A DNA stretch of 64,000 nucleotides, taken from contig OX597817.1 of NCBI GenBank assembly GCA_951406725.2, positions 110,112,001-110,176,000 on the forward strand, in the 5' to 3' direction. Both the position numbers and the translations under genes were made by a program. The stretch is from Octopus vulgaris. Lineage: Eukaryota. Shown here in pieces: positions 1 through 64,000 of the stretch. The notes below the pieces were generated by a model. The model ran no database searches and was not told the DNA's origin. It worked only from the letters and a program-made list of their open reading frames with translations. Within the stretch, counting starts at the first letter, position 1; every line of letters starts with the position of its first letter.

Positions 1-199
1 AACAAGAAGGTGATAAAGATAGGGAAATAAGATTGCAGAGAAAGAAGGAAAATTATAGAAATAAAAAGTACAAGAAAGTAAAAAAGGCAAAAAAATACGA
101 TGGCAAAAAGGGAGAGAAAAAAAGTAGAATAATTAGAAAACAAGAGAGTGAAAGTGACCGAAAAATACAACTAAAAAGGAGAAAGCTTTCCAGAGAAAA

Positions 200-1708
200 T
201 CAATAGAAAATGTATGGACAATTTCAATGACAAGGTGTAGCATTTAATTATGATCCTAATTGTAATTCTGCATCTGAAAAAATTGTCTCTCTGGGCTCTC
301 TGTGCAAAACATGTGAAAAGTGTGGTGCTAGGGAGTGGGAGAAGGAACTATTAGGTATGTGTTGTTCTAAAGGTAAAGTCCTTTTACAAATAATTAAATC
401 TCCAGAACTTATAAAACATCCGCTTTTGGGTACCACTTTAGAATCAAAATACTTTCTTAAAAATATTTGAGCATACAATTGTGCTTTTCAAATGACATCA
501 TTTGGAGCAAAATTTATTAGGGAAAGTGGGTTTATGCCAACTTTTAAAGTGCACAGACAAATTTATCACAGAATTGGCTCTCTTTAGCTTTTACAGACTA
601 AAGATCCAGTTTTCACAGATATATTTAATAGGTGATGTTCAAAAAGAGACACAGTGTCGCAGCGAGAATTGTTCAGGTACAAGATTAGAACTTATTTTTA
701 AGCTGCAAGAAATGCTTCACAAAAAGAATTCTCATGTGAGAAGCTTTCAGTATGCTTTAGAATATACTTCAACTGCTGACTTTCAAGTTATCATCAATGC
801 CAACAAAAGACCAGCTGGTGAACATGTCCTTCGATTCAATGTTCCTGAGTGTAATGAAGTGGCAATTATGGTTGGAGACCAACATGGCAAATATCCCTTT
901 CTTTTTGTCACTTCCAAAAGAACTGTATCCTGTATGGATTATAATGTTCATCAATTGATGAGTCAAAGTAATTTGTTTAATCATCTTCACTATTGCCAAT
1001 ATCTTTTTCACTGGTGTGTTGTTGATATGTATGCCAAAATAGAGTCGGAGAGGTTGTGCTACATAAAACTGCACCAAAAACAACTACATTTAGAATGATA
1101 TGTGCATTTACGAGATGGCATTAACAATGATATTGCTGGGACAGAGCTTGGACAACTTTGTATTCTTCTGACCAGTTTTACAGGAAGTCCAAGATATATG
1201 CACAAGAGGACACAGGATGCCATGACTTATGTGCGTAATTATGGACATCCAGATTTTTTTCATCACTTTTACTTGCAATCGTAAAAGGAACGAAATCCAT
1301 GCTGAACTTTTTCCAGGGCAATTATACATCAACAGACATAACCAAATGGTGAAAGGGCAATACTTGCACCAAAAAATATCACTGTCAACACCATAAACAA
1401 TAAGTTATTGGACTGCATTTCAGGAAATAGACAGACTTACAAATCTATAGATTCAGTTCCAGATCCTGCAGAGACTGTCAATTATCCTGTTGAATTCTTA
1501 AATTCTTTGGAACCTTCTGGGCTTCCACCACACCAACTTCTCTTAAAGATAGGGAGCCATCATGCTACTTAACTACTACTACTGAAATTTCACTGTATTT
1601 TTTGTTGTTTTTTTAAAAATATTTACTATAAGTTAGATAAAGAGCTTTGCGATGCTACTGTTAATTCTCTGAGTCATTAAATTGGGCAACGTTGAGTATT
1701 TCAGCTAG
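200..1708 (+). mobile_element. Decayed, internally deleted Helitron (Rep/helicase fragments) with 3' CTAG terminus
   Basis: Frameshifted peptides: CEKCGA...MCCSKGKV, AYNCAFQMTSFG, FTGSPRYMH...QDAMTYVR (Helitron N/Rep), and RAILAPKN...[22 protein letters not shown] (PIF1 helicase). Ends gggcaacgttgagtatttcagCTAG|T at 1708. Confidence 0.9.
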
Positions 1709-2570
1709 TATTCAATATGTTTTTAGCACCTCATTCTTTAACACTAACAGAATAACAGCACTGTATGTTATCAAATTGCTTTATCACAATGCAATTGCTT
1801 CAGTTTCAACATTCTCAGATCAAGTCACTTACTAGATAAATGCAGTGCTGGGAAAATAGAATTATTGTCATCGTTAAAGGTTTTATACTCATTTTCTGTT
1901 TGAGCATCAGTTGAACAGGTCTGATGTGTTTCCACTAATACTGCCTCTGATTATTCTTTCCTGTCATTGCTTCCACTGCAAGATTATTATTTAAGGCTTG
2001 TCAGTGAGGATTAACCATGTATCTACGTCTTGAAAGTTTTTCTCCATGATGCAGACCCTGTGCAAGGTTTTTTTTGTTTTGTTTTGTTTTATTTATTTTT
2101 TGGGGGTTTTTTAAATGGACAATCAAATTACAATTACCCAAAACCAACAGTTACCTTCCCTCTTCATGCCATTGTTATTACAAGATAAATGCAAGGGTTG
2201 ATACAACTTCACATTACAAGTAAATTCATGACAGAAAGAGCTAGAAAATATACAAAGCATTTTGTTCAACATTCTAACAATTCTACCTATCCACCTCTCT
2301 GAACTAATATTTTGTTTTACTAATCAAGGAAGAAAAGCAGAAATGACCACAATGGTATTTGAACTCAAAATTTAAAGAGCTGAAACAAAAACTGTACAGT
2401 AGTTTGTCTGATTCTGTAACAATTCTGACAATCTTCTACCTTGATGTCAATAGAAAAATTATGTCAGTACACTTCCTTTATCACAGACACTAGTTGCTAA
2501 CTTATTAATGGCTGGGTCTTTTAGAGAAAAGAATTTATCTTCTACTTAAAAATTATCTTAATTATGCATA

Positions 2571-3216
2571 CCATATTTTCCGGTATACAAGTTGATGACA
2601 TCTGAATGGTTACATTCAGACATCACCCCTATCTTTCCAAATTCTACTGTATTTCACATGGAATCTTAGGTCTGTAGCAAGGCACAAAGAAGCCAGTGCC
2701 ATTTTGAAACAGCGAAATCTCACCTGCAACCATTGCCATACGTGAAACAAAAACGAGATCTCGCCTGCAACCATTATTTAAGGAAAAGACAACAACATTT
2801 TCCCTCTCATTCTTCTCATGCCTCGATGAGCAAGACTTCGAAGCCAGGAGCTTACAGCAGACTTTTGTCCCACTGTGATATCACATGCATTGTCTCCAGA
2901 GGTTATTGAACCTCGAGTGAGAGAAGGCTAACTACGCACTGCTGTGAAGATGGTTACTTAAAACAAACCCCTTGTATGAAGCACCTGTGAATAAACGGTT
3001 ATTGAATTTACTCTTTCTGAGAACTTCATTCTTCGTATTTCTAGCTCCTTGAATCAACAGAATAATTATAATGGAAGAAGAAGATACCCCAAAAGTATCA
3101 TAAAAACCTTCCTTCCATTATAGGTCCTCCAAAGTTGTTTTTGAGTATTAGTTGAACTACCTATTTTGGCTGTAAATTTTGATTTGGACATTTGACACGT
3201 ATGCCAGAAAATATTG
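2571..3216. mobile_element. Pogo/Tigger-like MITE interrupted by a solo LTR
   Basis: TA-flanked imperfect TIRs ccatattttccggtatac / gtatgccagaaaatattg. Confidence 0.55.
2673..3122 (+). mobile_element. Solo LTR (Gypsy-type family, related to 57402-58185)
   Basis: Starts TGTAGC, contains AATAAA, ends ccattata; flanked by 4-bp direct repeat GGTC; both ends are homologous to the element at 57402-58185. Confidence 0.75.
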
Positions 3217-5055
3217 TATTACTTATTTTATTCTTCCCCCTCTACCATGAAGCACCACTTCATAACGTTATTTAGTCAGGTCATCTTATTCACTTTAATC
3301 ACTCATATATATATTCTCCCAAAGCAGTAATCTTTCCAATGTGTAGAACCCAACACATCCAATACCCAACTATTCTTTTCCTACTCACCATCATTCAGAA
3401 ACATTTTACACATTCTGTATTGATGCTTACAAATTGGCAGCACTACACTGCACTGACCTTTAGTCTAACAGTTTCCAAGTGTAAATTGACAGGTGTAGAA
3501 CACTTGAATACCCTGCCAGTCATGTCATGGTTCTTGATTAGATTAGCAGCCATGATTAAACAGTTATATACCATTCTCAAACTGTAGAACTTGTAAACTT
3601 ACTGTAATAACTACGTCCTTGACTTATGTAGCTTCTGATGTATTCAACAGCTACAAACAGTCCTTGAAGTTATCTTCATGTATTTAGACATTTCTTGTCT
3701 TCCTTTTCACTGATGCCATTAAATATTTCTTCCTGAGATCAATAAATGGATCTCATTATGAAGAGGTGTGGAGGGGTTTTTGGTTTTCTTTTGCTACTGA
3801 TTATTCAAAAGATGTATAGATATTTTATGTATTGAGTTCAGCTAACATACAATCCAGCTTCTCAGGTGATGTTTTCTCTTTTTTACCTGCTGTAAATGGA
3901 TTATCTGTTTTAGCTCATTCTGTGAGTCTGCTATTAGACAAAAGAAACTAACAGAATAAAGAAAATTTATTTTAACAATACGGAAAAGGAATTTCTTTTT
4001 TTAAATGCTATGTCATTGCTATTTTTCTGATTGCTGCTGGCTTATTGAAAAGTAAAATGAGAAATGAACACCATGTTTTGAGTTTAAATTAATTAACATA
4101 ATAATGTTAGCTTATGAGAAAATAATCAGAGGAGAGAAATGCAAGTAGTAAAAGTAGACATTCATAATAAGACACAAATATGAAGATTTATTAAATAAAT
4201 CTAAGAACAGGCTGATTCAGTAAATATTTGAAAACTCCAAGTAGGTGTTTTATAAAATAGGTTTTATGATGTATATATTATTCTTCTTAGGTTGAATTTG
4301 ATTTTATAAAGCAGATATAATTTACATATACTGGCATTATTTACCCATTTTCTTGTTAGCATTTCAATAATTTATTGTCAAATTAGGAAGGACATCCAGC
4401 TATAGAAACTGTAACGAAACTGAAACTAGAGCAAGATGTAGTTTTTCAGCTCTTCAACCTGTTAACCTGTTCAACTCATGCCAGTATGAAAAGTAGATGT
4501 AATAATAATAATAATAATAATGACGACGACGATGGTGATGACAACAATAAAATTACCAACGCAATTCAATTTTGTTTACAAGTTAAATGAAATAGATAGT
4601 ATATTTGTTAATTCAAAAAGATGATTCTTTTTGTTTATAAATGTACATCTTTTCACTATTTTCTACTGTTTCTGGCAAATATTCGTGGCTGTTGATAAGG
4701 TTCAATTTATTAAATTGCTTTTGACAATAAGAACATTGTATAATGGAAATTTGTTAAGTTAGTTTGCAATTTCTTAAACTACAATCCTCCTGAAGGGTAA
4801 CATGGAGAAAATAGATACCTACCTCTGTGAGAAAACTGTATTTCAACTGTATTCTTAGTGACTTAGGATTTAGGATTAATTCTAATACATCATATTATTG
4901 GGCACCTTATACTGATTGTCATTTAAAAGAAAAAGATGTCAGCTGGTGATAAAAGAGACAGCAGTCTTTCTATTGCTAATCTATAAAATGACATCTCCAA
5001 TATAAGATCAGCATATGTCACAGTCACATATGTTTTATAGTTATGTATATATCAT

Positions 5056-6283
5056 AAAAACCCATGTAATTTATGCACTTTTTTCGCAAAAATAGCAATA
5101 AACTTTAGTGGGTGCGTAAATTACATGAGTAGATTGTTTCCAGAATTTTGGGGGAAATTTTTATTGCTGATAAAAAACATACAAAACATAAACATTCAAG
5201 CCAGAAGTTGACTCATTTAATGTCAGAATAGATTTTTACAGAAAAAAATAATGGCTTAAATATAAAATGCTTACTTTCTCTGTATAAATTTACTAAAACC
5301 ATTAAATGGTTAACTACTTTTTGAAGTCTGATGTTCATGCTGGTAAACACGGTCAGGACCATTGCTTGGAGTTTCTACCTATTGCAATGGAGCACCATTG
5401 ACATACATAGTGATATGGATATTCCTGACTGAAAAAAAATGTAATGATATGGATAATCTTGATTGTATGTTTTTAATTTTGTCTGTTTATTACTAGGCAC
5501 AATTTTAAGTTTGTCGAACTGCTTACACCAATTTCGAATATTGGCTTCATTAACATTCAAATACCTCCCGGCAGCTCTATTGCCACATTCAAATGCATAT
5601 TCAACATAATTAATTTCTCCTTCGCAGTAAACAATTCATAAGTTCTGCCCATACTGAAAACAACAGTAATGACAAATTTTTAAGTTTGCTTGACATTGTA
5701 TAGGTGTGAAAGGGATTAAAACTTCGATACTCCATATCAAAGGTCCTGACAAGAATAGGCAGAAGAGAATTCTGTTTACATAATCAGTTTGATCAGTCAC
5801 CTTCCTCTGTCGGTTGAGTAAGGTGTCATCTAAGCTGATGTTTATTGGTAATTAAACTTAATTTGCAACACCTGTCATATTTATCAGCTTTTGTTTTTGT
5901 TGGTAATTCTTATCAACAACTTTTCATGTGATCATGATTTAAGACATACAGCAGTATGCTAAAGATCAGACATAATCTCTTGTGGGCAAGAAATGTAAAA
6001 TAAAGTTTATTATAAACAATGCAAACACTTTGTAATTTAATAGCTTTCAGTGTGATACCTGTAAAACAAATTATTTTTATTTAATGAAAATTTAATAAGA
6101 TCTAATCATAAGTAAGTGAAATTATGCTAAATACAACTAAATTGAAAACCTCTTTCCCCTGGCTATATTGGAAATTCTGAAAACTTTCGGGTGTGAATTT
6201 TACATGAGTAGAAGCCTTTTTTAACAAATTTTATCCTGAAAATCACCTGTGTAAATTACACAGGTGTGCAAATTATATGGGTA
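5056..6283 (-). mobile_element. Pogo-family DNA transposon remnant with Brinker-type DNA-binding domain
   Basis: Imperfect TIRs acccatgtaatttatgcac / gtgcaaattatatgggt. The minus strand at ~5480-5652 encodes frameshifted FTAKEKL..VEYAFECGNRAAGRYLNVNEANIRNWCKQ, like the POGK BrkDBD. Confidence 0.7.
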
Positions 6284-7439
6284 CATTGAGGAGATACTTA
6301 AATTACTTTTAGATGAAACAACTTGATAAGGTGGTACAGTTGCTTACACCAAGTAAATTTTTTTATGACTTACATCCAAGAGGAAATGATATGAGCACTG
6401 GGAGCTCATATCTTTTTATAGTATCTCCAAGAAAGAGGTGAAGAAACCTCAGCCTATGGGTTATTGCAGCAAGAAGCAGTGCATTTGTTCCAGTTCTTTG
6501 CATTTTGAGTTCTTGTTTCGCATACTTATTCCACTTTAACACCAACACCTGGTTCTTGAGTGACTTTAGCAAAGCTCACTTTGTTTTAAGCATTTAAGTC
6601 ATGTTTCCAGTTTGATGATAACTTCCTCTCTTTCTCCCTTAAATCTCAGAGAATCTGAAAAAATATAAGTTCATGAGTGCTGCCTTATGTTTTTGAATAA
6701 ACATTTTTAGAAAAAAGGTACACAAGAGGAAGAAAAAATTATGATTAGTATTACATAAATAAATAAGGAAACTGACCCAGTTAGAATGTTTGGTTTTAAG
6801 TGAGAAATAAATTCTGTTTTTAGTGGAATTGGTCAACATAACTAATGGAATTAGCACAAACTCAGCAAAAACCAAAGTACCAATTAGCAACGAAAGTATT
6901 TTTCCTTTGCCTGTTCCTTTCTATTCAACCATATTCAAACCACTACTGCATGAAGTCATGATATGCTCTGACCAGCTTATCTGTGCTGTTTGTGGGCTTT
7001 ACCTGTCAAACGCTGGCCCATTGCTGGTTGGATGGATGTCCCATGGTGTGATGCAAACCAATAAAAAGCCTCTTTCTCTCTCTCTCCCTGTCTGTCAGTC
7101 TCTCTATCTATCTTTCTTTTTATCTCTTTCTTTTTATCTCTTTCTCTCTCTCCCTATTCGTCTCTCTGTCTTTCTTTCTGTCTGTCTCTCTCCCTCCCCC
7201 TCACACACATATATACACACACACATACACACATTCATATTTTTGTATGCATGTATGAACATTGTTTACATGTACCCTCATTAACTTGAGCTTAAGTTTA
7301 TTTGCATACATTATCTAGCTTCATTATTTTCAATATATGAGGGGTAGTAGAATAAAAATACCTTACTTGGAAAATGGTTAAGAATTGACAACATGAAGAG
7401 CATATATCCAAAGAAAATCTACTTTAACAAGTTTCATCT

Positions 7440-7695
7440 CTTCTTCTTCTTCTTGTCTTGAGACAACATTCACCCGGGTGGGTTGAGCTGGCTTCATTCA
7501 TCCTCAATGCTGCATCTCTCACAAACGCTGACCAGGCCTGGCGATTTGAGGCTAACGACTGTGTGATCTCCAACCACTCCTTATTCCAGTGGCGAACGCC
7601 ATAGATATGGGAGCCTAGGTTGGGTTCCAGCCTTGACTGTCATCAGCCAGGTTTTTCATTGTCCACCACATTGCTTTTGCCAACCCTGTACATTT
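7440..7695 (-). mobile_element. RTE-type LINE 3' end fragment
   Basis: Minus strand encodes KTWLMTVK...WLEITQSLASNRQAWSAFVRDA, followed by a (GAA)n tail. Confidence 0.55.
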
Positions 7696-8179
7696 CTCAT
7701 GTACATCTCACCCTCACCAAGTTTCATCTAATCCATACCAACCTGACAAATGGATATAAAAACAATGATGTTGTTGATGTTGATGATAATGACTTTTTAA
7801 TAGTCACTATACACAAAAGAATTTCATGTTGTGCATTTCTTTTTCCTTTTCCTTTGTTATTTTTTTCTTTTATTTCGACTTGTAACAAAAGTTGGTGTGC
7901 ACTGAAAGCTTGTGCAAATGAGAACTTGAAATAAATTAATTATTCATTGCTATATTATTTTAGGTAACTACTAATTAATGTGCTCATTAATTTCTTCTGT
8001 TTGCTCATTGCAAAATATGAGTGTACATGAATATGTGCACAGTTTAGAGGAGAACAGTGGAATGAAGATGCAAGTTAGCAGTCTGATACAGAACAGTATG
8101 GGTTGAAATTGCCTTTAGTATTGGATAATATGATATAAAATAGTGCACATGGCATGACATGGAACTATTGTATAGTTTT

Positions 8180-8800
8180 AGTATCTTTTATCTTTTACCT
8201 ATTTCAGTCATTAGACTGTGGCCATGCTGGGGCACCACCTTGAATTTTTAGTCGAATGAATCAACCCCAGTACTTATTGGTTAAACCTGGTACTTATTCT
8301 ATCAGTCTCTTTTGCCAAATCGCTAAGTTACGGAGACATAAACCACCAATGTCAGTTGTCAAATGGTGATTGGGGGACAAACACACACACACGCATATAT
8401 ATATATATATATTCAGTATGTGACTGCATGTGTATCATTGGCGATATGTGACCACATGTGTATCATTGACGATTTTTTTTCCTCCGTCTTCCCTTCCTTG
8501 GATCTTTCCTTCTTCTATGTTTCTGATGAAGAGCTTCACTCGAAACGTTAAATCCTCCTTCTTCCTTTACTTTCTTAAGCGTCCAATAACTCTATACTTG
8601 TTCCACATCCTCGCGTTTGGATTAACTATATATATATATACAACGGGCTTCTTCCAGTTTCCATCCACTAAATCCACTCACAAGGCTTTGGCTGGCCTGA
8701 GGCTGTAGTAGAAGACACTTGCCTGAGATGCCACACAGTGGAACTGCACCCAGAATGATGTGGTTGGGAAGCAAGCTCTTACCACACAGCCATTCCACTA
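8180..8800 (-). mobile_element. Abundant SINE (family as 18180-18590), interrupted by a Penelope-like terminal fragment at ~8420-8620
   Basis: Reverse complement of the 18180 element; the insert contains ctgatgaagag...cgaaacgt, typical of Penelope ends. Confidence 0.7.
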
Positions 8801-8896
8801 ACAGTAACATGAAGTATATTTTAGAAGCTTTAATTTAACTACAACACACTATTTCACCATGGTATAGTGATATGTATATATATGTGTGTGTGTGTG

Positions 8897-9205
8897 AAGG
8901 CACAATGGCCCAGTGGTTAGGGCAACAGACTTGCGGTCATAGGATCGCAGTTTCGATTCCCGGACCAGGCGTTGTGAGTATTTATTGAGCGAAAACACCT
9001 AAAGCTTCACGAGGCTCCGGTAGGGGGTGGTGGCGATCCCTGCTGTACTCTTTTGCCACAACTATCTCTCACTCTTTCTTCTGTTGGCCTGCTTGCTTAG
9101 CCAGTAGGGTGGCATCATTTGAAGGCTAAAACAATGCGAAGGGCATTGTGACCAGCAATGTGTAGCAACATCTGATAGTCTGGTCAGTCACAGTGATCAC
9201 GGTGA
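8897..9205 (+). mobile_element. tRNA-derived SINE (second family)
   Basis: A box TGGCCCAGTGG and B box GTTTCGATTCC; related heads at ~45030, ~50019 and ~51215. Confidence 0.7.
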
Positions 9206-11419
9206 TATATATATATATATATATATATATACTTTTTTCCTTTTTATGTGTTTAAAAACCCTTCAAGGTGATGCCCCAGCAATGCCACATTCATGCTGAA
9301 GCACTACCTTGAAGGTTTTTAATCAAACAAATCACCCCAGGACTTATTTCTTAAGCTTAGTACTTATTCTATCACTCCCCTTTGCCAAACTGCTAAGTTA
9401 CAGGGACGTAAACACACCAACACCAGTTGTCAAGTGGTGATGGGGGGATAAACACAGACGCAAAGACACACACACATATATACATATATATATGAGTGAC
9501 AGGCTTCTTTCAGTTTCCTTCTACCAAATCCACTCATATGGCTTTATACATACACACACACACACATACACAGGGCGCTCTATCATGCAGAATAGTATGG
9601 TATAGAAATAATACAATCATTGTATGATACAGTATGAATTTGAGCTATAGTCTGGGATAATACGATATAGAATTGCAATATGATACATGCTGTAATACAG
9701 TAATATTAATGTATTTTAATCTGGTATGGAGTATGCATAATAATCACTACACATATGTAAAATAGTAATGATTATGCATTCCACATGAGTCTAACATACT
9801 TGATACATTGAGTCAAAAAAAAAAACACATTGTTTACCTAATTAAAATAGCAAAAGAACAATAATTAGCTTCAATGATTAAATACTTTTCATGAAAGGCA
9901 TAGAAGACAACTCCAATATCTAAATTAATTAAAAATTGTAAGAGGTGAGGCATGTAGTAGAGAGTGATTCTACCAATGATTTGGTAATGTTACATATTTA
10001 AATAATCTAATATGGTTTTGCCCCAATTTATTGGTAACGTCTATCATCAACAACTTGTTTATTGCACATTCAAGTAATTCTTTTTAAATTATTATATAAT
10101 TTCTTGTTATATTTCAGGATAGTCATTTTTCTTTTCTTTTCTTTTTTTGCCAAATAAACACATGCACTATATATAAATAAACAGTAAATAGAGAGAACAG
10201 ATCCTAAAATAATCTGAATGTCAATCATGGGCAATGATATGCCAAGACAGCAATCAGGGATAAATAGAGAAAATTCATTCATAACATTTCATATTCTATG
10301 GCAAGCATAGATAATGATTAAAGAAAAAATGTTTCAGTCACGGGACTATGTTGGGGTAAGAATTTTAGTTGATCATGTTAACCCCAATATTTACTTATAT
10401 TATCAATATCTATTTGCTGAGCTGTTAGGTTATAGCACACAGCATAAACACAAACGCATAAATATACACATGTGTAAAGACACACATACATACATACATA
10501 CATACACACACACATACACACACACACACATATATATAGATACATAAATATATTTATACACACATACACACTAACACATCACGCATGTATATTAAAATCT
10601 CCATCTACTTTACCATGCATGCCTGGGTCAAACATAATTCATTGAGGCTGATTTTCTTTAGCTTTTCTTGTTGCCAACACTCACTTCCTTCCAAGCAAAG
10701 TAATATTTTTCATTAGTCTGAACAAGTTTTCATAGGAAATCGCAAATAGGCCTCCTTTCAGTTTCACTCACCAAATTCACTCACAAAGCCCTGGTTAGCT
10801 TGGGACCAGAGCAGAAGACACTTGCTCAAGTTGCCATGCAGGGCAACTGAACCCAAAACTATGTGGATGTACAGTAAGCTTCCCCAACCACACTACCAGG
10901 TCTATGTTTGATATATGATTTTGACATGTGTGTGTGTGTGTACACACATATAATGGGCTTCAGCACAGGCGTCATCCACTTAAAAGACATTTGTCAATTC
11001 ATGGCTAACACATTGTGGAATTGAGCCTGTAACAGTGTTGTTGTGAAGCAAAACAATTAATGACATAGCTATACCTGATCCTGACCTGGAATTATATTAA
11101 TGTGTTCTATGTGAAATGCAATCGTCTTCTACTCTTGGAGCCAATATATACTCATGAATATATACACCTGACTTTGAACATAAAAGTGTTGTAACACAGT
11201 AGTCAATGATTCAACAAGTAATGAATAATAAAAGCAAACTGTCATCTGTCTTCTAGACATTTATTGTTTTTACAATAAAATACGAATTTGTAATGTTTAT
11301 AGCTATTGTAATTAGTAAATTAAAACCGGAACAGAAACTTGATTTACTTCTACTTTATTTTTCTTCTCATGTTTCTTTAATAAAGATTTTTTACCTTTTT
11401 AGCATATTGTGCTTTGTAA

Positions 11420-11625
11420 ATAAGGCAAAGATAATCACTTAGATGTATTGATGAGGTATTTTTATTTTTTGTTAATTAGCTGAAGACAGTCACTTAAATA
11501 TTTTGACAAAGATTATGTACTCTATAAAAAAAGGTGAAGATAGTCACTTAGCTACTGTGACTCAGTAAATGTACCTGATAAATAAGATGAATAAGTCCTC
11601 AGATACTTTGATTAGATATACCTGT
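11420..11625. repeat. Degenerate ~54-bp tandem repeat, about 4 units
   Basis: Core ga(t/c)a(a/g)tcactta recurs at 11430, 11485 and 11539, with a degenerate fourth copy at ~11592. Confidence 0.6.
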
Positions 11626-12861
11626 TTGTTCATTTTATATCTATTTGTAGGACCGGTGGAAATTCCATGTAATGGAAAAACATTAAGAGGACCTATTTAA
11701 GAAAAAAAAGGATGATTTGCATTTTTATAGCTTTCATAGTTTAGTTTTCTATTAAATATACTTCACATTTGTCTACATTCATTTCCTCACATCTCTGCCA
11801 TTGTCTATTTTCTCTTTTTATTATATCTTCTCACTGTTCTTCTCTGGTCTGTGCTCTATATCTGTGCATCCTTTCTTAGGCAGCTTGCAACTGTGTTTCT
11901 TGTGAATCCAGAGTTTAAGCTAAATTAACCTTTATAAACAAATATCAGTTTTTTAAGTGACCAGGCAATATATAATTGCACTTATGAACTGCGATGGTTA
12001 CTACAAAAAACATTGGTTCAATAAAAAATATATTTTTCAATATCAACACATCACCACCACCACTGCTATCTGCCCCCCTCTCTCTCTCTCTCTCTCAATA
12101 TAACTGCCTCCTCTGTTCATTTCTCTCTATCTACATTTCACTTCAGCTAACTCTTTAACCACATAATAAGTATTACTTCCCCACCCTACCCCACCACATT
12201 TCATTAACATTTCTCTCTCCCTCTTTTTCTCTCATTCTTTGCCTCTACTTTCAGCTGACCACGTGATCATTTGACCTAAGTGTATTAATATTAATAACCT
12301 TTCTCTAATTCTTCCTCTTTTCTTCTTTCTTCATCCCTCCCTCCCTCTCTCTCTCACTCCACCTCTTACTCACTCCACCTCCACCTCTCTAACTGATGTA
12401 TAACAGGCAAACAAACAAGCAGATTATTATATAGATTTTCCTATGCTAGCATAGGCTTAACAAATACATATTTCCAAGGTGTTATTTTTACAGTCAGAAG
12501 CCCTTCCTACCGCTAACCCTTACCTATTTTCCAAATAATTGAGTTTCCATTCACTAGTTTTCAAAAGTACAGAATGTAAACATTCCCAAAGAGACATTCA
12601 TATACATAAACATATGCATTGACAGGCACACACACACACACAGAAAAAATGGATTTTGTACATTTTTTAGCCAGTCAAATTCACTCATAAGCATTGGTTA
12701 GCCTAGGGCTATAAAAGAAGACACTTGTCCAAGATGCTGCACCATTGGTCTGAACCCAAAACTGCTTTGTTGCAAAGTGAAGTTCTAAACCACACTGTCT
12801 GTAAATAATAGGAAAATAGTCACAGTTGTTTTGATGAAGTATTTCAACTTAATAAATTAGA

Positions 12862-13316
12862 CTAGCTATTTTGACCCGTGCTTCGCTAGGGTTTTGGTGG
12901 TGGTGTTGTTTTGTGCGTGTTGTCTCCTTTTCCCTTTCTTCTTTTGTTCGTTTTCTTTGCCTGGTTCTTTTTATTGCCCTCTTCTTTACCCCCATTTCCA
13001 AAATGCCTCAAATTTTTACACCCACAATTAAAGATAACCGCCTCTAGCCCCTGCAGCAACATGAAAAGCCACCATTATTCAAGCAGCACAACCTGTCTAT
13101 CCCATAAAACTCAATTTTTCCCATATTCCTCACCATGGCAACCAAACGGTAGCCTCGAGCGATTTGCAACCCTCCTCACACCATTGCCCACCCCATTTTA
13201 CCACTCAGTGTAAATTTTGGCGCCGATCCGACCCCATCTACCTTTCCCATCCCAAAATGAGACAAATAACCAAGAAATCAAACAACTTTTTCGCATTTCA
13301 GCTTTATAGATATTGA
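12862..13316 (-). mobile_element. Complete non-autonomous Helitron
   Basis: On the minus strand it begins TCAATATCTATAAAGCTG and ends ...gcgaagcacgggtcaaaatagCTAG with an imperfect subterminal hairpin; inserted between A and T with no TSD. Confidence 0.8.
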
Positions 13317-14181
13317 TGGTGACAATTAGTTTAAATCAGTAAGTTTATTACAAAGTACATTGATACTAGAAAACCCCTCATTGGATTTGAACTCAGAACA
13401 GGACAGTACTAATCTAGTCACAGTTTTGTTTTTTGTGCCCCAAACTACTATTTACTTGGCTAACACCACCCTATTTTTTTTTATGCCACAATTATTGAAC
13501 CTAATAAAAATGAAAAGTAGAGAATCCATTCTAAAATGTAGAGCAATGATAATTATCTCACAAACAACCATAAAAACGTGTTTTCACATGAGTTTCTTCT
13601 CATCTATATCAGAGTATGGATTGTTCCATTCTTAATAAGCTGTTTTCATATGTGAGGTAGCAGGAGGGGGAGCACAGCATACTGGATTTCCAATCCTTTG
13701 CTGTATTCATAAAAGAGTAATAGAAAATTAATTAATTAGGATGCAGCTATTATTTAGTGTAGTTTAAATTAATCATTCACATGTTTTAGCTAAGGTTTGT
13801 ACAATTGTTGAATTATGAGTGTTTTTGCTTGAAAATAAAATTGAACTACCTGAATATTTTTAACTTATTGATTCTAATCTACTTGGTAGCTAAGAGCTGA
13901 CGGCATAAAATTAAGTTGTCAATAAAGTCACAACTTTTATCGCTAAAGGTGATATGTCTTACTTTGTAACACATTTTGCCAGCTGTCCTCACCATTACTA
14001 CAATAAGACTGTAATCTTCAGGCCAATAAAATATATGGGCAGTATAAAGTGGTAGAATACACTCAAGTAAATTGGATGTTTTGCTGAAAGAAATAACATT
14101 GATGCAATGAAAGCATGAATTGTGAGAAAAAGATATTTTGTTGGCTAATTTTTTTCCTATCTTTTCTCTTTATAACTGCAG

Positions 14182-14277
14182 CTTCAATTGAGGAAGTGCT
14201 TGGAGAAGCATTTACCCTTAATGATGCATTTGACATAAACTTCAAGCCTCGGAATTTTAAGGTTGACTGGATCGACG
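14182..14277 (+). CDS. DPP4-family exon A (SIEEVLGEAFTLNDAFDINFKPRNFKVDWID-G); may alternatively start at the in-frame ATG at 14115
   Basis: Polypyrimidine tract plus CAG ending 14181; donor G|GTAAGT at 14278; phase 1 joins exon B. FTLxD...W-I-D resembles the start of the DPP4 ectodomain. Confidence 0.85.
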
Positions 14278-15919
14278 GTAAGTTTCTTTATGGTTTTCAC
14301 TTCTTCTTATCTTAATTTGTTTACCCTAAACTACACATATAAATTAAGGTGTGTGGATTATTTAGTAAAAGATCATACATATATATAATATAAGTATATA
14401 TGTGTGTGTTTATGTGTCTGTATTTTTATGTACATTTCAACCATTTGACTGATTTTTGCAGTATATTGATAATCTTCAAAACAGTAATTAACTTATTCTT
14501 AGTTGCTTCAGCCAAACCTGTTAAGAAACTTCGTACTGATTCTTACAAAAGCTTCTAAAGGTTCACTACTTTGAGGATTTAGGGAATATGTAGCTAAGTT
14601 AGGCATAACTTAGAAACCACTGCTGCAGCTTTTATTATATATATTCTTAAGGTCAACTTTTAGTTACACACATGCACTTCTAGGTTTCATCACTAATTCA
14701 TTTCTCAACCAAATAGAATGTGGATTTTTTTATCAATGATAGTCCAGTCATAAGCTACATTTTGAGACAAAATAATTGAAATTTGTTTCATTAAAATCTG
14801 TGAGGTTAAAATGGGAGACTAAGGTAAAAAATTGACTGTGAATCAAAATAGTTGTTATTTTAAAAGAAAAGTATGAATTGATTGGGTTTAAAAGAACATG
14901 CTCCTTGAGAAGAATCTCTTGGTGAAAACTTCATTAAAAAATATTAGCTACAGAAGAAAATCGTCCGACCTTAAGTGACAGAAAAAAGTGTGATTAATTT
15001 AACAATTTAAAATATTTTTTATCATTTTAAGATATTTAGCATTATAAAAGACAACTGATGTTATGTATTGTCAAGCTTACTGGTACAGAATACTTAATTG
15101 GAGTCTGAAAGGTATTTGGTTAGATTCTCTGTTGGGGCCTGCTAGCCACTGTTTTATTTTGTTTTCTTAGAGTATTTGACCAATCCAATCTGTTTACACT
15201 CTATTCTGCATTCAAGATTTTTTTTTTTTTCTGTAAAATACCAGTTGACTTGGCCCTTCAGATTTAGTCATAAGGTCAAATTTTAGTCACTTGCAAGGTC
15301 TTTTAGGCTTTATCACTAATTCAGTTCTCAACCACATTGAATGCTATGTCTTTATCATTCTGCATTCAGGATTTACTTCAGATGAAGGACTTTTATGAGA
15401 AAAATTTTAAGGTGAAAAACCTTGTCAAAAAATATTTGCTACAAAAACCTTGTGTTGCTTTAAGTGGCAAAAATGTGATTAAAATATTTTCGTCTTTTTA
15501 AGAGAAAAGTAATATTGAACTTAAATAAAAGAGTTCATCAAGACAAATATTTTGTAGAGAACCCCATCTAAAAATATTAAGCATAAAAACAGTAATGATT
15601 TTATGTGATTTCATATTATTTTTTTTTTATTTTGTTTATGTATTAAAATATGTACATATCAAAAACATGAAAATAAAATTTTAACACACTAAGAAAACTA
15701 ATAAGCTAATTATTAATTAGTTAATTAGAATATAACATTATTTCATAATAAAAATAGTTTAGAAATATATTCATTTGTAACAGATATGCTGCTATTAAAC
15801 CTGGGTTTTTTTTAGATGCAAGCAAAATCTGTATTTTTTTTAAATATTTACAATAGTTTCATTCCCCCCATCCCCAATTATAAAGGTAAATATAATTATT
15901 CTAATAAAAGAAGCATTGC

Positions 15920-17122
15920 CTGGGAAAAAGTGGACTAGAATGAAAAATGTAGGTGCAGAATCCTAGAATATTCATAAGTGTTGAACCTGGAAAAGTACAA
16001 AACAAGCAGCAATTGTCAATTAAACCTGGTAAAATACAGGACAAGAAGAAAAACTTAAAATATTGCTGCTGAAGTTAGAAATTGTTAAATAAATTTCTGA
16101 AATTGTTCATCAAATAGTGTGTACACTGTTTTATTGTTTTTATTTTTTATTGCAATTTTTTTAATTTAAAAATTCTTTGTATGAAGCTAAGATATGTCTG
16201 TCTTTTAGTATTATATTATTTTTAAAATTTTATTTTCTTAACAAAACTATGTATCCAAAAATTTGAAATCCCAGGTATTATGTTATAAAATTAAACTCAT
16301 GTAGAATATATGTAATTCAAAAGAATAAAAAATAGTAAAAAAGTTTTTTTTTAAGAAACAAAAGAATTAAATTCTTTAAAGTTTGCATTATCAGATAATG
16401 AAGTATTTTCTATTTACAGTTTGAAAAATATTTTTTAAAATGAAAGCTAATGAACAAATTGAGTGCAAAATGTAGAAATAACTCTATAAACTTTTTTTTA
16501 AAACCTTAAGGATTATAATTTTACCTAAATTGCTATTATTTGATTTATTGCAGTCGTGGCTAAAAATTTGGAACATTTTTTAAAAAATTAAAACTGTTGT
16601 GCCCAAGTTCAATTCAATTCAAATATAGAGATATACTTACCTAATAACCGATCCAATGGTTTAATGTATAAAAGAAAAATTTTCAGACCTATGCTAAAGT
16701 TTTGGTCAAGTAATAATATATTGCAAATTAAATATAACTTTGGGTATTTAATATAAAAATTTTAATTTTCAAACTTGTATTCCAAACTTTTGGCTGCAAC
16801 TGTAAATATAGAAATTTGTAATTTCAAATTTTTAAAGTCTAAATTTGCTGACAGTCTTTTCACTAAAATTGAAAATAAATAGTTTCTTGAGTATTTTAAT
16901 TTAAACTTTCAAGTAAAAATTAAAAAATAAAAAGGCATTTATTACTATTTTAGATTTTAAATTCTAACTTTAGCAGCAATATTTTAAGCTTCTTTTTTTC
17001 TTCTTGTCTTGAATTTTTCCAGGTACAATTGTTGCTTGCTCAGTTCTTTTCCAGGTTAAATACTTAGGAATATTCTAGAATTCTGTCCCTGCATTTTTCA
17101 TTCTAGTTCAGTACTTGTCCAC
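15920..17122. mobile_element. Old MITE/foldback element with ~160-bp imperfect TIRs
   Basis: 15930-16080 is the reverse complement of ~16960-17110 (actagaatgaaaaatg...aaaatattgctgctgaagttagaa). Confidence 0.7.
16551..16802. mobile_element. Tc1-like MITE nested in the foldback element
   Basis: TIRs cagtcgtggctaaaaatttggaa / ttccaaacttttggctgcaactg; TA at the right flank. Confidence 0.75.
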
Positions 17123-18179
17123 ACTTATTAACCTTAATTTAAGGTGTGCATCTCTATCCACAAGCTTATTTACATAAAAAAACTTACGATACAAAAAGTA
17201 ATTAATCAAAGTAATCGATGAATCACAGAAAAAAAGCCGGTAAAGAGTTTTCTATGATTGTACTCACCCAGCTCAAATAATAAGCCACAAATCTCTACCT
17301 CATCCTCATTCTTCTTCTTCTTCTTCTTCTCCTCGTCCTCCTTCATGAACTTTACACCCTGCAGTCACTTGCACAGAGTAGATTGTTATAGGGCTGGTCT
17401 TTCCATATCCAGCTGGTAAGACCCCTAACTGTAGTTTCACTTTGCCACTAATCAAGACATTTGTTCACAAATCATTGTAAGTTTATGGAACTCTCTATTA
17501 TGAAATAAATGAAGAAATATTTTGTGTTATAAATATTATGACACCTTGTAACCCTCTCTATAAAAACACTGGATTATTATTGCTAAATTGGTATATTAAA
17601 TCTTTGCATCCATTTCTTAAATTGGTTCACTGTGTGCTAAATTGGTACATTATCACCATCACCAACAGTAGCAGTATTTTATATCCATCTTCCATACTGG
17701 AATAGGCTGAGCAATCCAACAAGATCCAATAGGATCCAACGACATGAGGACTGCATCTTGCTCCAGCATTTCGGTTTTGACATGATTTCAACAGTTAGAT
17801 GATATTCTTAACACCAATCACTTTACACTGTTCTAAATGCATTTGTCATGGTGCCAGTATTATAGCAATTGTTTTGCTTTGGCAAGATTTAAGAGTTTGT
17901 GTGAACTTGTGTTATTTCTGTTCAATTCACCAGCAACTTTACAGAGTGTACTAAGTGCTTTTCTTCATGACACCAGTAGTTGCAAGATTATCTTGTAACT
18001 CATAAGATTAAAGAGCCCTCCCCACACATGAAAATGGAGAATATGAGAGAGTATGTCTGCTTTTAGACAGAGAGTTCAAAGAAGTTAAAATAAGATAGGA
18101 GTAGACATGCATATATAAATATGTAGAAAATGATGCAAATAAACAAATAAAACTGTTTGAGCCAATATACAAAATATAC

Positions 18180-18590
18180 ACAGGTGCAGACATGGCTGTT
18201 TGGTAAGGAGCTTGCTTCCCAACCACATGGTTCTGGATTTAGCCTCAGTATGTGACACCTTGGGCTAGTGTCTTCTACTATAACCTCGGGCCAACTAAAG
18301 CCTTGTCAGTGGATTTGGCAGATGGAAACTGAAAGAAGCCCGTCATATATATACATATGTGTGTGTCTTTGTGTCTGTGTTTGTCCTCCCATCACCACTT
18401 GACAACCAGTGTTGATATGTTTATGTCCCCATAACTTAGTGGTTCAGCAAAAGAGACTGATAGAATAAGTACTTGGCTGAAAAAAAAGATAATTCCTGGC
18501 TTGATTTGATCGACTAAAAAAAAACATTTAAGGCAATGCTCCAGCATGGCCTCAGTCCAATGACTGAAACAAGTAAAAGAATAAAAGAAT
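18180..18590 (+). mobile_element. Abundant tRNA-derived SINE, near full length. Other copies: 9290-9545(-), 19435-19805(-), 28070-28605(+), 34160-34680(+), 45500-45660(-), 48360-48505(-), 63460-63625(-)
   Basis: Head tggctgtttggtaag, body ...caccttggg...gtcttctactata...gaaactgaaagaagcc, tail cagcatggcc..tgactgaaacaagtaaaaga; many copies in the window. Confidence 0.85.
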
Positions 18591-18705
18591 TACGGCCATA
18601 TCATGTTGAAAGCACCAGTTTTCGTCTGATCACCGAAGTTAAGCAACGTTGAGCCTAGTCAGTACTTAGATGGGTGACCGCTTGGGAAACCTAGGTGCAG
18701 TAAGC
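18590..18705 (+). rRNA. 5S rRNA-derived copy (probably pseudogene or SINE3 head, not a functional array unit)
   Basis: ttacggccatatcatgttgaaagcaccag...gatcaccgaagttaagcaacg...agtacttagatgggtgaccgcttgggaaacctaggtgcagtaagc is a near full-length metazoan 5S. The first ~2 nt are missing, several positions are substituted, and no oligo-T terminator follows. Confidence 0.9.
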
Positions 18706-19949
18706 AAAGCACGTTAAAATGGCGGTGCCCCAGCATGGCCACAGCTCATGAGCTGAAACTAGAATCAATCAATCAATCAATACATGTAAATAGAGAGAAA
18801 ACAAAATCTGAAAATATTCAGATGATCAATATTCATGTATAAATATATAGATAGTTACAAATTAACTGAGTAGTTATACAGAGTACAAAGACACAGAAAA
18901 TTAAGGGGAAATCATATGGTGTTACAAGCCCAACAGCTGTTTCTGTGAACTCAGGATTACTTCATAATATTAGCAGGTGTAGTTTGCAGCAACAAGTGAT
19001 GGAATCAAATAAACATTAGGTAGATCTCGCCTCCATCATCAGGGTTATCTCTCTACCCAGTTCAAAAATTATTTCTCTAAATTTCAAGTAAACTCCAGTT
19101 GAAACTTGTATATTGAATTAAATCTTGAACAACTTTATTCTTTTATTCTATGTAGTATCGTAATCGTAAATATATTAACTTTATTTTTAAATACTGAGTG
19201 CACCATCCTTTGTTTTATAACACTTTTCAAACTCTCTCTCTCTTCCTTTTACTCTCTCTATCTTCGCCCCTCTCTCTTGTATAGCAAAATGAATACCAAC
19301 TATAGTTAGCCCTTTTCATATCAATCTCTTTAAGGCCACTACTGGTTTTATGATACAAAACTGTCATTTTAAAGTGTTTATCATTTTATCTATGAACTTT
19401 TTGTTAAGTTATGGTTTAGTTTAATAATAATAGTCATCTTTACTTTTACTTGTTTCAGCCATTAGACTGCGGCCATGCTGGGGCACTGCCTTGAAGAATT
19501 TTTAGTCAAATGAATCGACCCCAGCACTTATAATATCTTTTTAGTCTGGGACTTATTCGATCGGTCTCTTTTGCCAAACTGCTAAGTTATGGGGATGTAA
19601 ATACACTAGCACTGGTTGTCAAGTAGTGGTTGGAGACACACACATATATACAGCGGGTTTCTTTCAGTTTTCGTTTACCAAATCCACTCACTAGGCTTTG
19701 GTCAACCTAAGGCTATAGTAGAAGACACTCACCCAAGGTGCAACACAGTGGCACTGAACCCCTAGCAATGTGGTTGAGAAGTTAGCTTCTTACTACACCT
19801 GCACCTATAGTGTTGATTATTTTTAAAATTAATCAATGCCCGTTGATAGTACATGTATATCATTAGAAATATGTTCGCAAAAGAGGTAATGGTGCCAAGT
19901 GAGGAATTTCTGTTGATTAATTAAACTTTTGTGTATTTATCTATTTCAG

Positions 19950-20047
19950 GTGAAGATGCATTTCTTTACAGAAATGATGATGGTGCTCTATTTGAATACG
20001 ACTGCCTTACGAAAAATTCTACATTTATTATGGATAATACCACATTT
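19950..20047 (+). CDS. DPP4-family exon B (GEDAFLYRNDDGALFEYDCLTKNSTFIMDNTTF)
   Basis: Acceptor ctatttcag, donor gtaagt at 20048, open frame continuous with neighbouring exons. Confidence 0.92.
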
Positions 20048-21599
20048 GTAAGTATATTTATTCATCTCCTTTGTATGACATAAAGATTCTATTTTGTAAC
20101 AATTTCATTTTTCTTATTGGTCCTCCTATTGGCCAAAGAGCTTGTAACTTGCTACTAGTGTATTGGTAAGTACTGAGGAGTTTAGATTAAGAGTGAAAAT
20201 GGTCTGGAGTTGTCTCCCAAACATATTCTTTTACTATTTTGGCTCATTGGTCTGTGACACGGATGTAGTCAATTATACCAAGTCCAGTACTTTGTCTAGG
20301 ACTTTATCAATCCCAAAAAGAGGAAAGGAAAACTTAACCAGAGCAGAATGTGAAATCAGGCTGTAAAGAGATGCATTCAGATAGCACAAGATATTTTGAT
20401 TGATACTTTAGAAACTATTCTAGAGAAATAAAAATGTAAGTTACTGACTAATAGCAGCTTTCCTTACCAAATATTTATTTCTAGTTACTATTAGTTAATA
20501 CTAACTTCATTACACTATCAATTTACAGTGCTAAGATTAAATTCAACCTTGTAGCTGGGAAAGTGATGGATTCTAAAAGGTTGACTTGCTCTTTCTTTTT
20601 TATCTTCAAGTCAAGAGGGAAGGCAGTGCTTATGACCCATTACAGAGTTTCTGAGACTGGTGAGTGAGGAATGCGGAAGGTATCCTCAAACTAGAAACTT
20701 GGCCCATATGCCTGCAACAGAGTGGACTCTGCTCAGGGCACCCAAGGTGTCAGATAGTGTGGTTAAAGTGGGAAATGGATTAAGTCAACCACTACAGTAG
20801 GCCATGGTGAGGTTTGAACACAGAATGCAAAGAACCAGAACAAATTCAGCAATGCAGCAATCCATTGTTTCTCTAGTCATCACTACTTTGGATTGTTACT
20901 ATTTCATTTACCTTGAAAGTATAAAAAACAGACCTTAGCAAGATTTGAATTCAGAGTGCAGAAAGTCAGAACAAATACCTCAAAATATTCTATCTAATAC
21001 TATAATGACTCTGCCAACTTGCCCTCAAAATATGACTTGAATATTGAATATGAAGTCTTTCGTGATAATTTTATAACCCAATTGATTACGTGTCTCACCA
21101 ACATCTCCATTACATTCCTTTCTATAATGAGAGCCCTTTATAGAAGTAATCACCAGCCAAACTATGACTGTGATTCCAACTTGTATATTATTCACTCCAT
21201 TTTCAATGCTTACTCCATTAGAAAAGACATTATTTTTACCTTATGTGAAGTTTACAAAACCAATTTCCAATTGTTGCATACAAAATGTGGAGAATATTCA
21301 AACAGAAAATACAGACATACATTTGGGATTGACTCTATTGCAACTATATTATACAAGAACTAGTAAGCTTAGCAAAGACAAAAGTATTAGGATAAACTTA
21401 GCTAAGATTAACCTCAAAATAAACTTAACAAAGACTCAAGTTTTTGTAAGAAAAAAGACAGACCCCTGCTACCATTAAGAAAATGGCTACGCTTGATATG
21501 CAGAAAAGGAGTTGGTAGAAATTTCAGAGTGAACTCCTATGTAAACTATGGTCACACAAAAGGTGTAATGAGATCACAAACAAGTTAACAAAGAAGGTA

Positions 21600-22200
21600 G
21601 ACTTTGTATGCATAGGTGCATTAAAATGGTTTTGTATCTAGAATACGGTTTTATTCCTTCAAATACTCTAAATGTTCATTAGAAGTAGTTGGTAACATTA
21701 GTTAGGTAACCTAATTTGTTGTGGAGGTAAAAGTATAGTAGCCAGAGTAAGAATGAGATAGGAAAAGTTCAGTGAACTGTAACTTCTGCTGTTACCGAAA
21801 TAGAAACAAAAAGTTTGTATTTTGGAGTAAAGGGCAAATTATATGATGTATTGTGTACAAAACATGATGCTACATGATAGAAAGACATGGACCTTAAATG
21901 CAGAAGATTCACAATGATTAGAAAGAAATGAAATGAGAATACTCTGCTGCATGTGTAATATTAGCATATATAAACAATAGAGCATAAATTAGCTGAGAAA
22001 AGTTAGATTCAAGTAGAATTAGATAGTGTGCAAAAGATAAGATTGTACTGATGTGAGCATGTGATGTATGTTGAGGATATATGGAGAAGTGCATTGTGTT
22101 TGAAGTAAATGAGACTTGAAACCATAGAAAAACACAATACAGTCAGGAATCTGAACCTCATGTTGGAAATGACAAACAACTGTGATGAGTGGGGATACAT
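21600..22200 (+). mobile_element. Highly decayed RTE LINE C-terminal fragment
   Basis: Colinear similarity to 59860-60350 (gaagtagttg..., agaata...aagttcag..., gaaagaaatgaa...). Confidence 0.55.
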
Positions 22201-25200
22201 AGTGCTAAAGAAGACCAGCCCACCAGTCAAGTATGGCAAAATGGTTATTATTAAAATGGTAAATGTTAGAATGTATGACGTATCATTGGATCACTCACGT
22301 ATTATGTTCTTGTTAAGTCTTCATCTGCTACCTCCTCTACAACCCTCTCGCTTATTCACTGTACACCACTTGCATGATGAGGAATGATATTTAATTTGAT
22401 TAGTCCATACTTAATCTCCTATCCTCCTGTTATCACTCTGTCTCTCTTCTCCTATCACACTTCTCTCATTCTACCTCTCTTTCCCTTTATCACCTCTCCC
22501 CAATCATCATCCCTTATCACTCTACCTCTCTTTCACCATCTCCCCTCTCAGAGTCTGCCACTTTTTAGACATCTTTCACTTTACATCACCAATTTGTATT
22601 GCTATCTATCACTGACTGCTCAGCTTTATAGCTATTTCATCATCAAAGTGCTTGTACTGTTTTTCAATTCAATCCCCATAAAATCAATTAATATCTAGCT
22701 GTCACTGTCCCTCTACTTCCTCTACTATCTTACCTTTCCCATCACTGTGTTTCACACACTACCTCTTACTCTCTCTGTTTTTCACCCTTATAGGCATCAT
22801 ACTCTCTGCATCTATTCAGACCCTTGGTCATATTTGCCTTTAAAGAATGGGGGCAGCCTAGGATAGAGAGAACTATTTAGTCTCATAGAATATAAGGCAA
22901 TCTATTTCTTTCTCTCTCTGCTCCCACCTCTCTCAAGCTGGAGCCACAATATAATGTACCCAGTTCTCTCTGTAAAATGACTGGCCAATGAAAGGAGACA
23001 ATGTTGGGTGGAGAGAACAAGACTAAAGTACTGATACCTTAATAAAAAGCAGCAGTTCAGTGATTGATGTTAGGATTGGCATCCAATCATAGAAGTCATG
23101 TCAAAAATGGAATGTATAACCATGACATGGTCACTGACTCCTCTATGTAGGCAGGTCTCCACTTGCTCCATGATGGTGATGTATTGAGTATTTTGAATGT
23201 TTCATAAGCCTATCATCAAATGTACTATGTGAATGTGTGTATATGAAAAGGAGAGTAATAGGCCTGGCATATATTTTCTCTAAGAGCCCATATCACCACA
23301 CACTGACAGAAATTTTGTTTATCTCCATTGAGTCCTGTACAAAAGCATTTTAACAATAACAATCATACAGAGCAGCCAAAGAAGTTATATGCTCACAACT
23401 GTCATACTTCACTACACATATTCAACAACTGCATAAGAAGGGTATGCAGTATAGTTGCAATCCACTCTAAAGTATGACACATTTGAGAAACTAAACTTAT
23501 TGGTTATCTCAAAACATTTGATTTGCTGTATCAGAATTTGTGAGTCATTGGTCTAATATTCCACTTATATTTCAAACTAACAACAGCAATTGGTTCTATG
23601 GCCCAGTATACAGACTTGGGGTTTAATTTTTTTTTTATCAAAATGATGGAAGTACTATTTCATTTACAACCTCAGAGAAGTTTACTGTTATTATGCTAAG
23701 CTATTGGTTAAGTTTATCCTGGTTGAACCTAATAGTATTCAGAATCCTGATAATCACCAGGTGTCTATCTTAAAACTTAATCCACTAAAGTATATTTGTT
23801 GCCTTTAAATCATATACAAGTTCATTCTTGACTCAATAATACCAGCCAAGTGTTAAGTTAGTGTTAATATATTTAATGTGCTTTTTAAAAACCATTCTGT
23901 ACTGTTCAGCACATCATTCCAGCCATGTTTGCAATATTCTGTTGTTGCCTTTGGATTGTTTATGAGTTATATCCTGGTTGCATCACAATAACAGGTCAGC
24001 CTCCAACATTTTTGATGGAAATCAGTTCAACATCAAAGTTTCCATATTTAAGAACACATAATATTTTAATTTCATAAGAACAGATATATTTTGTTCTTAA
24101 CCAAAATGCTTATAGTCACTAATAAAAATATTGATGCAAAGAGAAAAAGATAATATCAGTTCAATGACTAATCATTTTGGTTAGTACCAGAGACAACTCT
24201 GAACATATTTTGGTCTGCACCATATTATCATTACTACTTCTTGCTTGTCTGAAAACTTACCTCCTTAAGGTATTTGTTTATGTTTGTCTCATAGTTTAAA
24301 CTACATAGGTGTAAACTCATGTTGTAACCAAAACACTCAGGGTCTTGGCTTATGTATCAAAAATATAGTCCAAACTAGATGAAAGTAGATAACTAAAGAA
24401 TTTTTGGAACTAAGTACAGAAACTTAGCTTGTTCTTTTCAGTTCAAAGAGCTATATAATTCAGTTCTTTTATTAAATATTTTGAAGAATATGGGCAGCTC
24501 CCCTATTATTTTTCAGGGCATTCTAAATAAAGATAAATTGATGAAGCTAGAGAGGATTATTTTCAGTTTTCATTTTTGGAGAGCAGCAGTTGAAAGGAAA
24601 GTAGGCAATAGAAAAATTTTAAATTGGCACTCTGTTGGTTACAATGATGAGTGTTCCAGTTGATCTGATCAATATAACAGCCTGATCATGTGGCTAAGCA
24701 CTCCACAGATACAAGTAACCTTAACATAGTTTTGAAGGAGATTCAGCATAACACAGAATGTGACAATACAGGCCCTTTGAAATACAGGTACTACTAATTT
24801 TAACCAGCTGGGTGAACTGGAGCAATGTGAAATAAAGTGTCTTACTCAAGAATACAATACACCACCAAGTACCAAACTCATAAGCCAAATACACTAACTT
24901 CATCACATAAAGTGTAGTTGATAAGATATTGCTAAGTAATGTAAGAGAAAGTTCACCAATCAAGTGAACATGTGTATATGCTTACCCACCTAATTTACTA
25001 TAAATTTTAAATTAGATTTTGGGTGTATGATTCCAAAGAACAGCTCTATATTAGATACTGCCTCACCTTGTGACTTATTAACATAACTAATTTTTATATT
25101 TAATTATATTAACTCTTGCTAACACAGACTACTGCTAGTCTCCTTTATGACTATAGTCTTTCATTTAATTGTTTATATTTATAAAATATAAAAAGAAAAC

Positions 25201-25245
25201 TAAAGTAAATCAAACTATCATCTGGTTTATATTTTCTTTCCACAG

Positions 25246-25320
25246 CGACAGTATGATACCAATGTGTACTCAGTATCTGCAGATAGGAAATATGTTTTGC
25301 TGACATATAATATCATGCCG
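25246..25320 (+). CDS. DPP4-family exon C (RQYDTNVYSVSADRKYVLLTYNIMP)
   Basis: Acceptor ttttctttccacag, donor gtaagt at 25321; SVSxDxxYVLL motif typical of DPP4. Confidence 0.92.
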
Positions 25321-26351
25321 GTAAGTTAATTTGATTTTAATTTGTGATAATGATTTGCTTCAAACTCTAACCAAATCTATGTTCTCTGTTATATCAGTGT
25401 AAAGATTATCTTTCTTGCAAATTAATGGATATCAAAATAACTCAAAACAAGATTAGAGATAGCAGTGTGTATTGTTGACTAAAGATGGAACTGCTGTAGC
25501 TTCAGTGACCCAGTACCTAGGTCATAAGTTCAGCATTTTAGAAGTGGCATGCAGTGTATTTTAATAAAACTTCAGTGGGTACAATTTCTGAGAAATTTTC
25601 AGTTTAATAAACTATGTTTTCATAAAGCAAAAAGAAAAAAAAGAAAAAGAAAATGGAGGTGATAGGGATATGAAATGGAAGAAATTTTTAAAACTTCTAA
25701 AACTGAAAATGAGATTTTAGCTAGAATGACAATTCAATAAATCAAGAATGAAAATTCAGATTTGATTTGATGAATTAAAAATTCATTAAGTTTCAATGCA
25801 AGTTCAAAATTAAATTTTTGTTTCTATCATCATTGATTCTCATCAGTTTGAAATTTAGAACTGGAAAAAGAAGGTAAACAAAGCCACTCAAAAGCCAAAA
25901 CAGAAACTAAGTTAAATCAAAATCCCTATGTATCAAAATTTTAAAATATAACATATATGTAGAGCTGGAAAGGAATGTCATTTTGCAGGTTAGCATAGAT
26001 TAGTTATTGATATGTAGAAAGTGAAAAAAATGGAACTGTAAAATCCTAACTATAAAAAGTACTGCTATACATATGTAAAAGGTGATATATTAAATATGAT
26101 CTAAGAGGAAGTGTGGTAATTTTTTTAATGTTCTTTCTACAGGAAAAAAAAAATGAAAATGAAATCTTAAGTTTCAAGGGAAACAGGAAAGAATTTTATG
26201 TTTTGGTTGAAATGTATCATAGCAAAGAAGAGAAACAGGTGTCCTGTGTTTTCATTTAAATATATCCACGTACACATTTTAACTACAAAGAATACAAATC
26301 ACTCTTCTCCTCCTCATAAAAGGGTTGAAATGTGTGTGTGTGTGTGTGCAT

Positions 26352-27965
26352 TCGGTATTATTTCAAGATTTTTAGCCAATAGAGAAAGAGCCGGCTTCTA
26401 ACCTAGATTTAAGGCTCCTTCATTGAAATTTTGACATCAACAACAGGATATATATTCATGTATGTATCTATACATAGGTGCAGATTTGTATGTTTTTTAT
26501 GCATGTATTCTCATGCATATAGTTGCATATCTAAATATGCTCATATATATACTTCAATGATAAACTTCTGGGAAGTTTTACAGATTTTTAGTTTCAGTGA
26601 TGGCTTGGATCTGTAGTCTTCAAATCAGCTTTCTCTTTTATGGTTTTGAGAAGCCTAATTTCTCAAGACTGGTATTTGGGTAGTGTGTTACATATTCCAG
26701 TGCACCAATAATTACAAGTATAAACCTGAACTTGGGATCTTTTCCTTTTGAACAGCACTTTGTAACATAATTTCTAGTTAACTAAACACTTTTAAACTTC
26801 GTATACTGGTAGAATGTGTTTATAAAACATCATTTTTTCTTGGCTTTATTGAGAAAATTCTATAGGTTGTAAGATATTTTGTCTTTAATTTTGAGCATTT
26901 CGGCAATTTTAACCAATCGCTGGAGTTCATTTAGGTAAACAACATTCCGTGCTGTATGAATATATCCCTCCTTTAAGAAACAGATTGGGTTTATTTACAT
27001 TTGTGAAGAAAAAAAGATACCCTTCCCCTAACCCTAAATCTAAAATAGATTGAAATGCAATAGATCGATACTAGGGCCATAATTATGGGTGATATTTTCA
27101 TTTGACACCGCTAGAAAAAAATCCCATTTTCCGTAGCGGTGTCGTATGAAACTGTCACCCATAATAATGGCCCTAGTATCGATCTATTGCATTTCAATCT
27201 ATTTTAGATTTAGGGAGAGAGTTAGGGGTGGGGGAAGGGTATCTTTTTTCTTCACAAATGTAAATAAACCCAATCTGTTTCTTAAAGGAGGGACATATTC
27301 ATTATGCACAGAATGTTATTTACTTTAAATGGACTCCAGCGATTGGTTAAAATTGCCGAAATGCTCAAAATTAAAGACGAAATATCTTACAACCTACAGA
27401 ATTTTCTCGATAAAGCTAAGAAAAAATGATGTTTTATAAACACATTCTACCAGTATACGAAGTGTTTAGTTAACTAGAAATTGTGTTGAAAAGTGCCGTT
27501 CAAAAGGAAAAGATCCTGAACTTGTAATCTGGATAGAGTAACTGCAGATTTCTCAATAGTTCAGCATAGGTATTCTCTTCTTCACTGATCTTCAGCTTTA
27601 TGTTAACAACTGCTGGGCATCTGATTTCTACAATTGTATACAATTTCTTTTCTCTGTCCTAAATCATTATATCAGGCCTATTGAGCTTATATTTTATTGA
27701 GGTTCTCACTGGGACATTCCACTAGTATTCCTATTTATAATGGCTTCTTCCATACTTATTTCTTTGTCCTCAGGGTTATCCTTCAGACAGATCTCATTAT
27801 ATAGTATCCTAGCTACAACATCATGTCTCATCAGTAAATAATACAGTGATGACATTTTTGGACAATTGCTTATGATGTGGGTGATATCTTTGCTGTTAAC
27901 TCCACAAAGTCCGCATCAGTTATCACAGTTTCCTACTTTTCCTGCATCTCTGTACATTTTTGTTA
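26352..27965 (-). mobile_element. 3' fragment of a restriction-like-endonuclease (R4/Dong/NeSL-type) non-LTR retrotransposon, split by a palindromic MITE
   Basis: Minus strand encodes CGLCGVNSKDITHIISNCP (CCHC), RHDVVAR, NRPDIMI, and YAELLRNLQLLYPDYK|FRFILVIIGAL across the MITE insertion. Confidence 0.75.
26735..27516. mobile_element. ~780-bp near-palindromic MITE with GG..CC ends and 8-bp TSD (Merlin-like)
   Basis: Arms of ~380 bp are reverse complements around a short spacer at ~27115-27135; termini GGATCT/AGATCC; TSD TGAACTTG at 26727-26734 and 27517-27524. Confidence 0.88.
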
Positions 27966-28340
27966 CTTATTTATATATATGTATATATATATATTTATAT
28001 GTATATTTATATAAATTTATATGTATAATTATATAATATACTCACACACACATAGATATGCATATATAAGTGCAGGCATGACTATGTGATAAGAAGCTTG
28101 CATCCTAGCTACATGGTTCCAGGTTCAGTCCCGCTGTGTGGAAACTTGGGTGTCTTTTATGATGGCCTTGGTCTGACCAAAGTTTAGTGAGTGAGTTTGG
28201 CACAGACAAACTGAAAGAAGCCTGTTGTATATATATGTATATATATATATATATATATATAGCAAAAGCTGTCCGATGAACGGCAACGGGGAAACTCAGA
28301 GTAACAGGTTTTGTTGAATTTTCTGCTGCTTTAAATAAAG

Positions 28341-28378
<38 letters not shown>

Positions 28379-29694
28379 TCTATGTGTGTGTATCTTTGTC
28401 CCTGTGTTTGTCCCCTACCAGCACTTGGGAACCAGTGTTGGTGTGTTTACATACCCATAATGTAGTGGTTCAACAAAAAGGCATTGATAGAATAAGTACT
28501 AGGCATAATAAAAAATGAGTCCTGAGGTGAATTTGATTGACTAAGCCCTTTCAAGTTGGTGCTCCAGTATGACCACAATCAAATGACTGAAATGAGTAAA
28601 AGATACACACACACACACATAAATTATCTAACCATTGTGTCTGTATCTAGTAGTTAACCGATGAAGCACATTCACTGCCTATGGCTACCTGATGTCATAT
28701 ATATAACAAATGACAGAATAGGAAGAGCATCCAGCTATAGAATCCAACCCAAAACAGACTATGAAACCTGGTGCGGCCCTTGGCCTTGCCAGTTCTTATC
28801 AAGTTGTCTAACCCATGCCAGCAGGGAAAACAAACATTAAGTGTTGATGATGATGAAGGCTGTAAGATAGCTTAACTATTCGGATATGTTTTTCATTCAT
28901 GATTTTCCTTATGCAATAGTTGAGATTGACTGTAATGCATTTTACATTGATGCTAACCCTTGTGAGGTTAGCATCGACGAAAATAACAGTTACTATAGCA
29001 ATGATAGCATTTCGAAAAAGTTCTTGTACAGCCATAGCCTGATCATAAATAAAACATATGCCTAAGTAGATAAATTACATAAAAATCTGTGGAAAACAGC
29101 AGAAAAAAATAAACAGAAATAAATGAACAAATATAGAATTATCTAATGAAATAACTGACCTGAGATACTGAATGAATTTTTCATGTATTGATAGAGGTTT
29201 TTCTTTTAGTTACATTTCTCTTGAGGAATATCATTTATGGCTGATTTTTCTGCACCTCCATCTTGGCATATCAAATTGCTTCTGAACCATGAGGGATATT
29301 TCAGGCAAATAGATTTTATTTTTAGTGGTGATATCGGATATTCATAGATACCGTAGTTATACAAAAGTACAAATCTCACCAGATAAACACCCTATTACAG
29401 AAGGAAGAAATGGACAAAGAAGCATTTGAAGCATTTTTCTGTCCCTTCTTCTTTAATAAAACTCTGATTAATGCATATCAATCAAGATTTAAGATCAAAG
29501 GAAACAAGTTGTGCATGTTCTAACATCACTTTTATGACTTGATATAGTTGTAGTTACGTATGATGATAATTATATGATTATGATGATGATTATAAATATG
29601 TTTACAATGTTTTGCAAGTTATGTGTAAGCTCAAGGCCACACATGCTGGAAGGTTAAAGTTTACTTCAGCAGTATTTGAATTCAAAACCTAAAC

Positions 29695-30440
29695 AGATCA
29701 TCATTATCATGATGATGATGATCATCATCGTTTAACATCTATTTTCCATGCTAGCATGGGTTGGACGGTTCAACTGGGGTCTGGGAAGCCAGGAGGCTGC
29801 ACCAGGCTCCAGTCTGATCTGGCAGTGTTTCTACAGCTGGATGCCCTTCCTCATGTAACCGAATATGTACCGAATACCACCAGGAATTTTTTCCAATGTT
29901 TGAATGTTGTCCTCTCCATCATCATCATTGTCATTGTTATCACCATCATCACTGCCATTATCATCATCATCGTTGTAATTGTTATCATCATCATCACTGC
30001 CATTATCATCATCATCACTGCCATTATCATCATCATCATACATTCACTTTACTATGCAAGCATGGGTTGGACAGGTTTTCTCTAGTTTGTGTGTGTGTTA
30101 ATATATATATATATATATATATATTATATCAAATGGAAATTGTTGTTGTGATACCCATGCCAGTGGCACATAAAAAGCACCATCCGAATGTGGCTGATGC
30201 TAGCACCACCTTGACTGGCTTCGGTGCTGGTGGCACGTAAAAAGCACCAACTGATCGTGGCCATTGCCAGCCTCCCGTGGCACATAAAAAGCACCCACTA
30301 CACTCACAGAGTGGTTGGCATTAGGAAGAGCATCCAGCTGTAGAAACACTGCCAGATCAGACTGGAGCCTGATGCAGCCTCCTGGCTTCCCAGATCTCAT
30401 GCTAGCATGGAAAACGGACGTTAAACGATGATGACGACGA
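29695..30440. repeat. Inverted pair of RTE 3'-end fragments around a compound (CAT)n microsatellite
   Basis: 29730-29850 is the reverse complement of ~30320-30430; (CAT)-rich tract at 29915-30040. Confidence 0.75.
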
Positions 30441-31093
30441 CATTTACTACAGTCCATTACTGTATCCTTTATGAAGTTCAACCTCTTCAGATCAGTTTTT
30501 CACCATTTCTTCCCTTATCATTCGTGGTTTTCTTCTCTTGCATGATTCTTCCATATGGATTACTCAGTAATTCTTTACCCAACTGTCAACTTTAATGCTC
30601 TGCATTACATATTCATACCATTACATGTCCATACCAGTCTTCTCTCTTACATCATACATCTGATTTTTGTCAATTTATCTGTGCTCCATTATTCATTCAT
30701 TTGCAAGTATTACACACACAAGGTTCAGGGTGGTGGTGGGACATGGCTGCTTCATTTCTTTTAAGCTTTCACACTTCCTTTGCACTCAGCACTCAATGTT
30801 TTGTTTCAATGCACCATTGAACTACTATGTTTTCAGAGCGTTTGCCTCCACTAACTAGGTTACCTACTCTAGGGTCACAAATATGGGGAAAAGTATTGCT
30901 GACTACTGACACTATTACTTGACTAGAACTTTATCTTGTTGTTGTTGGAAGAATGAAAGGTAAAATTGAAATCAGAATTCAAACAACCTCAACAAATACT
31001 ATAAGGCATCTTTTCTGATGCTCTAATGATTCTGCCAATCCAGTGCCCTACTACTGCTACTACTACTACTACTACTAATAATAATAATAATAG

Positions 31094-31127
<34 letters not shown>

Positions 31128-32484
31128 CAGTAGGAAACAGTTGATCAAATCACACCTAGTACTTGACTGGTATTTTAAGTTATTGACCCCCCAGAGGAGT
31201 GAAAGGAAAAGTTGACCTTGGTGGGATTTGAACTCAGAACGTAAAAATGATACAACAGATACTGCTAGATTTTTTGTCCACTTTTAAGCCACAAATTTTT
31301 CTGAAGAGATGTAATCAGTTGACTTGTCTCCAGGGCTTGACTATATATATTTATTCTTTCAATCCTAGTGAAATGAAAAGCAAAACCACCCCTGACAGGA
31401 TAAGAAACTAAATAGTATAAAGCGATTTAATTCATTTCTCTATCATTTTGGCTTCTTTATTCTACCATCATCATCATCACTGTCATTGTTATGGACAACA
31501 CCATCTCTTGATCACTTCTAAAATTTTTTAATTTCTTTTTACAGCAATAAATTATTTTGTTCTCATGATGGTCCATAGTAACATTGAATATTCCTGTATT
31601 TTCTTGATTAGAGGTGCTTAGTTACAACTTAAAACCCTGGTTAAACAATCATCATCAAATCTTCTTCATCATTATCATCATCAACATCTTTACTCCCATC
31701 ACCATTTTCTGTTACTGACATATCCTCCTCCACACATCATCATCATCAGCATCATCCTCATTATCATTTCTCATCTATTATCATCTCTACAGTCATTCCT
31801 ACAGTCATCTTTATCACTGCCCTTCCACACTCCCTAACATCATCATCATCATCATGACCACCAGTTCCATCATCACTAGTACCACAGACATCCTTAATGT
31901 TTTTTAAGTGCATTTTTCCATAAATTGACATAAGTCTGGCTTTTATAGTCAGTTTCAAAGAACTGAAATTAACAGAATAATGAGCTAATACCAAAACGGT
32001 CGGGGTGAGGGGGGAGAGGGAGTGAAATATATAAGGAGAGACAGACAGATAGACAGACAGTATGAGAGAGAGAGAGAGAAAGACAAAGAGTATGAGAGAG
32101 AGAGAGAGAGATAATGGTCGGTGTCTTGCCAGCATTGTAATAGCTGTAAGATAAAGTTGGGTATTTTAGTGGTGAAAATGGTGTTAACAGCTACAGCAGA
32201 AGTGGTAGTTGTAGTAATAGAGGTAGTGGTAGTGGTGGGTATTTCGGTTAGTGGAAATGGAGGAGCTAGGGATTGTCAGAGTCATTACAGTGTTGAACAA
32301 AAATGGCTGTGGTATATATATATATTCCAGCTGTTTACCTTCTAAGTTCAAATCCCACTAACGTTACTTTTGCTTTTTATTCACATTAACCCTTTTATTA
32401 GCATATTTCTTATGGTATGCACCGTCTTCATTTCAGTTCGATTTTAAACTAATGAAGAATTTAGTTAAATAACTGTGATTATTA

Positions 32485-33640
32485 AGCGAGCTGACAGAAT
32501 TGTTATCAAGCCAGGCAAAATGCTCATCAGCATTTCATTTGTCTTTACATTGTGAGCTCAAATTCCACCAAGGTTAGCTTTGTCTAGAATCCTTTCAGGC
32601 TCAAGAAAATAAGTACGGGTTGTGGACTGAGGGTGACATAATCGACTGTCCCCCTCCCACTAAAATCCAGGACTCGTGTCTATAGTAGAAAAGATTATTA
32701 AGCTTGTGTAAGACAGCAAGCCAACAGAATCATTAGCACACTAGGCAAAATGCTCGATGGTATTTTGTCTGCCTTTACGTTCTGAGTTCAAATTCTGCCA
32801 AGGCCAACTTTGCCTTTCATCCTTTCAGCATTAAGTGCCAGTTGAGGACTGGGGCTGCTTAACCTCTCTGGCCTTGTGCCACAATTTGAAACCCTTATTA
32901 AGCTAGTGTTTTGAATATAATCTAATATGAAATTTTGAAAGTATTATTTGAGATCATTTTAAACTAGAAAGCTTGTATCATAAAACCTGATGCAGTCTTA
33001 GGTGAGTTTGCTGAAAAGTGGAATAAAACATCTTCCAAATGCTTTCCATTTCCAAACATTGCAGAGTCCAACCCTTCTTAGACAGTCTTCCATGACAGCT
33101 TGTAATATATCTGACCCTAGCATGCCAGGCAAAATGCTTAGCAGTATTTCATCCATCTTTATGTTCTGAATTCATATTCTGCTATGATCAACTTTGCCTT
33201 TCATCCTTTCAGGGACGATAAAATAAGTACCAGTTGATCACTGAAGTTGAAGTAATCAACTTAACCCCTTCCCCCAACTTGCTGGTTTTGCGCCAAAATT
33301 TGAAACACCCTGTGCTTGGGGAGACTTATTGAGTCAAGTACATCGACATCAAAATAAATATCAAATGGAAATTGCAGTTGGGATACCTGTGCCGGTGGCA
33401 CGTAAAAAGCATCATCCGAATGTGGCCGCTGCCATCGCCGCCTTGACTGGCTTCTGTGCCAGTGGCACGTAAAAAGCACCCACTACACTCATGGATTGGT
33501 TGGCATTAGGAAGGGCATCCAGCTATAGAAACACGACCAGATCAGACTGGAGCCTGGTGCAGCCTCCTGGCTTCCCAGACCCCTGTTGAACCGTCCAACC
33601 TGTGCTAGCACAGAAAACAGACGTTAAACAATTATGATGA
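32485..33640 (+). mobile_element. Cluster of three SINE copies (ggcgagctggcagaatcgttag family) followed by an RTE 3' end
   Basis: Copies at 32485, 32712 and 33115 share gagttcaaattc...ctttgcctttcatccttt; others at 43335, 47730 and 37185. RTE tail at 33320-33640. Confidence 0.75.
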
Positions 33641-34739
33641 TATGGCCATAAAGTTTTAATTTCTGGTTGAATATCATTCTTCAATTTCTATAGTGATTGT
33701 TGCTGGTTTACATAAAATATTCCTATAACTCCCAAAGGGGAAAAAAAAAAATCAGGAATGGTCAAATCTAAAATAAGAAGCAATTTCTACATCACTCTTA
33801 TTTTATGATTGTGTGGAGAGAAATATTGCTGCTCTGGTGATGTTAGTTGTAGCAGAAGTGGTGGAAGTGCTGGTACTGGCAGCAGCGGCAGCACTGCTGC
33901 TGATGATGATATACTGGTGGGAATGCTGATTTTAGTAAGGATGCTGTGTTAGAGGTATTGGTCAGTATAGGTGATAATGTTGATAATGAAGAGTGTTAAT
34001 ACATTAATGAAGGCAATTTTACAGCGTAGCCAGCTAAATGTCAAACAAAAATTTTTTACTACATTCCACTGGAATGCTTAATTAAGTAGATGCTTAATGT
34101 TCTCACACTATTTATCATTTCCATTGCAAAGTAAATATACACCCACACATCCACGTAGAATAAAAATGTCCAGCATAGCTGTGTGGTTAAGAAGTTTACT
34201 TCATAACTACACAGATTCATGTCCAATCCTGCTGCATGGCACCTTGGATAGGCAACTTCCAATATATTCCCAGGTCAACCAAAGCCTTGTGAGTAAAATA
34301 TGGGGCTGCGTGGTAAGAAGCTTGCTTCTCAATCACATAGTTCCTGTTTCAGTCCCACTATGTGGCACCTTGGGCAAGTATCTTCTACTATAGTCTCAGG
34401 CCAACCAAAGCCTTGTGCATGGATTTGTTAGACAGAAACTGAAAGAAACCCATCATATTTTTGTGTCTTTATGTTTGTGCTTGTCCCCCACTGCCACTTT
34501 ACAACCGGTGTTGGTGTGTTTACATCCCCATAACAGTTCGAAAAGAGACCAGTAGAATAAGTACTAGGCTTTAAAAAAGTAAGTCCTGGGGTTGATTTCT
34601 TCAACTAAAAACCCTTCAAAGTGGTGCCCCGGCTTGACCACAATCAAATGAGTGAAACAAGATAAAAGATAAAAGAAGGTAGAACATTGTGTGGAAGTTT
34701 GTCAGAATGACCATTCCCCTCCATAGAGAATGAACTTAA

Positions 34740-34960
34740 CCCTTTAGCATTCAGATTACTCTGTCAAATGTATTGCTTATCTATTCACACTGTCTTGAAT
34801 TTATGATACATTATCTTGTAGCTTCAAGGTTTCGATAACATGATTGCTTATTTTCAGAATGACATTGTAGAGTAGGTGTGACAGGCTTGACACTGACCAG
34901 TTTGAACATATTACTAGTAGAATATATGGGCTTGGTATGGCCAGTTTGAATACTAAAGGG
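34740..34960. mobile_element. piggyBac-like MITE
   Basis: TTAA on both sides; TIRs ccctttagcattca / tgaatactaaaggg. Confidence 0.8.
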
Positions 34961-35461
34961 TTAATCCATCTACCCACTTTAACATTAGTACATACCTGTT
35001 GGGTATCTTTTGTGGTACACACTCTATAGAAAACAACAGGACCAGGACTTCTTTCTCATATTAGTCTCAGAGACCTTGTAAAGGATCATAGCACTTGTTG
35101 TCAGGACTGTCTTGCCATGGGTACACTGGGTAGTTGCTCAAGAGCCCCACAGATCAGGGCCCCAATTCAGACCCATGTATGGTGTGGCTTATTGTCAATA
35201 AATAAATACTGTAGGGTCTACTGCACTGATTTGCTCAGGGGCCGACATGGCTGCTCCAGCAGCATTGTTTGCTGTTCCTTTTTTTTCTGGTTGTAAAAAA
35301 GAAATAAACATTTATAAGTATTAAGCTGAACTATATTACAGTTGTTCTGTTGTATTTCTCAGCAGTATTCGTTGATGCACTTGTTTCAGTCACTTACACT
35401 AGAATTTATGTAATTTAGTGTTGAGGCAATTCATCAATCAACCTAAATATTTAGAAGCAAA

Positions 35462-35720
35462 GGGATCTTTACCTTTTGACCGACAGATTTAAAAAATAAT
35501 TTTTTGTAACTAAACACTTTCAAACTTCGTATACTAGTAGAATGTGTCACATAAAACATCTTTTACTCTTGGCGTTGTTGAGAAAATTCTGTATTTTGGA
35601 AGTTATTTTTTGTTAAAGTTGACGTATTTCAGTAATTTCAACCAATCAATGACATGTATTCAGCTGAATAAAATTACTGCTGTTGTTTGTCAACAACAAC
35701 TTCCAGCGATGTATATTTCG
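35462..35720 (+). mobile_element. Single arm of a MITE related to 26735-27516
   Basis: gggatcttttaccttttg...actaaacactttcaaacttcgtatact.gtagaatgtgt is shared with the palindrome and with 57070-57325. Confidence 0.7.
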
Positions 35721-38700
35721 TTGTGTATTTGTATATTTGTGTGTTGTGTTCTTGGGCAAGACACTTTATTTCACATTGCTCCAGTTCACTCAGTTGTAGA
35801 AATGAGTTGCAACATCATGGGTGCTACGCTGTATAAACCTTTTCCTTTCCCATAGATAACATCAGTGGCAGGGAGAAGGAGAGGCTGGTATGCATATGCA
35901 ATTGCTGGTCTTCCATAAACAGCATTGCCCAGATTTGCGCCTTGGAGGGGAACTTTTGAGGTGCAATCTCATGGTCATGCATGACCGAAAGAGATCTTTA
36001 CCTTTACCACATTTATTTATGCCATGCATGCATGCATATTTGTATATTTGCCTATGTTTTTATATATATGCCAATATTTATATTTACACTGGTCTAAAAA
36101 ATGTCTTGTGTTGTCTGTGTGTTGTATTCTTTTATGTTCTGTAACTTAGTGCCTTGATAAACAGGGAACTGTAAAATAGGTTTCCCACTCAAATGGGTAC
36201 TATGGTCGATGCAATTGACTGCACCCTCACAGGCGATTCCCTTCTTTGGCTACAGTCCAATCACCAAAACCAATAACAGAATAGACACAAATAAGAATGT
36301 AGAGCTGAATCATGTAGAATTGAAATATGCAGAAATGAAGAACCTATGAGCTTGTGGCTGTAGAATGAACTTCTTAATTACTCATATACATATACATGCA
36401 TATACCTATGCACACACAAACATATGTGCATGCACACACACACACAAACATACTCAGATACGAATGCAAACATATACATGCACAGAGACACAAAGTTAGG
36501 CACTCACACACACACACGCACTCACAGATTTATGCATATATAGACACAAATGCAAACACACTGAAACTCACTGACACACACACACACACAGCACTGACAT
36601 CTTTGAGTAATGGCAGTAGATATAATAAAACGATAAGGATATCTGCAGTAGCTGGATCAGATTTATTCTTTATTTTAACTAACCAGCCAACAGTCATACT
36701 CCTTCATCTGATCTAGATATAATAAATAAAGAATAACAAAAGGAAGCTAATACCATCATTCATTACCATTATACATCAATATTAGCACAGCCACCAGCCT
36801 CTGGTCAGCAGCCATTCCATAAGGTCTGCTTGACCTAGGCTACTCAATAACAACTGTGCATATTTGCTTGTTTGTTTGTTTGTTTATTTAGTAACAGCAG
36901 TTGGTATGCAATAGTGTTGTTGGTTACAGGTTTCCGGCAGATCAATCAACTGTTTCAGTATAGTTTCTGACTATAAGAATGATAAGGAATGTGTCTGTAT
37001 AACTTGGTGCAGAACAAACATCACAAAGAACTCCATTCAAAAAACATCAGTTTTTCATTTTACTTTCTTTTTCTTGCCAATAATTACATTGGGAAAAGAT
37101 ATTCTTCCATCTGTCCACCTGTCTATCCTTCCTTCACTCCAGCCACCAATACACACACACACACATACACACACACAGAGGACATTTGCCTTTCATCCTT
37201 TCAGGGTCGATAAATTAAGTACCAGTTACGCACTGAGGTCAATGTAATCGACTTAATCTCTTTGTCTATCCTTGTTTGTCACCTCTATGTTTAGCCCTTT
37301 GTGGGCAATAAAGAAATAAGACCCCCATAAACACTATTGTAGATACCGGATGTCTTACATTCATAAAGTAAACACAATTTATATCATGTAAATGAAAGAC
37401 ATGTTAAAACCAGATTTGTTATTTGCATTCATTTTTATAGCTTAGGCATGTGTACATGGAGGAAGTGCCAATGATACGTATGTATGTATGTATCTACATA
37501 TGGATGTATTCATCTCAGAATATGCATTACTAAAATTTTCACAGATGCATAAATTGCACCTGACTATTTGGATGTGATAATACAGAGTAATGAGGTACCC
37601 TCATTGAGTGAGGAGTGAAACTTGTTCATATTACCTAGTTTAGGTCTTGTGGTGGAGCTGGTAATTCACCAGTTATTAAGTGTTAGAGTAATTCCATATG
37701 ATTGTGTATGGGAGTCAACTCTAGCACACTAGATAGGAGTAATCTATTGTGACTAAGTACTCACTATAACACTCAGCGGTCACAAAATGACTGACTCCAC
37801 AACAGGACATGAATTGGTTAATAAAATAGTTTCACTCATCATTTAATCAGCCTTAATCAACCTTACTTAGAGCCTATAGCTGCTTCACTATTCAGCTTTA
37901 TCCAAACAATCTATTTGACTCTGTTGCATCTGTGAATTTTTAGTAATACAGATGTCAGACAAACAAGTACAGATACATCAACTTCCCAGATACTGATGGT
38001 TAGGAACTTCTTATAATCCACACTAATTTACGCTTAATGTACAGGTGCCTGTATTTCATTTAATTTATTTAAGTAAATTTAATATTTGCTTAATTTAGAG
38101 TGTATTGACCCTGATTCAGAAAAATCAATCATGGGTGCCATTTACATAACATTGATAACAGCCATGACTATGATTTCATGGGTACCATTTATGTGACTGC
38201 TGCCAGTGTTGTATAAATGGTACCATGAAACGTAGTCATGGTCATTACCAGTGTCATGTAAATGGAACCTATGCTGGTGGTACATAAAAAGCATTCATTA
38301 CACTCTTGGGATGGTTGACGTTAGGAACCATGCCAAATCAGACTGGAACTTGGTGCAGCTCTCCACTTACTAGCTCCAGTCAAACCATCTAACCCATATC
38401 ACCAGGGAAAGCAGACGTTAAATGATGATGATGGTGATTATGGAAAGTGTTCGGAACCAAAGGTCCTGGAAAATCGATGTTGTACCTGTACTCTTTTCTC
38501 ACCTATTGAGGGCTTGGTGTATAGTCTGACAAAAGCAACTCAACCAGAACTTTGAAGTTACTTTCAACCTTTTCCATGCTACTTACATGTATTGAGTGAT
38601 CTTTCAGTTAATGTTTTTATGCATAACTATACATAAAAACTAACATTAGTATTGATGTGTTGTGTTATAATACTTTATGTTGTTCCACAAACATATACTT

Positions 38701-38723
38701 ATTTGAATGTTCTTAATTTTCAG

Positions 38724-38776
38724 ATTTATCGACATTCATTTTTGGCTAAATATGAACTCTATGAAGTTGCTACAAG
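38724..38776 (+). CDS. DPP4-family exon D (IYRHSFLAKYELYEVAT-R)
   Basis: Acceptor aattttcag, donor gtaagg at 38777; conserved YRHS motif (WRHS in DPP4, containing the Arg125 equivalent). Confidence 0.92.
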
Positions 38777-38944
38777 GTAAGGTTTCTTTCATTAAACAAT
38801 TATTCTAAATCCAGAAACTATATATTAATTAATCCAAGTGTTCAGCTTTCTTTTACTATGGCTACATAAATCTATACATTAGCAAGAAAATATTTATTTA
38901 TGTAATTATTAGTTAAATAAAAAATAAAATTTACATAGTGAATT

Positions 38945-39780
38945 ATACAACGATGCAAATGATCTTATTGGTTTGTAATACTAACTTCAGGAAACCTGCC
39001 AGACACCTATTCACATACCAGTCTGGTGGACACACTAGTCAAATTGACTATGTCCTCACCAGAAAACAGGAAAGATGTCTACTTATAAATGCCAAAACCT
39101 TGCCAAGTGAAGAATGCATCTCATAACATAGATTAGTGGTTAGCGACTTCAGGATCAGGGCTAAATGGATGTCCAGAAGACGACCAGCATGGAGAAGAAG
39201 GGTCTGGAAGCTTAAGGATCCTATGAATGGACAGAGATTTAGGGACATATTATTCAAAGCTTTTGATGAAATAGAGGAGGATATAGCATCACGTGATGTG
39301 GAAGACAACTGGAGGTTCTTACAGGGCAACCTGTTGGCTACTGACCAGATCTGTGGATGGTACAAAGTCCACTCTCGACCCAAGATAATGTGGTGGTGGA
39401 ACAATGTAGTTGACAGGGCCATTAGGGAAAAGAAACAGGCTTGAAAGGACTAGAAGAACAGTGGTAGCAGGGAATTGTATCAGATTTCCAGAATGTGACC
39501 TTTGTCAGTGTAACCGGATTGGCTCCCCTGCCAGTGGCATATAAAAAGCACCATTCAAGCGTGGTCGATGCCAGTACCACCTGATTGGCCCTCGTGCCAG
39601 TGACACATAAAAAACTCCCACTACACTCTTAGAGTGGTTGGTGTTAGGAAGGTCATCCAGCTGTAGAAACTTTGCCAGATCAGATTGGAGCCTGGTGTAG
39701 TATTCTGGCTTGCCAGCCCTCAGTCAAACCATCCAACCCATGCCAGCATGGAGAGCAGATGTTAAATGACGATGATGATT
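38945..39780 (+). mobile_element. RTE LINE fragment: APE endonuclease C-terminus plus linker joined directly to the 3' UTR
   Basis: NTNFRKP...TYQSGG..SQIDYVL...HRLVV and WWWN..V..AI.EKK, then the same 3' end as 60530-60775 with (GAT)n. Confidence 0.85.
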
Positions 39781-42700
39781 ATTATTAGTTAATTACAGGA
39801 AAGATTTTAAAAGGTATGTTGTTGCTTTCAATTAGAAATACATCTATAATAGAGAAGCTTTCGTGACAAGGCATAATATATGTCAGCTTTTCTCACTCCT
39901 CACAACAGCTAAATTTATTGTCACCCACCCAGCAAATTCTCCTGGATTCACTATTTTTTTTCTTGCTTACTCTGTTTTTTTCTTGCTTACTTTGTTTTTT
40001 CAGACCTTCACGGTTGGTGGAAGGTCAGGAATAAGATATTTTCAAACTGAAGGTCTAGTCTGAAAACTTGCACTAGAATAGACACCACTAAACACATTCA
40101 AGTGCCAGATAGTAATGTTAAACCAAGCAACAGATTAAATCTACCACACATATAGGAATCAATAGGATTTGAATTCAGAATGCAAAGAGCCAGAACAAAT
40201 GCCACAAGGTATCCCATCCAATATGCTAACAATTCCACCTTTCCAACTGCTCTAAACTGTTTCTTTCTTTATTGACTCCAGAAAGATGAGAGGCAATGTT
40301 TACCTCAGTGTGAACTGAACTTGGAGTGCAAGAAGCTAGGATATATACCACAAAGCATTTCATCCAACATTAATGCTTCTGCCAATGTATCACTTATACC
40401 AATCTTGTCAACATAGAGCCTCACCAGTTGTCTTGAATTCTTAGATTTATATCACGAGAATTTCTATAATGAAGTAAAGGGAAATATTCAATGAATTTAA
40501 TAATCAGCAAACTAAGACTAGAACTTTCAATATATAAAAACAGAGTAATAGCTACTATTTCCTTATAAAATCCTAAGACTTACAATTTATGAATGTACAC
40601 AATTGTTCTAATACTTCTTAGATTGTTTTACATTACCAGTTTTGTTTGTTATTTTCTTTTTTTGTTTTTATAGCTGAGAAACATTTCAAACCAGTATCAA
40701 CTTGTTTGCGATGTGTATTTTCAGTATGTCAAAACAGTGGCTCCAATTTCCTATCTTTTCAATATTTATAAAATCCATTCTTGAACTGAATGGTTGTCTT
40801 TAGATAGCTTTGTAGCCAATTTCAATCTGTTGCTGTTTTGTTTATTTAAGTCCAGTTTTGTTTTTAACTAACATAACATAAAAGGCTTTTGTGTTGAGGT
40901 ATGATTAATTAGATTGGATCAGTTTGAAGTGGTAAAACTGTAACTTTTTTAAGCTAAAGTGGAACATTTCAGAATTCTCAATATAGATTTGTTTTTAAAA
41001 TTTTGCCATAATTTGTGGTATTATTTGAATCTGTCACATTAATACACTAGTTTTAGTAGACGTTTTTGTTCCCCCCACCCGAGTGTGAAACAATGATCCC
41101 TTAAAGAATTTTCTTGATACTTGGATACTCAGTATAGATCAATGTAAATATATCACAAACTAACAATTTCAACGATTTATAATGTGATTTTAAAAAAATA
41201 TATCTATGTCCCTGTTTGCAATCAAAAATATATCAATTTCACTTGACACAGATAAAATTCTGAGTAGATTGTGTGTGTGTGTTTGTATGTGTGTGTGTGT
41301 GTAAAAGCACACATGTCTGTGATGTATTTGGTTTCAATGATGAGTATTTGGTTTCAATGATGAGTATTCAGTTGTTTGATCACCATCCAACTCATTAAAT
41401 CAAAATGAAAATGGCTTTGTTTTCCATAGACTCATGTACTTTTAATGTAATTCCCAAGCTGAATCAGCATGACACAATATGTATCAATGATGGACCTTTG
41501 AATTACAAGTACACTTCAACTGATTGAATTCTACACAGTTTCTATCAATCCAGTGTCAATCATAAAGCTTGGGTTATTATAAAGTTATTTGCCCAAGATG
41601 TCCCACATGGGATCAGACTTGATGTCAAATGATAGCAAAGCGAACTTCTTAAACACTTGGTCATATATGAGAACATTTGGATGCTCAGGCAAAAGAAGAT
41701 TACTAAATGTCCACCCGGGAAATCTGTGGCTTGTGCCTATGTAAAATAAAAAAAATTTTAAAAACTCAGAAATTTGAAGCAGTAAACAAACAGTACATTG
41801 ACAGAAATGATAGAATTTCAGACCAATATCTGTACAGTATTTAACAATTTTTCATATTTTTTAGTCAGGAGAAAAGGCAGAACCTATAACCTTTTATAGA
41901 GTTTCCAAGACTTGTGGGTGGGAGTAAGGATAGTATATTCAAACTGGAGATCTGGTCAAGGTGGTTGCAACAGAGTCAGCTTTGCTAAAAACACTCAAAG
42001 AGTCAGATACTGTTGAACCAGGCAACAGATTAACATGTCCTGTAAGTTCACCGTCATCAATTCACTGCAGGAAAAGTTCACCATTTTCTTTTTTGCAGCA
42101 AAATAGTTTTTAATTATTAATGGTGCGATATTATGGTTATATTTTCTCAGTAAACTTTCCTCACAGGAAACTTTCTTTACAGTGAATTGATGGCAGTGAA
42201 CTTACCTATAATTACAGATAAGTCTACTATCAAAGTAATTATTGGCAGAATTTGAACTCAGGGTGCAGACAGTCAGAACAAACACTACAGGTTGTTCGAT
42301 CTTATGACTCTACCAATTTGACTTTATATATACCTTGCATGAAGTCATCCCCAGAGAATAACTACTCTACATGTATTGCAGTCAAGATAAATTGATTCCT
42401 TTAGAAATTTATCTTCTGATGCCAGTCTAATAAATTTGTTACTATAGAAGCAGAAACTGATGAATGAGTACCACAGAGATGGTTGGGGTTTGGGGTGGGA
42501 GGTAAGTTCAAACAAATTCAAAAAACCACTAATAAATGTGAATCTCACATTATTGATTTTCCTCTCCTAGACTTTTGTACTTTGTCACAAAAGAAACCAG
42601 TAATTATGGAGATAACAATTAAAGGGAAACTGAAGGGAAAGAAACTAAATATTAATTTCTTTTTAATGAATAGAATGTTAATTTTTCTGGAAAGAAAGAG

Positions 42701-45179
42701 TAAATGAAGGGGACAGACCAAGATAATTGTTTAATAGATTCAAAAATGGATGAGCAGTAAATTTCATCATAATACCATTTGATTTGATGATATAGGGAGA
42801 TAAACCAAAATACTACTACTTGCATATTTATTTAGCCTTGTGTTCTGTAATGTCTGTCAACTTGTCATCTGCTCAAGTGTTGATAATTATGGATGCAAAG
42901 ACTAAATACAATTACAGTTTTAAACAAACTAGATATTAGCATATGCTTAAATCAATAATTAAAAGAAGAAAGAAAGAAAAAGGAGAAATATGAAAAGAAA
43001 CAAGGCTGAATAAACATGGCAATCTTGTATTTAGTGAAATTCAACACAAGAGGATTAGTTAAATCATTCTTTTATAAGCTATTAAAGTGGATTAACTGGG
43101 TGCAGAACAACATATTAATGGAATCAACTCAAAGTGCAAATTAAACCAGAATGTTTTCCTTAGTAATTTTCAATCAATCAATTAGTAAATTTGAGACATC
43201 ATTAAGATTTGGCCTAGTGTATCTTGGCCAGTAGTTTTCAAATGGTGTGCCACCACCTACAGGTGCACCAAATGCACAGTTACACAGCAAGGGCTATATA
43301 GGTGCACCACATGAATGATATCACTTAAGTCTTCAAGGCAACAAGCTGACAGAATCGTTAGGACACCAGACAAAATGCTCAACAGCATTTTGTCCATGTT
43401 CATGTTCTGAGTTCAAATTCCAGAGAGGTTGACTTTGCCTTTTGTCCTTTCAGAGTCAATAAAAAGAATACCAGTTGATCACTGGAATCAGTGTAATTGA
43501 CTTGCCCCCTCCTCCATACTTGCTGGCTTTGTGCCAAAATTTTAAATCAATATTACTCAAGTTTTCAGAAAATCCATGTCATTCTTAAACATCTTGAAAA
43601 ATGAGCTAATAATTTTGTTATATACAAGTGTGATTATTTAACCAGGTTAGCAATAGTATTCTACATTTTCTCTAAATTTTTATATTTAAAATATATTTTT
43701 TCAACTTTCCATGCATAGTATGCCATTAAAGTTTTAGTTTGCATTCAGTTTCTTTTCAATTTCTATATAAAGTGTACTAGTAAGGCTTTACTTGAATCAT
43801 GTGTTAAGGTCATCTCCTCAGATTTACAATAGAAATTATAGCCAGCACTGATTTGATTTTGTTATGTTTTATATCCAAGACAAAATACCATGTACCTACA
43901 AGTCATTAATAAGCTTTACTTGAACTCCAGTGCACCACAAGGTCAATAAGACTGAGAATCATTGAATTAAAGCAAGTGAAATTGGCAAAGTCCTTCTCCT
44001 CAAAGTTATACTTTCAGGAGTTTAAACTCTATATTGGTAGCTAACAAATCATCATCATCATTTAACATCCATTTTCCATATTGGCATGGGTTGTACAGTA
44101 TGACCAGAGATATCAAGCAGAAGAGTTGCACCAGATTCCAGTCTAATTTGGCTTGGTTTCTGCAGTTGGAAGCTCTTCTTAATGCCAACTCCTTTACAGA
44201 GTGCCAGGTGCTTTTAGGTGGCACTGACATAGGAGTTTTTTTATGTGGTGCCAGCACAGGGCTCTTGCTGGCCTATCCTCTTCAGCAGGGAGGGGAGCAA
44301 CATTAACAATTCTGCTGTGGAAATATTAATTTTACAGATACTATTGAATAGAGCAGTTTGTTCATACACTGACCTATCCATTCACAACTGCTGTATTTGC
44401 CCATGCACAGTGTGGCTTCTAATATAATGTGAGGTCCCCCACACACACTCTTTTTGTAAATAAAATGTCAGTCATATATCTTATCTTACATAGTTTATGA
44501 CTAAGTTTTAATTTTGCTCTGTAAACAATACATCTCTTTTTTTTTTCTTTTTTCCACATTCATACTTTTATTATAAAGATAAATACTGAAGATGTTTTTT
44601 TTTTATTACTAGCATTTAATTGCAGTGCCTCAACATGACCACAGTGCTTGAGCTGAAACTATTAAAAGTGTAAAAGAATATGACAATAGTGTAACTTCTA
44701 TGTTTCAAGTTACTTAAGTTTATAATCACCTTCAAACAAAATACATATATAAACACACATAAACAGCACCAGCTGGCTAACAGAGATAACAACTGACACT
44801 GGATATATTCATTATATATATAATCATCATCATTCAACGTCCGTTGTCCATGCTGGCATGAGTTGGATGGTTTGACCAGAGCTAGCAAGCTGGGGGGGCT
44901 GCACCAGACTCCAGTCAGTTTTGGCATGGTTTCTATAGTTGGAAGCTCTTCCTAATGCCAACCACTTTACAGAGTGTGCAGGGTGCTTTTACGTGACACA
45001 ACACAGGCACTTTCATGTGGTGCCAGTGAAGGCATGTGGCCTAACAGTTAGGGTGTTGCTCTCACAATCTGACAATCATAGTTTCAATTCCCAGACCAAC
45101 ACTACATTGTACACTTGAGTAAAGCATTTCATTTCACATCACTCCAGTCCACTCAGCTATAAATGGGTATGTAAATGGA

Positions 45180-45820
45180 TAACATTTCCTCATGGCCAGA
45201 AATGTTTTTGGAAACAAAGGACACTGCTTAAATGATAGTGACCCTCATTTACAACTATCATACAATGTCAAGACAAGGAAACAGTAACACACACACATAT
45301 ACGAGGGGGTACTGAAAAGTTCTTGACTTTAAGGCCTGGTTGGAGGCCTAACCTTCTGAGTTCTTTTACAAGGCTTAGAAAACTGAAGGACTGCTGCAAT
45401 AAGCCTGAGAGGGGAATAGGTGAATAAAATCATAATTAACTGATCCTCTTGTATTTTTTTTTCCACAAAGCCAGGAACTTTTCAGCACACCCACACACAA
45501 TGGGCTTCTTTCAGAGTCTACTTACCAAATCCACTCACAAGGCTTTGGTTAGCCTGGGTCTATAGTAGAAGACACTTGCCCAAGGTGCCACACAGTGGGA
45601 CTAAACCCAGAAGCATGTGTTTGGGAAGGAAATCTTCTCACCACACAGCCATGGCCTACATATGTCTGTGGATACTGCAAAAGAACATGAGTGGTATGCA
45701 AGTATAACATAAATAAATAAAAGCAATGCAAATAATTTTGAGATTTTCTGGACATGAAATATTTATAGTTGTTGTCATCATCACTGATGTTGTTTGTGGT
45801 AGGGTGATGATATTAAGTGA
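45180..45820 (+). repeat. Local duplicated segment, copy 1 (copy 2 at ~48037-48797)
   Basis: The same ordered composite of repeat fragment, mariner-like MITE (tacgagggggt...), reverse SINE and unique flank occurs in both copies. Confidence 0.85.
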
Positions 45821-48800
45821 TGGACTGATATTCTGTTCAGGGGAAATGGTTGGCCTCCCCACCTAGCCAGCAGGATGGCATCATTCAAAAGTTGTGACAG
45901 TGCAAGGAAGTGCATTGTGACCAGTGATGTACAACATTCAAGTGGTCTTGTTGGCAAATAGAATAGTAAATACAAAATGTTTACTGACTGAAAGAAGTTT
46001 GTTTGCTAAAACTAGAGGAGAGGTCTTATCTTTTATGAAGGGTCTTCTACTGAAGATGTAACATTAGAACAGATGACCTGATTGCTTTCTAATCTGCAGA
46101 AATCATTTGTCAATTTAAGAGTGGCATAACAGAAATCACTTCTCCCAGCAGGCCATCAGCTGTAGAAATGAGTTGCAACATCACTGGTGCCAAACTGTAT
46201 TAGCTTTTGTTTTTCCCCTGGATAACACTGGTAGCATGGAGAAGGGAGCCTGGTATGCTGGTCTTCCATAAACAACCTTGCCCATACTTGTGTCTCAGAG
46301 GGGAACTCATGGTCATTCGTGAAGCAGTGCTCCAGCATGGCCACAGTCAAATAACTGAAACAAGAATAAAAGTTCATGTATGATTGAGCCAAGTTTGGCC
46401 ACGTTGAAAGTATAAAGAACAGCAAACTGAAATCTTTGTTATTTTATATCTCATCATGACACTCTACCACAGCTGTTACCCTGACTGTGCACCTATTGTG
46501 ATACCTGCTTAGAATAATTGTTATTCATTGCTGAAAATTACAACTACAGCTCTCAACAGTCAGATGCAACTACAAACTTATGATGGAGTCTCTACATGGT
46601 CACCTAATCTGCTAAAAATAGCTGATAAACCTCACTCAAATCACACTCTACCATCTTCAAAATCAATGACATATTTATCAATGTAGTTCTGAATAAAAAA
46701 AAAAGTCATAATGAAATGTCTTTGATCATAAATCTCAATAAAGGATGACCCAGGGTTAAACAACGACTAACACTTGATTAATCTACAGCTCATTTGTTGC
46801 AATTGATACTTGACTCTAATTAGTTATCACAACAAATGGGTTGTGGACTTATCAAATATTTACTTGGCTTGCTAAGTGCTGCTGTGATCATTGCCTCTTC
46901 ACAAGGAAATCTATTCTAGGTGCCCTTTCAGTGTCAATGAGCCTGGAGGGGGAACACATTTTTTTTTTTACCTCATTTGCTTCACAAAGCCCAGAGGCTT
47001 CTATTAGGAAAATATTAATTTAGCCTATGTATGTCTCTGTGTGTGTGTGTGCTGAACAAATCAGGCTGAAAATGCATTTAAGATCTTTTAATTTATTTGT
47101 TTACATTATCTCTTCACCAATTCAAAATAGCTTAGTTAGCAGATCAAAGGATTGTAGTTGTATGTAGTCATCCATCAGAATAATGTAAGTATATAAATTA
47201 AAGTCTCAAGTGCATTTCAATTTGCATGGGAAAATACTTGTATATATATATATGTGTGTGTGCGTTTGCATTTGTGTATGTCTGTATTCGGTATAGCCAA
47301 ACGGTTAAGAGAAGTTCACTTTTGCAATTGCAACATCCAAGATTCAATCCCACTGCATAGTATCTTTGGTATATATCTTTTACCATTGCCTCAGTTCAAT
47401 CCAAGCTTTATGAATGAAAGTGGACAGCCAGAAACTGTGTGGAAGCTTGTTGGATGGATTGTACTTGTAATTCCAAGGAATAGCCCTGTCACATAATGTA
47501 TCACACTGATCATGCCTGAGAATTACATTATGGGTACATTTGTCTGTGGAATATTCAGCCACTCACACTCTAATTCAATGAACAGGTGACTCAGTTGGTC
47601 AAAAAACAGAATCTTCATTGTTGAAACCAGAGATTTTTTAATTGTTTACATACATATACGTTAATGGATGTATATTATGTGCATGTGTTTAATATGCGAC
47701 AATTTTATGTTTGTATACATCATCAACATTAAGGTGGCGAGCTGGCAGAATTGTTAGCATTTTGTCCATCTTAATGCTCTGTGCTCAAATTCCACCTACA
47801 TTGATTTTACTTTTCATCCTTTTAGGGTCAATAAATTAAGTACCAGTCAAGTATTGGGGTCAATGTAATTGACTATACCCCTCCCCACAAATTCCAGGTT
47901 TTATGCATTTAGTAGAAAGGATTATTATTATTATTATTATTATTGTTTTAATGCCCAGCTTTCCATGCTTGTATGGGTCAGAATTAATGTTTTATGCCCT
48001 TCCTGTCACCAAACTTCACCTGCTTCCAAGCAGGATAATATTTCCCCATGGCCAGACATGTTTTTGGAAACAAAGGACACTGCTTAAATGATAGTGACCC
48101 TCATTTACAACTACCATATAATGTCAAGGCAAGGAAACAGTAACACACACACGTATACGAGGGGGTATTGAAAAGTTCCTGGCTTTAAGGGTATTGCTAA
48201 AGGCATGGTTGGAGGCCTAACCTTCTGAGTTCTTTTACAAGGGTTAGAAAACTGAAGGACTGCTGCAATAATCCTGAGAGGGGAATATGGTGAATAAAAT
48301 CAGAGATCCTCCTGTATTTTCTTTTCCACCAAGCCAGGAACTATTCAGCACGCACACACATGATGAGCTTCTTTCAGAGTCTACTTACCAAATCCACTCA
48401 CAAGGCTTTGGTTAGCCTGGGTCTATAGTAGAAGACACTTGCCCAAGGTGCCACACAGTAAGCATGTGTTTGGGAAGGAAACTTCTCACTACACAGCCAT
48501 GGCCTATATATGTTTATGGATACTGTAAAGGAACATGAGTATAACATAAATAAATATAAGTAATGCAAATATGAGATTTTCTGGACATGAAATATTTGTA
48601 TTTGTCGTCACTTAGCGGTTCGGCAAAAGAGACCGATAGAATAAGTACTGGGCTTACAAAGAATAAGTCCCGGGGTCGATTTGCTCGACTAAAAGGCGGT
48701 GCTCCAGCATGGCCGCAGTCAAATGCCTGAAACAAGTAAAAGAGTAAAAAGAGTATCCCTGATGTTGTTAGTGGTAGTGGCGTTGATATTAAGTAATGCT

Positions 48801-49243
48801 TATTAAAACTGTGATTAAATTGTACAAGGATTTGTTATGGACTGAATAAGCTGGTTAAAAGTGGTTGATCTGCTGATTCATTTATCTTAAACTAAAATTG
48901 AGAAATGAATGGAATGACTAAAGGAATGAAAATTAGAGTCCAATACGTTTCAAAGAATGATGACTAATGTAATTGATTTTCAAGGCAAAAAGTAGAAGTC
49001 ACAGCAATGTGGTTTGCTGCGACATTTGAATATAGCACTGAAATTAGATTAGTAGAGATTCAGAGGAAAAGCCTTTCAATTGCTTAATCACAACTCCATG
49101 TCTACAGTTTAAAATGATTACATTTACTATATGAAGGAAATTGAAAATGTTGAAGATTTTAGAATTTTGTATAGGTTAGCAATTGTAATGCCAATCGAGA
49201 CTTTAGTAAATAAGTAACTATTATTTGTATTATTGTCTTACAG

Positions 49244-49325
49244 GTTTACCACCCCATTTAGAGGGCCAAGGAAAGAAATGACCAGGTTCTCTTTTGTTGC
49301 CTGGACTCCGGTTGGACATGGTGTA
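49244..49325 (+). CDS. DPP4-family exon E (FTTPFRGPRKEMTRFSFVAWTPVGHGV)
   Basis: Acceptor tcttacag, donor gtaagt at 49326; WTPVGH corresponds to DPP4 WSPVGH. Confidence 0.92.
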
Positions 49326-49955
49326 GTAAGTGATTATATTACTTGTAGAAAATATTTCTTAAAAGTTTTATTTTTAAAAATTCAACAGAGGATTCTTTGT
49401 TGCTGAGAAAAACACAGTTGATGTTAGTTGCCTGAATGAAATGAACTTAACATAGAATGCCATCACACATCATTAAATATTAACCAGCACATGGAGACTC
49501 TAATTAGAATGAGTTTGGATGCAATGGAAAAGTATGTGAACCAAAATAATTAATGACTTCTGGTTTATGGTGGCTTCTTGAAAAACCACTGAAAGATTTT
49601 AATTCACAGGAGGAAAGTGACTAAAACTAAATAGGACACCAGTCTAGCACAGGTAGCATTTTGAGGGAATTCGCTACCTATTTCCAACAACTAAAGCAGC
49701 CTGAGGCACAAAGAATAAAATGTACTGTCAAAATACGGACCAAATTGTTTACAGTGTATTTGAATTCATGATCAAGGAGTTGGTAGTACAGTAGCATGTT
49801 TAGTTTGTCTATTTCACATCTGAAAATATGTCCTTGGGGACATATTTCACTCTCATCTAAGATGCAAGAGCACTACATAATTGTTGCAGGTTCCATTAGC
49901 TTCTGGTGTTGAGCTCACATCCATTCATGGGGGAAAAATAACACTCAGATTTTAA

Positions 49956-50721
49956 CCCTTTAGCATTCAGATAACTGTGAACTGTAATGCTTATCTGTTT
50001 TGTATTAATCATGCATTGTGAAGGCAAGTGGCTTAGTGGGTAGGGTATTTGGCTCACAATCATAAGGTTGTGAGTTCAATTCCTGGTGACATGTTGTGCA
50101 CCTTGAGCAAGGCACTTTATGTCATGTTGCTCCAGTTCACTCAGCTGGCAAAAAAGAGTAGTACCTGTATTTCAAAGGGCCAGCCTTGTCACACTCTGTG
50201 TCACATTGAATCTGTCTGAGAACTACATTAACCCTTTTGATACCAACTAGCTTGAAACTGCCTCTGACTCTGTAGTACAAATGTCTTACTTTCAAAAGTT
50301 CTGAATTAAAATCTTCCATCAAATCATAATTTACTTTTCTAACACTAGCTTAATGTTAACAAAGTTATTTTACTAAATTCTTTGTTATATTTAAAATTAG
50401 TTGAAGAAACAGAGCATCTCAACAGAAATTTGGTAACAAAAGGTTTAAGGACACACATGTTTGTGGAGTGCTCAGCCACATGCACGTTAATTTCATGAGC
50501 AGACTGTTCCATTGATCAGATCAACTGGAACCTTCACTGTCATAACCAAAAGAGTGTGGTTAAACATGCATTATTTTCTAACTCTGAGATTTTAAGAATG
50601 TGATTGTTTATTTTTAGAATGACATTGTAGGGTGTTGTATGACATTGAAAGAGGCTAGATCTGGCTACTTTGAATAGGTAGAATGTTTGGGCTTGATATG
50701 GCCAGTTTGAATGCTAAAGTG
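49956..50721. mobile_element. piggyBac-like MITE containing a SINE (~50019-50560) that itself contains a second TTAA MITE (50232-50444)
   Basis: Outer ends match 34740-34960; the SINE is flanked by a catgcatt repeat; the inner element has TTAA flanks and TIRs cccttttgatacca / tggtaacaaaaggt. Confidence 0.75.
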
Positions 50722-51708
50722 TTAATTATCAAGGCACATCATTAACAGACAAGAATATTAAAAACTTTCTCATCATTTCCAGAGGGAGTACTGCATACAA
50801 TCTATCACTTGTAACCTGTAATTTGAACCAGACCGTGGATACAGTGGAAAAGTGCCTTATTAACTTTGTGGAGTAGGAGTTACAGGGACTTGTGTTAATG
50901 CTTTTCCCAAAAGCATTAGCAGAACAAATGAAGTAGAGACAACCAGAAATCAAACTTGAATTGTCAATTCAGTCTGATGAAAATTTACAACCTCCCTTAT
51001 GACACTCATTAAATGAATCATGCAATAATACTATTTCTCCATGTGTGTTACAACATCATACATAATTATTCTGTCCAAAATAAAAGAAACCAGATGGTTT
51101 CTACTTGATAAACTAATTAATAATGTAAAAAATTTTACCAACGTTTTGTATTGCTTAAAGTTTCAAGATATGCTTCTTTTATTGATGATACTGTAAGAAT
51201 TAATTAAAATACCCTAGGATGCATAGCCTAGTGGTTAGGATGTTGCACTCATGACCACAAGATCATGGTTTCATTTCCTAGACCCAGTAGTGCATTGTAT
51301 TCCTGAGCAAAACACTTTATCTTCTGTTGCTCTGCGATCACTTCGACACCCGACACGTGGTACACCATGCACCTGTTCTGGCAACATCGATTTGATGGAG
51401 GGATTGCACTAATGTACAGCACATACATTTGATCATTATAAACAAATTATTTATGCAGGTCATTCAGCAAAAGCTGAACACTCATGTCATCTTTGAGGAG
51501 AGAATCCATCAGCTGAACCATTCATTCTCTTAAAGTCCTTCATAGTTTCTGTTTATTTACACAAAATGGTAACTTGCACCTGTTTATTTTTATTTATAAT
51601 CCAATTCACACCATTACTTTATTAGTTCTAGTATCCTGATGTCTATCCAATTAATTTTAAATTCTAATTGTAAAATATTTTCTAAGTAATATCTGGTAAC
51701 ATTTTCAG

Positions 51709-51835
51709 GTATTTGGAGTAGATAATGACTTATATTATCAATCCAACATCAACGACTCAACTACAGTAAAACGTCTAACAAAAGATGGAATATTAAATCA
51801 AATATTCAATGGAGTTCCTGACTGGTTGTATGAAG
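51709..51835 (+). CDS. DPP4-family exon F (VFGVDNDLYYQSNINDSTTVKRLTKDGILNQIFNGVPDWLYE-E)
   Basis: Acceptor attttcag, donor gtaagc at 51836; hallmark NGxxDWxYEE motif. Confidence 0.95.
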
Positions 51836-52690
51836 GTAAGCTAGAATGGTTTTTTTATGGCTTTCCATAGTCCAGTTGGTCTGTATTTATCTCAAGTCTT
51901 CATAGAATTAAGCTGACAGGAGACATACGTATTTTACCAGAAAACACTATGAAATCTTTTTAGCATGGATCTTGGTGATTAATTCTCCACTGACAGTTCC
52001 TAATATTAGGTAGGCTGTGAATGAAGATGAGAAATGATCACATTAATATTATTTGAGTTGTCATGTCATATATTTTTATTAACTCATTTTATTTATATGC
52101 ACATGCATACATAGATTTGATTTAATGGAACAACATTCAACTGTTGCATGCAAATAATATGTGTATGATCTGACATTACAGCACAAGGTCAATACCTCTT
52201 ATCGAACATAATACAAGTATGTTCAATAAGAAAAGTAGAAGACGACGACATAGCTCCATGTGGTCTGCTGGATGGTTCTCTGATCTGAGGCTGAATTTGC
52301 CAGCTTTTATAATCATTATCAAAAGTTTTCTACAAACTTCAATCAAGCTATTTGGCAGGAAAACATGCACACTTCCTTTGAAATTCACTGCATCAACCAT
52401 AACAAGTCAGTCAATGCTGATTGATTGAGCCATATTTGCTTGGGCATTAATACTTTTTATAGCAGTACATTGCTTTTTATGATAGTGCTGTAGGTCATGG
52501 TCCTGACCTGGAAAAATCTGAGGGCGATGGTTCAACAGTAAGCAAGAGCCCCATTACTGAAGTCTTCTTACAGTTTATTATAACGCAAACAAAAAGATTG
52601 TCAGTTAGAGCAACAAAAGCAGATATATTTTCACAAACTATAAAAGAAAAGAGTTCACAAGGTATACAGAATTCAAAATAGTTCAATATA

Positions 52691-53928
52691 CCAGGTCATC
52701 CCATAAGTTCTGTCTGAATTTTGAATAAAGAAAACAAGTGATCAAATGTTATATTTAATAGAAGTTTAATCATCAGTGTACTTTCCCTGATTATCTATGA
52801 CTTCCTCCCATCTATTTACAAGCTTTTTAATCCCCTCAATGTAAAACTCTTTTGGTTTCAAAGCAAAGAACTCTGAAATGTCAGTTTCGACCTCCTCTGG
52901 GCTTGCGAAAGTTATGTCCCTCAAATGATTCTGTAAACTACGAAACAAATGGTAGTCTGAAGGAGCAAGGTCAGGAGAATAAGGTGGATGAGGAATTTTT
53001 TCCCAACCAAGCTCTTCGATCTTCTGTGATGTGATCTTTGCAGTGTGGGGTCATACATTGTCCTGATGAAATATCACTCCTTTTCAATTCACTAAAGTGA
53101 GTCTTTTTTTCTTCAAAGTTTCGTTCAAACGCTCTAACTGCTGACAGTAGACTTGAGCATTGATTGTTGCATTAGGTGGTAACAAGTCAAAGTAAATTAC
53201 TCTTTTGCTATCCCACCAGATAGAGAGAAGAACCTTTTTTCCATGAAGTTCCCTTCTCAGTTGTGGTTGAGCTTTTTCCCTTTTATCAAGCCACTGTTTA
53301 TGACGATTAACATTTCAATAGAAGATCCACTTTTTGTCACAAGCCTATCCAAAAAGGGTGAAATGAGTTCATGAGAATGGAGAGAAGAGCAGTTGTCAAC
53401 TTGGGATTTGCGGTTGCTGTTGAACAATTCATGAGGCCTCCATTTTCCAAGTTGTTGAAGATGACGATGAACAGTTGTATGGTTTGAACTAAGCTTTATT
53501 GCCAATTCTTCAAATGATAATGCAGAATGCCTCACGGAGCTTATCATCGAACTCAAATGGACATCCTGTTCAATCTTCATCTTCTAGGCTGAAATCTCCA
53601 CTTCTGAATTTTGCAAACCAGCTTCTGCAAGTTCTTTCGTTCAAGCATTCTTCTCATAAACTGAGTGTATGTTTCGAATCGCTTCGGCTGCAGAGTTTCC
53701 CATAAAGGATTATGTGCCTCAAATGCTCTTTAGATACTTCCATGTTAAAAAGGGTTTTAATCAAAGAAATTTTAATTCTATTATTCTGTAAAATAATATT
53801 CAATTAGTTTAAATGTACACAAATGCATAAAAATGATTTTTAATTGCATTAGACATTCTAAAATACTATTAAATTTCATTCAATTTTAAAAAAAGGTAAA
53901 ACCAGACAGAACTTATGGGATGACCTGG
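52691..53928 (-). mobile_element. Full-length decayed mariner DNA transposon
   Basis: Perfect 26-bp TIRs CCAGGTCATCCCATAAGTTCTGTCTG with TA flanks; transposase remnants inside. Confidence 0.95.
52766..53743 (-). pseudogene. Mariner transposase pseudogene
   Basis: MEVSKEHLRHIIL start, W.PHEL, HQDN..PH and PHPPYSPDLAPSDYHLFRSLQ motifs, with frameshifts and stops. Confidence 0.92.
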
Positions 53929-53934
53929 TAGCAC

Positions 53935-54345
53935 AGAAATGTGGTATCATACATAAAATACATGTTCATACTTGGCCAGCCAATGAACTTTTCTGCCACT
54001 TTTAAGAGTAATGTAGTAATGTCTTGTTTTAGGAACAACAGATTTATGTGCTGAAGGTGTCTGTGTATGAATAAGTAATTTTATCATTGTGCGTCAAATG
54101 TATTCGCATCAAGTTGAGCTTTTTTAAATTGTGTCAATATGGTGAAATGAATTGTAAAAAGCAGAAAAAGACTGGGAGTCTGTTTAGCAGGTACCAAAGG
54201 TCATTCAAGATCCATAGAAATATCATACCATATACACTCCATGGAAGCAGGCAGAGAAACCAGATAAAATTTTAAAGATGATACAGAGTTCTTCAGTTGT
54301 TGTAATTCATCCAATTCTTAGTCATTAGCAAGTTTTTCCAAATCA
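53935..54345 (-). mobile_element. Very decayed Gypsy pol (RNaseH-integrase linker) remnant
   Basis: Minus strand reads SIDLEKLAND*ELDELQQLKNSVSSLK..VSLPAS...WYDISM...PLVPA, resembling the Gypsy pre-integrase region. Confidence 0.4.
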
Positions 54346-55189
54346 ATGGAATCACTGTGGTGCACAGAATTCACATAGAATATATATATATATATATAAT
54401 AGAAAATTTAGACAAATATGTATAATTAGGTTAGTGCGTTTAAATGCTGAGTAGAGCACCAGCACAGTTCAGGCTATCTGTTGTTATCTGTAGTTGTGGT
54501 ACACTTCCATTGGATTTACTTCAGGAACTTCACAGTGGCAGTATTAATTAATAGTAAGAGATGGATTTTGTATTAGACTTTTATCATGTACAACATGTTT
54601 CGACCCATCAGTCTGGGTCTCTTCAGGTACATTGATAAAGAAGTTTCAGTAGAGATTTTTAGTGTCAGCAGGCTTCTTGTTATATGTCCATCGAGTTTGA
54701 AAATTAATAAAAGCAAAAAATTCAAATATGAACGTGGAAAGCATACATTCCAGTTTAGATAAAATGATATAATCAGCTTCCGCTGTAATAACTGCTTAGG
54801 GAAAAAAGAAAGTAGAAGGTGAAAGGAAGATTAATACTAAGACAAATATTTTCGTGTTCGTGCATATACACACTCACACACATGTACATACATCCACACA
54901 TTTTTACTATATACTTGGTCTTATTATTGTTCTTATTTTAGTGTTCTTTGTCTTAAATCTATCATCACACATCTTGTGACCTCTTCAGTAATTCTCCATC
55001 CCATGTCTTCCTATTCTGTTTAGTTCATTCTGTCTTTCTGTGATGTCTATTCTTATCTGCACATACACCTGATTTATTACATGGTTTGTACCCTGGTCCA
55101 CTAAAGGAGCTTTTTGTGAGTACCACCAGATTAGATAAATCCATATATTGTGCATTAAATTTATATATATATATATGTGTGTGTGTGTG

Positions 55190-55475
55190 TATTCTCCTAC
55201 TAGATCATCCTATCAGGGCTTTACTCGCATTTGATGCAGCAGCTGCTGGCTGGAAGAGGCCTCATAGCAAGCCCCACACCAGATAGCTGGATGTGATTGG
55301 GGAAGATTTCCAGAGGCTTGATGTCACCTTTGAGGATGCAAGGGGTACTGGCACTGGACCACCAGCAATGGTGAGCACTGGTGAAACTGGTCGGCTCTAT
55401 GCATTGCGATGTCTCTGGGACCTCTAACCTGTGATGACCCCCACCCCATCAAGCAAGAGCATGAAGTAAGAAAGT
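55190..55475 (+). mobile_element. RTE-type LINE 3' end fragment
   Basis: DHPIRALL...GWKRP..KP.TR*LDVI.ED...ALD..QW, followed by a short (AAGT)-like tail. Confidence 0.6.
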
Positions 55476-55584
55476 ATTTGTACAGTAGAAGATATAATGT
55501 TTAATAGTAACCAATAAAGAACTAGGCAAGCTGATATAACACAGATAAATTTATAGTACTATAGAAATTAATATAGTACAGTTT

Positions 55585-56499
55585 TTACATCACTTTATGT
55601 GATTGCATTAGATCAGTCATTTCATGTGATGGAGGTACTGTGAAGTCTTTACGTTTCCCGCAACATAATTTCCGAATACTTCGTTTTAGACTTGTATCAG
55701 AAAGCCACAAAAACGGCACCACTAAAAATCTTGACAAGAATATTAAAAACGCTATGTAAATCTTTTGTTCAACTATTTTTTTATACATTAGAAAATACGT
55801 AATGTTTTCAATAGAGTAGACAACTATGATGAATACAACAATAACTATCACAGTTATTAATGATGATTTTATTGTATCATTTTCTCTACTCTTCGCGGCA
55901 ATGCTGATCAATAGACATACAAATACTAGCATTGACATAATATATAAGTTCACTATAGCTAAATAGATATGGTAGGAAATAGTATCTAAGAATATCTTAC
56001 ATGAGCCACCTTCGTAATATGAGCCAGCTAGAGTCATTGATAATACTTTGATCCAGATAAAAGCCCACAAAACCACTGTTAATATGATCTGCACGCACAG
56101 AAAACTTTGACTTTCATATTTGCTTGGTTTAAAGTATTTTACGATAAAATCGCAGCAAATAGGGAGCATGAAATAAACAGCACCCTCCTCAGCCACGGAA
56201 CTTAGTATAAAAATCACTAAGCAGCTAGACAGTGGCAAATCATTGAATATAAAAATGTGTACGTAACGGAAATAAAAAAGCAAGGCAAACAGTGTGTAGT
56301 TAAACATATAAGTCAACAGTACGAAAGAGCGTGTTTTTTCATAGACTCTACGATCTAGGAAAATGGCAATCGTTAACAACGCGTTGAGCGCGAATATTAT
56401 GATGACTGCAATACAAGCAGTTATACTTATCCAGTTAAACGCAGGGTTTGCATTAGTTGTAGAATTGTATTCTTGTTCGTTCTGTTCAAGATTTTCCAT
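55585..56499 (-). CDS. Intronless divergent 7TM (rhodopsin/class A-like) orphan GPCR, 304 aa, nested antisense in a DPP4-family intron
   Basis: Uninterrupted ORF with strong Kozak context (aacATGG) and seven hydrophobic segments. It has an N-terminal NST sequon, TM1 Asn (FALNALL), Cys at the top of TM3 (SSCLV) and in ECL2 (GSCKI), CDFIVKYFKPSKY at the DRY...P..Y position, TM4 Trp, TM7 VVPFLW, and helix-8 SLKRSIRKLCC. Confidence 0.88.
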   Translation of the reverse strand: MENLEQNEQEYNSTTNANPAFNWISITACIAVIIIFALNALLTIAIFLDRRVYEKTRSFVLLTYMFNYTLFALLFYFRYVHIFIFNDLPLSSCLVIFILSSVAEEGAVYFMLPICCDFIVKYFKPSKYESQSFLCVQIILTVVLWAFIWIKVLSMTLAGSYYEGGSCKIFLDTISYHIYLAIVNLYIMSMLVFVCLLISIAAKSRENDTIKSSLITVIVIVVFIIVVYSIENITYFLMYKKIVEQKIYIAFLIFLSRFLVVPFLWLSDTSLKRSIRKLCCGKRKDFTVPPSHEMTDLMQSHKVM

Positions 56500-56973
56500 G
56501 TTGCTTTAGCCACAATTGCTTCAAACTTAGTCGTTATTTTTAGATAGTTTTCGGAATAATGTTATACAGTTTACACTTGTTGAATGTTCGCGGAGTTCTT
56601 TGTTATACGTTTCCGGTGTTCTCATATTAAACGTCCCCGGTGTTCATGTGTGTGTGTGTGTTGTGTGTGTGTGTGTGTAATACGGTAAGGCTTCAACAAG
56701 TAGTATAACACTCGGTCACCTAAGAGTGTAAAAGTAATGTTACAATAAAACCACAAATCTTGTTAAATACCGCATCTCTTGTTTAATCGTCATCTTCTCA
56801 AAAGACAACTGACAAATGGTCTTGATCTCAGATTGGAAAATGGTGAAATAAATCATTTCGACCAGAAAACCCTGTGTAGCTCTATTTCACAAGATTTGCG
56901 GGTTTTATTATAACAATATACTCTTCTACATGTGTAGATAGACAGAAACCATATGTGTATATATTTTTTTGCT

Positions 56974-57325
56974 AACCCTAAAACCCTAACCCTAACCCTA
57001 AAACCCTAACCCTTAAAGCTAAAATCAGTACAAACGCATGAACGATGTCATAAATAACAGTGACTAACGAAAAACACATCGCCAATAGTTGTTGTTGACA
57101 AACAACGGCAGTAATTTTATTCAGTTGAATACACGTCATTGATTGGTTGAAATTACCAAAATAGGACAACTTTAATGTGAAATAACTTTGTAAATATAAG
57201 TTTTTCTCAAAAATGCTTACAGTAAAAGATGTTTTATATGACACATTCTACCAGTGTCCGAAGTTTGAAAGTGTTTAGTTACAAAAAATTATTTTTTAAA
57301 TCTGTCAGTCAAAAGGTAAGACCCT
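56974..57325 (-). mobile_element. Single MITE arm (family of 35462 and 26735) with telomere-like (CCCTAA)n tract
   Basis: 57070-57325 is the reverse complement of 35462-35715; taaccctaaaaccctaaccctaaccctaaaaccctaaccct at 56974-57012. Confidence 0.75.
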
Positions 57326-57401
57326 GCGTTTTTTTTATATTTTTTTTATCAATATTCAATTTTGCTTGCAATAGCTGGTTCTTTTGGTCAAACTATCATA
57401 T

Positions 57402-58185
57402 TGTAGCGAGGCACAAGAAGCCAGCACCATTTTGTACAAGATCTCGCTGGTAGCCATTACCATGTCCGAGTAACAATCTGCCATCAACCTGCACGCGGTG
57501 AATCTATCCCAGATAAAAACTTATGGTCAGGTCTCATTACCCCTAGATCTCAACCTTCAAAGGGATTTTAGGTGGGTTTTTGTTATAGCAGATCTACCGT
57601 ACCCCATTCTGGACGTGGATTTCTTAATCCACTGTCACTTATTACTATATGTCAGGCGACAGAGACTCATGGACAATTCTACGTCTTTGTTTACGCCTAC
57701 TCAGGTTACTAATAATGCTGTTTTCAGCTTGTCATTTGTCACCACTGCTGGTGACCAGTTCCACTCCCTGTTGGCTTCTTTCCCAGAGCTGGTAGATCCG
57801 ACTTTCAAATCAATCGAAGTCACACACTCAACTCGCCATTATATGGCCCACCCATCTTTTCAGTCCATGGCGACTCGCTCCTGATCTGCTCAAAAAGGCT
57901 TTATCTGAGTTTGAGCATATGCTTCAACTCGGCCTTATTCGCTCCTCCACCAGCCCTTGGGCATCCCCTCTACATTTGGCATGGAGCTATAATGAACCTT
58001 GCGCTGCCATAAAGATGGTCACTGGAAGTGAGCCACATGAACGAGAACTAAAAATAAACGACTATTGAATTGCACTCAGCTTGTAAACTTCTTCTTTGTG
58101 TTCCAGATCCTTAAGACTACAGAAATAAATTATAATGGGAGAAGGAGATACTCCACAGGTATCACAAGCCTTCAATTCCATTATA
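57402..58185 (+). mobile_element. Internally deleted Gypsy LTR element: LTR 5' part, protease/RT-start fragment, LTR 3' part
   Basis: Ends are homologous to solo LTR 2673-3122. The interior encodes IKTYG..SL.LDL...F.WVFVIAD..YPIL..DFL (retropepsin) and EFEHMLQLGLIRSSTSPWASPLHL (RT start). Confidence 0.85.
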
Positions 58186-58739
58186 TTTCCAGCTGCTTCA
58201 GATGAAAATTATCAAAGCATAGTACAATGGTTTAGCATTTTTCAAAAGTGTAGTATGCAGCACATACAACAGTTTGGCAAAAATATTTCTGACTGAAAAT
58301 ATACATGAATAGGGTTGTGTAGTATGGTGGTATAGTGGTATGATGGTGTTATGAGGTGGGAGAGGCTAGAGTAGGGAAAGCAAGGGTGGCATGTGGGTTA
58401 GGCTGAGGGTGGGGGTAGAGGTGGGGTATGTGGGTAGGCAGAGGGTGGGGTATGTGGAGAGGCAGAGGGTGGGGGTAGGGATGGGGTATGTGGGAGTAGG
58501 TGTAAGGGGTGGGGTAGGATGGGAAGGCTAGTGAAGGTGGGTTGGAATGTGTAGGGGTGAGGTGAGGTTACAAGGAAGGGGTGACGATGAATGGGGGAAG
58601 GAGAAGGTGGGTAGGAGTTAAGAGAAGAAGTAGGAGTTGGAGCAAGAGAGGAGAGGTGGGTGGGAGGAAGTAGGTGTGAGGGGGAGAGAGGCGATGGGAG
58701 GAGGTTAGATGAAGAGAGGAGGAGAGTCGAACCCATGTG

Positions 58740-59715
58740 GTGCAAAGGAGTGAAGAGAGATTAATCCCTGTTCACAGTACAAATGGGAGTCCAGATGGCC
58801 CCTGTGCAAGGACAATCCGAACACAGTCAGGTGTTGCAAAGAGTAACCGGTAGAGCAGAAATGGCGCAAGACCAGGGTGTCATTGCCAAGTTGGATATCT
58901 CAGAGGTGTTCTGCGAACCAGTCAGCCAAGCGCTGTCCCGTATGCCCGATGTATAGAGAAGGGCAAAGAGAGCAGGAGATGCAGTAGATGACATTGGTAG
59001 AAGTGCAGGTGAAGGAGTCAGTGATGTGATAGGGTCAATGATGGGTGCCAGTGAAGAGGGTGGTGTTGGAGAGGTAATGGCAAGTGTGGTAGCATGGGCG
59101 GGAGCAGGAGAACGAGCCAGGTTGGGTTAGGGAAGAAGCTGTGAACCAAGAGGTCGCGTACGTTGTGGGCTTATTTGAAGGAGAGAAGGGGTCAGTTAGA
59201 AAAGATGTGCGAAGTGGAGAGGTCAGACTGGAGTCTCCGGAAGGCTCGGAGAATGGTGTATTGGAGAGGTAGGGTGGTGGGGTGGTAGGTAAGGGGAAAT
59301 GGGAGGCGGGATACAGCGGGGCAGGTTCAAGGAGAGAGCAGATGCATGGTCCATGGAACGTGCTCTGGTAAGGGTGGTGTGGATAGTGGTGAGGGGATAT
59401 CCACGTAGGATGAAGTGGCAAGCCATGAGTTGAGACCAAGTCTCATGGTTATGGTCGTCACTACAGAACCTGCTTAGATGGAGGAATTGGGAATAGGGGA
59501 TGGAAAGCTTGGTGTGTTTAGGGTGGGAGGAGAAGTTGAGGTATGAATGTGAGTCTGTGTGTTTATAGTGGATGGAGGTGGTGAGAGTGGAGTGATGAAT
59601 GCTGACTGAAATGTCAAGAAAGGAGACAAAGGTGTCAGAGATAGTGCAGGGAAAGTGGAGAGTAGGATGGAAAAATTTGACAAAAGAGAAGAAGGAATCT
59701 AGATGTTCACAGAAG
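58740..59715 (-). mobile_element. Penelope-like element fragment (RT C-terminus plus GIY-YIG endonuclease)
   Basis: Minus strand encodes FTCTSTNVIYCISCSLCPSLYIGHTGQRL..FAEHL (GIY-YIG), plus FLDISV, YK.TDS and RGYP motifs; purine-rich flank at 58320-58740. Confidence 0.85.
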
Positions 59716-59769
59716 AGTGAAGACGCACATGTATATATGTGTGTGTGTGTGTATGTATATATATAACAG

Positions 59770-60775
59770 ATAAGATAGCTTTCATGTGCGGCAGATGCAC
59801 AGGGACAATAGACACAACAGACACTCAGAAAACAGATTCCATCACACTCCAGGGAGAGAAACTAGAAGTAGTTGATAGTTTCCGCTACCTGGGTGACCAA
59901 GTTAGTAGCGGAGGTGGATGCACAGAGAGTATCACCACTAGAATACGAATAGCCTGGGCAAAGTTCAGAAAGCTCCTACCCCTACTGGCAACAAAAGGTC
60001 TCTCCCTCAGAGCGAAAGGTAGATTGTATGATGCATGTGTGCGAACTGCCATGCTTCACGGTAATGAAACATGGGCTGTGACTGCAGAGGACATGCGTAG
60101 ACTTGAAAGAAATGAAGCTAGCATGATCCGCTGGATGTGTAGTGTCAGTGTGCACGCAAGACAGAGTGTAAGCATCCTAAGAGAAATGCTGGATATAAGA
60201 AGCATCAGATGTGGTATGCAAGAGCGACGCTTGCGATGGTATGGTCATGTGCTGCGGATGGATGAAGAGAGATGTGTGAAGAAGTGCCACTCCCAAACAG
60301 TTGAAGGTATCAGGGGGAGAGGTAGACCCAGGAAGACATGGGATGAGGTAGTCAAGCATGACCTCAGAGCATTGGGCCTCACTGAGGCAATGGCGAAGGA
60401 CCGAGATCTCTGGAGATATGCTGTGACTGCAAAGACCCGGGCTGCTTTCTGCAGCAATTCCACATACCCCCTACCCATTCAAAGTACCCCGGATCCCCAA
60501 AGTACCCCGGACCCAGTTGCCCCCATGCCGCTGGCACGTTAAAAGCTCGAACCGATCGTGACCGATGCCGGACCCCCCGGCCCCTGTGCAGGTGGCACGT
60601 AAAAAGCACCCAATCCACTCACGGAGTGGTTGGCGTTAGGAAGGGCATCCAGCCGTAGAAACTCTGCCAAATCAGACTGGAGCCTGGAGTGACCCCTGGC
60701 TTCCCAGACCCCAGTCGAACCGTCCAACCCGTGCTAGCGCGGAAAACGGACGTTAAACGATGATGATGATGATGA
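59770..60775 (+). mobile_element. 5'-truncated, relatively young RTE LINE (ORF C-terminus, 3' UTR, (GAT)n tail)
   Basis: Open frame LEVVDSFRYLG...RIRIAWAKF...RRLRWYGHVLRM...GRGRPRKTW; CpG-rich 3' UTR ending aaacgatgatgatg. Confidence 0.92.
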
Positions 60776-61819
60776 TACACACACACATATATATATATAT
60801 ATAGTGACTAACCTTCAATTTTTTTATCAACTTGCTCCATTATAATTTTATATTTCGGATATTCAAATATTTCTTTCAAACATTTGAGATCTACAATATG
60901 CCAGGAATAGATCAGTTTCATTCTTTAGCATTTAAACTGGCCTTGTCTGAACCAAATATTCAACCTGTTTTATATTCAACTTACCCAAATGTGGCCTCTC
61001 ACACCTACCCTGCAATGTTGTCAAAGCTACAACATAATACACGATTAATTCAAAACAATGTGAATAAGCATTAAAATTTGATAAGCATAATAAAATAGAA
61101 ATTTTGACATTCCGGCAGACTTAAATAACTACAAATAACCAGTTTTTACATATTCTAAGTTTCACACAGATACCCACTTGTATATGAGCTGATGTGCCTA
61201 AAATAAACAATATATACCACTTTTCTATCTAAACTTATCAGGTGTGGGGGGATAGCAACAAATTATTTCTGTGATAAATAAAAAGATATAATTGTTTCCC
61301 CAACTTTTTGATATTTTACAATATGTCTATCTTATTACCACATGCCTAACACCTTGGGCTTGTATCTACTGTCATAGCTTTCGGTTGAGCCAATCCTTGT
61401 GAGTGGAACTGAGCCAGTGGAAACTGTACAGAAATACATTGGATGGAATATAGCTATTGTATTTTTCCAACATTGGAACTGCTAACTCCTATTTTCCACT
61501 TACCATGGATCGTAACTACACAATTCTTTATTTGGACATTACCAACTCTCTTCATTTGTTCATGGATTTACCTCATGAATACATATTTTAATTGGACTTT
61601 AATTGAATTGCTCCTCTTTTAGACAATATGAACAATAAATAATATTAGTTAGCTGTTGTGTAATGTTCTTCCACAGTTACATCTGTTTATCTTTTCATTC
61701 TCTGATGACTGTTTACTTGGCACATGGAATCTTTGCTCAGCATGAAGTTCCAATAGATGGGATGTTCTAGAAACAGCTGTTAGAGACTAAATACATCTCT
61801 TCATTATGTTATAATATTC

Positions 61820-62360
61820 ATCATCATCATCATTTAACGTCCACTTTCTATGCTAGCATGGGCTGGACAATTTGACTGAGGTCTGGCGAACCAGACTCCA
61901 ATCTGATCTGGCAGACTTTCCTTCCTAACTCCAACCACTCTGGGAGTGTAGTGGGTGCTTTTATGTGACAATTTGGTGGTACTGGCAATGGCCACGCTCA
62001 AATGGTGCTTTTTATGTGCCACCTGCACAGGAGCCAGTCCAGCGGCACTGGCAACTACCTCGCTCAAATGTTTTTTTCACGTGCCACCAGCGCAAGTGCT
62101 AGTAAGGCAACGCAGGTAACGATCATGCTCGAATGGTGTGTTTAACGTGCCATCGGCACAAAGGCTAGCTTGTTGCTCTGGCAACGATCTCACTCGTATG
62201 GTACTCTTAGTGCTCCACTAGCAACGGATGCCAGTCACCGAGTTTGATTTCGATTTCACTTGCCTCAACTGGTCTTCACAAGCAGAGTTTAGTGTCCAAT
62301 GAAAGAAAGGCATGCATAAGTTGACTGGTTACACCCCCTAGGTTATGGTCACACTTGCGC
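61820..62360 (-). mobile_element. RTE 3'-end fragment (inverted relative to 59770-60775)
   Basis: (CAT)n followed by ttaacgtcc...tgctagcatggg...ccaaccactc...gtgctttttatgtgcca. Confidence 0.75.
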
Positions 62361-64000
62361 TTGCCAAGTGTGTTATGTTATAATATTATATAACTAAATT
62401 AAATGACATTGTGAAGTTTTACCATATTGTTTGCCCCCTTCATTTCTGCTTTCACACACACGTGTGCACAAACACACACACACACACATAAATCAATGTG
62501 TCATGTTACCCTATCCAACAGAAATGTCATGATGGTCATTGGTATTTACAAGGAATATCTAATTATATATTGTTGTATGCCCTCCTTTCCCCTCTCAAGT
62601 TCACCCACCCCAGTCAATCCTATTCCAACAGAGCTGTGTTACAAATATAGTTGATTGAACATTTGGGTGTGCCTACTTATCCAACTCTCACCATATTTCA
62701 TGCCCTTCCATCCTACTCAATTTTTCATTATGTGTATATAACAAGGATTAACTAAATTTACCTATGGAGATTTGTTTATAGTTGTTGGGTTTTATGTGTG
62801 TTTTTTTTTTTTTAGTAAATCAGAAGTTATAAGCTGAGAAATTGTGATATGAAAATGCTTTAGATTGCTCTCAAGTCCCAGTATATGTTGATCATATGGA
62901 TATCACATCTTACAAATATCCTATATATACAGAATATAGTGTCACATTGATTAAAAAGTTAATGAGGTTAAATATACTATGCTCTTCACAGTGTTGTCAT
63001 CAACTCATACCGAAATATAGCAAAATGGATAGTACTTTAGGGGTATTGGAATGGTAGAATCACTAAAACAGCAGGCAAAATGCATTGCACTATTTAATTG
63101 CATCTCTTTACATTCCAAGTTTGGATCTCATCAAGGTTGACTTTGCCTTTTGATCCTTTAGGGTTTGATAAAACATAGTACCAGTCAAATACTTGATTCA
63201 AAATTTGTAGCCTTATGTCATATCATCGTTTAAGATCCTCTTTTCCACATTTGCATGGGTCAGATGGAATTTATTGAAACAGATTTTTTACAGCCGGATG
63301 CTCTTCCTGTTTCCAGGAAGTGAGGTAAATATTTCTCCATGTTTTCATGGAAGATTGGAAATGGAGGACACCACTTACATGATGGTGACATTTACATTTA
63401 TCACATAAAGTCAAGGCAAGGAGGCTGTAACACACACATACACACACACACACACACATATGATGGGCTTCCTTCAATTTCAGTTTAACAGATTCACTCA
63501 CAAGGCTTCGGTTGGCCCAGGGCTATGTTAGAAAACATTTGCCCAAAGTACCATATAGTGGGACTGAACCCAAGACCATGTGGTTGAGAAGCAAACTTCT
63601 TACCACACAGCTATGCTTGCACCTAACAAGCTTTGGCATTCATTCTCTTTGAATTAATAAAATTAAAGTACCACTCAGTACCAGCCTAATATTGAGGTTG
63701 ATTTAATCAGCTAAAGCCACAGCCAAAATGCAGTGTGGCTGATGATATGTGCATCTCTGATCACGAGCAGAAGTAGTCGGGAGTATCAGTTATAGCCATG
63801 TTTTGAGGGGCATTCTTTGGGGTTTGGATAATTCACCTCTGGAAACTTGGGTGTTTCGTTCATTATCCTTAAACAACCTTTAATCAAGAACCTTTTGAGT
63901 GGGATAGGCTACTCAACCTGAAGAAAATTCTAATTGAGCCCCGCCTGCAAGGTCGTGCGCTCTTTATCTTGATATGAAATCATCATATTGCACATATATG

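Follow-up and report, generated by a model that had tools for sequence, protein, structure and literature searches.

Class A GPCRs have undergone lineage-specific expansions in Lophotrochozoa, and 23 genes of this kind are counted in Octopus sinensis (Nath et al., 2025; PMC11886862). In the available text of that study, the expansions form tandem arrays with variable extracellular halves and a proposed chemosensory role, DRY and NPxxY are reported as common motifs, and the pipeline combines wider profiles with a 7TM protein screen; cephalopods are counted there as poor in chemosensory GPCRs. A second set, compiled by the Pfam profile PF00001, includes the GPCR expansion groups 1 and 2 of Ritschard et al. 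(2019; PMC6408891). In the accessible part of this report, both groups consist of class A receptors that arose by tandem duplication and subsequent dispersal, are under positive selection and are expressed outside the brain.

Genes also spread through RNA. Many retrogenes are known to have recruited a promoter, and LTR-mediated retrocopies can carry their own, as the available sections of the relevant work describe (Casola and Betran; PMC5470649). Among non-LTR elements, Dong targets TAA repeats (PMC3812793, in part). The portions at hand of two further reports describe Dong-R4 as recently active in O. vulgaris (PMC13282606), whereas in O. bimaculoides nothing pointed to Dong having been active recently (PMC9115989).

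Here, we describe a locus of Octopus vulgaris at which these two subjects meet. The window, by which we mean the whole analysed stretch of 64,000 nt on contig C4, contains a receptor gene in antisense orientation within a DPP4 intron. The reading that we favour, with a probability of about 0.65, is that this gene encodes a predicted orphan receptor of class A fold, that it is a likely functional retrocopy, with a LINE-derived leader, of a member of a receptor array on contig C17, and that it came to lie in the DPP4 gene by chance. An earlier note on this DNA, made from the letters alone, had recognized the receptor and its nesting; the 5' UTR intron of the receptor family, the likely retrocopy origin and the LINE-derived leader are new beyond that first reading.

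A receptor gene nested in a DPP4 intron

Three features define the locus:
51709..51835, plus strand: DPP4 exon, residues 206-248 of protein P0019, with a phase-1 GT donor (DPPIV_N match, protein-guided gene model)
51836..64000, plus strand: host DPP4 intron, 17,215 nt in total, which continues to window coordinate 69050 (G000:C4:110181050) and is followed by the next exon at 69051
55585..56499, minus strand: receptor ORF, single exon, 304 aa (ORF call and translation, AF2, structure search)

The receptor ORF is unbroken over 304 codons from ATG to TAA, and among the four ORFs of at least 200 aa in the 64-kb window it is the single one that is not part of a transposon, just as it had first been read. 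Its C-terminal six codons are former 3' UTR, read through via a TAA-to-CAA change. Of the other three frames, those at 59223-59861 and 59721-60542 are presumably retroelement pieces, with no Pfam match obtained for the latter, and the frame at 496-1098 has a weak Pfam match to Helitron.

The earlier note had pointed out that the phase-1 donor needs a downstream exon, and had made the nesting depend on the DPP gene resuming on the same contig. This is where it resumes, 5 kb past the end of the window: the exon that ends at 51835 (last base G, then GTAAG; phase 1) joins in frame with the exon at window coordinate 69051, and the nesting is therefore real. The phase-1 intron between them holds the receptor antisense, and DPPIV_N matches flank the receptor ORF on both sides. 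Guided by the O. sinensis DPP4 protein, we place the host gene on the plus strand between window coordinates of about -15,160 and 128,530. It spans ~144 kb, almost all of it intron. The encoded protein combines DPPIV_N and S9 domains, in which the serine of the GWSYG motif, the Asp and the His are all intact; this triad rules out a DPP6/10-like host and renders the idea of a Kv4 subunit inapplicable to it. A second prolyl-oligopeptidase (S9) gene is located on the same contig (G000:C4:43614011-43618892).

A class A fold with replaced motifs

The AF2 model of the receptor, built from a 12-sequence alignment (pLDDT 79.9, pTM 0.76), consists of seven long helices and a helix 8, which agrees with the seven TM segments recognized from the sequence. 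The Foldseek matches listed for this model are class A GPCR structures with TM scores of ~0.6-0.7. In a wide structure search, the best 50 rows are all GPCRs with scores tied within ~2 units, and dopamine D3 is matched with a Z score of 23.3 (rmsd 3.0 over 258 residues); the GPCRs matched by fold include amine, lipid, nucleotide and peptide receptors. Structure prediction and fold search, two of the checks proposed in the earlier note, thus recovered the GPCR fold, but the 7tm_1 profile search proposed alongside them came back empty: in a Pfam scan at E<=10, neither the receptor nor any of the 12 family members scanned matches 7tm_1 or another GPCR profile. A PDB sequence search with the receptor yields 5-HT receptors only, as weak matches (E 0.007 and 0.036), and an Atlas search with the paralogue P0007 yields orphan class-A-like clusters at 0.96.

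When compared with dopamine D3 (9f33), the beta1-adrenergic receptor (2y00) and 5-HT2A (8zmg), the nested receptor shares the 7TM bundle, helix 8 and a set of class A landmarks, namely N39 (N1.50), the pair C93 (C3.25)/C167 (ECL2), D3.49, W145 (W4.50) and P262 (P7.50). In its 12 paralogues, N39, C93, C167, W145 and P262 are present in 8, 11, 11, 12 and 11 cases, respectively. It differs from these receptors in its low sequence identity of 8-18%, in the missing 7tm_1 match, and in the loss of R3.50, D2.50, CWxP and NPxxY, and no subfamily is singled out. The non-canonical micro-switches are all present as originally read, with DFI at 117-119, VPFLW at 261-265 and no CWxP. Across the family, the end of TM3 departs from D/E-R-Y, R3.50 being F, V or Y in 12/12 paralogues; position 2.50 is aligned to Y68 in the nested receptor, and D2.50, CWxP, N7.49 and Y7.53 are replaced.

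The receptor family on contig C17 and its relatives

The search for paralogues, also suggested at the outset, retrieved 12 of them, all on the minus strand of a tandem array at C17:54.26-54.39 Mb and 32-58% identical. Eleven are full-length; the remaining one, L006 (G000:C17:54324250), has an early TAA after helix 8, which leaves 286 aa and removes the conserved tail. Phylogenetically, the closest partner of the nested copy is P0011 (100/99), and the two group with the sister gene C17_54364236 (100/99), so that the nested copy is a late offshoot of the C17 family. P0011 is taken as the orthologue of the nested receptor; it is 78-81% identical to it and has the same six-residue read-through tail. 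Several paralogues have a second in-frame stop 4-5 codons past their TAA, to which the nested copy reads; this may reflect nothing more than homology of the UTRs, or else be a remnant of read-through.

Named homologues of the family come from Octopus sinensis, O. bimaculoides and Argonauta only and are all 'uncharacterized', which together with the 12-gene array bears out the proposed lineage-specific expansion. The array genes correspond to LOC115220942/941/990 and LOC118766695 in O. sinensis and to LOC106869328, LOC106877394 and LOC128246974 in O. bimaculoides, and are 96.7-100% identical to the O. sinensis records; for host and receptor proteins, this range is 97-100%. UniRef labels three of the O. 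bimaculoides array proteins as GPCR family 1 profile proteins. For the nested copy, neither a named record nor an annotated copy was found among the O. sinensis and O. bimaculoides proteins listed as matches.

The annotation of the array has a peculiarity of its own. NCBI treats three distinct full-length receptors (L003 at C17:54346822, L002 at 54364236 and L004 at 54386336) as isoforms X1-X3 of LOC115220942, and handles LOC106869328 likewise. Such a shared isoform locus hints at coding exons that share one non-coding leader. The leader exon of the sister gene, which ends at C17:54368988, lies above two of these three receptors and below the third, and a search of the array for a further copy of this exon found none.

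A family profile search of 1.84 billion proteins returned 10 matches, three of which are 7tm_1-positive bridges that include a Sepia protein. These are P0026, P0027 and P0028, with E values of 6.9e-8, 1.7e-6 and 1.7e-4 to the family profile and of 4e-10, 3e-5 and 9e-45 to 7tm_1. Two older single-exon relatives with weak 7tm_1 matches are found in the octopus genome itself, both on the plus strand: one at C17:54437047-54437988, which is arranged head-to-head with the array and carries DRC (hhalign against the family: E 8e-6), and one at C24:37704168-37705139, which is 58% identical to a Sepia protein. The D-R pair is kept in the distant relatives P0026 and C17:54437047. These 7tm_1-positive relatives with D-R bridge the family to class A and so argue, on sequence grounds, for class A descent. 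Because several defining motifs fail in spite of this descent, we regard the family, as judged from its sequences and models, as class-A-derived rather than as a canonical class A member.

This has consequences for the surveys cited above. Like the expansions of Nath et al., the C17 family forms a tandem array with variable extracellular halves and a candidate chemosensory role, but unlike them, it does not have the DRY and NPxxY motifs which the available text reports as common (PMC11886862). In the one supplementary file of that study at hand, 0/5 array accessions are present; its Zenodo data may include the family. With groups 1 and 2 of Ritschard et al., it has its class A affinity, tandem duplication followed by dispersal and positive selection in common, but 0/12 members scanned match the PF00001 profile by which, in the accessible part, that set was compiled (PMC6408891), and the family was therefore likely missed. 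Our literature search found no description of the six array locus identifiers, of an octopus GPCR retrogene or of a GPCR in a dipeptidyl-peptidase intron. The octopus receptor family is under-described, and it is positively selected.

An exon edge at which the intron is missing

The flanks of the receptor ORF contain three features:
56500..56526, minus strand: 5' UTR piece, 27 nt, with homology to the first bases of the coding exon in the paralogues (alignment to the three closest paralogues)
55465..55584, minus strand: 3' UTR, ~120-135 nt, which aligns with that of the sister paralogue (alignment score 104, 0/200 shuffles) and contains ATTAAA at 80 nt from the stop
55195..55455, plus strand: decayed LINE fragment abutting the 3' UTR (repeat homology), which we take to be RTE-like by its C-terminal motif

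A TTTCAG acceptor is found within ~75 nt above the ATG in 12/12 paralogues, an arrangement expected by chance in 3.3%. One contig of run X9 follows the sister gene up to this acceptor and then continues in a leader exon 4.7 kb upstream, which ends in a GTAAGT donor; the array genes therefore have a 5' UTR intron, and the intronless expansion assumed at first does not hold for them. None of the runs listed is recorded as RNA, but the spliced contig identifies X9 as such, and the sister gene is thus transcribed, the contigs giving neither strand nor level. The contigs of X1, X21 and X22 do not cover the sister gene and those of X16 do not cover the receptor ORF, neither of which is evidence of absence.

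Set against its three closest paralogues, the nested copy shares 21-23 of the 27 nt that lie exonward of the acceptor, but 11-13 of 54 nt on the intron side. Its parental homology thus begins exactly at the exon edge of the paralogues, and the intron is missing. Contigs of three out of four runs (X1, X6 and X9, from three studies) cover the receptor ORF and bridge its 5' junction, which is therefore not an assembly join. The copy is unlinked to the parent array, the former lying on C4 and the latter on C17. We rejected the first exon of the parental gene as the sequence that precedes this edge: the leader of the sister gene is matched no better than by shuffled sequences (82/300 as good; one of four alignments reached 6/500), and a genome search with the nested copy's leader found no match in the C17 array.

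The leader is the 5' end of a LINE

Two features lie immediately upstream:
56531..56645, minus strand, sense to the receptor: LINE 5' end, 115 nt, with three decayed 5' repeat units; candidate promoter/leader (nhmmer E 5.6e-13)
56646..56682, no strand: (CA)n microsatellite that borders the LINE piece on its 5' side (sequence; young copies mostly have (TAA)n)

The leader of the nested copy derives from a Dong/R2-like LINE: it is the 5'-terminal piece of this element and stands 4 nt from the receptor exon edge. Its 115 nt match a dispersed repeat at at least 61 other sites among the genome matches listed, and the donor is a 4.0-kb element with a single long frame that encodes a reverse transcriptase, a CCHC knuckle and an R2-like restriction-like endonuclease. 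Dong, of the R4 clade, is likewise ~4.0 kb long, with the same three parts in one frame and (TAA)n flanks; our assignment to R4 is by this architecture. A TAA run is present in 26/31 flanks of the element's copies that were fetched. In all 31 other 5' ends fetched, the element continues past nt 400, whereas the C4 piece stops at 115; these 31 control copies are young (83-99% identical) and therefore say little about old ones. The C4 piece itself is 73-75% identical to the young copies, which fits the dS of 0.23 on the branch of the nested receptor. Young copies also lie in and beside the C17 array, most of them sense to it.

The element has a canonical GTAAGT donor in its 5' UTR in 7/8 aligned copies (L053, at ~500; L046-L052, L057, L064), and full-length copies may splice into host exons. 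The homology of the C4 piece ends ~60 nt short of this donor, and a join made with the LINE's own GTAAGT was rejected on this ground. A leader of the parental gene that is itself an old LINE end is likewise unsupported, as the sister's leader gives no match to a profile of this 5' end. A short telomere-like run (CCCTAA variant) is located at ~56970-57015, 330 nt above the LINE piece.

How the copy may have arisen

As the copy starts at the exon edge of its paralogues with a LINE 5' end directly above, it probably arose as a processed retrocopy, with a leader taken from a transposon. As the simplest account, we propose that a Dong/R2-like LINE lying sense to the C17 array was transcribed and that the 5' end of this transcript became joined to the receptor coding exon at the acceptor. 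This chimeric RNA of LINE 5' end and receptor exon would then have been reverse-transcribed and inserted on C4, and the copy would have brought along the 5' repeats of the element as a ready-made promoter. The LINE piece may act as the receptor promoter. Against this route stand the donor that is ~60 nt too far, the absence of a visible poly-A tail or target-site duplication and a flank of (CA)n rather than (TAA)n; a template switch or a deletion could yield the same join of LINE and exon.

The same three parts could have come together otherwise. A duplication at the DNA level or a plain retrocopy might have been followed by a separate LINE insertion, later cut to its first 115 nt, with the LINE as a bystander or late-recruited promoter. 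A LINE piece that does not end in a donor GT fits this case. The bases just before the exon also look like those that close the sister's leader exon, and of four alignments between the sister's leader region and the C4 leader, one reached 6/500 shuffles. Poly-A and target-site duplication, whose absence would also fit, are not visible at the 3' edge, where the later LINE fragment abuts the 3' UTR and therefore hides any such trace. Against a separate insertion, the break falls within 4 nt of the acceptor; LINE copies usually lose their 5' side, as the part at hand of a study on human L1 reports (PMC2912911), and here it is the 5' end that is kept; and the LINE 5' profile does not match the sister's leader. 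DNA-level duplication is further at odds with the flanks, where intron and far-flank homology between the nested copy and five paralogues is limited to short repeat-like matches. We therefore consider such a two-step history unlikely.

The proposed processed retrocopy with a LINE leader, in turn, has relatives among the chimeric retrogenes and retrocopies described in the available sections of PMC5470649, with which it shares RNA-based copying, intron loss and recruited regulatory sequence. It differs from the LTR-mediated cases, the only ones for which those sections describe a promoter brought along, in that the donor is a non-LTR element of the restriction-endonuclease type, whose 5' end is joined at a splice acceptor. 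The nested copy apparently preserves a retroposition with a LINE-donated 5' end and would thereby illustrate a possible route to retrocopies that are born with a promoter.

One inner face, many outer faces

Within the family, the inner half of the receptors is more conserved than the outer half (conservation 0.68 against 0.46) and evolves under a lower omega (0.46 against 0.89). A site model with positive selection gives the better fit (M2a vs M1a, LRT 53; 12 genes, 258 codons) and assigns 14% of the sites an omega of 3.0; 18/19 sites with a posterior above 0.8 are on the outer side, in ECL2, outer TM5-TM7 and ECL3. The site models were implemented by ourselves, with branch lengths scaled from M0, and their values can be inflated by loop misalignment or gene conversion. 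L006, with its early stop, was excluded from the alignments A1 and A2 and from the site model, and the N-terminal 19 residues were trimmed.

This selection pattern suggests a family of receptors with one signalling partner and differing ligands. The conserved cytoplasmic face (ICL1, the end of TM3, ICL2 and the transition from TM7 to helix 8) would serve a single shared partner, probably a G protein, and do so in the absence of the DRY arginine. The outer pocket (ECL2 and outer TM5-TM7), which changes fast, would take up small ligands that differ from paralogue to paralogue, as is the case in chemosensory families. DRY and NPxxY are dispensable for signalling in the bitter-taste and vomeronasal receptors. 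Exons of G-alpha subunits, one of them presumably G12/13-like, are located in the genome.

With R3.50, D2.50, CWxP and NPxxY gone, G-protein signalling is not assured. The family could bind ligands as scavengers or through arrestin only, as atypical chemokine receptors do, and the replacement of R3.50 by F, V or Y in 12/12 paralogues, together with the changes at D2.50, CWxP, N7.49 and Y7.53, is what one would expect of such proteins. The cytoplasmic face, however, is the most conserved part of these receptors and retains a class-A-like P-x-x-Y in ICL2 as well as helix 8, so that we give binding without G-protein signalling a small share of the probability. If the receptors do signal through a common partner, as we favour, nature would have tested in the C17 family how such receptors signal once the arginine of DRY is gone.

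As to what is recognized, the tandem array and the diversifying outer face support the earlier description of a candidate chemosensory or orphan receptor, but the chemosensory role itself has about even odds against other recognition roles as far as sequence can tell. The 13 members form a compact set of chemoreceptor candidates in octopus that lends itself to testing. A bolder synthesis, in which a TAA-targeting Dong-type LINE builds self-promoting retrogenes via host acceptors and the exported gene belongs to a Pfam-invisible, arginine-less family whose members serve as octopus odorant or contact chemoreceptors, is speculative, and we doubt that it holds in full.

Is the nested copy functional?

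The nested copy could still be a silent or decaying retropseudogene whose frame has stayed open by luck. The dN/dS comparison proposed in the earlier note gave an omega of 0.60 for the C4 branch (background 0.70, dS 0.23; 7/13 genes, 279 codons), which is not significantly below 1 (p=0.063). The family stop codon has been lost, the copy departs from the family consensus at 12/85 conserved columns, and no annotated copy is listed among the O. sinensis and O. bimaculoides matches. The transcript data do not set it apart either: over the nested copy, the unstranded contigs of X1, X6 and X9 resemble those over other unique parts of the intron, and unspliced DPP4 RNA would explain them.

Several observations nevertheless speak against decay. 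The background omega of the expressed family is itself 0.70, as high as that of the nested branch, and the frame is open in two lineages that are 19-22% apart. In 1500 runs of a neutral simulation, it remained open in 0.2% at a dS of 0.23 and in 4.6% at 0.10. The differences between the nested copy and P0011 avoid conserved columns (7/85 against 41/175 variable ones, p=0.003). On the strength of the 81%-identical orthologue and of this constraint, we argue that the nested copy is probably functional and consider a retropseudogene improbable.

The host gene as a probable chance landing site

It has been speculated that receptor and host are functionally linked, either because DPP4 trims a peptide ligand of the receptor or because the antisense arrangement co-regulates both. 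The intact catalytic triad of the host, the peptide receptors among the fold matches and one RNA run with both DPP4 intron and the transcript of the sister receptor would be compatible with such a link, but we consider it very improbable, given that 12 of the 13 family members reside elsewhere, that the nested copy is a late branch, that receptors for amines, lipids, nucleotides and peptides score alike among the fold matches, and that ~144 kb of nearly pure intron make a large passive target. No DPP gene was found beside the C17 array, which is the home of the family, and this too weighs against the link. Landing in the DPP4 intron was likely incidental, and nesting in this gene is ordinary by itself. 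The intron also yields one further observation: a 1487-nt contig of run X16 aligns over 53760-55074 (site 53216-55074), with a last part that diverges from the window, and possibly represents an unannotated exon or transcript within the DPP4 intron.
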